From: Escherichia coli
GTDB lineage: Bacteria > Pseudomonadota > Gammaproteobacteria > Enterobacterales > Enterobacteriaceae
Assembly: GCF_003334335.1 (NCBI RefSeq)
Contig: NZ_QOWQ01000011.1
Length of the DNA: 64,000 nucleotides
Strand: one strand, 5' to 3'
In this document: positions 1 to 64,000 of the stretch, in pieces
Layout of the letters: each line of letters begins with the position of its first letter
Position numbering within the stretch: the stretch's first letter is position 1
Notes under the pieces: generated by a model
The model's input: the letters and a program-made list of their open reading frames with translations, nothing else
Told to the model about the DNA's origin: nothing
The model's database searches: none
Made by a program: the position numbers and the translations under genes

Positions 1-32961: not shown

Positions 32962-33861
32962 TTACGCAGAGAAAAAGGCGATGAGGAGCGGCACTAACAG
33001 GCTAAGAATAAAACCGTGAACAATTGCCGCCGGGACCATATCCAGCCCGCCAGTACGTTGAAGAACGGGCAGGGTGAAATCCATTGATGTGGCACCGCAT
33101 AAGCCCAGTGCAGTAGAGCGGCTGCGGCGAATCAGCCCAGGGATCAACATAATAGCAATCAGTTCACGGGCCAGATCATTAAAAAACGCCGCGCTCCCGA
33201 TTACCGGACCAAAAGATTCGGTCAATAAAATACCGGAAAGAGAATACCAGCCGAAACCGGAGGCCATTGCCAGCGCGGTATTGATGGGGAGATCAAGAAT
33301 AAAGGCGTTAATTAAACCACCAATTAATGAACTGACAACCACCACCACGGCGACAATCATTCCCCGGCGATTAAGGACAATCTGCTTTAAGGTCATGCCA
33401 TTATTGCGCAACTGAATACCAACGAGGAAAAGTAGCAAAATTAACGTGTATTCACTGGCTTCGGTCGCGTGTTGTAAGAAAGCCAGTCCACTTAGACCAA
33501 TGGCAAAACCAATCACTACTACGCCGCACAGTTTTAGCGACTCCAGCGCCATCGCAATACGCGACGGGAGTTTTTCTTGCTGATGGTGGTTGCGCCACGG
33601 CAGGCCTCGCTCCAGCCACATCAGGGCGGCAATATTACACAGTAAAATAACGGTAATACTGACGGCAGAATAATGCAGAATCGCCAACAGGTTACTGGCG
33701 AGGTTATCGAGAAACGCCAGACTGATACCCATAAAAAAGAGAATAAGGTAAACCATCCAGCTTAATAGCTGATTAATAACTTTTAACGCAGCTTGTTGGC
33801 GAAGCGGAATGAGGTAACCCACAATCAGGGGAACCAGAATGATTAACAGCCCAGAAAACAT
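32962..33861 (-). CDS. lysO: L-lysine exporter LysO (YbjE), 299 aa
   Basis: ATG at 33859-33861 gives MFSGLLIILVPLIVGY; an in-frame upstream GTG at 33909 would give a 315-aa form. Confidence 0.85.
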   Translation of the reverse strand: MFSGLLIILVPLIVGYLIPLRQQAALKVINQLLSWMVYLILFFMGISLAFLDNLASNLLAILHYSAVSITVILLCNIAALMWLERGLPWRNHHQQEKLPSRIAMALESLKLCGVVVIGFAIGLSGLAFLQHATEASEYTLILLLFLVGIQLRNNGMTLKQIVLNRRGMIVAVVVVVSSLIGGLINAFILDLPINTALAMASGFGWYSLSGILLTESFGPVIGSAAFFNDLARELIAIMLIPGLIRRSRSTALGLCGATSMDFTLPVLQRTGGLDMVPAAIVHGFILSLLVPLLIAFFSA

Positions 33862-34019
33862 GAAAACCCAGTCCTTGCAAAGATGAAGTCGAAATGCGCG
33901 ATGACACACTACTGAAAGCGGAAGGACGAGTAAAGTTGCAATTAAAAGGAAATGTTATGCATAAGGAGCAGTAGAGTATTCGTTTTCATTTAAAGATATT
34001 CTTGCGCTTTAATTACAAA

Positions 34020-34285
34020 CTGCACCGATGTTGGTGGCGTCAAAATCGCCGAGGCGTTCCCTGAAGGCCGGGGCAGCCCACATGGATGTGGGCTGAGGGC
34101 GCGTTTTACAGGGATGTTACCTCGCGCCCGACCCGGTAGCCGTAAGGGATAAGTCGAGGGCACCGCGCAGCGGCGATTTTGTTCGCCAGAGCCCGGGGGT
34201 GCAGGGGGCGGCGGCGATTGGCCGCCCCCTGCGCGCTCCTTGCGCCAGTGGCAATATGTTGCTTAGCTCATGAAAGGAGCGCAAC
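34020..34285. other. GC-rich, hairpin-dense non-coding block between lysO and aqpZ
   Basis: Three near-perfect inverted repeats: CAGCCCACAT-GG-ATGTGGGCTG (34074-34095), GCAGGGGGCGGC-N8-GCCGCCCCCTGC (34201-34232), GCGCTCCTT...AAGGAGCGC (34233-34282); no ORF of 60 aa or more on either strand. Confidence 0.6.
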
Positions 34286-34315
34286 AAGATGATGAATCAA
34301 CATATAACAACATCT

Positions 34316-34346
34316 TAAAAAAAGGCCTGACATTACGCCAGGCCTT
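34316..34346 (-). terminator. Intrinsic terminator of aqpZ
   Basis: 8-bp stem AAGGCCTG/CAGGCCTT hairpin followed on the minus strand by a T7 run, directly after the aqpZ stop. Confidence 0.8.
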
Positions 34347-34355
34347 CTGCGTTAA

Positions 34356-35051
34356 TTAATCACGCTTTTCCAGCAGGGTCCGGTAAATCAGACCACCGAT
34401 AATGCCGCCGACAATTGGCACCACCCAGAAGAACCACAGTTGTTCTAATGCCCAGCCGCCCTGGAAGATAGCAACCGCGGTGCTGCGCGCCGGGTTAACA
34501 GAAGTGTTAGTCACCGGAATACTAATTAAGTGAATCAGGGTTAAGGCCAGACCAATAGCGATCGGCGCAAAACCTGCCGGCGCGAATTTGTCGGTTGCGC
34601 CGTGGATCACCAACAGGAAACCTGCACTCAATACCAGTTCAACTACCAGCGCGGAAAGCATGGAATAACCGCCTGGTGAATGCTCGCCATAACCGTTAGA
34701 AGCAAAACCGCTGGCTGCCGCGTCAAAACCCGTTTTACCACTGGCAATTAAATACAGCAGCGCCGCTGCAACAATACCGCCGACAACCTGGGCAATTACG
34801 TAGCCAACGACTTCTTTTGCCGGAAAACGTCCGCCAGCCCATAAACCAATAGTGACCGCCGGGTTAAAATGACCACCAGAAATATGACCAACAGCAAAGG
34901 CCATCGTCAGAACGGTCAGACCGAACGCCAACGCCACGCCGGCAAAACCAATGCCTAATTCCGGGAAGCCTGCGGCCAGTACAGCACTACCACAGCCACC
35001 AAAAACAAGCCAGAAAGTACCAAAACATTCAGCTGCTAATTTTCTGAACAT
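34356..35051 (-). CDS. aqpZ: Aquaporin Z, 231 aa
   Basis: ATG at 35049-35051 gives [24 protein letters not shown]; NPA motifs present (HFNPAVT, NPARS). Confidence 0.92.
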
Positions 35052-35476
35052 ATCCACCTCAATTAAAAATTGACCCTGTGAAAAATATGGTCGTTTTATA
35101 GGGTCGTCGTAAAAAAGTGACGACGGAAATAATGCGCGGCTATTTTAAAAACGAAGGCGAGTCATTCACCAGATAAATAAATCCAGTAAATTTGATTTAG
35201 GGCAACAGCGGGTTGCCCCATATAGTCATTTGTCTGATTGACAGTGTAGTGCACGCAAAAGATTTAATCCTTTAGGCGTAATAAAAAATAATTTATCATG
35301 CTAATTATTTGATTTTGTTGTTTTTGCAGACTTATCAGCAAGAGGGAGTATAACGCGATTATTCGCTCATTTTTCAGACATTTGCCATGCTTAAATGTGA
35401 TGTCATCACGTATTAGCAAGGCCTTTCCCGTTATACTGCCAGCGTAAAGGATAAGTCACATATTTCTGGAGGGGAT

Positions 35477-37135
35477 ATGATTCTTGAGCGCGTTGAAATT
35501 GTGGGTTTTCGCGGTATCAACCGTTTGTCGTTGATGCTGGAACAAAACAACGTCCTGATTGGGGAGAACGCGTGGGGTAAATCCAGCTTGCTGGACGCCT
35601 TAACTCTGCTGCTATCGCCAGAATCAGATCTCTACCATTTTGAGCGCGACGATTTCTGGTTCCCGCCGGGAGATATCAACGGGCGAGAACATCATCTGCA
35701 TATTATTTTGACCTTCCGCGAATCGCTGCCAGGCCGACATCGGGTTCGCCGTTATCGGCCGCTGGAAGCGTGCTGGACGCCATGCACCGATGGCTATCAC
35801 CGTATTTTTTATCGTCTGGAAGGGGAGAGTGCGGAAGACGGCAGCGTGATGACACTGCGCAGTTTTCTCGATAAAGACGGACATCCGATTGATGTCGAGG
35901 ATATTAACGATCAGGCACGCCATCTGGTGCGTTTAATGCCGGTGCTGCGCTTGCGTGATGCCCGTTTTATGCGCCGTATTCGTAACGGCACGGTGCCAAA
36001 TGTCCCTAATGTGGAAGTCACCGCGCGCCAGCTCGATTTCCTCGCCCGTGAGTTATCCTCACATCCGCAAAATCTCTCTGATGGGCAGATTCGTCAGGGA
36101 CTTTCCGCAATGGTACAGCTGCTTGAGCATTATTTCTCTGAGCAGGGGGCCGGACAGGCGCGATATCGTTTAATGCGGCGGCGAGCCAGCAATGAGCAAC
36201 GAAGCTGGCGCTATCTGGATATCATCAACCGGATGATTGACCGACCTGGTGGGCGCTCGTATCGGGTTATTTTGCTCGGCCTATTTGCTACTTTGTTGCA
36301 GGCAAAAGGCACATTGCGACTGGATAAAGACGCCCGTCCATTGTTGCTGATCGAAGATCCAGAAACCCGTTTACACCCCATTATGCTTTCAGTTGCCTGG
36401 CATCTGTTGAATCTTCTGCCATTGCAGCGCATTGCCACCACCAACTCGGGTGAGTTGCTTTCGTTAACGCCGGTAGAGCATGTTTGCCGACTGGTACGTG
36501 AGTCCTCGCGCGTTGCCGCCTGGCGTCTGGGGCCGAGTGGCTTGAGTACCGAAGATAGCCGACGCATATCCTTTCACATTCGTTTTAACCGTCCGTCATC
36601 GCTGTTTGCACGCTGCTGGTTGCTGGTGGAAGGGGAAACGGAAACCTGGGTTATCAATGAACTGGCGCGTCAGTGCGGACATCATTTTGATGCCGAAGGG
36701 ATCAAGGTCATTGAGTTTGCCCAGTCCGGGCTAAAGCCACTGGTTAAATTTGCCCGCCGAATGGGGATTGAATGGCATGTACTGGTCGATGGCGATGAAG
36801 CAGGGAAGAAATATGCCGCTACGGTACGCAGCCTGTTGAATAACGATCGGGAAGCCGAACGAGAACATTTAACGGCGTTACCGGCGCTGGATATGGAACA
36901 TTTTATGTATCGCCAGGGATTTTCCGATGTGTTCCACCGCATGGCGCAAATCCCGGAAAATGTACCGATGAATCTACGCAAAATTATCTCGAAAGCGATC
37001 CATCGCTCTTCCAAACCCGATCTTGCCATTGAAGTGGCAATGGAGGCAGGACGTCGTGGTGTGGACTCCGTACCGACGCTGCTGAAAAAAATGTTCTCAC
37101 GCGTGCTGTGGCTGGCGCGCGGTCGCGCGGATTAA
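35477..37135 (+). CDS. ybjD: OLD-family-like ATPase with C-terminal TOPRIM-like region, function unknown, 552 aa
   Basis: Walker A GENAWGKSS (about 35561-35584); Walker-B-like LLLIEDPETRLH; C-terminal LLVEGETETW and VLVDGDEAGKKY resemble TOPRIM E and DxD motifs; GGAGGGG RBS before the ATG. Confidence 0.85.
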   Translation: MILERVEIVGFRGINRLSLMLEQNNVLIGENAWGKSSLLDALTLLLSPESDLYHFERDDFWFPPGDINGREHHLHIILTFRESLPGRHRVRRYRPLEACWTPCTDGYHRIFYRLEGESAEDGSVMTLRSFLDKDGHPIDVEDINDQARHLVRLMPVLRLRDARFMRRIRNGTVPNVPNVEVTARQLDFLARELSSHPQNLSDGQIRQGLSAMVQLLEHYFSEQGAGQARYRLMRRRASNEQRSWRYLDIINRMIDRPGGRSYRVILLGLFATLLQAKGTLRLDKDARPLLLIEDPETRLHPIMLSVAWHLLNLLPLQRIATTNSGELLSLTPVEHVCRLVRESSRVAAWRLGPSGLSTEDSRRISFHIRFNRPSSLFARCWLLVEGETETWVINELARQCGHHFDAEGIKVIEFAQSGLKPLVKFARRMGIEWHVLVDGDEAGKKYAATVRSLLNNDREAEREHLTALPALDMEHFMYRQGFSDVFHRMAQIPENVPMNLRKIISKAIHRSSKPDLAIEVAMEAGRRGVDSVPTLLKKMFSRVLWLARGRAD

Positions 37136-38124
37136 CCGCGAAACATCGTGGCCATTTGTGGCTGAATAGCGTCGAGCATCTCATAGCGCCGACGGTATTC
37201 AGCCCGTTTTTTACTGGCGATTTCGGCAATCTCTTTTCGTGCTATCTGTGCTGGAAGGCGGTAATGGCGTTCAGCATCACATACGCCGCCAACCGATTCC
37301 CAGAAAGCGTTGTAATCAGCGTGGATCTTGCCTTCTTTATCGCGATAACGCAGGCTGCGGTAAATATGCGTTTCATTGCTGACGGCAATAATCTGCTCTA
37401 CCTGCAAACGTTGGGCAAACAGACAGGCCGCTTCCATCACGAGGCGTTTGGGAAATAGCCCGTGGCAGGCTTTCGTCGCATTCTGGATTTCCTGATGTGG
37501 AATTTCCCATTTTGCGCCTTGCAGTCCGCCAATAAACATCGTTCTTTTCCCCTGATATTCACACAGGGTAAACGTGATCTCTGCCAGAGGAATACCTTCG
37601 CTGTTGCGGAACAGGATTGTGCTGTCACCTTCTTTATCCATTGAGATCATCATGGTCAGCTCAAGCGTGAACTGCTCGCCGTTTTTGCCTTCCAGCTTCG
37701 CCAGTTGCAGCCCGGGGGTATTCAAATATAAGCTGAATTCTTCCGCCGACATACATTCGCGGAGTAACGCATAATGGTAACGTAACGCCTCCAGCAATTG
37801 CTTACGGCTAAGATTCGCCGCAAGGTAAGGGCGATGCAGACGCACAGGCAGTCGCGGCTGGCGCGTTAACAATACATTGAGATTAGGCCAGTGGGAAAGT
37901 TCGTTCATCCACTCAACGCTTAAACGCGGCATAATCAACGAGCGCAGCAAAAATTTCTGGCGAAAACTACGGCGATGCCAGAATTTACCCGGCCGACACT
38001 GTCCACGTGCCAGACTAAGAAAAAGTGACAGGCTGCTGAGAGATTCAGATGGCGTAAAGGTCCGTTCAGTTAGCTGCGACATATTCATGAAATCAATGGT
38101 TATACATGGCGTCGATTTCACCAT
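37132..38124 (-). CDS. ybjX: VirK/YbjX-family protein (DUF535), 330 aa
   Basis: 330-aa ORF; stop codon overlaps the ybjD stop (TTAA); internal in-frame Met codons at positions 13 and 15 make the start uncertain. Confidence 0.75.
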   Translation of the reverse strand: MVKSTPCITIDFMNMSQLTERTFTPSESLSSLSLFLSLARGQCRPGKFWHRRSFRQKFLLRSLIMPRLSVEWMNELSHWPNLNVLLTRQPRLPVRLHRPYLAANLSRKQLLEALRYHYALLRECMSAEEFSLYLNTPGLQLAKLEGKNGEQFTLELTMMISMDKEGDSTILFRNSEGIPLAEITFTLCEYQGKRTMFIGGLQGAKWEIPHQEIQNATKACHGLFPKRLVMEAACLFAQRLQVEQIIAVSNETHIYRSLRYRDKEGKIHADYNAFWESVGGVCDAERHYRLPAQIARKEIAEIASKKRAEYRRRYEMLDAIQPQMATMFRG

Positions 38125-38238
38125 TGCGTATCTTAACCAAACATCAATAGTGTGATTACTAACGTAAATTTTAGGGTTTTGTTGATATTTCGTTGAAGTT
38201 AATGACCCGGATTGGCATATGGAGTATTCAGAAAATTT

Positions 38239-39354
38239 ATGAAAAAGCGGAAAACCGTGAAGAAGCGTTACGTTATTGCGCTGGTGATAGTCATCGCCGG
38301 ACTGATTACGTTATGGAGAATTCTTAACGCACCCGTGCCGACTTATCAGACGCTGATTGTGCGCCCCGGTGATTTACAGCAAAGCGTGCTGGCGACCGGA
38401 AAGCTGGACGCGCTGCGTAAGGTTGATGTGGGCGCGCAGGTCAGCGGTCAGTTGAAAACTCTGTCGGTGGCGATTGGCGATAAAGTAAAAAAAGACCAGC
38501 TTTTAGGGGTTATTGATCCTGAACAGGCTGAAAACCAGATTAAGGAGGTCGAAGCAACGCTGATGGAGCTACGTGCGCAGCGGCAGCAGGCGGAAGCGGA
38601 GCTGAAACTGGCGCGGGTGACGTATTCCCGTCAGCAACGTCTGGCACAAACGAAGGCTGTTTCACAGCAGGATCTCGACACCGCCGCGACGGAGATGGCT
38701 GTGAAACAGGCGCAAATTGGCACCATTGACGCGCAAATCAAGCGCAATCAGGCTTCTCTCGATACGGCTAAAACCAATCTCGATTACACTCGCATCGTTG
38801 CCCCGATGGCCGGGGAAGTCACGCAAATCACCACTCTGCAAGGCCAGACGGTGATTGCCGCACAACAAGCACCGAACATTCTGACGCTGGCAGATATGAG
38901 CACCATGCTGGTAAAAGCGCAGGTTTCTGAAGCGGATGTAATCCACCTGAAGCCGGGGCAAAAAGCCTGGTTTACGGTGCTTGGCGATCCACTGACGCGC
39001 TACGAGGGGCAAATCAAGGATGTACTACCGACGCCGGAAAAGGTTAACGACGCTATTTTCTATTACGCCCGTTTTGAAGTCCCCAACCCCAATGGTTTGC
39101 TGCGGCTGGATATGACTGCGCAAGTGCATATTCAGCTCACCGATGTGAAAAATGTGCTGACGATCCCTCTGTCGGCGTTAGGCGATCCGGTTGGCGATAA
39201 TCGTTATAAAGTCAAATTGTTGCGTAATGGTGAAACACGCGAGCGTGAAGTGACGATTGGCGCACGTAACGATACCGATGTTGAGATTGTCAAAGGGCTT
39301 GAAGCGGGCGATGAAGTGGTGATTGGTGAGGCCAAACCAGGAGCTGCACAATGA
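38239..39354 (+). CDS. macA: Macrolide efflux periplasmic adaptor (membrane fusion protein) MacA, 371 aa
   Basis: ATG at 38239 gives [21 protein letters not shown]; coiled-coil and beta-barrel adaptor architecture. Confidence 0.9.
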
Positions 39355-41297
39355 CGCCTTTGCTCGAATTAAAGGATATTCGTCGCAGCTATCCTGCCGG
39401 TGATGAGCAGGTTGAGGTGCTGAAGGGCATCAGCCTCGATATTTATGCGGGTGAGATGGTCGCGATTGTTGGCGCTTCGGGTTCCGGTAAATCGACCCTG
39501 ATGAATATTCTCGGCTGTCTGGATAAGGCCACCAGCGGCACCTATCGCGTCGCCGGTCAGGATGTTGCCACGCTGGACGCCGATGCGCTGGCGCAACTGC
39601 GCCGCGAGCATTTCGGCTTTATTTTCCAGCGTTACCATTTGCTTTCGCATTTAACCGCCGAGCAGAACGTTGAAGTACCCGCCGTCTATGCTGGTCTTGA
39701 GCGGAAACAGCGACTGCTTCGTGCCCAGGAGTTGCTGCAACGGCTGGGGCTGGAAGACCGTACAGAGTATTATCCGGCACAGCTTTCGGGTGGTCAGCAA
39801 CAGCGCGTCAGCATCGCGCGGGCATTGATGAACGGTGGTCAGGTAATTCTTGCCGATGAACCAACCGGCGCACTGGACAGCCATTCTGGCGAAGAGGTGA
39901 TGGCGATCCTGCATCAGCTGCGCGATCGTGGGCATACGGTGATTATCGTCACCCACGATCCGCAGGTCGCTGCTCAGGCCGAGCGGGTGATCGAAATTCG
40001 CGACGGCGAAATTGTGCGCAATCCTCCCGCCATTGAAAAAGTGAATGTTACTGGCGGGACGGAACCTGTTGTCAACACGGTGTCTGGCTGGCGGCAGTTT
40101 GTCAGCGGTTTTAACGAGGCGCTGACGATGGCATGGCGGGCGCTGGCAGCGAATAAAATGCGTACTTTACTGACCATGCTGGGGATTATTATCGGTATTG
40201 CGTCGGTGGTTTCCATTGTCGTGGTGGGTGACGCCGCCAAACAAATGGTGCTGGCGGATATTCGTTCTATTGGTACGAATACTATTGATGTCTATCCCGG
40301 GAAAGATTTTGGCGATGACGATCCGCAATATCAGCAGGCGCTGAAGTACGACGACTTAATCGCCATCCAAAAACAACCGTGGGTCGCCTCAGCCACACCT
40401 GCCGTCTCGCAAAACCTGCGCCTGCGTTATAACAATGTTGATGTTGCTGCCAGTGCCAATGGCGTGAGCGGCGATTATTTTAATGTCTATGGCATGACCT
40501 TCAGTGAAGGAAACACCTTTAATCAGGAGCAGCTGAACGGTCGTGCGCAGGTCGTGGTTCTCGACAGTAATACTCGCCGCCAGCTTTTCCCCCATAAAGC
40601 AGATGTGGTTGGCGAGGTGATTCTGGTCGGCAATATGCCCGCCAGAGTCATTGGTGTGGCGGAAGAAAAACAGTCGATGTTTGGTAGCAGTAAAGTGCTG
40701 CGTGTCTGGCTACCTTACAGCACGATGTCCGGGCGAGTTATGGGCCAGTCGTGGCTTAACTCCATTACTGTCAGGGTGAAAGAAGGATTTGACAGCGCCG
40801 AGGCGGAACAGCAACTCACGCGTTTACTTTCACTGCGCCACGGAAAGAAGGATTTCTTTACCTGGAACATGGACGGCGTCTTGAAAACTGTTGAAAAGAC
40901 CACACGTACTTTACAACTGTTTCTGACGCTGGTGGCGGTGATTTCGCTGGTGGTGGGCGGTATTGGTGTAATGAATATTATGCTGGTGTCAGTGACCGAG
41001 CGGACGCGGGAAATTGGCATTCGCATGGCTGTAGGTGCGCGAGCAAGCGATGTTTTGCAACAGTTCCTGATCGAAGCCGTACTGGTTTGCCTGGTCGGTG
41101 GCGCGTTGGGAATAACACTGTCACTGTTAATTGCTTTCACCTTGCAGCTTTTCTTACCCGGCTGGGAGATTGGTTTTTCACCGTTGGCGCTGCTGCTGGC
41201 GTTTCTCTGCTCGACGGTCACCGGGATTTTATTTGGCTGGTTACCCGCACGAAATGCGGCACGACTGGATCCAGTAGATGCTCTGGCACGAGAGTAA
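39351..41297 (+). CDS. macB: Macrolide/peptide ABC exporter MacB (N-terminal ATPase, C-terminal FtsX-like permease), 648 aa
   Basis: Walker [19 protein letters not shown] signature; start overlaps the macA stop (ATGA). Confidence 0.92.
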
Positions 41298-41306
41298 TTT
41301 TTGAGA

Positions 41307-41338
41307 TAAAAATGCCAGCCGATCGGGCTGGCATTTTG
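41307..41338. terminator. Bidirectional intrinsic terminator between macB and cspD
   Basis: A5 run, then ATGCCAGCC-GATCG-GGCTGGCAT, then TTTT. Confidence 0.8.
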
Positions 41339-41369
41339 CCTTTAGGATGTACACAATGAGACAGAAGAG

Positions 41370-41594
41370 CTATGCGACTGCCGCTTCTACTTCGACGGGC
41401 ACAATAACACTGGCGTGATTGCCTTTTGGCCCCTGGTGGACATCAAACTGAACGGATTGTCCAGCTTTTAGCGTTCTGTAACCATCCATCTGAATGGTGG
41501 AATAATGAGCGAAAATATCTTCGCCGCCGCCTTCAGGGCAGATGAAACCAAACCCTTTGGCATTGTTGAACCACTTAACAGTACCCTTTTCCAT
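41370..41594 (-). CDS. cspD: Cold-shock-domain protein CspD (stationary-phase replication inhibitor), 74 aa
   Basis: ATG at 41592-41594 gives MEKGTVKWFNNAKGFGFI with RNP1 motif. Confidence 0.92.
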   Translation of the reverse strand: MEKGTVKWFNNAKGFGFICPEGGGEDIFAHYSTIQMDGYRTLKAGQSVQFDVHQGPKGNHASVIVPVEVEAAVA

Positions 41595-41916
41595 GCTTCG
41601 ACATCCTTCGCAAATCTTATACAAGTAAGATGGAATAAACCGGGGTCAGAGAGGGGGCTGTTCAAAACCTCGCCAACTCTAGAAATACAATTTAGAGAAT
41701 TAGGGCGAGCCGTCAAGCATTTGACAGGGGACAAGGGGCAGGTATGAATCAAAAATTTGAAGCAGTTAACGCTATTGACAGGAATGTGACAGATGTCGCT
41801 GATGCCAACGATAGATGATAGTTATCTATCATGTGGAGTAGATTGGTCAGGCAAATAAGCTCTTGTCAGCGGCAGGGCGTTCTGCCGATAACCGTAACCG
41901 AAGATGATAACTGACA

Positions 41917-42237
41917 ATGGGTAAAACGAACGACTGGCTGGACTTTGATCAACTGGCGGAAGAAAAAGTTCGCGACGCGCTAAAACCGCCATCTATGTAT
42001 AAAGTGATATTAGTCAATGATGATTACACTCCGATGGAGTTTGTTATTGACGTGTTACAAAAATTCTTTTCTTATGATGTAGAACGTGCAACGCAATTGA
42101 TGCTCGCTGTTCACTACCAGGGGAAGGCCATTTGCGGAGTCTTTACCGCCGAGGTTGCAGAAACCAAAGTGGCGATGGTGAACAAGTACGCGAGGGAGAA
42201 TGAGCATCCATTGCTGTGTACGCTAGAAAAAGCCTGA
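41917..42237 (+). CDS. clpS: ClpS, N-degron adaptor for ClpAP, 106 aa
   Basis: 106-aa ORF starting [17 protein letters not shown]. Confidence 0.92.
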
Positions 42238-42267
42238 ATGCAGGCATAAAAATTGGGGGAGGTGCCT

Positions 42268-44544
42268 ATGCTCAATCAAGAACTGGAACTCAGTTTAAAT
42301 ATGGCTTTCGCCAGAGCGCGCGAGCACCGTCATGAGTTTATGACCGTCGAGCACTTGTTACTGGCGCTGCTCAGTAACCCATCTGCCCGGGAGGCGCTGG
42401 AAGCGTGTTCTGTGGATTTGGTTGCGCTCCGTCAGGAACTGGAAGCCTTTATTGAACAAACCACACCCGTTCTGCCTGCCAGTGAAGAGGAGCGCGACAC
42501 ACAGCCGACGCTGAGTTTTCAGCGTGTACTGCAACGTGCGGTCTTCCATGTCCAGTCCTCCGGTCGCAATGAGGTTACCGGTGCAAACGTTCTGGTCGCT
42601 ATCTTTAGCGAACAGGAGTCGCAGGCGGCATATCTGTTGCGTAAACATGAAGTCAGCCGTCTCGATGTGGTGAACTTTATCTCTCATGGCACGCGTAAAG
42701 ACGAGCCGACACAGTCTTCTGATCCTGGCAGCCAGCCAAACAGCGAAGAACAAGCTGGTGGGGAGGAACGTATGGAGAATTTCACGACGAACCTGAATCA
42801 GCTTGCGCGCGTGGGCGGAATCGACCCACTGATTGGTCGTGAGAAGGAGCTGGAGCGTGCTATTCAGGTTCTCTGCCGTCGCCGTAAAAACAACCCGCTG
42901 CTGGTGGGGGAATCTGGTGTCGGTAAAACCGCGATTGCGGAAGGTCTTGCCTGGCGAATTGTTCAGGGCGATGTGCCGGAAGTGATGGCTGACTGTACGA
43001 TTTACTCTCTCGATATCGGTTCTCTGTTAGCGGGCACAAAATATCGCGGCGACTTTGAAAAACGTTTTAAAGCGTTGCTCAAGCAGCTGGAGCAGGACAC
43101 TAACAGCATCCTGTTTATTGATGAGATCCACACCATTATCGGTGCGGGTGCAGCGTCTGGTGGTCAGGTCGATGCGGCTAACCTAATCAAACCGTTGCTC
43201 TCCAGCGGTAAAATTCGTGTAATTGGTTCGACAACCTATCAGGAGTTCAGCAACATTTTCGAGAAAGACCGTGCTCTGGCGCGTCGCTTCCAGAAAATTG
43301 ATATTACTGAACCGTCGATCGAAGAAACTGTTCAAATCATCAATGGCCTGAAACCGAAGTATGAAGCGCACCACGACGTGCGTTATACCGCAAAAGCGGT
43401 GCGTGCGGCGGTAGAGCTGGCGGTGAAATACATTAACGATCGTCATCTGCCGGATAAAGCCATTGATGTTATCGACGAAGCGGGCGCTCGCGCACGCCTG
43501 ATGCCGGTAAGCAAACGCAAGAAAACCGTTAATGTGGCGGATATTGAGTCCGTGGTGGCCCGTATTGCACGCATTCCAGAGAAGAGTGTTTCTCAGAGTG
43601 ATCGTGATACCCTGAAAAACCTCGGCGATCGCTTGAAAATGCTGGTCTTCGGTCAGGATAAAGCCATTGAGGCGCTGACTGAAGCCATTAAGATGGCGCG
43701 TGCAGGTTTAGGTCACGAACATAAACCGGTTGGTTCGTTCCTGTTTGCCGGCCCTACCGGGGTCGGGAAAACAGAGGTGACGGTACAGCTTTCGAAAGCT
43801 TTGGGCATTGAGCTTCTGCGCTTTGATATGTCCGAGTATATGGAACGCCATACCGTCAGCCGTCTTATTGGTGCGCCTCCGGGATACGTTGGTTTTGATC
43901 AGGGCGGTTTGCTGACTGATGCGGTCATCAAGCATCCACATGCGGTGCTGCTGCTGGACGAAATCGAGAAAGCGCACCCGGACGTGTTCAATATTCTGTT
44001 GCAGGTGATGGATAACGGTACGCTGACCGATAACAACGGACGCAAAGCAGACTTCCGTAACGTGGTGCTGGTGATGACCACCAACGCCGGGGTACGGGAA
44101 ACTGAGCGCAAATCCATTGGTCTTATCCACCAGGATAACAGCACCGATGCGATGGAAGAGATCAAGAAGATCTTTACACCGGAATTCCGTAACCGTCTCG
44201 ACAACATTATCTGGTTTGATCATCTGTCAACCGACGTGATCCATCAGGTGGTGGATAAATTCATCGTCGAGTTGCAGGTTCAGCTGGATCAGAAAGGTGT
44301 TTCTCTGGAAGTGAGCCAGGAAGCGCGTAACTGGCTGGCCGAGAAAGGTTACGACCGGGCAATGGGCGCTCGTCCGATGGCGCGTGTCATCCAGGACAAC
44401 CTGAAAAAACCGCTCGCCAACGAACTGCTGTTTGGTTCGCTGGTGGACGGCGGTCAGGTCACCGTCGCGCTGGATAAAGAGAAAAATGAGCTGACTTACG
44501 GATTCCAGAGTGCACAAAAGCACAAGGCGGAAGCAGCGCATTAA
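42268..44544 (+). CDS. clpA: ATP-dependent Clp protease ATP-binding subunit ClpA, 758 aa
   Basis: ATG at 42268 gives [14 protein letters not shown]; two AAA+ modules with Walker A GESGVGKT and GPTGVGKT. Confidence 0.92.
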
Positions 44545-44568
44545 TCTGATTGTTAGGTAGGTTGGTCA

Positions 44569-44605
44569 AGTCCGTAATCTCGAAAGAGGTTACGGACTTT
44601 TTGTT
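44569..44605 (+). terminator. Intrinsic terminator of clpA
   Basis: GTCCGTAATCTC-GAAA-GAGGTTACGGAC hairpin followed by TTTTTGTTT. Confidence 0.8.
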
Positions 44606-44756
44606 TATGGGGTGGAGGAGGTTCAGACCCTTTTTTTAATGATGATGGTAAGTTGTTGATAATTAGTGCTGCGGGAAGGTAAGGATAAAAAAGGGTGCTG
44701 CAGGAGAATGGGATGGTTTTGCTTTATTAACAACGGGCTAAACGTGTAGTATTTGA

Positions 44757-44844
44757 GTTCACTGCCGTACAGGCAGCTTAGAAATTCACAGGTAACATAC
44801 TCCACCCGCCCACCATGTTCACTGCCGTACAGACAGATAAAATG
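44757..44844 (+). CRISPR. Orphan type I-F CRISPR remnant: two repeats and one spacer, no cas genes
   Basis: Repeat 1 at 44757-44784 is GTTCACTGCCGTACAGGCAGCTTAGAAA (I-F consensus); 32-bp spacer at 44785-44816 is TTCACAGGTAACATACTCCACCCGCCCACCAT; repeat 2 at 44817-44844 is GTTCACTGCCGTACAGACAGATAAAATG (degenerate terminal repeat); AT-rich leader-like sequence at 44606-44756. Confidence 0.85.
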
Positions 44845-44874
44845 CGAAAAAAAAGCTCGCACTTTCGTACGAGC
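44845..44874 (-). terminator. Intrinsic terminator of serW
   Basis: Hairpin AGCTCG-N10-CGAGCT followed on the minus strand by a T8 run, just 3' of the tRNA. Confidence 0.7.
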
Positions 44875-44887
44875 TCTTCTTTAAATA

Positions 44888-44975
44888 TGGCGGTGAGGGG
44901 GGGATTCGAACCCCCGATACGTTGCCGTATACACACTTTCCAGGCGTGCTCCTTCAGCCACTCGGACACCTCACC
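44888..44975 (-). tRNA. serW: tRNA-Ser (anticodon GGA)
   Basis: Minus strand reads GGTGAGGTGTCCGAGTGGCTGAAGGAGCACGCCTGGAAAGTGTG...GGTTCGAATCCCCCCCTCACCGCCA: 88 nt, long variable arm, encoded CCA end. Confidence 0.95.
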
Positions 44976-45167
44976 AAATTGTTTTGCTACCAAACCTCAT
45001 GGGTGGCAACGGGGCGCTACTATAGGGAGTTGGAGTAAAACGGTCAAGAAGAATTTTAATGATAATTATTGTTTGCTCATACTGTAAACAAGTTGTGCAG
45101 TATATCTACATCGAGACAAGTTACGGACTTATACTTCCAAAGTACTTCATACATATCACAAAATAAA

Positions 45168-45190
45168 AAGGCCGGTTAAACCGACCTTTT
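45168..45190 (-). terminator. Intrinsic terminator of infA
   Basis: GGCCGGTT-AA-ACCGACC hairpin flanked by an A-run and a T-run. Confidence 0.6.
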
Positions 45191-45228
45191 ACTCGTTCTT
45201 TCTCTTCGCCCATCAGGCGGTAAAACAA

Positions 45229-45450
<222 letters not shown>

Positions 45451-45731
45451 ATCCTCTGGGGTATCACTACCGTAATTTGAACCGGCAAGATAATGCCGAA
45501 GTTCTGTAAATAAGTAAAGATTTGCGCGCTAAATCGCAACAAACAGGTTCGGCACATTACTCCGAAAACACACGGCTAAGCCGCACCAAAAGCGCAACGT
45601 ATAAGGGAGCGGTGAGATAAACGATGGGCGTTACCTGACGCGAAAAATTCCTTATCGGCAGCGGGGTAATGAGCGTAACCAACTCTGCGACCGCAATTAT
45701 AACACTCTGGGGAGAAATGTGCCGAAAACAT

Positions 45732-46436
45732 TCATTCTTGTGGTGAAAACAAGCATCGTGGTACCCAGAAATTATTCGGCAATCGTCCGAGGCGCATTTG
45801 ATTGAGATAATTAAGGTAATCCCGGCGGGGAATTTCGCAGGCACCAAGCGATGCTGTGTGATCGTTAAGGACCTGGCAGTCGATAAGCTTACCGCCATGA
45901 CCGATAAATTCCTCACAGAATACCAGAAGCGCCGTTTTAGACGCATTTTCCATCCGGCTGAACATGGACTCGCCACAAAATAGCGTTCCCTGGGCCACGC
46001 CGTACATACCGCCGACAAGCTCATCTTCACGCCAGACTTCAATGGAGTGGGCATGGCCGAGTTCGTGAAGGCGATGGTAGGCTTCGACCACGCCACGCGT
46101 GATCCAGGTTCCTTCTTCGCGATCGCTGGCACAGCCTTCAATGACCTGACCAAAAGCGTAATTCATCGTGACACGATAGGGCGAGCGTTTATGAAATCGC
46201 TTCATACTACGGCTGATATGCAGTGATTCTGGCCATAGCACCGCGCGGGGATCGGGCGACCACCAGAGGATGGGGTCGCCTGGAGAAAACCACGGAAAAA
46301 TACCACGCTGGTAAGCCATTAACAGGCGCGCAGGGCTAAGATCGCCCCCAAGTGCCAGCAGGCCGTTAGGCTCACGTAATGCGCCTTCCGGGGAAGGGAA
46401 GGCTATTGAATGGCGAGAAAGCTGAACCAGGCGCAT
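45732..46436 (-). CDS. aat: Leucyl/phenylalanyl-tRNA--protein transferase, 234 aa
   Basis: 234-aa ORF; matches recalled Aat; upstream of infA. Confidence 0.9.
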
Positions 46437-46477
46437 GACCGCAAAACTCCACGCAAGTCGGATCGTTCAATAATAGC

Positions 46478-48199
46478 TTACAAACCCTGCTTGAACTGGT
46501 AATAACGCCCCTGTCTGGCAAGCAGTTCTGCGTGAGTACCTTGCTCAATAATTTGCCCGTTGTCCATCACTATTATTTGTTGGAAACGAGAGAGTCCGCG
46601 AAGTCGATGGGTGACCATTAACACCGTTTTCTCACGCATCATTTCTGCAAGCAATTCAAGGATCTGGCTTTCGGTTGTGGCATCTAAGCCTTCGGTAGGT
46701 TCATCCAGCAACACCAGTGGCGCATCATGTAACAGCGCACGGGCGATAGCCAGACGGCGCAGTTCACCACCGGAGAGCTGGCGTCCGCCTTCACCTAACC
46801 AACTGTTGAGACCTGCATCCTCGAGCAGCTTTTCCAGGCCAACGCGACGCAAGATCTCCGACAGAGCCTCATCACTACTGCCAGGCGAGGCGAGTAAAAG
46901 ATTATCACGCAGCGTGGCGCTAAACAGATGCACTCGCTGAGGAACAACGCTGATGGTCTGTCGTAGAGCCGCTTCATTCAGGCTGGCTATGGGGCTATCG
47001 TTAAGCAAAATCTCGCCCTGTTGCGGGTCCCATGCGCGGGTCAGCAGTTGTAACAGTGTTGATTTGCCGCATCCGGTTCGCCCGAGAATCGCTATATGTT
47101 CCCCGGCGTTTACCTGAAGAGAAATCCCTTTAAGTGCCTGTTGAGATTGCTCCGGATAAGTGAACTGAACATCCCGTAACGTCAGCGAAACGCGATCGGC
47201 AACACGAGTTTGGGTATCAGGAAAGGTGACCTCCGGTTTTTGATCCGTTAAGTCAGAGATACGTACGGCAGAGGCAATGACTTGCCCCAGATGCTGAAAT
47301 GCACCCGTTACTGGTGCCAGTGCTTCAAACGCGGCTAACGCGCAGAAGACAAACAGGGCAATTAACGCGCCGGGTTGAGCATTGCCGCCAACGCCGCCAG
47401 ACGCCATCCACAGCATCAGGATCACCGCTAACGCGCCAATGAGCAGCATTATCGCTTGCGACAATGCGGTCAGTTCAGATTGACGGCGTTGCGCTTCCAG
47501 CCATTGAATTTCTGTATTCTCTAGTTGCGTGCGATAACGATCGCTGGCACCAAAAATGGTCAGCTCAGCTTGCCCTTGCAGCCAGGCCGTCAGTTGTTGG
47601 CGATACTGTCCGCGAAGATGAGTCAGATTTTGCCCGGTGCTTTTTCCCGCACGATAAAACAGCGGTGGCATCAGGAAAAGCGTCAGTAACATAATGCCGC
47701 CCAGCGTAAAGGCGAGGGTGAAATCAAGGAAACTTAACCCGATTGTCACCACCATAATCACCACAAAAGCGCCCACCAGCGGCGAGATAACGCGCAGGTA
47801 AAGATGATCGAGCGTATCAACATCCGCCACCACGCGATTGAGCAATTCGCCCTGACGATAGCGCGCCAGTCCGGCAGGGGAGAGGGGCAGCAATTTGCTG
47901 AAGGTGTAAATGCGCAGATGCTGCAACACGCGGAAAGTCGCGTCGTGACTTACCAGACGTTCAAAATAGCGCCCGGCAGTACGGGTGATTGCTGCGCCAC
48001 GCACGCCCGCAGCGGGTAGCATATAGTTGAAGCTGTACAGTCCGGCAACCCCCGCAACCGCTGAGGCCGAGAGGAACCAGCCGGAAAGTGTCAACAGACC
48101 GATACTGGCGAGCAGCGTCACAATTGCCAGCACAATACCAAGACTTAACATCCATTTATGACGTTTATACAGTGCCAGATAGGGTAGCAAAGCGTGCAT
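46478..48199 (-). CDS. cydC: Cysteine/glutathione ABC exporter CydC (required for cytochrome bd assembly), 573 aa
   Basis: N-terminal 6-TM domain plus C-terminal ABC ATPase (GRTGCGKST, LSGGE); ATG abuts the cydD stop. Confidence 0.92.
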   Translation of the reverse strand: MHALLPYLALYKRHKWMLSLGIVLAIVTLLASIGLLTLSGWFLSASAVAGVAGLYSFNYMLPAAGVRGAAITRTAGRYFERLVSHDATFRVLQHLRIYTFSKLLPLSPAGLARYRQGELLNRVVADVDTLDHLYLRVISPLVGAFVVIMVVTIGLSFLDFTLAFTLGGIMLLTLFLMPPLFYRAGKSTGQNLTHLRGQYRQQLTAWLQGQAELTIFGASDRYRTQLENTEIQWLEAQRRQSELTALSQAIMLLIGALAVILMLWMASGGVGGNAQPGALIALFVFCALAAFEALAPVTGAFQHLGQVIASAVRISDLTDQKPEVTFPDTQTRVADRVSLTLRDVQFTYPEQSQQALKGISLQVNAGEHIAILGRTGCGKSTLLQLLTRAWDPQQGEILLNDSPIASLNEAALRQTISVVPQRVHLFSATLRDNLLLASPGSSDEALSEILRRVGLEKLLEDAGLNSWLGEGGRQLSGGELRRLAIARALLHDAPLVLLDEPTEGLDATTESQILELLAEMMREKTVLMVTHRLRGLSRFQQIIVMDNGQIIEQGTHAELLARQGRYYQFKQGL

Positions 48200-49966
48200 T
48201 TAAATCTCCTCCTGACGATGGGCCAGTAATGTGGCGAATGGGCCACCAGCCACACTTAATTCCGCGTAACGTCCTTGCTCAATAATCCGGCCATCCTGCA
48301 TAACCCAAATGACATCCCAGTCAGCAAGATCTTCTAACTGGTGGGTGACCATTAACGTTGTCTGGCGCAGAGAGGCGGCATTCAGCGCCTCCATTACGCG
48401 CTGTTCACTGTGAGCATCAAGGCTGGCAGCGGGTTCATCCAACAGTAATAGCGAACAGGGATTTAGTAACGCACGGGCCACCGCCACGCGCTGCGCCTGC
48501 CCCACGGAAAGGCGGGCAGCCTGGTCGCCAACAGGCGTATCAACGCCTTGTGGGAGGAGCGGTAGAAACTCGCTGACCCAGGCGTTATCCAGCGCTGCTT
48601 GTAATTCTTGTTCGCTGGCATCAGGTCGCGCCAGTAGTACGTTATCCCGCAATGTTGCTGCCGGTAATTGTGGGTTTTGCCCAACCCAGGAGAGATGTTT
48701 ACGCCATGATTCTGGTGATAAATCGCGTAATTCTATCCCGTTGATTCGTAGCGATCCCTGATATGAGAGAAAACCAGAAAGCGCGTTCAGCAGTGAGCTT
48801 TTACCTGAACCGCTGCGACCAACCAACACCGCACGTTGGCCTGCTGGCAAAGTAAAGTTCAGCGGTCCGGCCAGCGTTTTACCTTCCGGCGACGTGATAA
48901 ACAGCTCCTCGGCCTCAATGGTCACCGGATCGGTCGATGCTAATTCCGCCTCACCACGTTGCGGATGGGCGAGCGGGGTTTCCATAAACGTTTTCAGACT
49001 GTCAGCTGCGCCAACAGCCTGGGCTTTAGCATGATAAAACGTACCGAGATCGCGTAATGGCTGGAAAAACTCTGGCGCAAGGATCAGGGCCAGAAAACCC
49101 GCAGCCAGCGTCACACCGGTATCGTAGTGACCAAAATCCAGCTCGCCGAGATAGGAAAAACCAAAGTAGACCGCCACCAGAGCAATTGACAGCGAGGTAA
49201 AAAATTCGAGAATGCCGGAGGATAAAAACGCCAGCCGTAGCACTTCCATTGTCCGTTGGCGGAAATCTTCCGAAGCAGAACGAATACTTTCAATTTCAGC
49301 TTCACCACGACCAAAAATACGCAATGTTTCCATGCCGCGCAGGCGATCGAGGAAATGCCCACTTAAGCGAGCAAGAGCGAGAAAGTTACGTCGGTTAGCA
49401 TCGGCAGCCCCCATTCCAACCAGCGCCATAAACAACGGAATTAACGGTGCAGTGCCCAGCAGAATGAGCGCCGCAGCCCAGTTAGAGGGGAAGATTGCCA
49501 CCACAATCAGCAACGGCACCGACACTGCCAGCGCCATTTGCGGCAGATAGCGTGCATAGTAATCATGCATATCGTCAATTTGCTCGAGTACCAGCGTCGC
49601 CCAGCTCCCCGCAGGTTTACCCTGAATCCACGCTGGCCCTGCTTGTTGCAGACGGTCGAGAACCTGACGGCGGATGGCAAAGCGGATATGCTGCCCGGCG
49701 TGATAACCCACCCGTTCGCGTAACCAGACCACCCATGCGCGCAGTACAAAGGTCAGAACCAGTAACGTAAAGGGAAGCAGCAGGGCTTCACGGGGAATAT
49801 TCTCCATAATCATATGTTGCAGAATTCGCGCCATGAACCAGGCCTGGGCAATGATCAATATGCCGCTCACAAAGCCCAGCAGACGAGAAATATTCAGCCA
49901 ACGTTGGGAGATGACGCTTTGCTGTTTTAACCAGCGGGTTAACTCTTTTTGACGAGATTTATTCAT
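48200..49966 (-). CDS. cydD: Cysteine/glutathione ABC exporter CydD, 588 aa
   Basis: TMD plus ABC ATPase (GRSGSGKSS, LSVGQAQRV). Confidence 0.92.
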   Translation of the reverse strand: MNKSRQKELTRWLKQQSVISQRWLNISRLLGFVSGILIIAQAWFMARILQHMIMENIPREALLLPFTLLVLTFVLRAWVVWLRERVGYHAGQHIRFAIRRQVLDRLQQAGPAWIQGKPAGSWATLVLEQIDDMHDYYARYLPQMALAVSVPLLIVVAIFPSNWAAALILLGTAPLIPLFMALVGMGAADANRRNFLALARLSGHFLDRLRGMETLRIFGRGEAEIESIRSASEDFRQRTMEVLRLAFLSSGILEFFTSLSIALVAVYFGFSYLGELDFGHYDTGVTLAAGFLALILAPEFFQPLRDLGTFYHAKAQAVGAADSLKTFMETPLAHPQRGEAELASTDPVTIEAEELFITSPEGKTLAGPLNFTLPAGQRAVLVGRSGSGKSSLLNALSGFLSYQGSLRINGIELRDLSPESWRKHLSWVGQNPQLPAATLRDNVLLARPDASEQELQAALDNAWVSEFLPLLPQGVDTPVGDQAARLSVGQAQRVAVARALLNPCSLLLLDEPAASLDAHSEQRVMEALNAASLRQTTLMVTHQLEDLADWDVIWVMQDGRIIEQGRYAELSVAGGPFATLLAHRQEEI

Positions 49967-50088
49967 TGCACGCTTAGCAGGTGAGTTATCAGAATTATTT
50001 GCAGAGCAATGTTACAACGGGGAAAAAATAAAGGCGACCCATAGTCGCATGGTGTCGCCTTCTTTACTTTTGTTACTGATTTGTAAAA

Positions 50089-51171
<1,083 letters not shown>

Positions 51172-51598
51172 TCAAATTCTCCCGTCATTATCACCTCTGC
51201 TACTTAAATTTCCCGCTTTATAAGCCGATTAAATGATGAATAAACGCCCCTGTTAATGAATATCTGGCATGTTGTACTAAAAATCGATGTTTTGCTTTGA
51301 CAATCCCCTGGTGTTTTGCGAAAACATTCGAGGAAGAAAAAAAACAGTATTCTTATATGCGCATAACCATGCATGTAAATACCATGTTTACCGTGCTAGT
51401 GAAATCTACGTATGGCGTGGACAGACGCCATTCGTGATGTCGATAGCTGCCACAAGGCAACGGTCTTCTCACCGTAGACCCAGGCATTGCGCGCCGTGAA
51501 TCTTCATGATTTCGGTCTATCGTGACGGGTAGCGACTCTGAACAGTGATGTTTCAGGGTCAGACAGGAGTAGGGAAGGAATACAGAGAGACAATAATA

Positions 51599-52093
51599 AT
51601 GGTAGATAGCAAGAAGCGCCCTGGCAAAGATCTCGACCGTATCGATCGTAACATTCTTAATGAGTTGCAAAAGGATGGGCGTATTTCTAACGTCGAGCTT
51701 TCTAAACGTGTGGGACTTTCCCCAACGCCGTGCCTTGAGCGTGTGCGTCGGCTGGAAAGACAAGGGTTTATTCAGGGCTATACGGCGCTGCTTAACCCCC
51801 ATTATCTGGATGCATCACTTCTGGTATTCGTTGAGATTACTCTGAATCGTGGCGCACCGGATGTGTTTGAACAATTCAATACCGCTGTACAAAAACTTGA
51901 AGAAATTCAGGAGTGTCATTTAGTATCCGGTGATTTCGACTACCTGTTGAAAACACGCGTGCCGGATATGTCAGCCTACCGTAAGTTGCTGGGGGAAACC
52001 CTGCTGCGTCTGCCTGGCGTCAATGACACACGGACATACGTTGTTATGGAAGAAGTCAAGCAGAGTAATCGTCTGGTTATTAAGACGCGCTAA
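51599..52093 (+). CDS. lrp: Leucine-responsive regulatory protein Lrp, 164 aa
   Basis: ATG at 51599 gives MVDSKKRPGKDLDRIDRNILNELQKDGRISN; AsnC-type HTH plus RAM domain. Confidence 0.95.
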   Translation: MVDSKKRPGKDLDRIDRNILNELQKDGRISNVELSKRVGLSPTPCLERVRRLERQGFIQGYTALLNPHYLDASLLVFVEITLNRGAPDVFEQFNTAVQKLEEIQECHLVSGDFDYLLKTRVPDMSAYRKLLGETLLRLPGVNDTRTYVVMEEVKQSNRLVIKTR

Positions 52094-52133
52094 CACGGAA
52101 CAGGTGCAAAATCGGCGTATTTTGATTACACTC

Positions 52134-52149
52134 CTGTTAATCCATACAG
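52134..52149 (+). promoter_or_regulatory. Candidate LexA box (SOS box) upstream of ftsK
   Basis: CTGT-TAATCCAT-ACAG fits CTGT-N8-ACAG; about 80 bp upstream of the ftsK start; ftsK is known to have an SOS-inducible promoter (dinH). Confidence 0.5.
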
Positions 52150-52227
52150 CAACAGTACTGGGGTAACCTGGTACTGTTGTCCGTTTTAGCATCGGGCAGG
52201 AAAAGCCTGTAACCTGGAGAGCCTTTC

Positions 52228-64000: not shown

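Follow-up and report, generated by a model that had tools for sequence, protein, structure and literature searches.

What is the hairpin-rich block that separates lysO from aqpZ in the 64,000-nucleotide stretch of Escherichia coli DNA analysed here (the window)? Both genes are on the - strand (lysO, 32962-33861; aqpZ, 34356-35051), and the G+C content of the block between them (34020-34285) is 0.65, compared with 0.37 in each flank and 0.52 window-wide. The longest ORFs overlapping the block are 57, 56 and 37 aa. An earlier note on this DNA, which had described a GC-rich, hairpin-dense and non-coding region without an ORF of 60 aa or more, lying between the lysO start and the aqpZ terminator, was accurate in these respects: the inverted repeats are in place, lysO starts at 33861, and the terminator hairpin occupies 34322-34346. 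The complete intrinsic terminator of aqpZ (34317-34346, - strand) consists of the stem AAGGCCUG/CAGGCCUU (inverted repeat I15, 34322-34329/34339-34346) followed by a U-run, and was missed by a consensus scan because its loop is 9 nt long. A Shine-Dalgarno-like AAGGAG at 34274-34279 (+ strand) is followed by ATGATG at 34289, which begins a 9-codon ORF (MMNQHITTS; all within 34274-34318). This ORF is probably fortuitous because other copies of the element described below do not conserve what follows GGAGCGCAAC.

The 12-bp stem singled out in that note corresponds to hairpin 3 (34201-34232): the arms of inverted repeat I3, GCAGGGGGCGGC/GCCGCCCCCTGC at 34201-34212/34221-34232, are 12 nt long and 100% complementary according to the repeat finder. 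On the same (+) strand, perfect 10-nt arms at 34074-34083/34086-34095 form the stem of hairpin 1, perfect 9-nt arms at 34233-34241/34274-34282 (I11) belong to hairpin 4, and an outer inverted repeat with 16-nt arms (34041-34056/34166-34181) pairs at 88%. Folding of 34012-34300 yielded -144.6 kcal/mol on the + strand (shuffle mean, -118.8) and -131.4 kcal/mol on the - strand (shuffle mean, -105.9). With z of approximately -5 on each strand and none of 200 shuffles matching the native energy, the folding check proposed in the note found both strands far more stable than shuffled sequence.

The block is TRIP1a, a repeat already catalogued in E. coli K-12, where TRIP1 has three copies. Addition of 880,996 converts a window coordinate into that of MG1655 (NC_000913.3), and 34020-34285 becomes 915016-915281. 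We identify the block as TRIP1a because these mapped coordinates are exactly those published for TRIP1a, a repeat of Rudd 1999 (NC_000913.3 915016-915281; Li et al. 2024, Genes 15:236, PMC10888264). The length (266 bp), the G+C content, the position of the repeat 31 bp downstream of the aqpZ terminator and the reported conserved 'double-Y' RNA fold also agree between the published object and the block (Li et al. 2024, PMC10888264). The earlier note had listed another intergenic repeat family among its options, had proposed a BLASTN search for copies and had allowed that the block might turn out to belong to a dispersed repeat family already known; this is what was found, since K-12 and the other E. 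coli genomes searched all carry paralogues. The repeat was detected by blastn in each of 5,426 complete E. coli genomes, at a median of 3 and a maximum of 10 places per genome, and it is therefore a dispersed repeat. Within the window, an nhmmer profile built from 91 family members matches only at 34015-34285 (+ strand, E = 6e-63), and a pattern search likewise found a single copy. The K-12 paralogues, read in MG1655 and aligned with TRIP1a, lie between putP and efeU (TRIP1b) and between dusC and yohP (TRIP1c). TRIP1b is 146 bp long and lacks exactly 125 bp of the interior, and TRIP1c, on the dusC side, is oriented opposite to TRIP1a.

Previous work on these repeats found either orientation at the loci of TRIP1a (3448 forward, 1255 reverse) and TRIP1c, reported large inversions arising from recombination between copies, suggested cruciform formation as well as the RNA fold, and left the function and origin of TRIP1 open (Li et al. 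2024, PMC10888264). That study treats TRIP1 in E. coli only and makes no mention of IS4, MITEs, CsrA, Klebsiella or Citrobacter. The identity of the block was thus already on record, and what we add to it by observation is the range of the family, its covariation, the head-to-head pairing of its modules, their IS4 ends and target duplications, and a resemblance to the Rfam motif TwoAYGGAY; these wider results may be of use to those who study bacterial repeats.

TRIP1 resembles REP/BIME, ERIC/IRU, Box C and REPIN elements in being dispersed, intergenic and hairpin-forming and in preferring the 3' ends of genes. The earlier note was right that the block is unlike REP: a permissive Rfam scan of 33700-34500 gave no REP or naRNA4 match, and a like scan detected real REPs at other loci. 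Nor is there sequence similarity to any of these elements, and the TRIP1 arms are ~10 times longer than a REP. Box C is a ~56-bp repeat of the type CCCTCTCCC...GGGAGAGGG..GGGTGAGGG. No sequence of this consensus is present in 33963-34335, and the suggestion of a Box-C-like family was not borne out. RSA/BEE95, described as a repeat of 150-151 bp with 6 copies in K-12, differs in size and copy number from TRIP1b (146 bp, one copy), and identity between the two is unlikely. A phage origin, such as a C4/P4-type RNA, was likewise rejected, the block having no match to phage sequences. In Citrobacter gillenii (L111 1189-1373), a C4 antisense RNA match (77.9 bits), together with isrK and c4-a1b1 matches, lies ~500 nt from a family copy; this site is probably a remnant of a P1/P7-type prophage and unrelated to the TRIP1 repeat.

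The position of the block upstream of lysO and its dense structure had raised the possibility of a leader or small RNA, and nothing else in our data speaks for a lysine-responsive leader or riboswitch of lysO. The Rfam Lysine model gave no match at E values up to 10 in 33700-34500; the only match to a cis-regulatory family, TwoAYGGAY, is below threshold and on the strand opposite to lysO. The same sequence stands beside unrelated genes (putP/efeU, dusC, alx/sstT and copA), and its orientation relative to lysO depends on the strain. With no Rfam family at threshold, a variable orientation at the locus and no promoter or terminator consensus framing the block, the leader or sRNA proposed in the earlier note has no positive support; the lysO leader is contradicted, and a lysine-responsive element here is scarcely credible. 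A candidate regulatory RNA is thereby removed from the window, where its place is taken by a catalogued repeat that is not part of lysO control.

The aqpZ-lysO locus itself varies among E. coli lineages: in some the element is inverted, in others it has the form with the 125-bp deletion, and the inverted alleles have different flanks. No empty aqpZ-lysO spacer was found among the sampled E. coli genomes, in which the matches to a 408-bp flank query spanned 586-761 bp. TRIP1a occupies the same site in E. albertii, and the putP-efeU and dusC sites are occupied in Citrobacter too; therefore, either the insertions are old or the sites have been reused. The TRIP1a sequences of K-12 and E. albertii share 94.6% identity, whereas the third codon positions of lysO are 73.7% identical between the two. 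At the alx-sstT spacer, where L011 (753-1369) carries TRIP1d, K-12 (L012 3046-3445) has an unrelated segment of ~190 nt with a Box C-like CTCCCTCTCCC..GGGAGAGGG..GGGTGAGGG. K-12 alx-sstT was accordingly rejected as a clean empty site, and we regard this spacer, on its sequence, as a replacement hotspot rather than as a simple filled/empty site.

These locus data also bear on the possibility that the block acts as DNA, as a cruciform, as a protein-binding or insulator site that would keep the aqpZ and lysO transcription units apart, or as the supplier of the -35 element of a lysO promoter. The AT-rich stretch that the earlier note called promoter-like (33910-34020) is a plausible candidate for a promoter. 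Either strand of the block forms very stable hairpins, cruciform formation has been suggested (Li et al. 2024, PMC10888264), and an in vitro RNA-polymerase binding screen predicted a lysO promoter, TTGACG-19-TGTAAT, that extends across the left boundary of the element (34012-34043, - strand), with its -35 in the element head (Shimada et al. 2014). However, we count a spacer of 20 nt between TTGACG and TGTAAT, compared with the published 19, and our sigma-70 consensus scan gave no match at 34012-34043; a literature search found no mapped lysO transcription start. The TTGACG is not conserved in the family, and a matching -10 is missing at TRIP1c and TRIP1d. Moreover, lysO is kept in lineages with an inverted or shortened element, and its expression therefore cannot depend on the K-12 arrangement. 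We know of no protein that binds the block, and consider a DNA-level role of this kind improbable to a marked degree.

Comparison with other copies divides the window copy into several parts, all read on the + strand. The single 'arm' module defined by the coordinate match and the nhmmer profile (34020-34285) is preceded by an A/T-rich 'head' extension (33963-34019) that travels with the element, as seen from the break of homology between K-12 and the inverted L001 allele at 33962/33963. This extension is homologous to the central spacer of complete head-to-head pairs in other genera, and GCnCTTTA..ACAAA motifs are common to the head flanks of TRIP1a, TRIP1c, TRIP1d and a Pseudocitrobacter MITE. 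The core domain (34040-34181), which is the portion absent from TRIP1b, has an outer stem (34041-34048 with 34174-34181) around a multi-branch loop and two GGA-loop hairpins. Hairpin 1 (34074-34095), CAGCCCAC-AUGGAU-GUGGGCUG, has an ANGGAN loop with a C-G closing pair, and hairpin 2 (34097-34129; helix 7/8 in the statistics below), GGGCGCG...ACAGGGAUGU...CGCGCCC, has the loop AGGGAU. Besides the two loop GGA sites, there is one additional single-stranded GGA site, AAGGGAUAA. Two 18-nt copies of direct repeat D2 (34056-34073 and 34181-34198) are spaced by 125, and the 125-bp core loss is best read from the sequence as recombination between them; similar core deletions recur in other genera, as indicated by split profile matches. 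Downstream of the core are hairpin 3, with its 12-bp G+C stem, and hairpin 4 (34233-34282), GCGCUCCUU...AAGGAGCGC, which in other genera reads ACGUUCAC...GUGAACG(G/U). A tail extension (34286-34335) follows, which a three-way alignment suggests to contain a putative, degenerate IS4-type terminal repeat, ...CTTAA...CCTGACATTA.

The family extends well beyond E. coli. An exact-pattern scan of species-representative genomes found at least 120 family loci, and the genera among the matches listed are Citrobacter, Klebsiella, Raoultella, Enterobacter, Leclercia, Lelliottia, Silvania, Pseudocitrobacter and Trabulsiella, in addition to E. albertii. A few scan matches were on evident contaminant contigs: L020, L096 and L112, labelled Pseudobutyrivibrio, Ensifer and Bacillus, carry E. 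coli-type TRIP1 on contigs of <600 bp with coverage <1 and look like E. coli contamination of those assemblies. Family copies sit near gene 3' ends; among the matches listed, 35 are in convergent spacers, 14 in tandem sense, 13 in tandem antisense and 3 in divergent contexts. Clustering of the neighbouring genes, among the same matches, revealed no transposase or other recurrent neighbour beside the elements, the clusters being ordinary families (ABC ATPases, LysR regulators, TorA-like enzymes and PutA) or orthologous contexts.

The secondary structure of the arm is conserved across these genera. We aligned 91 distinct full modules of 268-281 nt from the matches listed and scored 54 hand-defined base pairs; the strand and covariation statistics were taken from these hand-curated helices only, since a permissive helix finder produced too many spurious helices and the alifold structures were biased to their own strand. 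Over the 54 pairs, 98.1% of cells are paired, and 27 pairs have changed on both sides (572 cells). Slid controls reached at most 42.5% paired cells and at most 80 both-side-changed cells. Both-side changes in half of the pairs, far above the controls, indicate that the structure has been maintained by compensatory change, which answers positively the earlier proposal to look for covariation across Enterobacteriaceae. Both sides have changed in 7 of the 8 pairs of hairpin 1, in all three basal pairs of hairpin 3, and in 3 of the 7 pairs of hairpin 4 (helix 11).

While the stems of hairpins 1 and 2 vary, their loops stay A-N-G-G-A-N with a closing C-G, which fits the CsrA/RsmE hairpin consensus. 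In the 91 copies (among the matches listed), the hairpin 1 loop is AUGGAU in 46, AGGGAU in 27, AGGGAC in 11 and AGGGAA in 5, and the hairpin 2 loop is AGGGAC in 28, AGGGAU in 26, AUGGAU in 18, AAGGAC in 6 and AUGGAC in 6. Wobble pairs lean to the + strand, with G-U in 88 cells of 22 pairs compared with A-C in 12 cells of 6 pairs (binomial p = 0.004 on pairs, the events being few and not independent). There are tandem G-A mismatches on the + strand, and the consensus fold is better on this strand (-74.8) than on the - strand (-57.3).

Outside Escherichia and Klebsiella, the modules occur in head-to-head pairs that form units of 564-791 bp. A profile search of the loci found, among the matches listed, 47 head-to-head pairs and no tail-to-tail pair, with a gap of typically ~65 nt. 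The conserved region upstream of each module in Citrobacter is in fact a second, diverged and inverted module. Complete units begin with TAATGCCAGTCAGTTAAGCA and finish with TGCTTAACTGACCAGCATTA. Compared with the end of K-12 IS4 (MG1655 4502090-4503515, which is itself within a 12-bp duplication), the unit ends match at 14-20 of 20 positions, including 20/20 in L073, 19/20 in L108 and 18/20 in L119; beyond ~20-25 nt at the ends, complete units have no homology to IS4. IS1 ends, considered at first (14/23 bases shared with the IS1 sequence), gave way to this exact IS4 match. Nine of the 13 complete elements are flanked by duplications of 11-12 bp, perfect in L027, L071, L073, L078 and L108 and one base off in L028, L074, L085 and L119; the four other elements have none. 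The duplicated targets are small hairpins, which gives TRIP1 a target preference, namely small terminator-like hairpins.

With the same terminal inverted repeat and the same 11-12 bp target duplications as IS4 (insG), the complete units are, to judge from their sequence, IS4-type MITEs, presumably transposed by the IS4 transposase. They differ from IS4 in having no transposase gene and an interior that consists of two inverted structured arms of ~270 nt. TRIP1 would thereby gain an origin, as the arms of an IS4-ended MITE, and a likely mobilising enzyme. The layout recalls REPINs, in that the doublet appears to be what replicates, and the singlets resemble decayed remnants. Unlike REPINs, however, the ends and duplications of the TRIP1 units point to an IS4-family DDE transposase, not to a RAYT.

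How does the solo copy in the window relate to these units? A complete element of Pseudocitrobacter (L078 5272-5905) has an E. coli-type arm that can be aligned to TRIP1a and TRIP1c over the whole length between the head motif and GGAGCGCAAC, and all three finish with ..CATTA, 47-50 nt after GGAGCGCAAC. The putative, degenerate terminus of TRIP1a can therefore be placed near 34335, inside the aqpZ terminator hairpin, with a remnant of the terminal repeat (...CTTAA..CCTGACATTA) at 34316-34335. Around TRIP1a, which has no second end, we found no left terminal repeat, target duplication or trace of a second arm; unlike IS4 and IS-derived MITEs, this copy has a single arm and no more than one end, itself degenerate. 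The case for its MITE origin is made by homology with complete elements elsewhere.

We consider it probable that TRIP1a is a solo arm, an immobile relic of an IS4-type MITE that now serves as passive DNA and as a recombination substrate. A complete element consists of an IS4 terminal repeat, a tail, an arm of ~270 nt, an A/T-rich spacer of ~65 nt, the inverted arm, a tail and a second IS4 terminal repeat. It inserts at small terminator-like hairpins and duplicates an 11-12 bp target, as IS4 does, and such insertion and duplication imply mobilisation in trans by an IS4-family transposase, a step that we infer from the ends and the duplication length. Escherichia has single arms only, some of which have also lost the 125-bp core through the 18-nt direct repeat. 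Having lost one end, a solo arm would no longer be mobile, in keeping with TRIP1 positions that are fixed in E. coli and with the shared site in E. albertii. If a full pair could lose either its left or its right arm, the repeat would be left in either orientation with different flanks; this may account for both orientations at aqpZ-lysO and offers a possible explanation for either orientation of the repeat at one locus in different strains. We infer arm loss as the source of the E. coli solo arms, and the immobility, the passivity and the overlap with the terminator are to be read in the same way.

TRIP1a would most likely lie as passive DNA between the 3' end of the aqpZ transcript on one side and the promoter of lysO on the other. 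Its known effect is that of a substrate for homologous recombination, through which large inversions are formed with TRIP1c. The aqpZ terminator, the descending half and U-run of which overlap the putative terminus, may owe part of its sequence to the outer end of the element. A passive relic does not explain the compensatory conservation of the arm structure or the conserved C-ANGGAN-G loops across genera, and what has preserved folding and loop sequences inside a MITE is a real puzzle. It also does not explain the strand bias of the wobble pairs or the slow divergence of TRIP1a relative to lysO third codon positions, part of which could be due to gene conversion among copies.

An RNA function of the arm would bear on these features. 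The core of TRIP1a (34040-34179, + strand) matches the Rfam family TwoAYGGAY (RF01731) with 30.6 bits and E = 0.011, below the gathering threshold of 43. TwoAYGGAY is the sole Rfam family matched repeatedly, in every genus tested, and other copies and genera score 30-37 bits (30.4-37.2) on the same strand, all below 43. The likeness includes two adjacent A-Y/R-GGA-Y hairpins, an enclosing stem, an AG linker and then CG, purine-rich internal loops and an occurrence in gamma-proteobacteria. The differences are the score, an outer stem unlike that of TwoAYGGAY, and the second loop in K-12: hairpin 1 (AUGGAU) fits AYGGAY, whereas AGGGAU in hairpin 2 has R for Y. Among the matches listed, AUGGAY is found in 46 of 91 hairpin 1 loops and in 24 of 91 hairpin 2 loops. 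TRIP1 is in this way linked to an orphan Rfam motif, for which a published motif analysis proposed binding to CsrA.

On this basis, the TRIP1 arm may be modelled as a TwoAYGGAY-class structured RNA, read from the + strand, in which two C-ANGGAN-G hairpins ~30 nt apart would bind a CsrA dimer; we give this a small chance. The MITE might then spread CsrA-binding modules to gene 3' regions or carry two divergent small-RNA genes, which seems doubtful to a similar extent. In favour of an RNA are the TwoAYGGAY matches in every genus tested, with the same strand and layout, the conserved A-N-G-G-A-N loops with their closing pair together with the published CsrA proposal, the wobble bias, the tandem G-A mismatches and the better consensus fold of the + strand, and the slower divergence of TRIP1a than of synonymous sites. 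However, every TwoAYGGAY score is below the curated threshold, and scans of the window and of three complete elements showed the arms to be framed by neither a sigma-70 promoter nor an intrinsic terminator consensus. In tandem contexts the element has no preferred orientation, being sense to the gene upstream 14 times and antisense 13 times among the matches listed. TRIP1a in K-12 is antisense to both neighbouring genes and lies on the far side of the aqpZ terminator, and TRIP1b has been retained although it lacks the core. CsrA CLIP-seq tables of E. coli K-12 contain no peak for dusC, ybjE, aqpZ or yohP and no entry at TRIP1 coordinates, with dusC and ybjE unbound and unaffected by csrA, and these genes are likewise absent from the tables of 3' ends in Adams et al. 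2021. The wobble bias would also fit a strand-specific single-stranded DNA step. TRIP1a also differs from CsrB/CsrC-type sRNAs in having two loop GGA sites plus AAGGGAUAA, no promoter or terminator consensus and no CLIP-seq entry. We regard as rather improbable the full proposition that TRIP1 arms are CsrA-binding TwoAYGGAY RNA modules spread by an IS4-type MITE to enterobacterial gene 3' ends. If it were true, a transposable element would distribute sites for a global post-transcriptional regulator, and the orphan motif TwoAYGGAY would acquire a function as well as a vehicle.

As for promoters within complete elements, a scan found none in the central spacer; a -35/-10 geometry can be read by hand in some Silvania and Leclercia copies and not in others. 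In Citrobacter arms, a promoter-like TTTACA-17-GAAAAT recurs in antisense, directed toward the head (L119 7527-7555 and L028 889-917, - strand).

Several copies of the family are associated with other repeats or are locally multiplied. The putP-efeU spacer of MG1655 houses two repeat families: a REP hairpin (L009 4116-4152), with a sub-threshold naRNA4 match of 28 bits, lies ~120 nt from TRIP1b. Many of the family copies in Leclercia, Silvania and Enterobacter have Box C-like hairpins directly beside them. In Klebsiella, REP regularly precedes the family copies, and K. pneumoniae L004 (1051-1760) contains two full tandem arms 437 bp apart, each preceded by a REP-like hairpin and the same 45-nt head sequence. 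In Leclercia adecarboxylata NCTC13032 (L106 9811-10790), four truncated head fragments of ~90 nt stand in tandem behind one full arm, at a spacing of ~190 nt, a region that, judged by its sequence, is a local array of partial elements.

Follow-up and report, generated by a model that had tools for sequence, protein, structure and literature searches.

The window analyzed here is a 64,000-nucleotide stretch of an Escherichia coli genome (contig NZ_QOWQ01000011.1). Within it, an intact open reading frame on the plus strand runs from an ATG start to a TAA stop codon (35477..37135) and encodes 552 amino acids, as seen from both the open reading frame list and the translation. It is the chromosomal ybjD gene of E. 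coli K-12 (b0876), for which the name oldB has been proposed. Its neighbors are the divergent aqpZ, the convergent ybjX, and macAB. Three minus-strand open reading frames inside ybjD (99, 118, and 115 amino acids) are without supporting evidence and were taken as spurious. The features of the locus are as follows:

35432..35437, plus strand: TATACT, candidate -10 hexamer, from a cross-genus alignment
35468..35472, plus strand: Shine-Dalgarno GGAGG, 4 nt 5' of the ATG, read from the sequence and conserved across genera
35477..37135, plus strand: ybjD (proposed oldB) coding sequence, stop codon included; RefSeq E. coli annotation "ybjD: ATP-dependent endonuclease"
35477..36601, plus strand: ABC-type ATPase region (DUF2813, residues 1-375), from Pfam and the structural model
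35561..35587, plus strand: Walker A/P-loop GENAWGKSS (residues 29-37, with K35), from the sequence
About residues 61-280: insert between the ATPase N-lobe and C-lobe, including a helical segment (helices 177-277 in the model)
36341..36379, plus strand: Walker B LLLIEDPE (residues 289-296, nucleotides 36341-36364; E293, D294, E296) and the D-loop His, H300
36437..36460, plus strand: H-loop position TTNSGELL, with N323 replacing His, from alignment
36602..36796, plus strand: OLD-type Toprim core, residues 376-440 (PF20469)
36620..36643, plus strand: Toprim EGETE motif (LLVEGETE, residues 382-389), with E385 for metal A and E389 for metal B
36779..36814, plus strand: Toprim DxD motif VLVDGDEAGKKY (residues 435-446), with D438 and D440 for metal A
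36797..37132, plus strand: C-terminal helical region, residues 441-552 (model helices 441-548, pLDDT mostly >90)
36887..36904, plus strand: LDMEHF, whose D472-x-E474 may complete the metal B site
37132..37135, no strand: TTAA, 4 nt shared by the stop codons of the convergent ybjD (plus) and ybjX (minus)

The domain search proposed in a preliminary description of this DNA, which had read ybjD as an OLD-family ATPase/Toprim protein, places Pfam DUF2813 at residues 1-375 (E 3.5e-160, far above chance), with AAA_15, AAA_29, AAA_21, AAA_23, and SMC_N matching residues 1-50 inside it, followed by the OLD-like_TOPRIM family PF20469 at residues 376-440 (E 7.8e-16). The four motifs quoted in that description (GENAWGKSS, LLLIEDPE, LLVEGETE, and VLVDGDEAGKKY) were all found where it had put them. 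YbjD carries the residues that mark an OLD ATPase, namely the Walker A Lys (K35), the Walker B Glu (E293), and the D-loop His (H300), each aligned to the Thermus scotoductus protein TsOLD and to P2 Old. None of G29, G34, and K35 varies among 83 orthologues; in the family alignment, G29 is likewise fixed, with conservation of 90% or more at G34 and K35. The Walker B/D-loop segment aligns with E276/H283 of TsOLD and D299/H306 of P2 Old, and its residues are likewise invariant in the orthologues (n = 83). At the H-loop, N323 aligns with H310 in the sTHSp segment of TsOLD and H332 of P2 Old and does not vary among the 83 orthologues; Class 1 OLDs have been described as commonly carrying Asn here (PMC7049728). 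As other OLDs do, YbjD has a degenerate ABC signature motif, and because of this and the His-to-Asn change at the H-loop, hydrolysis of ATP by YbjD, as opposed to binding, is uncertain. The head resembles those of SMC, Rad50, RecN, and RecF.

In the Toprim domain, E385 and E389 align with E377/D381 of TsOLD and E398/E402 of P2 Old, and the EGETE motif is invariant in a family alignment that spans 28-90% identity. D438 and D440 align with D431/D433 of TsOLD and D453/D455 of P2 Old. The metal A triad of OLD proteins is thus complete (E385, D438, and D440), with all three residues invariant in the 83 orthologues; across the family, E385 and D440 never vary, and conservation of D438 is 90% or higher. 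The D472 and E474 positions show no variation in the family or in the 83 orthologues, and their order and spacing, taken without structural superposition, suggest that they are equivalent to S478/E480 of TsOLD and D541/E543 of P2 Old. The K513-P514 pair is also invariant in both sets. K513 is put forward no more firmly than as a candidate catalytic lysine, because sequence alignments of the C-terminal helices of YbjD to solved Class 2 Toprim structures end at or just past the DxD motif; the PADLOC GajA model PDLC00094 aligns as far as residue 549. The Walker A and B motifs, the D-loop, and the metal A residues of YbjD are intact, and the metal B residues appear to be present as well.

Comparisons of the whole protein agree with these assignments. 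The best PADLOC models are GajA PDLC00094 (6.8e-80, 267 bits) and Old (1.9e-24). A family profile searched against the PDB finds TsOLD (6p74, E 3.6e-20) and GajA (8e-20), and hhalign relates YbjD to P2 Old with 97.8% probability (E 8.4e-13), with the catalytic residues aligned from Walker B to the Toprim DxD. The AlphaFold2 model (pLDDT 84, pTM 0.82) has GajA (1.3e-18, TM 0.56), TsOLD (3.3e-17), and the retron Eco8 OLD as its top Foldseek matches, and the top 21 PDB matches all belong to these three proteins (E 1e-18 to 4e-11), which gives the model the full-length fold of solved OLD proteins. Confidence in the model is lowest in the helical insert, with pLDDT <50 at residues 162-176 and 222-244. 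NCBIfam returned just short N-terminal P-loop matches far under the curated cut-offs, so there is no curated equivalog for YbjD. Pfam, PADLOC, the PDB profile search, and the AlphaFold model therefore all agree with the OLD-family architecture read earlier from the letters, and the structure comparison proposed with it leads to solved OLD proteins. This identity is not new. YbjD was the seed of the OLD homologue search of Schiltz et al. in 2019, who named it an OLD homologue of Class 1 (PMC6755086), and Atahualpa et al. (May 2026) characterized the protein and proposed the renaming to oldB (PMC13261556). With this knowledge in print since 2019, and now in a dedicated paper, the OLD reading is correct yet already published, and the preliminary remark on the lack of an assigned function no longer holds. 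What is new here is the evolutionary evidence: distribution, synteny, co-divergence, and constraint.

Of the solved relatives, TsOLD (Class 1, PDB 6P74) is built like YbjD, as a stand-alone protein with an ABC ATPase carrying a helical insert and a Toprim domain. The profile match covers residues 2-441, and TsOLD K34, E276, H283, E377, D381, D431, and D433 correspond to YbjD K35, E293, H300, E385, E389, D438, and D440. The two proteins differ in that identity is just about 17%, the H-loop residue is His in TsOLD and Asn in YbjD, and a C-terminal helical bundle is absent from TsOLD, which relies on an arginine (PMC7049728), while YbjD ends in some 110 helical residues that carry the invariant Lys-Pro. 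Nuclease and ATPase activities were measured for TsOLD. GajA, the Class 2 OLD of Gabija, is the best structural match to YbjD (TM 0.56-0.58) as well as its best PADLOC model, and it is restrained by ATP binding. P2 Old, the Class 1 archetype, is likewise a single gene, with homology to YbjD that extends from Walker B to the Toprim DxD; identity between the two is 18% (Schiltz 2019, PMC6755086). By analogy with the TsOLD and GajA structures, YbjD may oligomerize through its helical insert. Nucleotide bound at the ABC head would keep the protein restrained, a step that fits both the ATP-inhibited GajA and the greater toxicity reported for the YbjD K35A mutant (PMC13261556). Once released, the Toprim site would nick or cleave nucleic acid by two-metal catalysis.

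The genomic context is that of a gene acting alone. Zero of the four neighbors tested match a PADLOC defense model, and no helicase gene lies within 6 kb of ybjD in any of 83 loci, so that the GajA/GajB pairing of Gabija is not seen. Nor was a GajB/UvrD-like helicase found beside any DUF2813 relative examined; the distant relatives (Vibrio, Chitinilyticum, and metagenomes) also stand alone amid housekeeping genes. With the ATPase and Toprim domains in a single open reading frame and no adjacent UvrD-like helicase, reverse transcriptase, or ncRNA, YbjD is Class 1 by context, in line with the earlier description of it as class-1-like with no partner. Rfam families are absent from 34000-39000, and the repeats in and around ybjD amount to one 20-nt direct repeat, 80% identical, that is probably due to chance. 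The one neighbor that might be taken for a partner is ybjX (VirK/DUF535). The 4-nt stop codon overlap with ybjD occurs in E. coli, Salmonella, and Citrobacter, and the pair is on a list of convergent excludons (PMC12288877), from which one could propose a two-gene functional unit. However, ybjX is missing at 25 of the 83 loci with intact ybjD (e.g., in Klebsiella, Raoultella, Pectobacterium, and Proteus) and evolves faster (57% identity to Salmonella versus 90% for ybjD; dN/dS 0.15 versus 0.04). It is also convergently oriented and has no PADLOC match. We disfavor such a unit as highly improbable and treat ybjX as context rather than as a partner of ybjD.

The distribution of ybjD is close to universal. 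With a match coverage of at least 80% and identities of 95-100%, the gene turns up in 5425 of the 5426 complete genomes of E. coli, which bears out its assignment to the core genome in the preliminary description. Across Enterobacterales species, 82/82 full-length orthologues recovered are intact at 550-557 amino acids, and the order hcp-lysO-ybjD-macAB is shared by Enterobacteriaceae, Yersiniaceae, Hafniaceae, Pectobacteriaceae, and Morganellaceae (83 loci). Pairwise distances of ybjD track those of the neighboring genes (r = 0.91-0.94, slope about 1), and its dN/dS versus Salmonella (0.039, with dS saturated) is similar to those of lysO, macA, and macB. The GC content of the gene is native. 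In a tblastn search of 50,697 phage records, there was no homologue of ybjD except one 2-kb fragment, and since these phage genomes gave no real homologue, a strong match of YbjD to phrog_4747 was discounted as evidence of phage carriage. High-identity "plasmid" matches, among those inspected and the largest listed, are chromosome-sized records or have a chromosomal gene neighborhood and so look like misfiled chromosomal DNA. We conclude that ybjD has passed by vertical descent across the Enterobacterales, staying at a single chromosomal position and under strong purifying selection.

The constraint is strongest in the Toprim core, which is the most conserved part of YbjD (mean identity 0.95, versus 0.80 for the ATPase region). 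Eighteen of the 22 family-invariant columns lie within residues 362-514, and between E. coli and Salmonella, residues 376-450 show 0 amino acid changes against 35 synonymous differences. These data bear directly on the idea that ybjD is what is left, in decay, of an old defense gene and has no function today. In its favor, a deletion has no reported phenotype (PMC13261556), and one K-12 derivative, NCM3722, has an IS1 insertion within the gene. Against this, none of the 82 full-length orthologues is broken and none has lost a catalytic residue, dN/dS is as low as 0.04 although dS is saturated, and two divergent E. coli strains differ at 59 synonymous versus 3 non-synonymous sites in ybjD. Purifying selection of this strength refutes the relic reading, to which we give next to no credence. 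The evolutionary pattern instead says that the nuclease has a conserved, species-wide job.

Whether that job is defense is a separate matter. Characterized bacterial members of the OLD family are defense proteins (PMC10568477), and YbjD could be a dedicated single-gene antiphage system, like P2 Old or the Vibrio cholerae OLD, that senses infection and whose nuclease kills the phage or the cell. In favor of this, arabinose-induced ybjD reduces the plaquing of Bas18 and Bas20 and makes the plaques of Bas64-68 smaller (PMC13261556). At native levels, however, the Keio ybjD knockout leaves phage susceptibility unchanged in plaque assays, and the narrow effects of induction need the ATPase region but neither the Toprim domain nor its acidic residues, are kept by the K35A mutant, and are not triggered by loss of RecBC (PMC13261556). 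Carried by a phage, P2 Old excludes lambda, cleaves tRNA, and is lethal to recBC cells, whereas YbjD is a chromosomal core protein that is not lethal in a recBC-ts strain (PMC13261556). The Vibrio cholerae OLD, a Class 1 nickase that is bacterial, single-gene, and RecBCD-independent like YbjD, gives protection from the ICP1-3 phages and depends on its ATP-binding residues (PMC12392090), while YbjD acts only when induced and retains its effect with K35A. The evolutionary evidence points the same way. Gabija is mobile and patchily distributed, but ybjD is universal, syntenic, co-diverging with its neighbors, under purifying selection, absent from phage genomes, and in no defense island, which makes it housekeeping-like and atypical for a defense gene; we found none of the patchiness, island or mobile context, and fast or horizontal evolution of mobile defense systems. 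Patel and Seed cite DefenseFinder for Class 1 OLDs in just 0.45% of genomes (PMC12392090), which suggests that the ubiquitous enterobacterial ybjD is not counted there. We therefore regard a dedicated antiphage system as unlikely, although still worth weighing. The earlier label of "defense-like" holds for the OLD family, but not for the evolution of ybjD, a core gene passed on by vertical descent.

The published phenotypes are silent on the nuclease mechanism proposed above because the Toprim domain is dispensable for them. There is accordingly a mismatch: the most strongly protected part of the protein, the Toprim site, is the part not needed for the sole reported phenotype. As a discovery, the OLD identity of ybjD matters little; this mismatch is still worthwhile, and it makes ybjD a tractable case in a model organism for non-defense roles of bacterial OLDs, as recently shown for an archaeal OLD.

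The archaeal precedent is Cran1, a Class 5 OLD of the Sulfolobales that is conserved and vertically inherited order-wide and has no defense phenotype (PMC12796447). YbjD has the same evolutionary signature, with vertical inheritance across its order, and so shares the features by which Cran1 had been discovered, namely conservation across a clade and a gene tree that follows the species tree (PMC12796447). YbjD may thus be mainly a housekeeping nucleic-acid enzyme, the bacterial counterpart of Cran1. It would serve as an ATP-regulated Toprim nickase in chromosome maintenance, repair, or topology, or would process RNA in the manner of the Toprim RNase M5 or of tRNA cleavage by P2 Old, with the antiphage activity as a side effect of overexpression. 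The synteny of the 83 loci, the co-divergence (r about 0.93), the dN/dS of 0.04, the constraint on the Toprim active site, and the likeness of the ATPase head to SMC-type proteins argue for this role, as do the conserved -10-like element and the wild-type transcript described below. On the other side, Cran1 is essential, cell-cycle regulated, and has measured nickase and ATPase activities (PMC12796447), while the Keio strain lacking ybjD is viable, and no growth defect has been reported for it (PMC13261556). The gene is therefore not essential, and any housekeeping role would be non-essential or redundant in laboratory conditions. The literature searched reports no DNA-repair or RNA-processing phenotype for ybjD, and YbjD has no known substrate. 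On balance, we see this reading as quite possible, if somewhat short of probable. It is with considerable doubt that we extend it to the wider proteobacterial DUF2813 clade, whose members, YbjD/OldB included, would not be primarily phage defense proteins but vertically inherited housekeeping nucleases and bacterial analogues of Cran1, with a highly constrained Toprim active site whose targets would be the DNA or RNA of the cell itself, and with Toprim-independent antiphage effects as a by-product of overexpression; this broader proposal is tentative.

For YbjD itself, we lean towards a constitutive role in genome maintenance or nucleic-acid surveillance, with defense as a possible facet, over a classical mobile defense gene. 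We consider it very probable overall that YbjD is a stand-alone Class 1 OLD protein, encoded by a vertically inherited core gene, whose ABC ATPase head, resembling those of SMC, Rad50, and RecF and divided by an insert, is followed by a Toprim nuclease domain and a C-terminal helical tail, and which would work by oligomerization via the insert, a nucleotide-restrained head, and two-metal cleavage.

The upstream region bears on the same question. No LexA-like CTG-N10-CAG box was found in the aqpZ-ybjD intergenic region, which counts against the housekeeping reading. A consensus promoter scan returned no sigma-70 promoter upstream of ybjD, and terminator-like matches within the gene in the same scan are not credible. 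Alignment across genera, by comparison, reveals (C/T)TATACT about 40 nt 5' of the ATG in 14 of 16 Enterobacteriaceae genera, the sole conserved block in an otherwise unconserved upstream region; the scan missed it because a good -35 is absent. This -10-like element suggests steady expression, and the wild-type ybjD transcript has been detected by RT-qPCR (PMC13261556).

The ybjD gene of the window is 100% identical to copies in K-12 derivatives, marking the window as E. coli K-12-like, and its GC content (0.531 versus 0.518 for the window) is that of a native gene. All four motifs quoted for the YbjD protein in the preliminary description are located in the translation. The features of the locus are as follows.

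Upstream of ybjD, minus strand: lysO and aqpZ
34356-35057, minus strand: aqpZ
35468-35472, plus strand: GGAGG, Shine-Dalgarno sequence of ybjD
35477-37135, plus strand: ybjD, ATG start, 552 codons, TAA stop, uninterrupted (ORF list and translation)
YbjD residues 29-37: GENAWGKSS
YbjD residues 289-296: LLLIEDPE
YbjD residues 382-389: LLVEGETE
YbjD residues 435-446: VLVDGDEAGKKY
37132-38124, minus strand: ybjX (VirK/DUF535), convergent with ybjD
37132-37135: TTAA, 4-nt tail-to-tail overlap of the ybjD and ybjX stop codons
Flanking genes on the ybjX side of the locus: macA-macB

The ATPase and OLD TOPRIM domains proposed for YbjD were both recovered by Pfam: DUF2813 (E = 3.5e-160) covers residues 1-375 and encloses P-loop matches to AAA_15, AAA_29, AAA_21, AAA_23, and SMC_N, and OLD-like_TOPRIM (PF20469, E = 7.8e-16) covers residues 376-440. 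In PADLOC, the protein is matched best by the models for GajA (PDLC00094, E = 6.8e-80) and Old (PDLC02358, E = 1.9e-24). With the single YbjD sequence, a PDB search matched GajA of the Gabija system and the Thermus scotoductus OLD protein (TsOLD) weakly; a profile of 55 family members with 28-90% identity (A1) aligned residues 2-441 with TsOLD (6P74; 3.6e-20) and also matched GajA (8e-20), followed by PtuA, the retron Eco8 OLD, and the SMC, Rad50, RecN, and RecF heads. Alignment of A1 with P2 Old, taken from the P2 genome, gave a 97.8% probability (hhalign, E = 8.4e-13). AlphaFold2, run on A1, gave a confident model (mean pLDDT 84.1, pTM 0.82) in which pLDDT drops below 50 only in stretches of the helical insert (162-176 and 222-244). 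In the proposed comparison with solved OLD proteins, Foldseek matched this model best to GajA (E = 1.3e-18, TM 0.56-0.58), TsOLD (3.3e-17), and the retron Eco8 OLD among PDB entries, with PtuA and Rad50 after them. Because the sequence, profile, and fold searches agree, membership in the OLD family is secure at all three levels; the original observation is thereby confirmed and its interpretation supported.

YbjD has an ABC-type head with an intact P-loop, a Walker B Glu, and a D-loop His; alignment to TsOLD and P2 Old places K35 in Walker A, E293 in Walker B, H300 in the D-loop, and N323 in the H-loop. Asn at this last position is a variant reported to be common among Class 1 OLDs (PMC7049728). 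An insert with a helical segment separates the two ATPase lobes, and what appears to be a complete Toprim two-metal constellation (E385, D438, and D440 for metal A; E389 for metal B) is accompanied by a helical C-terminal region. By analogy with TsOLD, GajA, and the Burkholderia pseudomallei OLD, YbjD may oligomerize via the insert, nucleotide binding would restrain the protein, and the Toprim site would nick or cleave in a metal-dependent manner. Restraint by nucleotide would be consistent with the greater toxicity of K35A (PMC13261556).

The claim that ybjD lacks a partner gene also stands. None of the four neighbouring proteins matches a PADLOC model, no Rfam family was found in window 34000-39000, and no helicase or reverse transcriptase gene adjoins ybjD in the window or the related loci examined; under the scheme that Schiltz et al. 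and later reviews base on gene context, YbjD is therefore a Class 1 OLD. Schiltz et al. had started their search for OLD homologues from YbjD and already list E. coli among the Class 1 members (PMC6755086), and the RefSeq annotation reads "ybjD: ATP-dependent endonuclease", so the OLD-family identity is confirmed but already in the literature. ybjX was rejected as a partner, as it is missing from 25/83 Enterobacterales ybjD loci and its evolution is far more rapid than that of all the genes around it (57% identity to Salmonella, dN/dS 0.15).

As proposed, ybjD belongs to the core genome, with a match (at least 80% coverage, 95-100% identity) in 5425 of 5426 complete E. coli genomes. In protein searches, identity falls from 89-91% for Citrobacter and Salmonella to 86% for Klebsiella, 64% for Yersinia and Serratia, and 56% for Proteus. 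A one-genome-per-species scan confirmed 501 relatives, the best 80 of which are all Enterobacterales. In these 80 loci plus those of Salmonella, Yersinia, and Proteus, tblastn with E. coli proteins found hcp in 71 of 83, lysO in 69, macA in 70, and macB in 80, although about 10 macB matches (30-43% identity, opposite strand) appear to be paralogous ABC ATPases. Only 56 loci yielded aqpZ and only 58 yielded ybjX, and thus the position of ybjD is fixed while its immediate neighbours come and go. Yersinia has the complete order poxB-hcr-hcp-lysO-ybjD-ybjX-macAB-cspD-clpSA, Proteus has lysO-ybjD-macAB, and Pectobacterium and Brenneria keep hcp-lysO-ybjD and lack macAB. DUF2813 relatives more remote from YbjD (37-44% identity) were seen in Vibrio, Motilimonas, Tatumella, and a betaproteobacterium, Chitinilyticum, and those whose context was read are likewise solitary amid housekeeping genes.

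Among 50,697 phage records, tblastn returned one 2-kb fragment only and no real homologue. The high-identity PLSDB "plasmid" matches that were inspected, and the largest listed, look like mis-filed chromosomal DNA because they are chromosome-sized or carry a chromosomal gene neighbourhood; in smaller E. coli records (42-88 kb), ybjX also adjoins ybjD. Chromosome-sized records include NZ_OL790696.1 (4.80 Mb), NZ_CP141089.1 (4.94 Mb), NZ_OL790812.1 (Proteus, 4.09 Mb), and CP125156.1 (Klebsiella, 5.37 Mb). Core-gene matches in this collection need checking.

We considered and rejected the possibility that ybjD is decaying: each of the 82 orthologues recovered from residue 1 onward is intact (550-557 aa, ATG starts), the catalytic residues are invariant, and dN/dS between E. 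coli and Salmonella is 0.039 at dS 1.68 (lysO 0.043, macB 0.048, macA 0.059, hcp 0.026, ybjX 0.15). YbjD pairwise protein distances track those of lysO, macA, macB, and hcp (r = 0.91-0.94), with a slope of about 1 against the first three. Within E. coli, a comparison of two divergent strains counted 59 synonymous against 3 non-synonymous differences. The Toprim core (residues 376-450) of E. coli shows 35 synonymous differences from that of Salmonella and not one amino-acid change. Across the 83 orthologues, mean identity to E. coli falls from 0.95 in this core to 0.80 in the ATPase region and 0.74 in the insert (61-280), and 18 of 22 invariant columns in the family-wide alignment fall within residues 362-514, including E385, G386, E387, E389, D440, D472, E474, and K513-P514.

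Most of the checks proposed in the preliminary description, in vitro enzymology excepted, have already been performed by others. Atahualpa et al. characterised YbjD in 2026 and put forward oldB as its name (PMC13261556). The transcript is detectable in wild type, and the Keio deletion leaves phage susceptibility unchanged (PMC13261556). When YbjD was induced with arabinose and tested on the full set of 68 BASEL phages, Bas18 and Bas20 plaqued less well and Bas64-68 plaques were smaller; the effect was unchanged by mutation of Toprim acidic residues or loss of residues 378-552, abolished without the ATPase region, and kept in K35A with higher toxicity (PMC13261556). P2 Old kills a recBC-ts strain, whereas YbjD does not (PMC13261556). 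The domain dispensable for the published overexpression phenotype is therefore the one most strictly preserved by selection. A classical dedicated defence role is rather unlikely, given that the native-level knockout lacks a phage phenotype and that ybjD shows none of the evolutionary hallmarks of defence genes. A housekeeping or surveillance role like that of the archaeal OLD Cran1 is a possibility we hold tentatively; Cran1 was picked out for exactly such order-wide vertical inheritance (PMC12796447). A non-essential OLD nuclease is kept order-wide as a core gene with its nuclease site frozen, and the reason is testable in E. coli.

Several further observations concern the locus and its relatives. 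In NCM3722, a K-12 derivative (NZ_CP011495.1; L003 3001-5436), an IS1A insertion splits ybjD, annotated there as two pseudogene fragments, which makes this widely used physiology strain a natural knockout. The ybjD-ybjX pair is listed as a convergent excludon (PMC12288877), and where ybjD induction has been reported from unstranded RNA-seq, as with cathelicidin peptides, the signal might conceivably stem from ybjX read-through. E. coli, Citrobacter, Klebsiella, and Enterobacter have aqpZ between lysO and ybjD, whereas Salmonella, Yersinia, Serratia, Pectobacterium, Proteus, and a number of others lack it there. A -10-like hexamer, TATACT (35432-35437, ~40 nt 5' of the ATG), is the sole conserved block of the aqpZ-ybjD intergenic region and is kept in 14 of 16 Enterobacteriaceae genera, in most of which it reads CTATACT, a form that sigma-S promoters are said to favour. 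Within ybjD, a 20-nt direct repeat with 80% identity (35867-35886, CTCGATAAAGACGGACATCC; 36320-36339, CTGGATAAAGACGCCCGTCC), both copies of which encode L-D-K-D, is probably due to chance. The PHROG family phrog_4747 ("unknown function") matches residues 233-538 (window 36173-37090, E = 4.6e-116) and probably contains host genes captured in prophage predictions. Three giant relatives, P0292 (1481 aa; metagenome scaffold L089 5001-9446), P0150 (1867 aa), and P0165 (1437 aa), share the DUF2813 and OLD Toprim core at 36-39% identity and carry two very large insertions, the first of roughly 320-580 residues, depending on the protein, after the P-loop lobe, and the second, some 400-1,050 residues long and in P0292 rich in E/K/R/Q/L/A, immediately ahead of the final C-terminal helices.

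What the first reader, a model, noticed from the sequence alone, without database searches (positions are those of the whole stretch)
37125..37140. ybjD and ybjX are convergent with overlapping stop codons
The ybjD stop (TAA, 37133-37135) and the ybjX stop (TAA on the minus strand, 37132-37134) share bases within GATTAAC, leaving no intergenic space for terminators. Convergent transcription must collide or read into the opposite gene, implying antisense cross-talk or obligate coordinated expression between an OLD-like protein and a VirK-family protein.
Basis: seen in the sequence. Interest (0 to 1): 0.3.

Follow-up and report, generated by a model that had tools for sequence, protein, structure and literature searches.

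The report
Ordinary four-base overlap of convergent genes
The E. coli genes ybjD and ybjX do end on a shared TTAA, but this is a common, already annotated kind of gene junction; each gene's transcript-ending signals sit inside the other gene, and no regulatory link between the two has been shown.

Summary
ybjD (+, 35477-37135) and ybjX (-, 37132-38088) share the tetramer TTAA at 37132-37135. The ybjD stop is 37133-37135 and the ybjX stop is 37132-37134.

It is not unusual. RefSeq annotates the same overlap, and 5425 of 5426 complete E. coli genomes carry this junction region. The overlap also holds in Salmonella, Citrobacter and more distant Enterobacteriaceae, as TTAA, TTAG or CTAG. A second example, amiD/ybjS, lies 12 kb away in this window. 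The four-base YTAR overlap is the known modal class of convergent overlaps.

"No space for terminators" is misleading, because the signals sit inside the partner gene. Published tables place the ybjX mRNA 3' end at window 36986, 146 nt inside ybjD, just after a stem-loop. They also report a bicyclomycin-sensitive (Rho) termination region near 36250. For ybjD I predict an intrinsic terminator inside ybjX: a hairpin at 37160-37204 (-25.7 kcal/mol) followed by T6. No mapped 3' end supports this yet.

The two mRNAs therefore probably overlap by about 227 nt, and the pair is already listed as a convergent "excludon". Cross-regulation and "obligate coordinated expression" are untested, and the gene distribution argues against an obligate link. 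Verdict: already known, low interest.

The parts
37132..37135 (.). TTAA tetramer shared by the two coding sequences. The ybjD stop is 37133-37135 (+) and the ybjX stop is 37132-37134 (-).
   Evidence: annotated the same way in RefSeq; conserved as TTAA/TTAG/CTAG in 13 orthologous loci
35477..37135 (+). ybjD, a 552-aa OLD-family ATPase plus Toprim nuclease of the lone 'class 1' type. Its C-terminus WLARGRAD* is invariant in all orthologues examined.
   Evidence: Pfam PF11398, PF13175, PF20469; PADLOC GajA E 6.8e-80, Old 1.9e-24; PMC13261556
37132..38088 (-). ybjX, a VirK/YbjX (DUF535) protein of 318 aa counted from Met13. The K-12 annotation starts 12 codons earlier, at 38124. The last 12 residues vary between genera but keep a constant length.
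   Evidence: (PF04393)
37157..37212 (+). Predicted intrinsic terminator of ybjD, embedded in the ybjX coding sequence. The stem-loop is 37160-37204 (-25.7 kcal/mol), extendable to 37157-37206, and is followed by T6 at 37207-37212, which is the Lys-Lys AAAAAA of ybjX read on the other strand.
   Evidence: z = -3.8 against 200 shuffles, none as stable; 2 in 1000 synonymous recodings of YbjX fold as well. No mapped 3' end was found, so this is a prediction only.
36986..37015 (-). Stem-loop at 37015-36987, with the published steady-state 3' end of ybjX mRNA at 36986 (MG1655 917982/917984). This lies 146 nt past the ybjX stop, antisense to ybjD codons.
   Evidence: hairpin -8.1 kcal/mol here, -10.6 in the paper; PMC10687069 Supplementary Data 2-4; coordinate offset
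36610..36950 (-). C-rich, G-poor stretch of the minus-strand RNA (C/G up to 2.1 in 78-nt windows). It is a plausible Rho loading (rut) region just downstream of the ybjX 3' stem-loop.
   Evidence: This fits the pattern described by Dar & Sorek 2018. The rut assignment is an inference.
36250..36250 (-). Position of the peak Rho score in the published bicyclomycin experiment (MG1655 917246, '-', antisense to ybjD). Read counts were 299 upstream and 18 downstream without bicyclomycin, and 568 and 545 with it. Rho score 15.9, p = 6.9e-53. The method uses 800-nt windows, so resolution is low.
   Evidence: PMC7815308 Supplementary file 2
37152..37152 (-). Published 'internal' 3' end of ybjX RNA (MG1655 918148). 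It lies 8 nt 3' of the same inverted repeat as read on the minus strand (-26.0 kcal/mol), and 18 nt upstream of the first base of the ybjX stop codon. It is probably an exonuclease-stalled decay intermediate.
38106..38149 (-). ybjX promoter. PhoP box TATTGA-5 bp-GGTTAA at 38149-38133, -10 element TGAAAT at 38120-38115, transcription start T at 38106.
   Evidence: Sequence matches the elements mapped in Shigella flexneri (PMC12562796) and the E. coli transcription start at +18 (PMC2760140).

Best explanation
This is a compact tail-to-tail junction of two functionally unrelated genes, of the common four-base YTAR type. ybjD always ends in Asp-stop (GAY TAR). Read on the other strand in the ybjX frame, that sequence is itself a stop codon, so ybjX cannot extend further and the junction stays fixed.

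Because there is no spacer, each gene's 3'-end signals lie inside the other gene.

(a) ybjX. This gene is PhoP-activated, with its transcription start at 38106. It is transcribed past its stop into ybjD antisense. Rho terminates it a few hundred nucleotides in. The steady-state 3' end sits right after a stem-loop, at 36986. This part is shown by published data that I mapped onto the window.

(b) ybjD. Transcription most likely stops at a strong hairpin plus U6 at 37157-37212, about 25-77 nt inside ybjX. This part is predicted from sequence only.

The two mRNAs would then be complementary over about 227 nt (36986-37212), which matches the pair's published listing as a convergent excludon. Any regulatory consequence, such as transcriptional interference or RNase III cleavage, is inferred and is probably small under laboratory conditions.
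For: - Overlap and frames.
- Junction region present at 90% identity or better, over at least 80% of its length, in 5425 of 5426 complete E. coli genomes.
- Overlap kept in all 13 orthologous loci examined: 6 Escherichia, 3 Citrobacter, 2 unnamed Enterobacteriaceae, Salmonella, and a metagenome contig at 73% YbjD identity. The tetramers are TTAA, TTAG and CTAG.
- Invariant YbjD tail against a variable but constant-length YbjX tail.
- Known class and local frequency.
- ybjX 3' end at 917982/917984 with adjusted p of 1e-44 to 1e-53.
- Rho region at 917246, Rho score 15.9, p = 6.9e-53.
- C/G above 1.4 over most of 36950-36610 on the minus-strand RNA.
- This matches the Dar & Sorek description of Rho-terminated transcripts, which end right after a stem-loop with the rut site downstream.
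- ybjD hairpin: -25.7 to -30.7 kcal/mol, z = -3.8, and 0.2% of synonymous recodings are as stable.
- Excludon listing.
Against: - No plus-strand 3' end near 37207-37214 appears in the Term-seq or TRS tables I could search. Some of those files were truncated when stored, and ybjD is weakly expressed.
- The hairpin shows no compensatory covariation (0 pairs changed on both sides; paired cells 87.0% against 86.7% in shuffles).
- The hairpin is lost in Salmonella, so selection for it as a terminator is unproven.
- The U-tract is separated from the main stem by 2 nt unless a U-G/G-C extension with a bulge forms.
- The minus-strand RNA over ybjD could partly come from an unmapped internal antisense promoter rather than ybjX read-through.
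- The Rho score position has only about 800-nt resolution.
Confidence: 0.7

Rival explanations
1. The overlap is a selected regulatory device, a true excludon. When PhoPQ switches ybjX on (low Mg2+, antimicrobial peptides), the ybjX transcript reads 150-900 nt into ybjD. It then lowers expression of the potentially toxic OLD nuclease through polymerase collision or RNase III cleavage of the RNA duplex. High ybjD transcription would do the reverse to ybjX.
For: - Transcript overlap is documented.
- The overlap is conserved across genera.
- YbjD is cytotoxic when over-expressed, and its chromosomal copy gives no phage phenotype (PMC13261556).
- ybjX is directly PhoP-activated.
- E. coli precedents exist for 3'-overlap regulation, for example mscL/arfA (PMC10070815).
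Against: - No dataset showing reciprocal expression was found.
- The 3'-end structures are not conserved as widely as the overlap.
- The overlap's persistence is explained without selection, by the invariant Asp-stop of ybjD.
- The two genes occur apart in other taxa.
- p19 double-stranded RNA capture could not validate convergent excludons in general.
Confidence: 0.15
2. Termination at this junction depends mainly on head-on collisions between converging RNA polymerases, not on the embedded hairpin or on Rho.
For: The concept is described for convergent E. coli genes that share bidirectional terminators (bioRxiv 10.1101/2022.10.23.513370). An inverted repeat that is stable on both strands (-25.7 and -26.0 kcal/mol) lies 25 nt from the junction, and a minus-strand 3' end lies 8 nt beyond it, at 37152.
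Against: - Both genes are weakly expressed, so simultaneous convergent polymerases should be rare.
- The large bicyclomycin effect shows that Rho does most of the work on the minus strand.
- The 37152 end lies inside the ybjX coding sequence, so it looks more like a decay intermediate.
Confidence: 0.08
3. The overlap is an annotation artefact, with one of the stops or frames wrongly assigned.
For: The K-12 ybjX start is wrong by 12 codons.
Against: A stop codon ends an ORF whatever the start is. Both proteins align end to end with orthologues of the same length, and the alignments reach the final residues.
Confidence: 0.02

Closest known systems
Four-base convergent CDS overlaps (CTAA/TTAA/CTAG/TTAG), as described by Lillo & Krakauer 2007 (PMC2174442)
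   Same: Two convergent genes whose stop codons share a YTAR tetramer. Terminators must therefore lie in coding sequence. E. coli has 58 convergent overlaps in that study.
   Different: Nothing essential. This is simply one instance of the class.
amiD/ybjS junction in the same window (24744-24747, TTAG)
   Same: It has a 4-bp tail-to-tail overlap, also after a GAT (Asp) codon. A published Rho-dependent region lies antisense to the plus-strand gene (MG1655 905089, window 24093). It also appears in the excludon list.
   Different: The genes are different. I did not examine its hairpins.
Convergent excludons (ExcludonFinder E. coli excludome, PMC12288877) and the mscL/arfA 3' overlap (PMC10070815)
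   Same: Neighbouring convergent genes whose transcripts overlap at their 3' ends. ybjD-ybjX is on the published list of 165.
   Different: Mutually exclusive expression and RNase III processing, which give the term its meaning, have not been shown for this pair.
Rho-terminated mRNAs with a protective 3' stem-loop (Dar & Sorek 2018, PMC6061677)
   Same: The ybjX steady-state 3' end lies immediately after a stem-loop. A C-rich tract follows, and read-through is bicyclomycin-sensitive.
   Different: Here the whole 3' UTR and the rut-like tract are antisense to another gene's coding sequence. The stem-loop is followed by AAUUUUG, so a weak intrinsic component cannot be excluded.
Gabija GajA and class 1 OLD nucleases (P2 Old; YbjD, proposed name OldB, PMC13261556)
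   Same: YbjD has the ATPase plus Toprim architecture and matches PADLOC GajA and Old models.
   Different: There is no gajB or retron partner next to it. The convergent neighbour ybjX is not a recognised defence gene (no PADLOC hit).

Membership tests
Four-base YTAR tail-to-tail CDS overlap | Two convergent coding sequences whose stop codons share one of CTAA/TTAA/CTAG/TTAG | tested here: met
   TTAA at 37132-37135. Orthologues carry TTAA, TTAG or CTAG.
Four-base YTAR tail-to-tail CDS overlap | Both reading frames are real, conserved genes | tested here: met
   Full-length orthologues exist for both. Pfam assigns OLD-like_TOPRIM/DUF2813 and DUF535.
Convergent excludon | Transcript of one gene extends antisense into the neighbouring gene (ybjX into ybjD) | tested here: met
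   Published 3' end at window 36986 and Rho region at 36250, mapped onto the window. Listed in the excludome.
Convergent excludon | The reciprocal transcript (ybjD) extends into ybjX | tested here: inconclusive
   Extension is unavoidable by geometry, and a terminator is predicted 25-77 nt inside ybjX. No mapped plus-strand 3' end was found.
Convergent excludon | Mutually exclusive expression of the two genes | not testable with these tools
   No expression data were accessible, and the literature search found none.
Convergent excludon | RNase III processing of the overlapping duplex | not testable with these tools
   p19 capture was uninformative for convergent pairs in general.
Intrinsic (Rho-independent) terminator, ybjD candidate at 37157-37212 | Stable stem-loop in the nascent RNA | tested here: met
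   -25.7 kcal/mol for the hairpin alone and -30.7 for a 71-nt context. z = -3.8, and 0 of 200 shuffles were as stable. 0.2% of synonymous recodings were as stable.
Intrinsic (Rho-independent) terminator, ybjD candidate at 37157-37212 | U-tract immediately 3' of the stem | tested here: inconclusive
   U6 lies at 37207-37212, but 2 nt after the main stem. It is adjacent only if the U-G/G-C extension forms.
Intrinsic (Rho-independent) terminator, ybjD candidate at 37157-37212 | RNA 3' end mapped at the U-tract | tested here: not met
   No such end appears in the Adams 2021, TRS 2023 or TERMITe supplements. Low expression and truncated stored files limit this negative result.
Intrinsic (Rho-independent) terminator, ybjD candidate at 37157-37212 | Structure maintained by compensatory change in relatives | tested here: not met
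   0 pairs changed on both sides. Paired cells were 87.0% against 86.7% in shuffles. The hairpin is absent in Salmonella.
Rho-dependent terminator (ybjX) | Read-through increases when Rho is inhibited by bicyclomycin | tested here: met
   Published table: downstream reads rise from 18 to 545, Rho score 15.9, p = 6.9e-53.
Rho-dependent terminator (ybjX) | C-rich, G-poor untranslated RNA downstream of the stop | tested here: met
   C/G of 1.4-2.1 over most of 36950-36610 on the minus-strand RNA.
Class 1 OLD nuclease (YbjD) | N-terminal ABC-type ATPase plus C-terminal Toprim, with no co-oriented partner gene | tested here: met
   Pfam domains, PADLOC GajA/Old hits, and neighbours aqpZ (divergent) and ybjX (convergent). 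PMC13261556 agrees.

The most novel reading that the evidence does not exclude
PhoPQ-induced ybjX transcription acts as an antisense brake on the core-genome OLD nuclease YbjD. It would do so through the 150-900 nt of ybjX read-through that covers the Toprim-coding 3' part of ybjD. This would tie envelope-stress signalling to the level of a latent, potentially self-toxic anti-phage nuclease.
Probability: 0.1. Interest if true: 0.45.

Novelty: already known. Interest (0 to 1): 0.1.

Why it matters
It matters little. The junction is a textbook-type compact convergent overlap. It is already annotated and already catalogued as an overlapping transcription unit, and the relevant 3'-end and Rho data sit in published supplementary tables.

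The useful by-products are three. First, there is now a concrete map of where each transcript probably ends. Second, there is a testable terminator prediction for ybjD. Third, anyone who deletes or tags either gene, for example with Keio-type deletions of ybjX or C-terminal tags on YbjD, will disturb the other gene's 3' end.

If the antisense-brake idea were true, it would link PhoPQ signalling to a phage-defence nuclease.

Tried and rejected
- Covariation test of the ybjD hairpin on 13 orthologues. It gave no compensatory changes and was no better than shuffles, so I do not claim selection for the structure.
- Rfam scans. Nothing was found at 36000-38300 even at E up to 1.
- Search for a mapped ybjD 3' end in the Adams 2021, Dar & Sorek 2018, TRS 2023, TERMITe 2025, Conway 2014, nanopore 2022 and ExcludonFinder supplements. 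Either no text was held or there was no entry. Ju et al. 2019 is not in the library.
- The built-in terminator scan reported only the inner 5-bp stem. My own window-wide hairpin plus T-tail scan was too permissive and also missed the candidate because of the 2-nt spacer. I discarded it as a benchmark.
- The small CGCGG-ATTAA-CCGCG hairpin centred on the overlap (37126-37140). It is not conserved even within Escherichia and has no U-tract on either strand, so I rejected it as a terminator.
- An obligate ybjD-ybjX module. I rejected this because distant YbjD homologues lie next to pgpA/dxs or to sugar-phosphatase and PTS genes, and the two Massilia loci that encode distant YbjX homologues contain no ybjD.
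- A literature search for ybjD together with PhoP found nothing relevant.
Full report
**What the window is.**
The window is E. coli chromosome. Its first 50 kb differ from K-12 MG1655 positions 880997-930996 by 9 substitutions, so MG1655 coordinate = window coordinate + 880996. Around the finding lie:
- aqpZ (34356-35051, -)
- ybjD (35477-37135, +)
- ybjX (37132-38124 as annotated in K-12, 37132-38088 as annotated by PGAP, -)
- macA and macB (38239-41297, +)

**Observation.**
Positions 37130-37136 read GATTAAC. ybjD ends GAT TAA, with the stop at 37133-37135. On the other strand ybjX ends GGT TAA, with the stop at 37132-37134. The coding sequences share the four bases TTAA at 37132-37135. RefSeq annotates the same overlap in MG1655 and in the other strains I looked at.

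**Is it unusual? No.**
- The 130 bp around the junction match at 90% identity or better, over at least 80% of their length, in 5425 of 5426 complete E. coli genomes. Both genes are annotated under the match in every listed row.
- The same four-base overlap is present in all 13 orthologous loci I retrieved. These are six Escherichia lineages, three Citrobacter, two unnamed Enterobacteriaceae, Salmonella enterica, and a metagenome contig whose YbjD is 73% identical. The tetramers are TTAA, TTAG or CTAG.
- Lillo & Krakauer (PMC2174442) described exactly this class. CTAA, TTAA, CTAG and TTAG account for the jump at length 4 in convergent overlaps, and E. coli had 58 convergent overlaps in their annotation.
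- In the 100 kb of MG1655 annotation starting at the window's first base there are 13 convergent junctions. Three are CDS overlaps (4, 4 and 24 bp) and one pair abuts with no gap.
- The other four-base case, amiD/ybjS (window 24744-24747, GAT TAG), is only 12 kb away.

**Why the overlap persists.**
The YbjD C-terminus WLARGRAD-stop is invariant in every orthologue. The last 12 residues of YbjX differ between genera but keep the same length. Read on the opposite strand in the ybjX frame, ybjD's GAY TAR is itself TAA or TAG, so ybjX cannot extend further. Transitions at the outer positions of YTAR keep both stops. No indel can occur without damaging the conserved YbjD end. I infer a neutral "capped" junction. 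No selection for regulation is needed to explain its conservation.

**Where the ybjX transcript ends.**
The ybjX promoter mapped in Shigella flexneri is present base for base in the window. The PhoP box TATTGA-N5-GGTTAA is at 38149-38133, the -10 element TGAAAT at 38120-38115, and the transcription start T at 38106. The same start was mapped in E. coli at +18 of the annotated ATG. This means the K-12 start codon is wrong and translation begins at Met13 (38088).

The TRS study (PMC10687069) lists a 'distant primary' 3' terminus of ybjX at MG1655 917982/917984, which is window 36986/36988. Adjusted p-values are 1e-50, 1e-44 and 2e-53. The 3' UTR is 147 nt and lies entirely antisense to the last codons of ybjD. 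I found the same stem-loop independently, at 37015-36987. The mapped end is the first base after it and is followed by AAUUUUG.

Adams et al. (PMC7815308, Supplementary file 2) list a Rho termination region on the minus strand, antisense to ybjD, at 917246 (window 36250). Read counts were 299 upstream and 18 downstream without bicyclomycin, and 568 and 545 with it. The Rho score is 15.9 and p = 6.9e-53.

The minus-strand RNA has C/G ratios of 1.4-2.1 over most of 36950-36610, just downstream of the stem-loop. This is the arrangement Dar & Sorek describe for Rho-terminated mRNAs: a precise steady-state end right after a protective stem-loop, with the rut site downstream.

So ybjX transcription does run into ybjD. 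A stable 3' end forms 146 nt in, and Rho stops the remainder within roughly 0.9 kb.

**Where the ybjD transcript probably ends.**
On the plus strand, 25 nt after the ybjD stop, there is a 45-nt stem-loop at 37160-37204 (-25.7 kcal/mol). It is followed by CG and then T6 at 37207-37212. In a 71-nt context the stem extends to 37157-37206, so that it abuts the U-tract. That fold has a free energy of -30.7 kcal/mol and z = -3.8, and none of 200 dinucleotide shuffles fold as well. When the 30 YbjX codons covering it are resampled synonymously with local codon usage, only 0.2% of 2000 versions fold as stably.

This looks like an intrinsic terminator embedded in the ybjX coding sequence. The U-tract is the Lys-Lys AAAAAA of YbjX read on the other strand.

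The caveats are these:
- No plus-strand 3' end is reported there in any table I could search.
- There is no compensatory covariation among 13 orthologues.
- The hairpin is retained in Escherichia, altered in Citrobacter and absent in Salmonella.

It remains a prediction.

**A second minus-strand 3' end.**
The same inverted repeat is equally stable on the minus strand (-26.0 kcal/mol). A published 'internal' ybjX 3' end lies 8 nt beyond it, at window 37152. I read this as an exonuclease-stalled decay product.

**Consequence.**
If both ends are right, the two mRNAs are complementary over about 227 nt (36986-37212). ExcludonFinder (PMC12288877) lists ybjD-ybjX among the 165 convergent excludons seen in at least 50% of 58 MG1655 RNA-seq samples. 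The same list contains amiD-ybjS, ycaM-ycaN and ycbJ-elyC from this neighbourhood.

The stronger claims are not supported:
- I found no evidence of reciprocal expression.
- p19 double-stranded RNA capture was uninformative for convergent pairs.
- The 2026 paper on YbjD treats ybjX as an unrelated convergent neighbour.

**Are the genes a functional pair? Probably not.**
- YbjD is an OLD-family protein. It carries Pfam DUF2813, AAA_15 and OLD-like_TOPRIM, and matches PADLOC GajA at E = 6.8e-80 and Old at 1.9e-24. It was characterised as a lone class 1 OLD.
- YbjX is a DUF535/VirK-family protein with no PADLOC or NCBIfam hit.
- In Citrobacter and the two unnamed Enterobacteriaceae, YbjD is 85-91% identical where YbjX is only 48-77%.
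- Homologues of YbjD at 41-53% identity sit in unrelated contexts without a DUF535 gene.
- The two Massilia loci that encode distant YbjX homologues contain no ybjD, and Shigella virK sits in a plasmid operon.

**Verdict.**
The feature is an ordinary, already annotated and already catalogued member of a well-known class. The only new element here is a sequence-based prediction of the ybjD terminator, together with a consolidated map of the two 3' ends. The most interesting reading that remains open is that PhoP-driven ybjX read-through damps the OLD nuclease. It is possible but has no direct support.

Noticed in passing
window 24744-24747 (amiD + / ybjS -): A second four-base convergent overlap (TTAG) occurs in the same window, again after a GAT Asp codon. 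Adams et al. also list a Rho region antisense to amiD at MG1655 905089 (window 24093), and the pair is in the excludon list.
   Followed up: partly
window 38088-38124 (-): The K-12 annotation starts ybjX 12 codons too early. The mapped transcription start (38106) lies downstream of that ATG, and PGAP and two papers place the start at Met13 (38088) or Met15 (38082).
   Followed up: yes
window 37152 (-): A published 'internal' 3' end of ybjX RNA lies 18 nt upstream of the first base of the stop codon and 8 nt past a strong inverted repeat. Such RNAs would lack a stop codon. It is probably a decay intermediate, but that is unexplained.
   Followed up: partly
window 44757-44784 (+): A single 28-nt match to Rfam CRISPR-DR4 (50.1 bits, above the gathering score) lies between clpA and tRNA-Ser serW. 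It may be an orphan CRISPR repeat; that interpretation comes from my own recollection and was not examined.
   Followed up: no
L012, L013, L009-L011 compared with the window: Across the same genomes, YbjD is far better conserved (85-91% identity) than its convergent neighbour YbjX (48-77%).
   Followed up: partly
L023 (GCA_001601735.1), 1641-4328: In this genome both ybjD (three fragments) and ybjX (168 aa) appear broken into pieces, and so do lysO and macA. It looks like a genome undergoing pseudogenisation.
   Followed up: no
L017 (Salmonella enterica), 1400-2501: Salmonella has lysO directly upstream of ybjD, with no aqpZ between them as there is in E. coli.
   Followed up: no
window 6980-7058 (-), 59738-59872 (-), 19756-19836 (+), 18734-18776 (+): Rfam gathering-level hits to RybB, STnc130, naRNA4 and ES036. 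RybB is annotated at this position in MG1655.
   Followed up: no
MG1655 972622-972645 (outside the window) and 948659/948660: ycbJ/elyC overlap tail to tail by 24 bp, and ycaM/ycaN abut with no gap. Both pairs are on the published excludon list.
   Followed up: no

Follow-up and report, generated by a model that had tools for sequence, protein, structure and literature searches.

Attachment sites of lambda/P4-type integrases form a class defined by core-type inverted sites around an overlap of 6-8 bp, together with arm-type sites in attP, and the P4-like members of these enzymes usually target the 3' ends of tRNA genes. PICIs (phage-inducible chromosomal islands), a phage-dependent type of mobile island, are recognized by their gene set (int, alpA, primase/replication genes and packaging or capsid-redirection genes), a size of about 10-15 kb, a unidirectional organization and the lack of tail and lysis genes (Fillol-Salom 2018, PMC6092414). 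The main text of that study counts eight PICI-specific att sites in E. coli that are never used by prophages, and its int-att test was performed on the authors' representative element (PMC6092414). In its supplementary table (Fillol-Salom et al. 2018, ISME J, PMC6092414), the att 'ATGATAGTTAT', located between cspD and clpS, is listed for two islands, EcCIIHE3034 (NC_017628.1:920272-930825, 10.5 kb) and EcCI18098 (10.8 kb), while ACATTATTAATATCGTGA is given as the att of another island.

The inverted repeat analysed here, which lies upstream of clpS, is that same site: it occupies the same locus, contains the same core ATGATAGTTAT and does not differ in kind from the site of EcCIIHE3034 and EcCI18098. 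The att site is already in the literature, and the repeat is a real, functional and known feature; what we add is the arrangement of attB and attP as dyads about GATAGTT, putative arm-type repeats, the occupancy of the site (365 of 5,426 genomes) and its overlap with the -35 region of clpS and the stop codon of yljB. A repeat in a well-studied region is explained in this manner as an entry hot spot for mobile islands, at which both neighbours, the end of yljB and the core promoter of clpS, are rebuilt.

Our window, meaning the whole stretch of 64,000 nucleotides that was analysed, is E. coli DNA and carries macB (+), cspD (-, 41370-41594), yljB, clpS (+, 41917-42237) and clpA; a window position equals the NC_000913.3 position minus 880,996. 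The spacer between cspD and clpS is 322 bp long, its copy in the window is identical to that of MG1655, and it is found at an identity of at least 95% in almost every one of the 5,426 complete genomes of E. coli. The following features of the locus are referred to throughout:

41744..41818, + strand: yljB, a small ORF of 24 codons (RefSeq annotation)
41810..41830, no strand: attB dyad in its proposed recombination register, with B arm GATAGAT at 41810-16, overlap GATAGTT at 41817-23 and B' arm ATCTATC at 41824-30; centre at 41820
41815..41832, no strand: inverted repeat ATGATAG-TTAT-CTATCAT, duplicated at both island ends with one C/T difference at 41826
41815..41825, no strand: 11-bp ATGATAGTTAT, identical in attB and attP, the published att of EcCIIHE3034 and EcCI18098
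41815..41820, + strand: -35-like ATGATA of the main clpS promoter, deduced from the transcription start and from conservation, within the shared att core
41839..41844, + strand: -10 hexamer TAGATT of the clpS promoter, with T1, A2, A4 and T6 invariant in 41 aligned Enterobacteriaceae
41851, + strand: main clpS transcription start (Cappable-seq, score 35.85)
41917..42237, + strand: clpS, downstream of the site

An earlier note on this DNA had described a perfect 18-bp palindrome about 85-100 bp upstream of the clpS start. The location is right, as ATGATAGTTATCTATCAT (41815-41832) begins 102 nt and ends 84 nt before the clpS ATG (41917), and the arms ATGATAG (41815-21) and CTATCAT (41826-32) are indeed perfect over 7 bp. 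The palindrome as a whole is not: the TTAT between the arms is asymmetric and not self-complementary, so that perfection does not extend over 18 bp, and the reverse complement of the repeat reads ATGATAGATAACTATCAT. A second perfect 7-bp inverted repeat, GATAGAT (41810-16) and ATCTATC (41824-30), with a spacing of 7 nt, overlaps the first. Symmetry alone proves nothing about 41815-41832, because inverted repeats of this size are frequent: the window holds 62 with perfect 7-bp arms and loops of 0-8 nt, against 41 +/- 8 in dinucleotide shuffles. The non-randomness of the repeat comes from outside evidence, namely insertion breakpoints, conservation and position in a promoter. The 21-mer GATAGATGATAGTTATCTATC, for its part, occurs once in the window, even with 3 mismatches permitted.

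When metagenome contigs were anchored on a conserved upstream 20-mer, several from E. coli proved identical to the window through ...GATAGATGATAGTTAT and then continued into foreign DNA, which begins with a tyrosine integrase gene of 412-415 aa. A complete genome, that of strain 266917_2, carries a 10,749-bp element between yljB and clpS. Direct copies of the core delimit this island, attL and attR both reading ATGATAGTTAT(C/T)TATCAT, and the same holds in IHE3034; the duplicated end sequence of the 266917_2 island is the 18-mer of the repeat exactly, bar the C/T difference at 41826. We re-examined the published IHE3034 locus and found the same junctions as in 266917_2. The four sites of both islands, with the common GATAGTT in brackets, read as follows:

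attB: GATAGAT[GATAGTT]ATCTATC
attP: TATAAAT[GATAGTT]ATTTATC
attL: GATAGAT[GATAGTT]ATTTATC
attR: TATAAAT[GATAGTT]ATCTATC

By sequence, attL and attR are the exact reciprocal products of attB and attP, and IHE3034 and 266917_2 give identical tables of the four sites. About the common GATAGTT, attB and attP each form a dyad, and the two differences between them, G/A at 41814 and C/T at 41826, mirror each other about 41820. By sequence comparison, the inverted arms flanking GATAGTT are ATAGAT/ATCTAT in attB and ATAAAT/ATTTAT in attP. The attP junction itself, in which the right end of the island is joined to its left end, was found in an IMG/VR contig (UViG_3300019373_000108). The contig continues through attR into clpS, and because it includes attR and host DNA it may reflect a tandem array or a mixed assembly and not a free circle. 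Islands bounded by the repeat are thus present in E. coli, empty and filled alleles coexist in the species, and a joined-ends junction exists. Taken together, these observations make it very probable that the repeat is the core of the chromosomal attB for a family of PICIs of about 10.5-10.8 kb with a P4-type tyrosine integrase, situated inside the clpS promoter. The 7-nt overlap and the assignment of arms are inferred from the symmetry of the sites and from the positions at which attB and attP differ.

Further elements of the att sites agree with those of the lambda/P4 class. A tandem pair of GGTGTAGTTAAT is located at -96/-84 from the overlap and another at +136/+148, and this word occurs nowhere else in the element; judging by this distribution, the pairs on both attP arms are likely to be arm-type sites. 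The site therefore resembles those of lambda/P4-type integrases in several respects: an enzyme with arm-binding and catalytic integrase domains, inverted arms around an identical 7-nt overlap, tandem direct repeats on both attP arms, and an adjoining AlpA-like excision/regulation gene. It departs from the usual P4-like choice of a tRNA gene 3' end, since its target is a promoter region between two protein-coding genes. Clusters of a different repeat, (G/T)TGTTCG, are also seen in both attP arms (L202:780-1000 and L202:11400-11470), with four copies on the integrase side and at least three on the other; they may be sites for the AlpA-like protein or for another accessory factor.

A recombination scheme can be proposed from this anatomy. 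Two integrase protomers would bind the inverted arms (consensus ATARAT) of each partner, and staggered strand exchange would take place inside the common 7-nt GATAGTT, as in lambda-type recombination, with cleavage points placed by inference. The intasome would be assembled with the GGTGTAGTTAAT arm-type repeats (two per attP arm) and the AlpA-like excisionase/regulator. As the island carries its own 11-bp core and nearly its own arms, integration would leave attL with a restored yljB and attR with a restored clpS core promoter, and host promoter or regulatory constraint on the block ATAGATGATAGTTATCT (-40 to -24) would offer the integrase a stable target. In the comparison of junctions, attR shows no alteration from -36 onwards in the downstream direction, and even ATAGAT differs by a single change, to ATAAAT. 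Integration restores both the -35-like ATGATA of clpS and the yljB stop because the 11-bp shared core holds the two of them.

The genes of the 266917_2 island encode an integrase, an AlpA-like HTH excisionase/regulator, an Icd-like protein, a DUF4222 protein, a primase, an SSB, a prohead-protease/capsid fusion and a TerS-like DUF1441 protein. The integrase is a 412-aa ORF that starts about 180 bp inside attL, contains the domains PF00589 Phage_integrase (5.5e-18) and PF13356 Arm-DNA-bind_3 (5.8e-16), and also matches the phrog_1 integrase. The gene set by which PICIs are recognized was found in the cspD-clpS islands of both 266917_2 and IHE3034, and the content of the 266917_2 island is a typical Gram-negative PICI gene set. 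Phage records match parts of the element only (the packaging/capsid region and the primase), covering at most 15% of it in one record; they are mostly lambdoid and about 78-94% identical.

In the complete genomes of E. coli, the site is occupied in 365 of 5,426 (~7%), a genome being counted when its match took in 80% or more of an attL junction query of 201 nt and hence crossed the junction. Among the unoccupied genomes listed, this query is matched exactly as far as the end of the 18-mer, with a single C/T mismatch. The spacer is contiguous in 5,057 and non-contiguous in 369 of the same 5,426 genomes, a number that agrees with the 365 junction-positive ones. Studies of clpS/clpA or cspD regulation in natural isolates should thus check for an island 85 bp upstream of clpS, and the annotation of the cspD-clpS spacer merits an attB feature and a mapped clpS promoter.

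A scan of IMG/VR with ATGATAGTTATTTATC gave 55 matches, two of which were the island and the rest chance 16-mers, and no use of the site in other genera was seen in this collection, where most integrase loci begin at the integrase gene and are consequently devoid of flank. An integrase 76% identical to that of the island, and accompanied by the same arm repeats, adjoins another core, ACATTATTAATATCGTGA, from which it follows that this integrase clade retargeted its core and kept its arms. A few kb away, downstream of clpA in 266917_2 (L202:14617-16351), we also observed a second tyrosine integrase with a degraded island (IS1 copies, YfjI and TOTE-system fragments), following two RtT sRNA annotations just past clpA; this region would be a second integration hot spot close to the first.

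Two metagenome contigs show a junction of another sort. In one of them (L121, 21-31% GC), a LacI-family gene contains in its middle 72 bp identical to window 41754-41825, and a second contig (L152, 1-720) switches from E. coli sequence into this same gene exactly at 41825. None of the complete E. coli genomes matches the far side of the breakpoint, and we do not count this 'type C' breakpoint as an additional kind of insertion. Its probable origin is an assembly chimera, seeded by short words that the sequences have in common (for instance ATAGATGATAGTTAT, which encodes I-D-D-S-Y in the LacI-family gene), though two independent contigs show it.

The attachment site is embedded in the promoter of clpS. 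Cappable-seq data (Ettwiller 2016 GTF) contain a strong + strand start at U00096.2 922,070, i.e. window 41851, with a score of 35.85 and 7 nt past TAGATT; weak + strand starts lie at window 41637, 41833 and 41907, and the neighbours of the main start score 2.9-4.0. Relative to this start, TAGATT occupies -12 to -7 and the repeat spans -36 to -19. The hexamer ATGATA matches TTGACA at 4 of 6 positions, which makes for a weak -35, and is separated from TAGATT by an 18-bp spacer. The main clpS promoter is accordingly composed of ATGATA, an 18-bp spacer and TAGATT with +1 at 41851, a definition resting on one TSS data set and on conservation. A promoter/terminator scanner did not call it, its score being 8/12, and the TSS set of Kim 2012 has no + strand start in the cspD-clpS spacer. 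The earlier note had argued that the repeat was not a terminator, and this view is borne out: the scanner reported no intrinsic terminator at 41815-41832, where the AT-rich stem runs into GTGGAG, with no T-run, and the repeat stands upstream of the main clpS start.

Two other aspects of clpS transcripts were noted. A + strand start in Kim 2012 (368 reads, NC_000913.2 921,583, i.e. window 41364) is assigned there to clpS with a 553-nt leader; it is situated immediately beyond the terminator of macB, 6 nt short of the cspD 3' end, and is directed antisense through cspD towards yljB and clpS. From 41851, the 5' UTR of clpS folds at -21.5 kcal/mol (z -2.0): UUGUCAG (41863-41869) pairs with CUGACAA (41911-41917), overlapping the clpS start codon, around an inner GC-rich hairpin GCGGCAG/CUGCCG (41865-41892). 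TGTCAG and CTGACAATG in this 5' UTR are both conserved in Enterobacteriaceae, and the fold may be a translation-control structure.

Conservation of the block was assessed on an alignment of 41 Enterobacteriaceae sequences, 34 of them unique over 41800-41852. ATAG (41811-14), G41817 and TTAT (41822-25) are invariant in all 41, and CT (41826-27) is kept in at least 90%; the remainder of the right arm, ATCAT, varies, its outer bases 41829-32 being the least conserved. Taken pair by pair, the 7-4-7 dyad is symmetric in 14-31 of the 34 unique sequences, and the dyad centred on 41820 in 24-33 of 34 for its five inner arm pairs; at the extended pair 41813/41834, all 34 have A-T. The core ATGATAGTTAT is found at the corresponding position in many genomes of Klebsiella, Citrobacter, Salmonella and Enterobacter. 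The conserved dyad, and the one that fits recombination, is centred on 41820, that is 3.5 bp to the left of the 41823.5 around which the repeat had first been drawn. The proposal to look for the original dyad upstream of clpS in related species thus has a mixed outcome: the 7-4-7 form is not conserved outside Escherichia, whereas the left arm, the centre and the shifted dyad AGAT-N7-ATCT are. Conservation of ATAGATGATAGTTATCT between genera is best read as host promoter or regulatory constraint.

These data leave room for the view that the 7-4-7 symmetry is a chance by-product of a site in which the left part and the centre alone matter, a view we consider possible though somewhat unlikely. 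Repeats of this size do occur near chance frequency (62 against 41 +/- 8), and the weak conservation of the outer right-arm bases 41829-32 points in the same direction, but TATCAT is kept at attL on the island side too. Island types A and B moreover share ATTTATCA, and because of this common sequence the similarity between attB and attP covers most of the right arm. On the side of chance, attP lacks the exact 7-4-7 register and has a dyad of its own in the 41820 register; on the other side stands the A-T pair at 41813/41834, common to all 34 sequences.

The block could also be both attB and the operator of a host dimeric regulator of clpS-clpA, acting over the -35 region. Such a dual function is compatible with the attB reading, and we judge it unlikely. 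The AT-rich dyad over -36 to -19 of a sigma-70-type promoter is reminiscent of operators that overlap the -35 element (classical repressor sites), but differs from them in that conservation of the drawn dyad does not extend across genera, the right arm varying with little compensation, and in that a consensus scan detected no cognate regulator. PhoP reportedly represses clpS in Salmonella. In favour of an operator, ATAGATGATAGTTATCT exceeds in both length and conservation what a -35 hexamer calls for, and its invariant bases fit the low-information LysR/Nac-type pattern ATA-N9-TAT (6/6, with 0/300 for random 51-bp segments). Comparison with regulator motifs, as the earlier note had suggested, was nevertheless fruitless: none of the 16 consensus sequences scanned matched convincingly, and no convincing match was found to Fur, PhoP, NsrR, IscR, CRP, ArcA, Lrp, IHF, Fis, LexA, OmpR, DnaA or MqsA. 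Nor did a literature search give binding data for the block. The sole ChIP site found for the spacer, a published PhoB ChIP-seq motif (TGTCACATTCCTGTCAAT, window 41773-41790, - strand), lies 25-40 bp upstream, and its source table gives no significant change of cspD or clpS RNA. The operator for a dimeric regulator proposed in the earlier note is retained as a dyad for a dimer-type DNA-binding protein at -36 to -19, the protein in evidence being the PICI tyrosine integrase and not a regulator of clpS. A bolder variant, which we hold to be distinctly unlikely, would make ATAGATGATAGTTATCT the operator of a host clpS-clpA regulator (e.g. LysR-type, binding ATA-N9-TAT) onto whose dyad the PICI integrase evolved, the P arm ATAAAT copying the host ATAGAT in such a way that regulation survives integration. 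The strong conservation around the -35 is in any case a modest lead to a regulator of the N-degron adaptor ClpS.

Last, the repeat might be read at the RNA level, as a hairpin that directly follows the yljB stop in a transcript of yljB and clpS and influences stability, processing or coupling. This reading is highly improbable, and we rejected it because of where transcription starts, the weak z-score and the scarcity of covariation. The repeat does begin at the yljB stop, forms a 7-bp stem within a larger fold of -12.8 kcal/mol and has weak + strand starts upstream of it (window 41637 and 41364), but the main start at 41851 is downstream, so that most clpS mRNA is without the repeat, the fold has a z-score of -1.74 with 15 of 200 shuffles folding equally well, each pair survives in 14-31 of the 34 sequences and compensatory changes are nearly absent, Citrobacter does not preserve the yljB frame, and an Rfam search of 41300-42300 (E<=1) finds nothing at the repeat.

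On the attB reading, which we prefer, the end of yljB belongs to the recombining sequence. Both the left arm of the repeat and the shared att core take in the stop codon TGA (41816-18) and the in-frame TAG that follows it; yljB is intact at attL and still annotated in the island carriers 266917_2 and IHE3034. Its product is one of those small proteins for which PMC10117436 cites the annotation of Weaver et al. 2019, and the gene is listed among western-blot-validated sORFs (PMC8921622). The yljB frame is not maintained in Citrobacter and most other genera, where the A-run that follows the ATG differs by 1 nt, despite high conservation of the DNA. This conservation probably stems, at the DNA level, from CRP sites of cspD, and YljB may be an Escherichia/Salmonella-specific by-product ORF.

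The cspD side of the spacer offers a few additional observations. Two upstream blocks, TTTGAAGCAGTTAACG and TGTGA-N6-TCGC, fit the two CRP sites (-83.5 and -112.5) reportedly described by Uppal et al. 2014. They are conserved and stand at these same distances from the cspD transcription start (window 41680, Kim 2012). The two putative CRP sites stand on either side of the PhoB motif TGTCACATTCCTGTCAAT, which also overlaps one of the copies of a direct repeat, TTGACAGG (41721-41728 and 41775-41782). Finally, a sub-threshold Rfam match to the cspA thermoregulator (41.6 bits for a gathering threshold of 78, E 4e-9) extends over cspD and its 5' UTR at window 41306-41699 on the - strand, and probably reflects csp-family homology.

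What the first reader, a model, noticed from the sequence alone, without database searches (positions are those of the whole stretch)
44606..44874. Orphan type I-F CRISPR remnant with a single spacer and no cas genes
Two 28-bp repeats flank one 32-bp spacer (TTCACAGGTAACATACTCCACCCGCCCACCAT). The first repeat is a perfect type I-F consensus and the second is degenerate after 16 nt, as expected for a terminal repeat. No cas gene exists anywhere in the 64 kb. The array sits between clpA and serW, the position where complete I-F systems are found in E. coli strains that carry them. Orphan arrays at this locus have been proposed to carry spacers matching I-F cas genes, which would make them an immunity memory against re-acquiring the system; whether this particular spacer does so I cannot determine without a search.
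Basis: partly seen in the sequence, partly recalled or inferred. Interest (0 to 1): 0.6.

Follow-up and report, generated by a model that had tools for sequence, protein, structure and literature searches.

The report
Known E. coli orphan anti-cas1 CRISPR array
This is the well-documented leftover type I-F CRISPR array that most E. coli carry between clpA and serW; its single spacer is a copy of the I-F cas1 gene, which has been proposed, and reportedly shown, to block re-entry of that CRISPR system, so the finding is real but already known.

Summary
Two 28-nt type I-F repeats (44757-44784 and 44817-44844) flank one 32-nt spacer (44785-44816), downstream of a conserved leader. The array lies between clpA and tRNA-Ser serW. 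There is no cas gene in the 64 kb.

The spacer matches the I-F cas1 gene (cas1f) of E. coli strains that carry the system:
- 30/32 in the common allele and 29/32 in a minor allele.
- 31/32 in the divergent strain E69.
- In every case the canonical I-F GG PAM sits next to the leader-proximal end.
- No phage or plasmid target was found.

Seven other spacers from eight sampled orphan loci all match cas1f or cas3f. All orphan loci share one terminal-repeat tail (ATAAAATG).

This is the array called CRISPR3 by Touchon and Rocha (2010) and CRISPR4.1-2 by the Mojica laboratory. Almendros et al. (2016), as summarised in two reviews, showed that such arrays turn an incoming I-F system against its own genes.

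Two details may weaken this particular allele. The terminal repeat carries G17A, which breaks the Cas6f hairpin (-8.6 to -1.4 kcal/mol) and is present in 2932 of 5426 complete genomes. The spacer also mismatches E. coli cas1f at seed position 4.

Verdict: already known, low interest.

The parts
44568..44599 (+). clpA intrinsic terminator hairpin; clpA stops at 44544. It marks the upstream limit of the CRISPR leader.
   Evidence: Terminator scan; inverted repeat I4; clpA annotation in the collinear genome.
44600..44756 (+). CRISPR leader. It is homologous to the leader of the clpA-proximal, cas-linked I-F array.
   Evidence: Alignment A1: identical to the leader of I-F-positive strain 504211, and the last ~75 nt are nearly invariant across orphan and cas-positive strains. 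It matches MS20655 at 93.8% (H28). No sigma-70 consensus site was found on the + strand.
44757..44784 (+). Repeat 1, a perfect type I-F repeat with an intact Cas6f hairpin (CUGCC-GUACA-GGCAG).
   Evidence: Rfam CRISPR-DR4 50.1 bits; fold -8.6 kcal/mol; identical to repeats of cas-linked arrays.
44785..44816 (+). The single 32-nt spacer, derived from I-F cas1 (anti-cas1).
   Evidence: 30/32 to cas1f of MS20655, against a maximum of 21/32 for 30 shuffled spacers. GG PAM. About 240-260 cas1f hits among complete E. coli genomes. 31/32 to the E69 allele.
44817..44844 (+). Terminal repeat. G17A breaks the C9-G17 pair of the hairpin. The last 8 nt (ATAAAATG) form the tail shared by all sampled orphan arrays.
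   Evidence: fold -1.4 kcal/mol; 20 bits. The exact 46-nt terminal repeat plus junction is in 2932 of 5426 genomes.
44847..44882 (.). Hairpin terminator of serW (minus strand). It probably also ends the CRISPR transcript. Similarity to cas-positive loci resumes here, at about 44848, so the cas operon of those loci occupies the position between the terminal repeat and this point.
   Evidence: Terminator scan; blastn of the cas operon against the window; sequence comparison.
44888..44975 (-). serW, tRNA-Ser(GGA), the downstream landmark of the locus.
   Evidence: ARAGORN; Rfam tRNA 53.8 bits.

Best explanation
This is the orphan type I-F CRISPR array of cas-less E. coli, called CRISPR3 by Touchon and Rocha and CRISPR4.1-2 by the Mojica laboratory. 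Its one spacer was copied from the I-F cas1 gene. In this cell it does nothing by itself, because no Cas6f or Csy proteins are present to process or use its transcript. The published mechanism works as follows. When DNA carrying a complete I-F cas operon enters, the invader's own Cas6f cuts the resident transcript. The invader's Csy complex loads the anti-cas1 crRNA, finds the GG-flanked protospacer inside the invader's cas1, and recruits Cas2/3. That either destroys the incoming DNA or primes acquisition of more spacers against it. The cell therefore stays free of I-F.

Shown here: the anatomy, the cas1 match with its PAM, the conserved leader, and the fact that all sampled orphan spacers target cas1f or cas3f.
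Taken from the literature: constitutive expression of the array, and interference plus priming by native orphan arrays.
Inferred: that this particular allele is still competent, given G17A in the terminal hairpin and mismatches at spacer positions 4 and 6 against E. coli cas1f.
For: - The spacer matches cas1f at 30/32, against at most 21/32 for shuffled spacers.
- GG lies next to the leader-proximal end of the protospacer, as defined for E. coli I-F in PMC3506596.
- The only non-array matches in 5426 E. coli genomes are in genes annotated cas1f.
- No phage target exists, and the only plasmid hit is a weak one in a Vitreoscilla cas1f.
- A natural allele in strain E69 matches 31/32, with the one mismatch at position 6, and matches the O157-type version of the spacer 32/32.
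- Seven further spacers from eight orphan loci all match cas1f or cas3f at 29-32 of 32-33 bases with a CC/GG PAM. Three of them are perfect matches to the minor allele.
- The leader is conserved and identical to that of a cas-positive strain.
- Literature: PMC2886076, PMC5972030, PMC8616872.
Against: - G17A in the terminal repeat drops the predicted Cas6f hairpin from -8.6 to -1.4 kcal/mol. In a one-spacer array this repeat supplies the 3' handle of the only crRNA.
- Against both E. coli cas1f alleles the spacer has a mismatch at seed position 4. From general knowledge of type I systems, that usually weakens direct interference.
- No sigma-70 consensus promoter was found on the + strand of the leader.
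- Some strains carry a 4-nt deletion in this spacer. About 2 of 57 sampled orphan loci have collapsed to a single repeat, so decay does occur.
- Orphan array and cas operon are alternative alleles of one locus (5178 + 241 = 5419 of 5426 genomes). Their mutual exclusion is therefore structural and is not evidence of interference.
- I could not read Almendros 2016, so I do not know whether this allele was among those tested.
Confidence: 0.7

Rival explanations
1. Inert scar. The array records an old autoimmune event: a resident I-F system acquired spacers against its own cas genes, and cells that deleted the cas operon survived. The remnant now has no function, at least in this allele, and persists by inertia.
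For: - The hairpin-breaking G17A is in 2932 of 5426 genomes.
- The spacer has a seed mismatch to both E. coli cas1f alleles.
- The window's T6A change corresponds to a Ser-to-Cys codon in cas1 and is absent from every cas1f allele examined, so it most likely arose inside the array.
- Truncated-spacer and collapsed single-repeat variants exist.
- No consensus promoter was found.
- Loss of cas genes after self-targeting was proposed by Diez-Villasenor et al. 2010, as discussed in PMC2886076 and PMC8616872.
Against: - Reviews report that native orphan arrays interfere with plasmids carrying I-F cas genes and are constitutively expressed.
- About 96% of sampled orphan loci still keep at least one spacer.
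- The leader-proximal 75 nt and repeat 1 are nearly invariant.
- The T6A change falls at position 6, which from general knowledge of type I complexes does not pair with the target.
- The two views are compatible. A scar by origin can still work as a barrier.
Confidence: 0.27
2. Cas-independent small RNA. The transcript acts as an antisense or regulatory RNA on a chromosomal target without any Cas protein.
For: Nothing specific. Orphan arrays in other species, such as Listeria, have been discussed in this light (PMC8616872).
Against: Apart from the array copies of the spacer and the cas1f genes, the sampled rows of the search of 5426 E. coli genomes showed only weak partial matches of 23-26 nt. 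This strain has no cas1f, so it has no target.
Confidence: 0.02
3. Chance direct repeat with no CRISPR ancestry.
For: Only two copies are present, and the second is degenerate.
Against: Repeat 1 is an exact I-F repeat (E = 2e-10). The spacing is 60 nt. The leader is homologous to that of cas-linked arrays. The spacer has a PAM-flanked protospacer.
Confidence: 0.01

Closest known systems
E. coli orphan I-F array: CRISPR3 of Touchon and Rocha 2010 (PMC2886076), CRISPR4.1-2 of Diez-Villasenor 2010 and Almendros 2016
   Same: Same locus (clpA/clpS to serW/aat), same 28-nt repeat, same short length, same modified terminal repeat, no I-F cas genes, and a spacer matching I-F cas1. The identical spacer is in 1433 complete genomes, including K-12 derivatives.
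   Different: Nothing of substance; this is a member. The G17A hairpin defect and the position-4 and position-6 mismatches are allele details. I could not find them discussed in the papers I could read.
Complete type I-F CRISPR-Cas locus of E. coli (for example LF82, ED1a, MS20655, 504211)
   Same: Same chromosomal site, same leader, and same repeat as the clpA-proximal array CRISPR4.1.
   Different: The window lacks cas1f, cas3f, csy1, csy2, csy3 and cas6f, and it lacks the second array between serW and infA. It has one spacer, against 8-36 in the cas-positive clpA-proximal arrays examined. Its terminal-repeat tail is ATAAAATG, not TATTCACA or TCTTCAAA.
Self-targeting spacers and cas loss in other CRISPR systems
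   Same: The spacer matches a gene of the cognate system, which is a known route to autoimmunity and cas deletion.
   Different: Here the target is absent from the host genome, so the spacer is harmless until the target arrives by horizontal transfer.

Membership tests
Type I-F CRISPR array | 28-nt repeat matching the I-F consensus, with the Cas6f stem-loop | tested here: met
   Repeat 1 scores 50.1 bits against Rfam CRISPR-DR4 (gathering score 35) and folds at -8.6 kcal/mol. Repeat 2 is below threshold (20 bits, -1.4 kcal/mol).
Type I-F CRISPR array | At least two repeats separated by a 32-nt spacer (60-nt period) | tested here: met
   Starts at 44757 and 44817, with a 32-nt spacer.
Type I-F CRISPR array | Leader homologous to that of cas-linked arrays | tested here: met
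   Alignment A1: identical to the 504211 leader, and 93.8% to MS20655.
Type I-F CRISPR array | Protospacer flanked by the GG PAM at the leader-proximal end | tested here: met
   cas1f ...ACCAGCGAA-GG. The PAM is CC on the non-target strand in all three alleles. PAM definition from PMC3506596.
Type I-F CRISPR array | Adjacent cognate cas genes | tested here: not met
   None in the 64 kb. This is what makes the array an orphan; it does not argue against CRISPR ancestry.
Type I-F CRISPR array | Transcription and Cas6f processing into crRNA | not testable with these tools
   Reviews state that orphan arrays are constitutively expressed. No consensus promoter was found.
E. coli anti-cas orphan array (CRISPR3 / CRISPR4.1-2) | Located between clpA and serW in a genome region without I-F cas genes | tested here: met
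   The rest of the genome is outside the window.
E. coli anti-cas orphan array (CRISPR3 / CRISPR4.1-2) | Spacer or spacers match I-F cas genes | tested here: met
   cas1f at 30/32, 29/32 and 31/32.
E. coli anti-cas orphan array (CRISPR3 / CRISPR4.1-2) | Shared modified terminal repeat and junction | tested here: met
   The ATAAAATG tail is in all 9 orphan loci examined. The junction is in 5178 of 5426 genomes.
E. coli anti-cas orphan array (CRISPR3 / CRISPR4.1-2) | Interference or priming against incoming I-F cas DNA | not testable with these tools
   Reported for native orphan arrays by Almendros 2016 according to PMC5972030 and PMC8616872. The primary paper is not held.

The most novel reading that the evidence does not exclude
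The K-12-type allele may be a dead copy of the anti-cas memory. It is the commonest terminal-repeat form among complete E. coli genomes. Its G17A change breaks the Cas6f hairpin that must form the 3' handle of the only crRNA. Its spacer also mismatches every E. coli cas1f allele seen here at seed position 4. If both defects matter, more than half of sequenced E. coli would carry a barrier that no longer works, or works only through priming. That would leave them open to I-F re-acquisition, and the rarity of I-F in E. coli would need another explanation.
Probability: 0.2. Interest if true: 0.35.

Novelty: already known. Interest (0 to 1): 0.15.

Why it matters
The array is a textbook example of a CRISPR array used against a CRISPR-Cas system, a host keeping itself free of an immune system that limits gene uptake. 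That significance belongs to the earlier papers. This analysis adds three things. It confirms the pattern on 5426 complete genomes. It identifies a perfectly matching natural cas1f allele in strain E69. It flags the widespread hairpin-breaking G17A, which bears on whether the commonest allele still works.

Tried and rejected
- **Phage and plasmid targets.** The phage search gave only a 17-nt chance match. The plasmid search gave only a weak 22/25 hit in a Vitreoscilla plasmid cas1f.
- **Metagenome search.** An exact search for the AGT/TGT protospacer plus PAM returned 0 hits.
- **Escape-allele idea.** I asked whether circulating E. coli I-F systems carry seed mutations that evade the orphan spacers. 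Across eight spacers and two alleles the mismatches are not concentrated in positions 1-8, and three anti-cas3 spacers match the minor allele perfectly. Not supported.
- **Mutual exclusion as evidence of interference.** Rejected. Orphan array and cas operon are alternative alleles of the same locus.
- **Promoter.** The scan found none on the + strand of the leader. Inspection by eye gave only weak candidates, so I claim none.
- **Origin of the junction bases ATAAAATGCG.** They are not found next to cas6f or next to the terminal repeats of cas-positive loci.
- **Collapsed arrays.** A first attempt with 'best' ranking was uninformative, because two-piece hits outrank single-piece ones. The 'spread' listing worked.
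- **Papers not held.** Almendros 2016 and Sternberg 2012 are not in the library. What I say about Cas6f hairpin tolerance and about seed position 4 and position 6 rests on my general knowledge of type I complexes.
- **Not traced.** Four genomes had two places for the spacer, and one place was on a plasmid. At E up to 10 these are probably partial chance matches like H90.

Full report
**Observation**

The region reads as the first stage described. clpA ends at 44544 and is followed by a terminator hairpin at 44568-44599. An AT-rich stretch runs to 44756. The array follows:
- Repeat 1: GTTCACTGCCGTACAGGCAGCTTAGAAA at 44757-44784.
- Spacer: 32 nt, TTCACAGGTAACATACTCCACCCGCCCACCAT, at 44785-44816.
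- Repeat 2: GTTCACTGCCGTACAGACAGATAAAATG at 44817-44844.

Repeat 1 is unique in the window, with no match in 100 shuffles. It scores 50.1 bits against Rfam CRISPR-DR4, whose gathering score is 35. Repeat 2 scores 20 bits. Repeat 2 is 22/28 identical to repeat 1. It differs at base 17 (G to A) and in the last eight bases, so "degenerate after 16 nt" is nearly right. A hairpin at 44847-44882 is the serW terminator, and serW, tRNA-Ser(GGA), lies at 44888-44975 on the minus strand.

**No cas genes in the window**

The window is collinear with E. coli strain 1A. It differs by 11 substitutions plus a shift in the last ~75 bases, probably an indel. That stretch is annotated dacC to ycaC with no cas gene. 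tblastn of the six I-F Cas proteins against the window gives nothing better than E = 0.049. The second-best Cas1f hit is the spacer itself, read as 11 codons of Cas1f.

**The locus in other strains**

The 344-nt clpA-serW interval is present in 5424 of 5426 complete E. coli genomes. In strains MS20655 and 504211 the same interval holds the full I-F locus: leader, array, cas1f, cas3f, csy1, csy2, csy3 and cas6f, then serW. MS20655 also has a second array before infA.

The window's leader is identical to that of 504211. The last ~75 nt before repeat 1 are nearly invariant in orphan and cas-positive strains alike. Similarity to the cas-positive loci resumes at about 44848, in the serW terminator. 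The cas operon of those strains therefore sits between the terminal repeat and that point.

**The spacer's target**

The reverse complement of the spacer matches cas1f of MS20655 at 30/32 (L001 14991-15022). Thirty shuffled spacers reached at most 21/32 over the same 28 kb. The cas1 coding strand reads ...GTT ACC AGC GAA GG. A GG dinucleotide therefore lies next to the protospacer end that corresponds to the leader-proximal end of the spacer. That is the PAM defined for E. coli I-F (PMC3506596).

Across 5426 genomes the spacer search gave these results:
- 1433 exact copies, unannotated, which are the orphan arrays. They include K-12 derivatives.
- 888 hits in the 95-99% identity band. Most sampled rows are one-mismatch array copies, including the O157:H7 type. 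Some are partial 25/26 matches.
- About 250 hits at 29-30/32, all lying in genes annotated cas1f.

cas1f itself is present in 241 genomes and never on a plasmid. Phage and plasmid collections gave no target. The only plasmid hit was a weak one in a Vitreoscilla plasmid cas1f.

**History of the spacer**

The O157-type spacer (TTCACTGG...) differs from E. coli cas1f only at position 4 from the PAM. That site is the third base of a serine codon (AGT versus AGC). An exact-pattern search of one genome per species found this AGT allele, with its GG PAM, in strain E69 (CP089930.1). E69's locus is about 84% identical to that of MS20655 and carries a 36-spacer array plus cas1f. The E69 allele matches the O157-type spacer 32/32. 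It matches the window's spacer 31/32, with the one mismatch at position 6.

The window's extra T-to-A change at position 6 would turn Ser into Cys in Cas1. No cas1f allele examined here has it. It most likely arose inside the array after acquisition. From general knowledge of type I complexes, position 6 does not pair with the target.

**Other orphan arrays**

I extracted eight further orphan loci chosen across the identity range. Together with the window they hold eight distinct spacers:
- Every one has its best match in cas1f or cas3f, at 29-32 of 32-33 bases.
- Nearly every one has a CC/GG PAM. One has TC against the major allele and CC against the minor allele.
- Three anti-cas3 spacers match the 504211-type operon perfectly.
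- All nine loci share the terminal-repeat tail ATAAAATG. This tail differs from the tails in cas-positive strains (TATTCACA, TCTTCAAA, TTTCACAA).

The shared tail agrees with the single origin argued by Touchon and Rocha. In an evenly spaced sample of 57 orphan loci, about 48 have one spacer, 3 have two, 4 have three, and 2 have collapsed to a single repeat.

**What is known**

- Touchon and Rocha (2010, PMC2886076) named this array CRISPR3. They reported that its spacers match Cas1, Cas3 and Csy2 of the Ypest (I-F) subtype, noted the conserved terminal repeat, and proposed an "anti-CRISPR" role.
- The Mojica laboratory calls it CRISPR4.1-2 (PMC3903273, PMC4489801).
- Two reviews from that laboratory summarise Almendros et al. 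2016 (Nat Microbiol 1:16081). According to them, orphan arrays are constitutively expressed. Native arrays cause interference against plasmids carrying a full set of I-F cas genes, using the incoming Cas proteins. Targeting also leads to primed acquisition of further plasmid spacers (PMC5972030, PMC8616872).
- I could not read the primary paper.

**Mechanism and caveats**

The best-supported account is the published one. The array is a latent guide that becomes active only when an I-F operon enters the cell, and it then directs that operon's own proteins against it.

Two features of this allele could weaken it:
1. G17A in the terminal repeat breaks the C9-G17 pair of the Cas6f hairpin. The predicted energy falls from -8.6 to -1.4 kcal/mol, while the O157-type terminal repeat keeps -8.6. 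In a one-spacer array this repeat provides the 3' handle of the only crRNA. The exact G17A terminal repeat plus junction is in 2932 of 5426 genomes, including MG1655 and BL21.
2. Against both E. coli cas1f alleles the spacer mismatches at seed position 4. From general knowledge, that tends to shift the outcome from direct interference to priming.

The promoter scan found nothing on the + strand of the leader. The near-perfect complementarity of orphan junction and cas1f (5178 + 241 = 5419 of 5426 genomes) only shows that they are alternative alleles of one locus. It is not evidence of interference.

**Verdict**

The open question is answered: the spacer targets I-F cas1. All of this was already published. 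Interest is low. The one loose end worth an experiment is whether the widespread G17A allele still works.

Noticed in passing
L001 19117-19134 (strain MS20655, between cas3f and csy1): An 18-nt exact reverse complement of the repeat hairpin region (AGCTGCCTGTACGGCAGT) lies on the cas sense strand. It has the same CUGCC/GGCAG stem with a UGUAC loop and folds within a -19 kcal/mol structure (z = -2.05). It could be a Cas6f-binding or processing site in the cas mRNA.
   Followed up: partly
window 45056-45165 (between serW and infA): Cas-positive strains carry a second leader and array here (L001 about 23530-24215). The window instead has about 110 nt of unrelated sequence. It has short similarities to the clpA-side leader and terminator (repeat families D1 and D3), but in a different order. 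The promoter-like sites on the minus strand here are probably those of serW.
   Followed up: partly
L005 544-679 (strain ECCNB20-2; also hits H21 and H25): Some strains have an insertion of about 177 nt between the orphan array and serW. RefSeq annotates it as 'RtT sRNA'.
   Followed up: no
L010 319-717 (strain MS1050); hits H129, H239 and H240: RefSeq annotates a 'hypothetical protein' CDS on the minus strand across the three-spacer orphan array. This is probably a spurious gene call over CRISPR repeats.
   Followed up: no
L004 560-587 (strain 81EVA): The anti-cas1 spacer is shortened to 28 nt by a 4-nt deletion, so decay is visible in some lineages.
   Followed up: no
L001 20741-21664; L014 18284-19984: csy2 of MS20655 is annotated as a pseudogene with an internal stop. 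In strain 504211 an IS100 sits just downstream of serW, where the second array's leader would be; a similar arrangement was reported for strain B7A in PMC3903273.
   Followed up: no

Follow-up and report, generated by a model that had tools for sequence, protein, structure and literature searches.

The DNA considered here, called the window throughout, is a single 64-kb stretch of Escherichia coli chromosome in which the genes lrp and ftsK follow each other on the plus strand with a spacer of 134 nt between them. The spacer contains the sequence CTGTTAATCCATACAG at 52134–52149, in which the core CTGT-N8-ACAG (a CTG-N10-CAG frame) is present without mismatch; it starts 41 nt past the lrp stop codon and ends 79 nt ahead of the TTG start codon of ftsK. 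The original prediction had described these bases as a LexA-box-like match, located between lrp and ftsK and having imperfect flanks. All of this was borne out: the sequence match is exact and the published LexA motif of ftsK is identical to it, the RefSeq annotation places the box inside the spacer, and the flanking bases are TC..CA here as compared with TA..TA in the consensus. We consider CTGTTAATCCATACAG, with a probability of about 0.95, to be the operator that LexA binds at dinH, a promoter of E. coli ftsK. The box is already known, being the published dinH/ftsK SOS box, and literature from the 1990s onwards ties FtsK to the SOS response through it.

Positions 52084–52243 of the window are identical at every base to MG1655 933080–933239, so that a window coordinate equals the MG1655 coordinate minus 880,996. 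The surrounding 1 kb (51500–52500) has 100% identity with many E. coli chromosomes, with the flanks annotated as lrp and ftsK in RefSeq. When complete E. coli genomes were searched with the same 1 kb and with three 220-bp probes, each query also gave 6–8 matches on plasmid-labelled records; these may be pieces of chromosome carried by large plasmids, or replicons with a wrong label.

The features of the locus are listed below; conservation refers to an alignment of 73 distinct lrp–ftsK spacers from Enterobacterales, called the spacer alignment in the following.

51599–52093, plus strand: coding sequence of lrp, the upstream neighbour (RefSeq annotation)
52104–52109, plus strand: GTGCAA, probable −35 hexamer, 17 bp upstream of TACACT (assigned from conservation and Reg-Seq peaks)
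52127–52132, plus strand: TACACT, probable −10 hexamer of the dinH promoter (assigned from conservation and Reg-Seq peaks)
52132–52151, unstranded: full 20-bp LexA operator TCCTGTTAATCCATACAGCA (held-out matrix, published heterology index)
52134–52149, unstranded: LexA (SOS) box core CTGTTAATCCATACAG (published motif identity, Reg-Seq footprint, conservation)
52142, plus strand: published LexA-regulated start site of ftsK, MG1655 933138 (mapped through the MG1655 identity; ±1 nt possible)
52149–52180, plus strand: 14-bp RNA hairpin with a GUAA loop, followed by CCGUUUUAGC (folding, covariation, Term-seq 3′ end)
52216–52219, plus strand: Shine-Dalgarno sequence GGAG of ftsK, inside the near-invariant CCTGGAGAG (52213–52221; 95–100% identity in the spacer alignment)
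52228–56217, plus strand: coding sequence of ftsK, the regulated gene, with a TTG start and 1329 aa (list of open reading frames and RefSeq annotation)

Another feature was observed on the far side of lrp. Published Term-seq data record an abundant RNA 3′ end at MG1655 932430, which is 51434 in the window and precedes the lrp start codon by 165 nt; as an intrinsic terminator it scores 7.4. At about 51384–51444 on the plus strand, likewise upstream of lrp, the window contains the hairpin GGCGTGGACAGACGCC and then ATTCGTG. These features point to early termination in the leader of lrp or to a small RNA there.

Statistical weight of the match

The bare pattern CTGT-N8-ACAG was found twice in the 64-kb window, where 0.71 occurrences are expected, and at least two matches were present in 17 of 100 shuffled sequences. 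Taken by itself the core is not beyond chance, and such a pattern needs the full matrix, the position and the conservation before it can be trusted. A symmetrised position weight matrix was built from 17 other E. coli LexA boxes (PMC3009722), with the ftsK box held out. On this matrix TCCTGTTAATCCATACAGCA scores 16.4 bits and is the best match of the window, the runner-up having 11.3 bits; the training boxes span 13.7–28.8 bits, and the ftsK value falls inside this range. Among 300 sequences of 64 kb simulated with a first-order Markov model, the mean maximum was 11.7 bits and a score of at least 16.4 bits was reached in only 4%. By our own scaling of the 4% figure, the chance of a 16.4-bit match within the 134-nt spacer is ~1e-4.

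The heterology index leads to the same assessment. An analogue of the index computed for the ftsK box is 10.3, and the published value is 9.2, which classifies it as a weak box (PMC11228462). Both lie below the limit of about 15 accepted for LexA boxes (PMC11002266), and the box thus has the similarity expected of a LexA operator.

Three further matches in the window were considered as LexA boxes and rejected. The second occurrence of the core, CTGTCATAAGAGACAG at 19116–19131, lies inside artJ and scores 9.4 bits (matrix match at 19114), while the next-best matrix matches are at 61412–61431 inside dmsA, with 11.3 bits, and at 45067–45086 beside a tRNA-Ser gene, with 11.1 bits. All three are treated as chance matches because their scores equal the level of the null maximum.

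These numbers bear directly on the possibility that the ftsK match is itself a chance occurrence of CTGT-N8-ACAG devoid of any regulatory role. The frequency of the core in shuffled sequences and the random appearance of the match in artJ would be in line with such an explanation. Nevertheless, the full matrix score of the ftsK box is 5 bits above any other in the window, a box has kept its place in 76 of 80 species against drift in the adjoining spacer columns, a Reg-Seq repressor footprint falls on exactly these bases, and the expression of ftsK is lexA-dependent. A chance origin is effectively refuted by these observations and its probability is negligible. The ftsK box can be used as a positive control: a weak but genuine LexA operator is recognisable from sequence alone.

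Promoter anatomy and the adjacent hairpin

The start site of ftsK at MG1655 933138 is given in the Reg-Seq supplement, where it is attributed to a J. Bacteriol. article of 1992 (PMC7567609). In the Reg-Seq data for ftsK, a polymerase-like signal, in which mutations lower expression, is seen at −38 to −35 (52104–52107) and at −16 to −11 (52126–52131, ±1 nt), and an expression-raising, repressor-like signal runs from −8 to about +5 (PMC7567609). The repressor site called automatically in that study, −8 to +4, corresponds to 52134–52146 of the window, with a one-base index offset being possible (PMC7567609). In the spacer alignment, the TGCA at 52105–52108 is invariant and the adjoining A's are at least 92% conserved, and TACACT is invariant or 99% conserved. 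A consensus-based promoter and terminator scan of 51900–52400 found no promoter, and its sole terminator output was an irrelevant minus-strand hairpin inside ftsK; the ftsK promoter is too weak for a consensus scan. It is for this reason that the assignment of GTGCAA and TACACT as the probable −35 and −10 hexamers is based on conservation and the Reg-Seq peaks.

A different pair of hexamers, TTGATT (52122–52127) as −35 and TACAGC (52145–52150) as −10 with the box between them, was also considered and rejected. TTGATT is 51–97% conserved per column, with TTCAGC or CTTAGG in its place in other families, and both the start site at 52142 and the Reg-Seq peaks favour GTGCAA and TACACT. The distance between the end of TACACT and the published start is 9 nt, among the longest of those usually found.

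With the promoter placed in this manner, the last base of TACACT is also the first base of the 20-bp operator, which spans from about −10 to +9 and crosses +1 (52142). The box overlaps the region occupied by RNA polymerase, as is expected of a LexA operator, since the start site lies inside it and TACACT adjoins it.

Immediately downstream, the box meets the hairpin at 52149–52180, and G52149 is common to both. The predicted folding energy is −21.9 kcal/mol with a z-score of −5.5. Compensatory changes were found in 12 of its 14 pairs in the spacer alignment, where 90% of the cells are paired as compared with 31–56% when the partner is slid by 1–3 columns, and the observed covariation was reached by no shuffle. 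An Rfam search of 51400–52600 at E ≤ 1 returned no family, and the hairpin thus matches no curated RNA. Term-seq data contain an RNA 3′ end at 933176, that is window position 52180 at the base of the stem, in two sample tables (Adams et al. 2021). In LB at OD 0.4 this end has a Rho score of 1.03 and is not Rho-dependent; its intrinsic-terminator score is 1.70 as against a threshold of 3.0, and the RNA coverage across the hairpin is 475 upstream and 419 downstream (Adams et al. 2021). The tail CCGUUUUA has only four U's and failed the terminator scan. The hairpin is probably a weak terminator of lrp or a hairpin protecting the 3′ end of its transcript.

The LexA operator, the start site and the covarying terminator-like hairpin are packed within 50 bp. 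As transcription from dinH starts 7 nt before the stem, the hairpin is wholly contained in the SOS-driven ftsK leader and forms its first structure. A second role is conceivable, in which the hairpin would be a conserved leader element setting the output of the SOS promoter to ftsK, either by attenuation or as a stem-loop that stabilises the 5′ end. Such a reading, which we regard as speculative and rather unlikely, is allowed by the covariation in Enterobacterales and by the RNA 3′ end that forms in vivo at the stem base. Any attenuation would be small because of the weak U-tract and the near-complete read-through. If true, the hairpin would constitute a post-initiation layer of control on an essential division gene.

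Toward the end of the spacer, the stretch 52213–52237 on the plus strand, comprising CCTGGAGAG, the TTG start and the first codons AGCCAGGAA, varies hardly at all within the order. Throughout the sample ftsK has the unusual TTG start, apart from an ATG in Morganella, Providencia and Moellerella. A CCUGG/CCAGG stem sequestering the Shine-Dalgarno sequence and start codon of ftsK was considered for this stretch and rejected, as the folding z-score of −0.61 is no better than that of shuffled sequences. The Shine-Dalgarno sequence and the first codons account for the conservation at 52213–52237.

Conservation across Enterobacterales

The Lrp protein was searched against species-representative genomes and the 80 closest Lrp loci, all of them from Enterobacterales, were retained. 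In each locus the lrp stop and the ftsK start were placed by tblastn, and the spacer between them was scored with the LexA matrix. A box of 12.2–20.8 bits was found at the same relative position in 76 of the 80 loci. Most Enterobacteriaceae have either the E. coli box sequence or a box with CTGG replacing CTGT, and this T-to-G change at box position 4 is a variant also found in the ruvA and cho boxes. A common box of 19.1 bits, TCCTGTTTATGCATACAGTT, is present in Morganella, Proteus, Photorhabdus and Xenorhabdus.

At seven loci from Serratia, Hafnia and Edwardsiella the boxes reach 20–21 bits and are nearer to the consensus than that of E. coli (16 bits), as exemplified by TCCTGTTTATTCATACAGTT with 20.8 bits. 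Judging from these scores, LexA repression of ftsK may be tighter in the three genera.

The four exceptions, three Providencia and one Moellerella, all belong to the Morganellaceae. Their spacers have grown to 400–900 bp (locus coordinates of about 1996–2410 or 1996–2915), and the box has decayed via substitutions and indels, as in TTGTTGTCGCACTGCAG, with the hairpin and its CCGTTTT tail being retained. From this pattern, ftsK seems to have escaped SOS control in a lineage-specific manner in Providencia and Moellerella. Since the box has decayed there, LexA control of ftsK would not be universal in Enterobacterales.

Column by column, the CTG, the central AT and the TACAG of the box are invariant among the 73 distinct spacers. 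The mean identity of the 16 box columns is ~92% by our own tally, as compared with ~69% for the bases separating the probable −35 and −10 hexamers, and the stretch past the hairpin has from 14% to 68% identity. This pattern fits the LexA motif. Control of ftsK by LexA seems widespread among Enterobacterales and is probably ancestral to the order.

The same columns could in principle have been conserved for other reasons, namely the promoter core, the initially transcribed region and the base of the lrp terminator hairpin, the LexA-like palindrome then being incidental. The arrangement of the locus lends this idea some weight, as the box adjoins the invariant TACACT, holds the start site and has G52149 in common with the covarying hairpin; the weak induction of ftsK by DNA damage would agree with it too. 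Nevertheless, a single base of the box belongs to the hairpin, and the conserved columns form a symmetric CTG...CAG at the spacing of LexA, with substitutions that LexA tolerates, such as CTGG. Mutations in the box raise expression in Reg-Seq, which is opposite to the effect of mutations in RNA-polymerase contacts. Moreover, the LexA footprint is reported to be gone with H2O2 at the promoters of the follow-up Reg-Seq study (PMC12133099), and the expression of ftsK is lower in a lexA3 strain (PMC11228462). An incidental palindrome is thus very improbable, and a LexA operator remains the preferred reading. Taken together, a core free of mismatches, a matrix score in the range of accepted boxes, overlap with the promoter and conservation at orthologous loci, by which a LexA operator is recognised, are all found at this site.

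LexA control of ftsK and comparison with known operators

Support for LexA binding and for the lexA-dependent induction of ftsK comes entirely through the literature. The 25-mer ACTCCTGTTAATCCATACAGCAACA was tabulated as the LexA motif of ftsK, which is UV-induced (PMC3009722), and ftsK was counted among the LexA-regulated genes with a known SOS box (PMC6590174). Two promoters of ftsK were described in a review, one inside lrp that is dispensable and another, the SOS promoter dinH, that is essential (PMC4080785). The same review stated that the expression of ftsK goes up during SOS, citing Wang & Lutkenhaus 1998 and Dorazi & Dewar 2000 (PMC4080785). The size of the response was measured in more recent studies. 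Treatment with AZT induced ftsK 1.5-fold in RNA-seq (P = 2e-10), and its level after AZT was 1.7-fold lower in the lexA3 strain (P = 8e-17) (PMC11228462). Ciprofloxacin produced a transient rise of ftsK, with log2 values of 0.58–0.94 at 10–50 min, and no detectable rise of the FtsK protein (PMC11002266). In Salmonella treated with the mutagen MX, ftsK was up only 1.2- to 1.4-fold (P = 0.18). LexA binding in vitro at dinH/ftsK is reportedly documented in the primary papers of Lewis et al. from 1992 and 1994 and of Dorazi & Dewar from 2000.

Reg-Seq provides the most direct view of the site. In the 2020 study, ftsK/LexA served as a gold-standard site, described as ‘experimentally validated, high-evidence’, and it was recovered and classified correctly; the factor was assigned by prior knowledge, without mass spectrometry (PMC7567609). 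In the follow-up study, five LexA-regulated promoters are reported to have a repressor footprint in glucose minimal medium that was gone with H2O2, the ftsK data are confined to supplementary figure S13, and the confirmation by DNA chromatography was made on tisB and not on ftsK (PMC12133099). The fit with an SOS-inducible ftsK promoter that the original prediction had proposed is upheld by the dinH literature, the lexA3-dependent expression and the Reg-Seq repressor footprint.

The way in which the factor was identified raises the question of whether a different regulator might act on the palindrome, for instance Lrp acting past the end of lrp itself, or some other dimeric repressor. The assignment from prior knowledge in 2020, together with the later chromatography on tisB (PMC12133099), leaves room for this idea. 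It is opposed by the score of the box on the LexA matrix, which is on par with those of the accepted weak boxes of dinB and polB, by the reported response of the footprint to an SOS inducer in the follow-up study (PMC12133099), and by the dependence of expression on the cleavage site of LexA, as seen with lexA3 (PMC11228462). In addition, no Rfam family was found in the region and no other motif was noticed there. Another regulator is hardly credible on this evidence, and the palindrome is best regarded as an operator of LexA.

A mechanism can be proposed on the basis of the LexA/RecA pathway. In the undamaged cell, a LexA dimer would sit on the box with each winged-helix domain on one CTG/CAG half-site. 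Lying just past TACACT and across the start site, the bound dimer would block either the formation of the open complex by RNA polymerase or its escape from the promoter. Upon DNA damage, RecA on single-stranded DNA would stimulate the self-cleavage of LexA, the operator would be emptied, and transcription would go up. The right half-site, ATACAG, matches the consensus perfectly, while CTGTTA on the left and the TC/CA flanks deviate from it, and this departure accounts for the high heterology index (about 9) and the small fold-change. As the box is weak, repression would be leaky. In our interpretation, leaky repression would suit an essential gene that needs basal output from the same promoter, with an induction of only 1.5- to 2-fold.

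The site ties the SOS response to DNA damage to FtsK, the essential translocase by which chromosome dimers are cleared and resolved at the division septum. The site is now a gold-standard control in regulatory genomics, and its confirmation brings no new biology. The present analysis adds the conservation picture across the order and the elements framing the operator, namely the probable −35 GTGCAA, the probable −10 TACACT and the covarying hairpin.

The comparison with known systems begins with the dinH/ftsK SOS box of E. coli K-12, which is the same element, the box having no difference within the identical MG1655 segment 933080–933239. The strong SOS operators, those of recN, sulA, umuDC and tisB/istR with the consensus TACTGTATATATATACAGTA, have the consensus half-site ATACAG in common with the right half of the ftsK box, and the mechanism is the same, with occlusion by a LexA dimer being relieved by RecA-stimulated self-cleavage. 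The ftsK box differs from them in having CTGTTA instead of CTGTAT on the left and TC/CA instead of TA/TA as flanks, and it scores ~10–12 bits lower. The induction differs accordingly in size, being 1.5-fold for ftsK and 20- to 70-fold for the strong operators (PMC11228462).

A closer likeness is found with the weak operators of dinB, polB and dinG, which have heterology indices of 8.6–13 and score 16.8, 13.7 and 18.5 bits, respectively, as compared with 16.4 for ftsK. They have in common with it a modest fold induction and the same CTG-N10-CAG frame. The placement of the operator is different: at ftsK it covers the start site and follows the −10 hexamer, whereas in the dinB, polB and dinG class it lies between or over the −35 and −10 hexamers. 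Unlike these genes, ftsK is essential, and its LexA-controlled promoter is reported to be required for normal division (PMC4080785). Because the required promoter of an essential gene is under LexA control, the ftsK operator must stay leaky.
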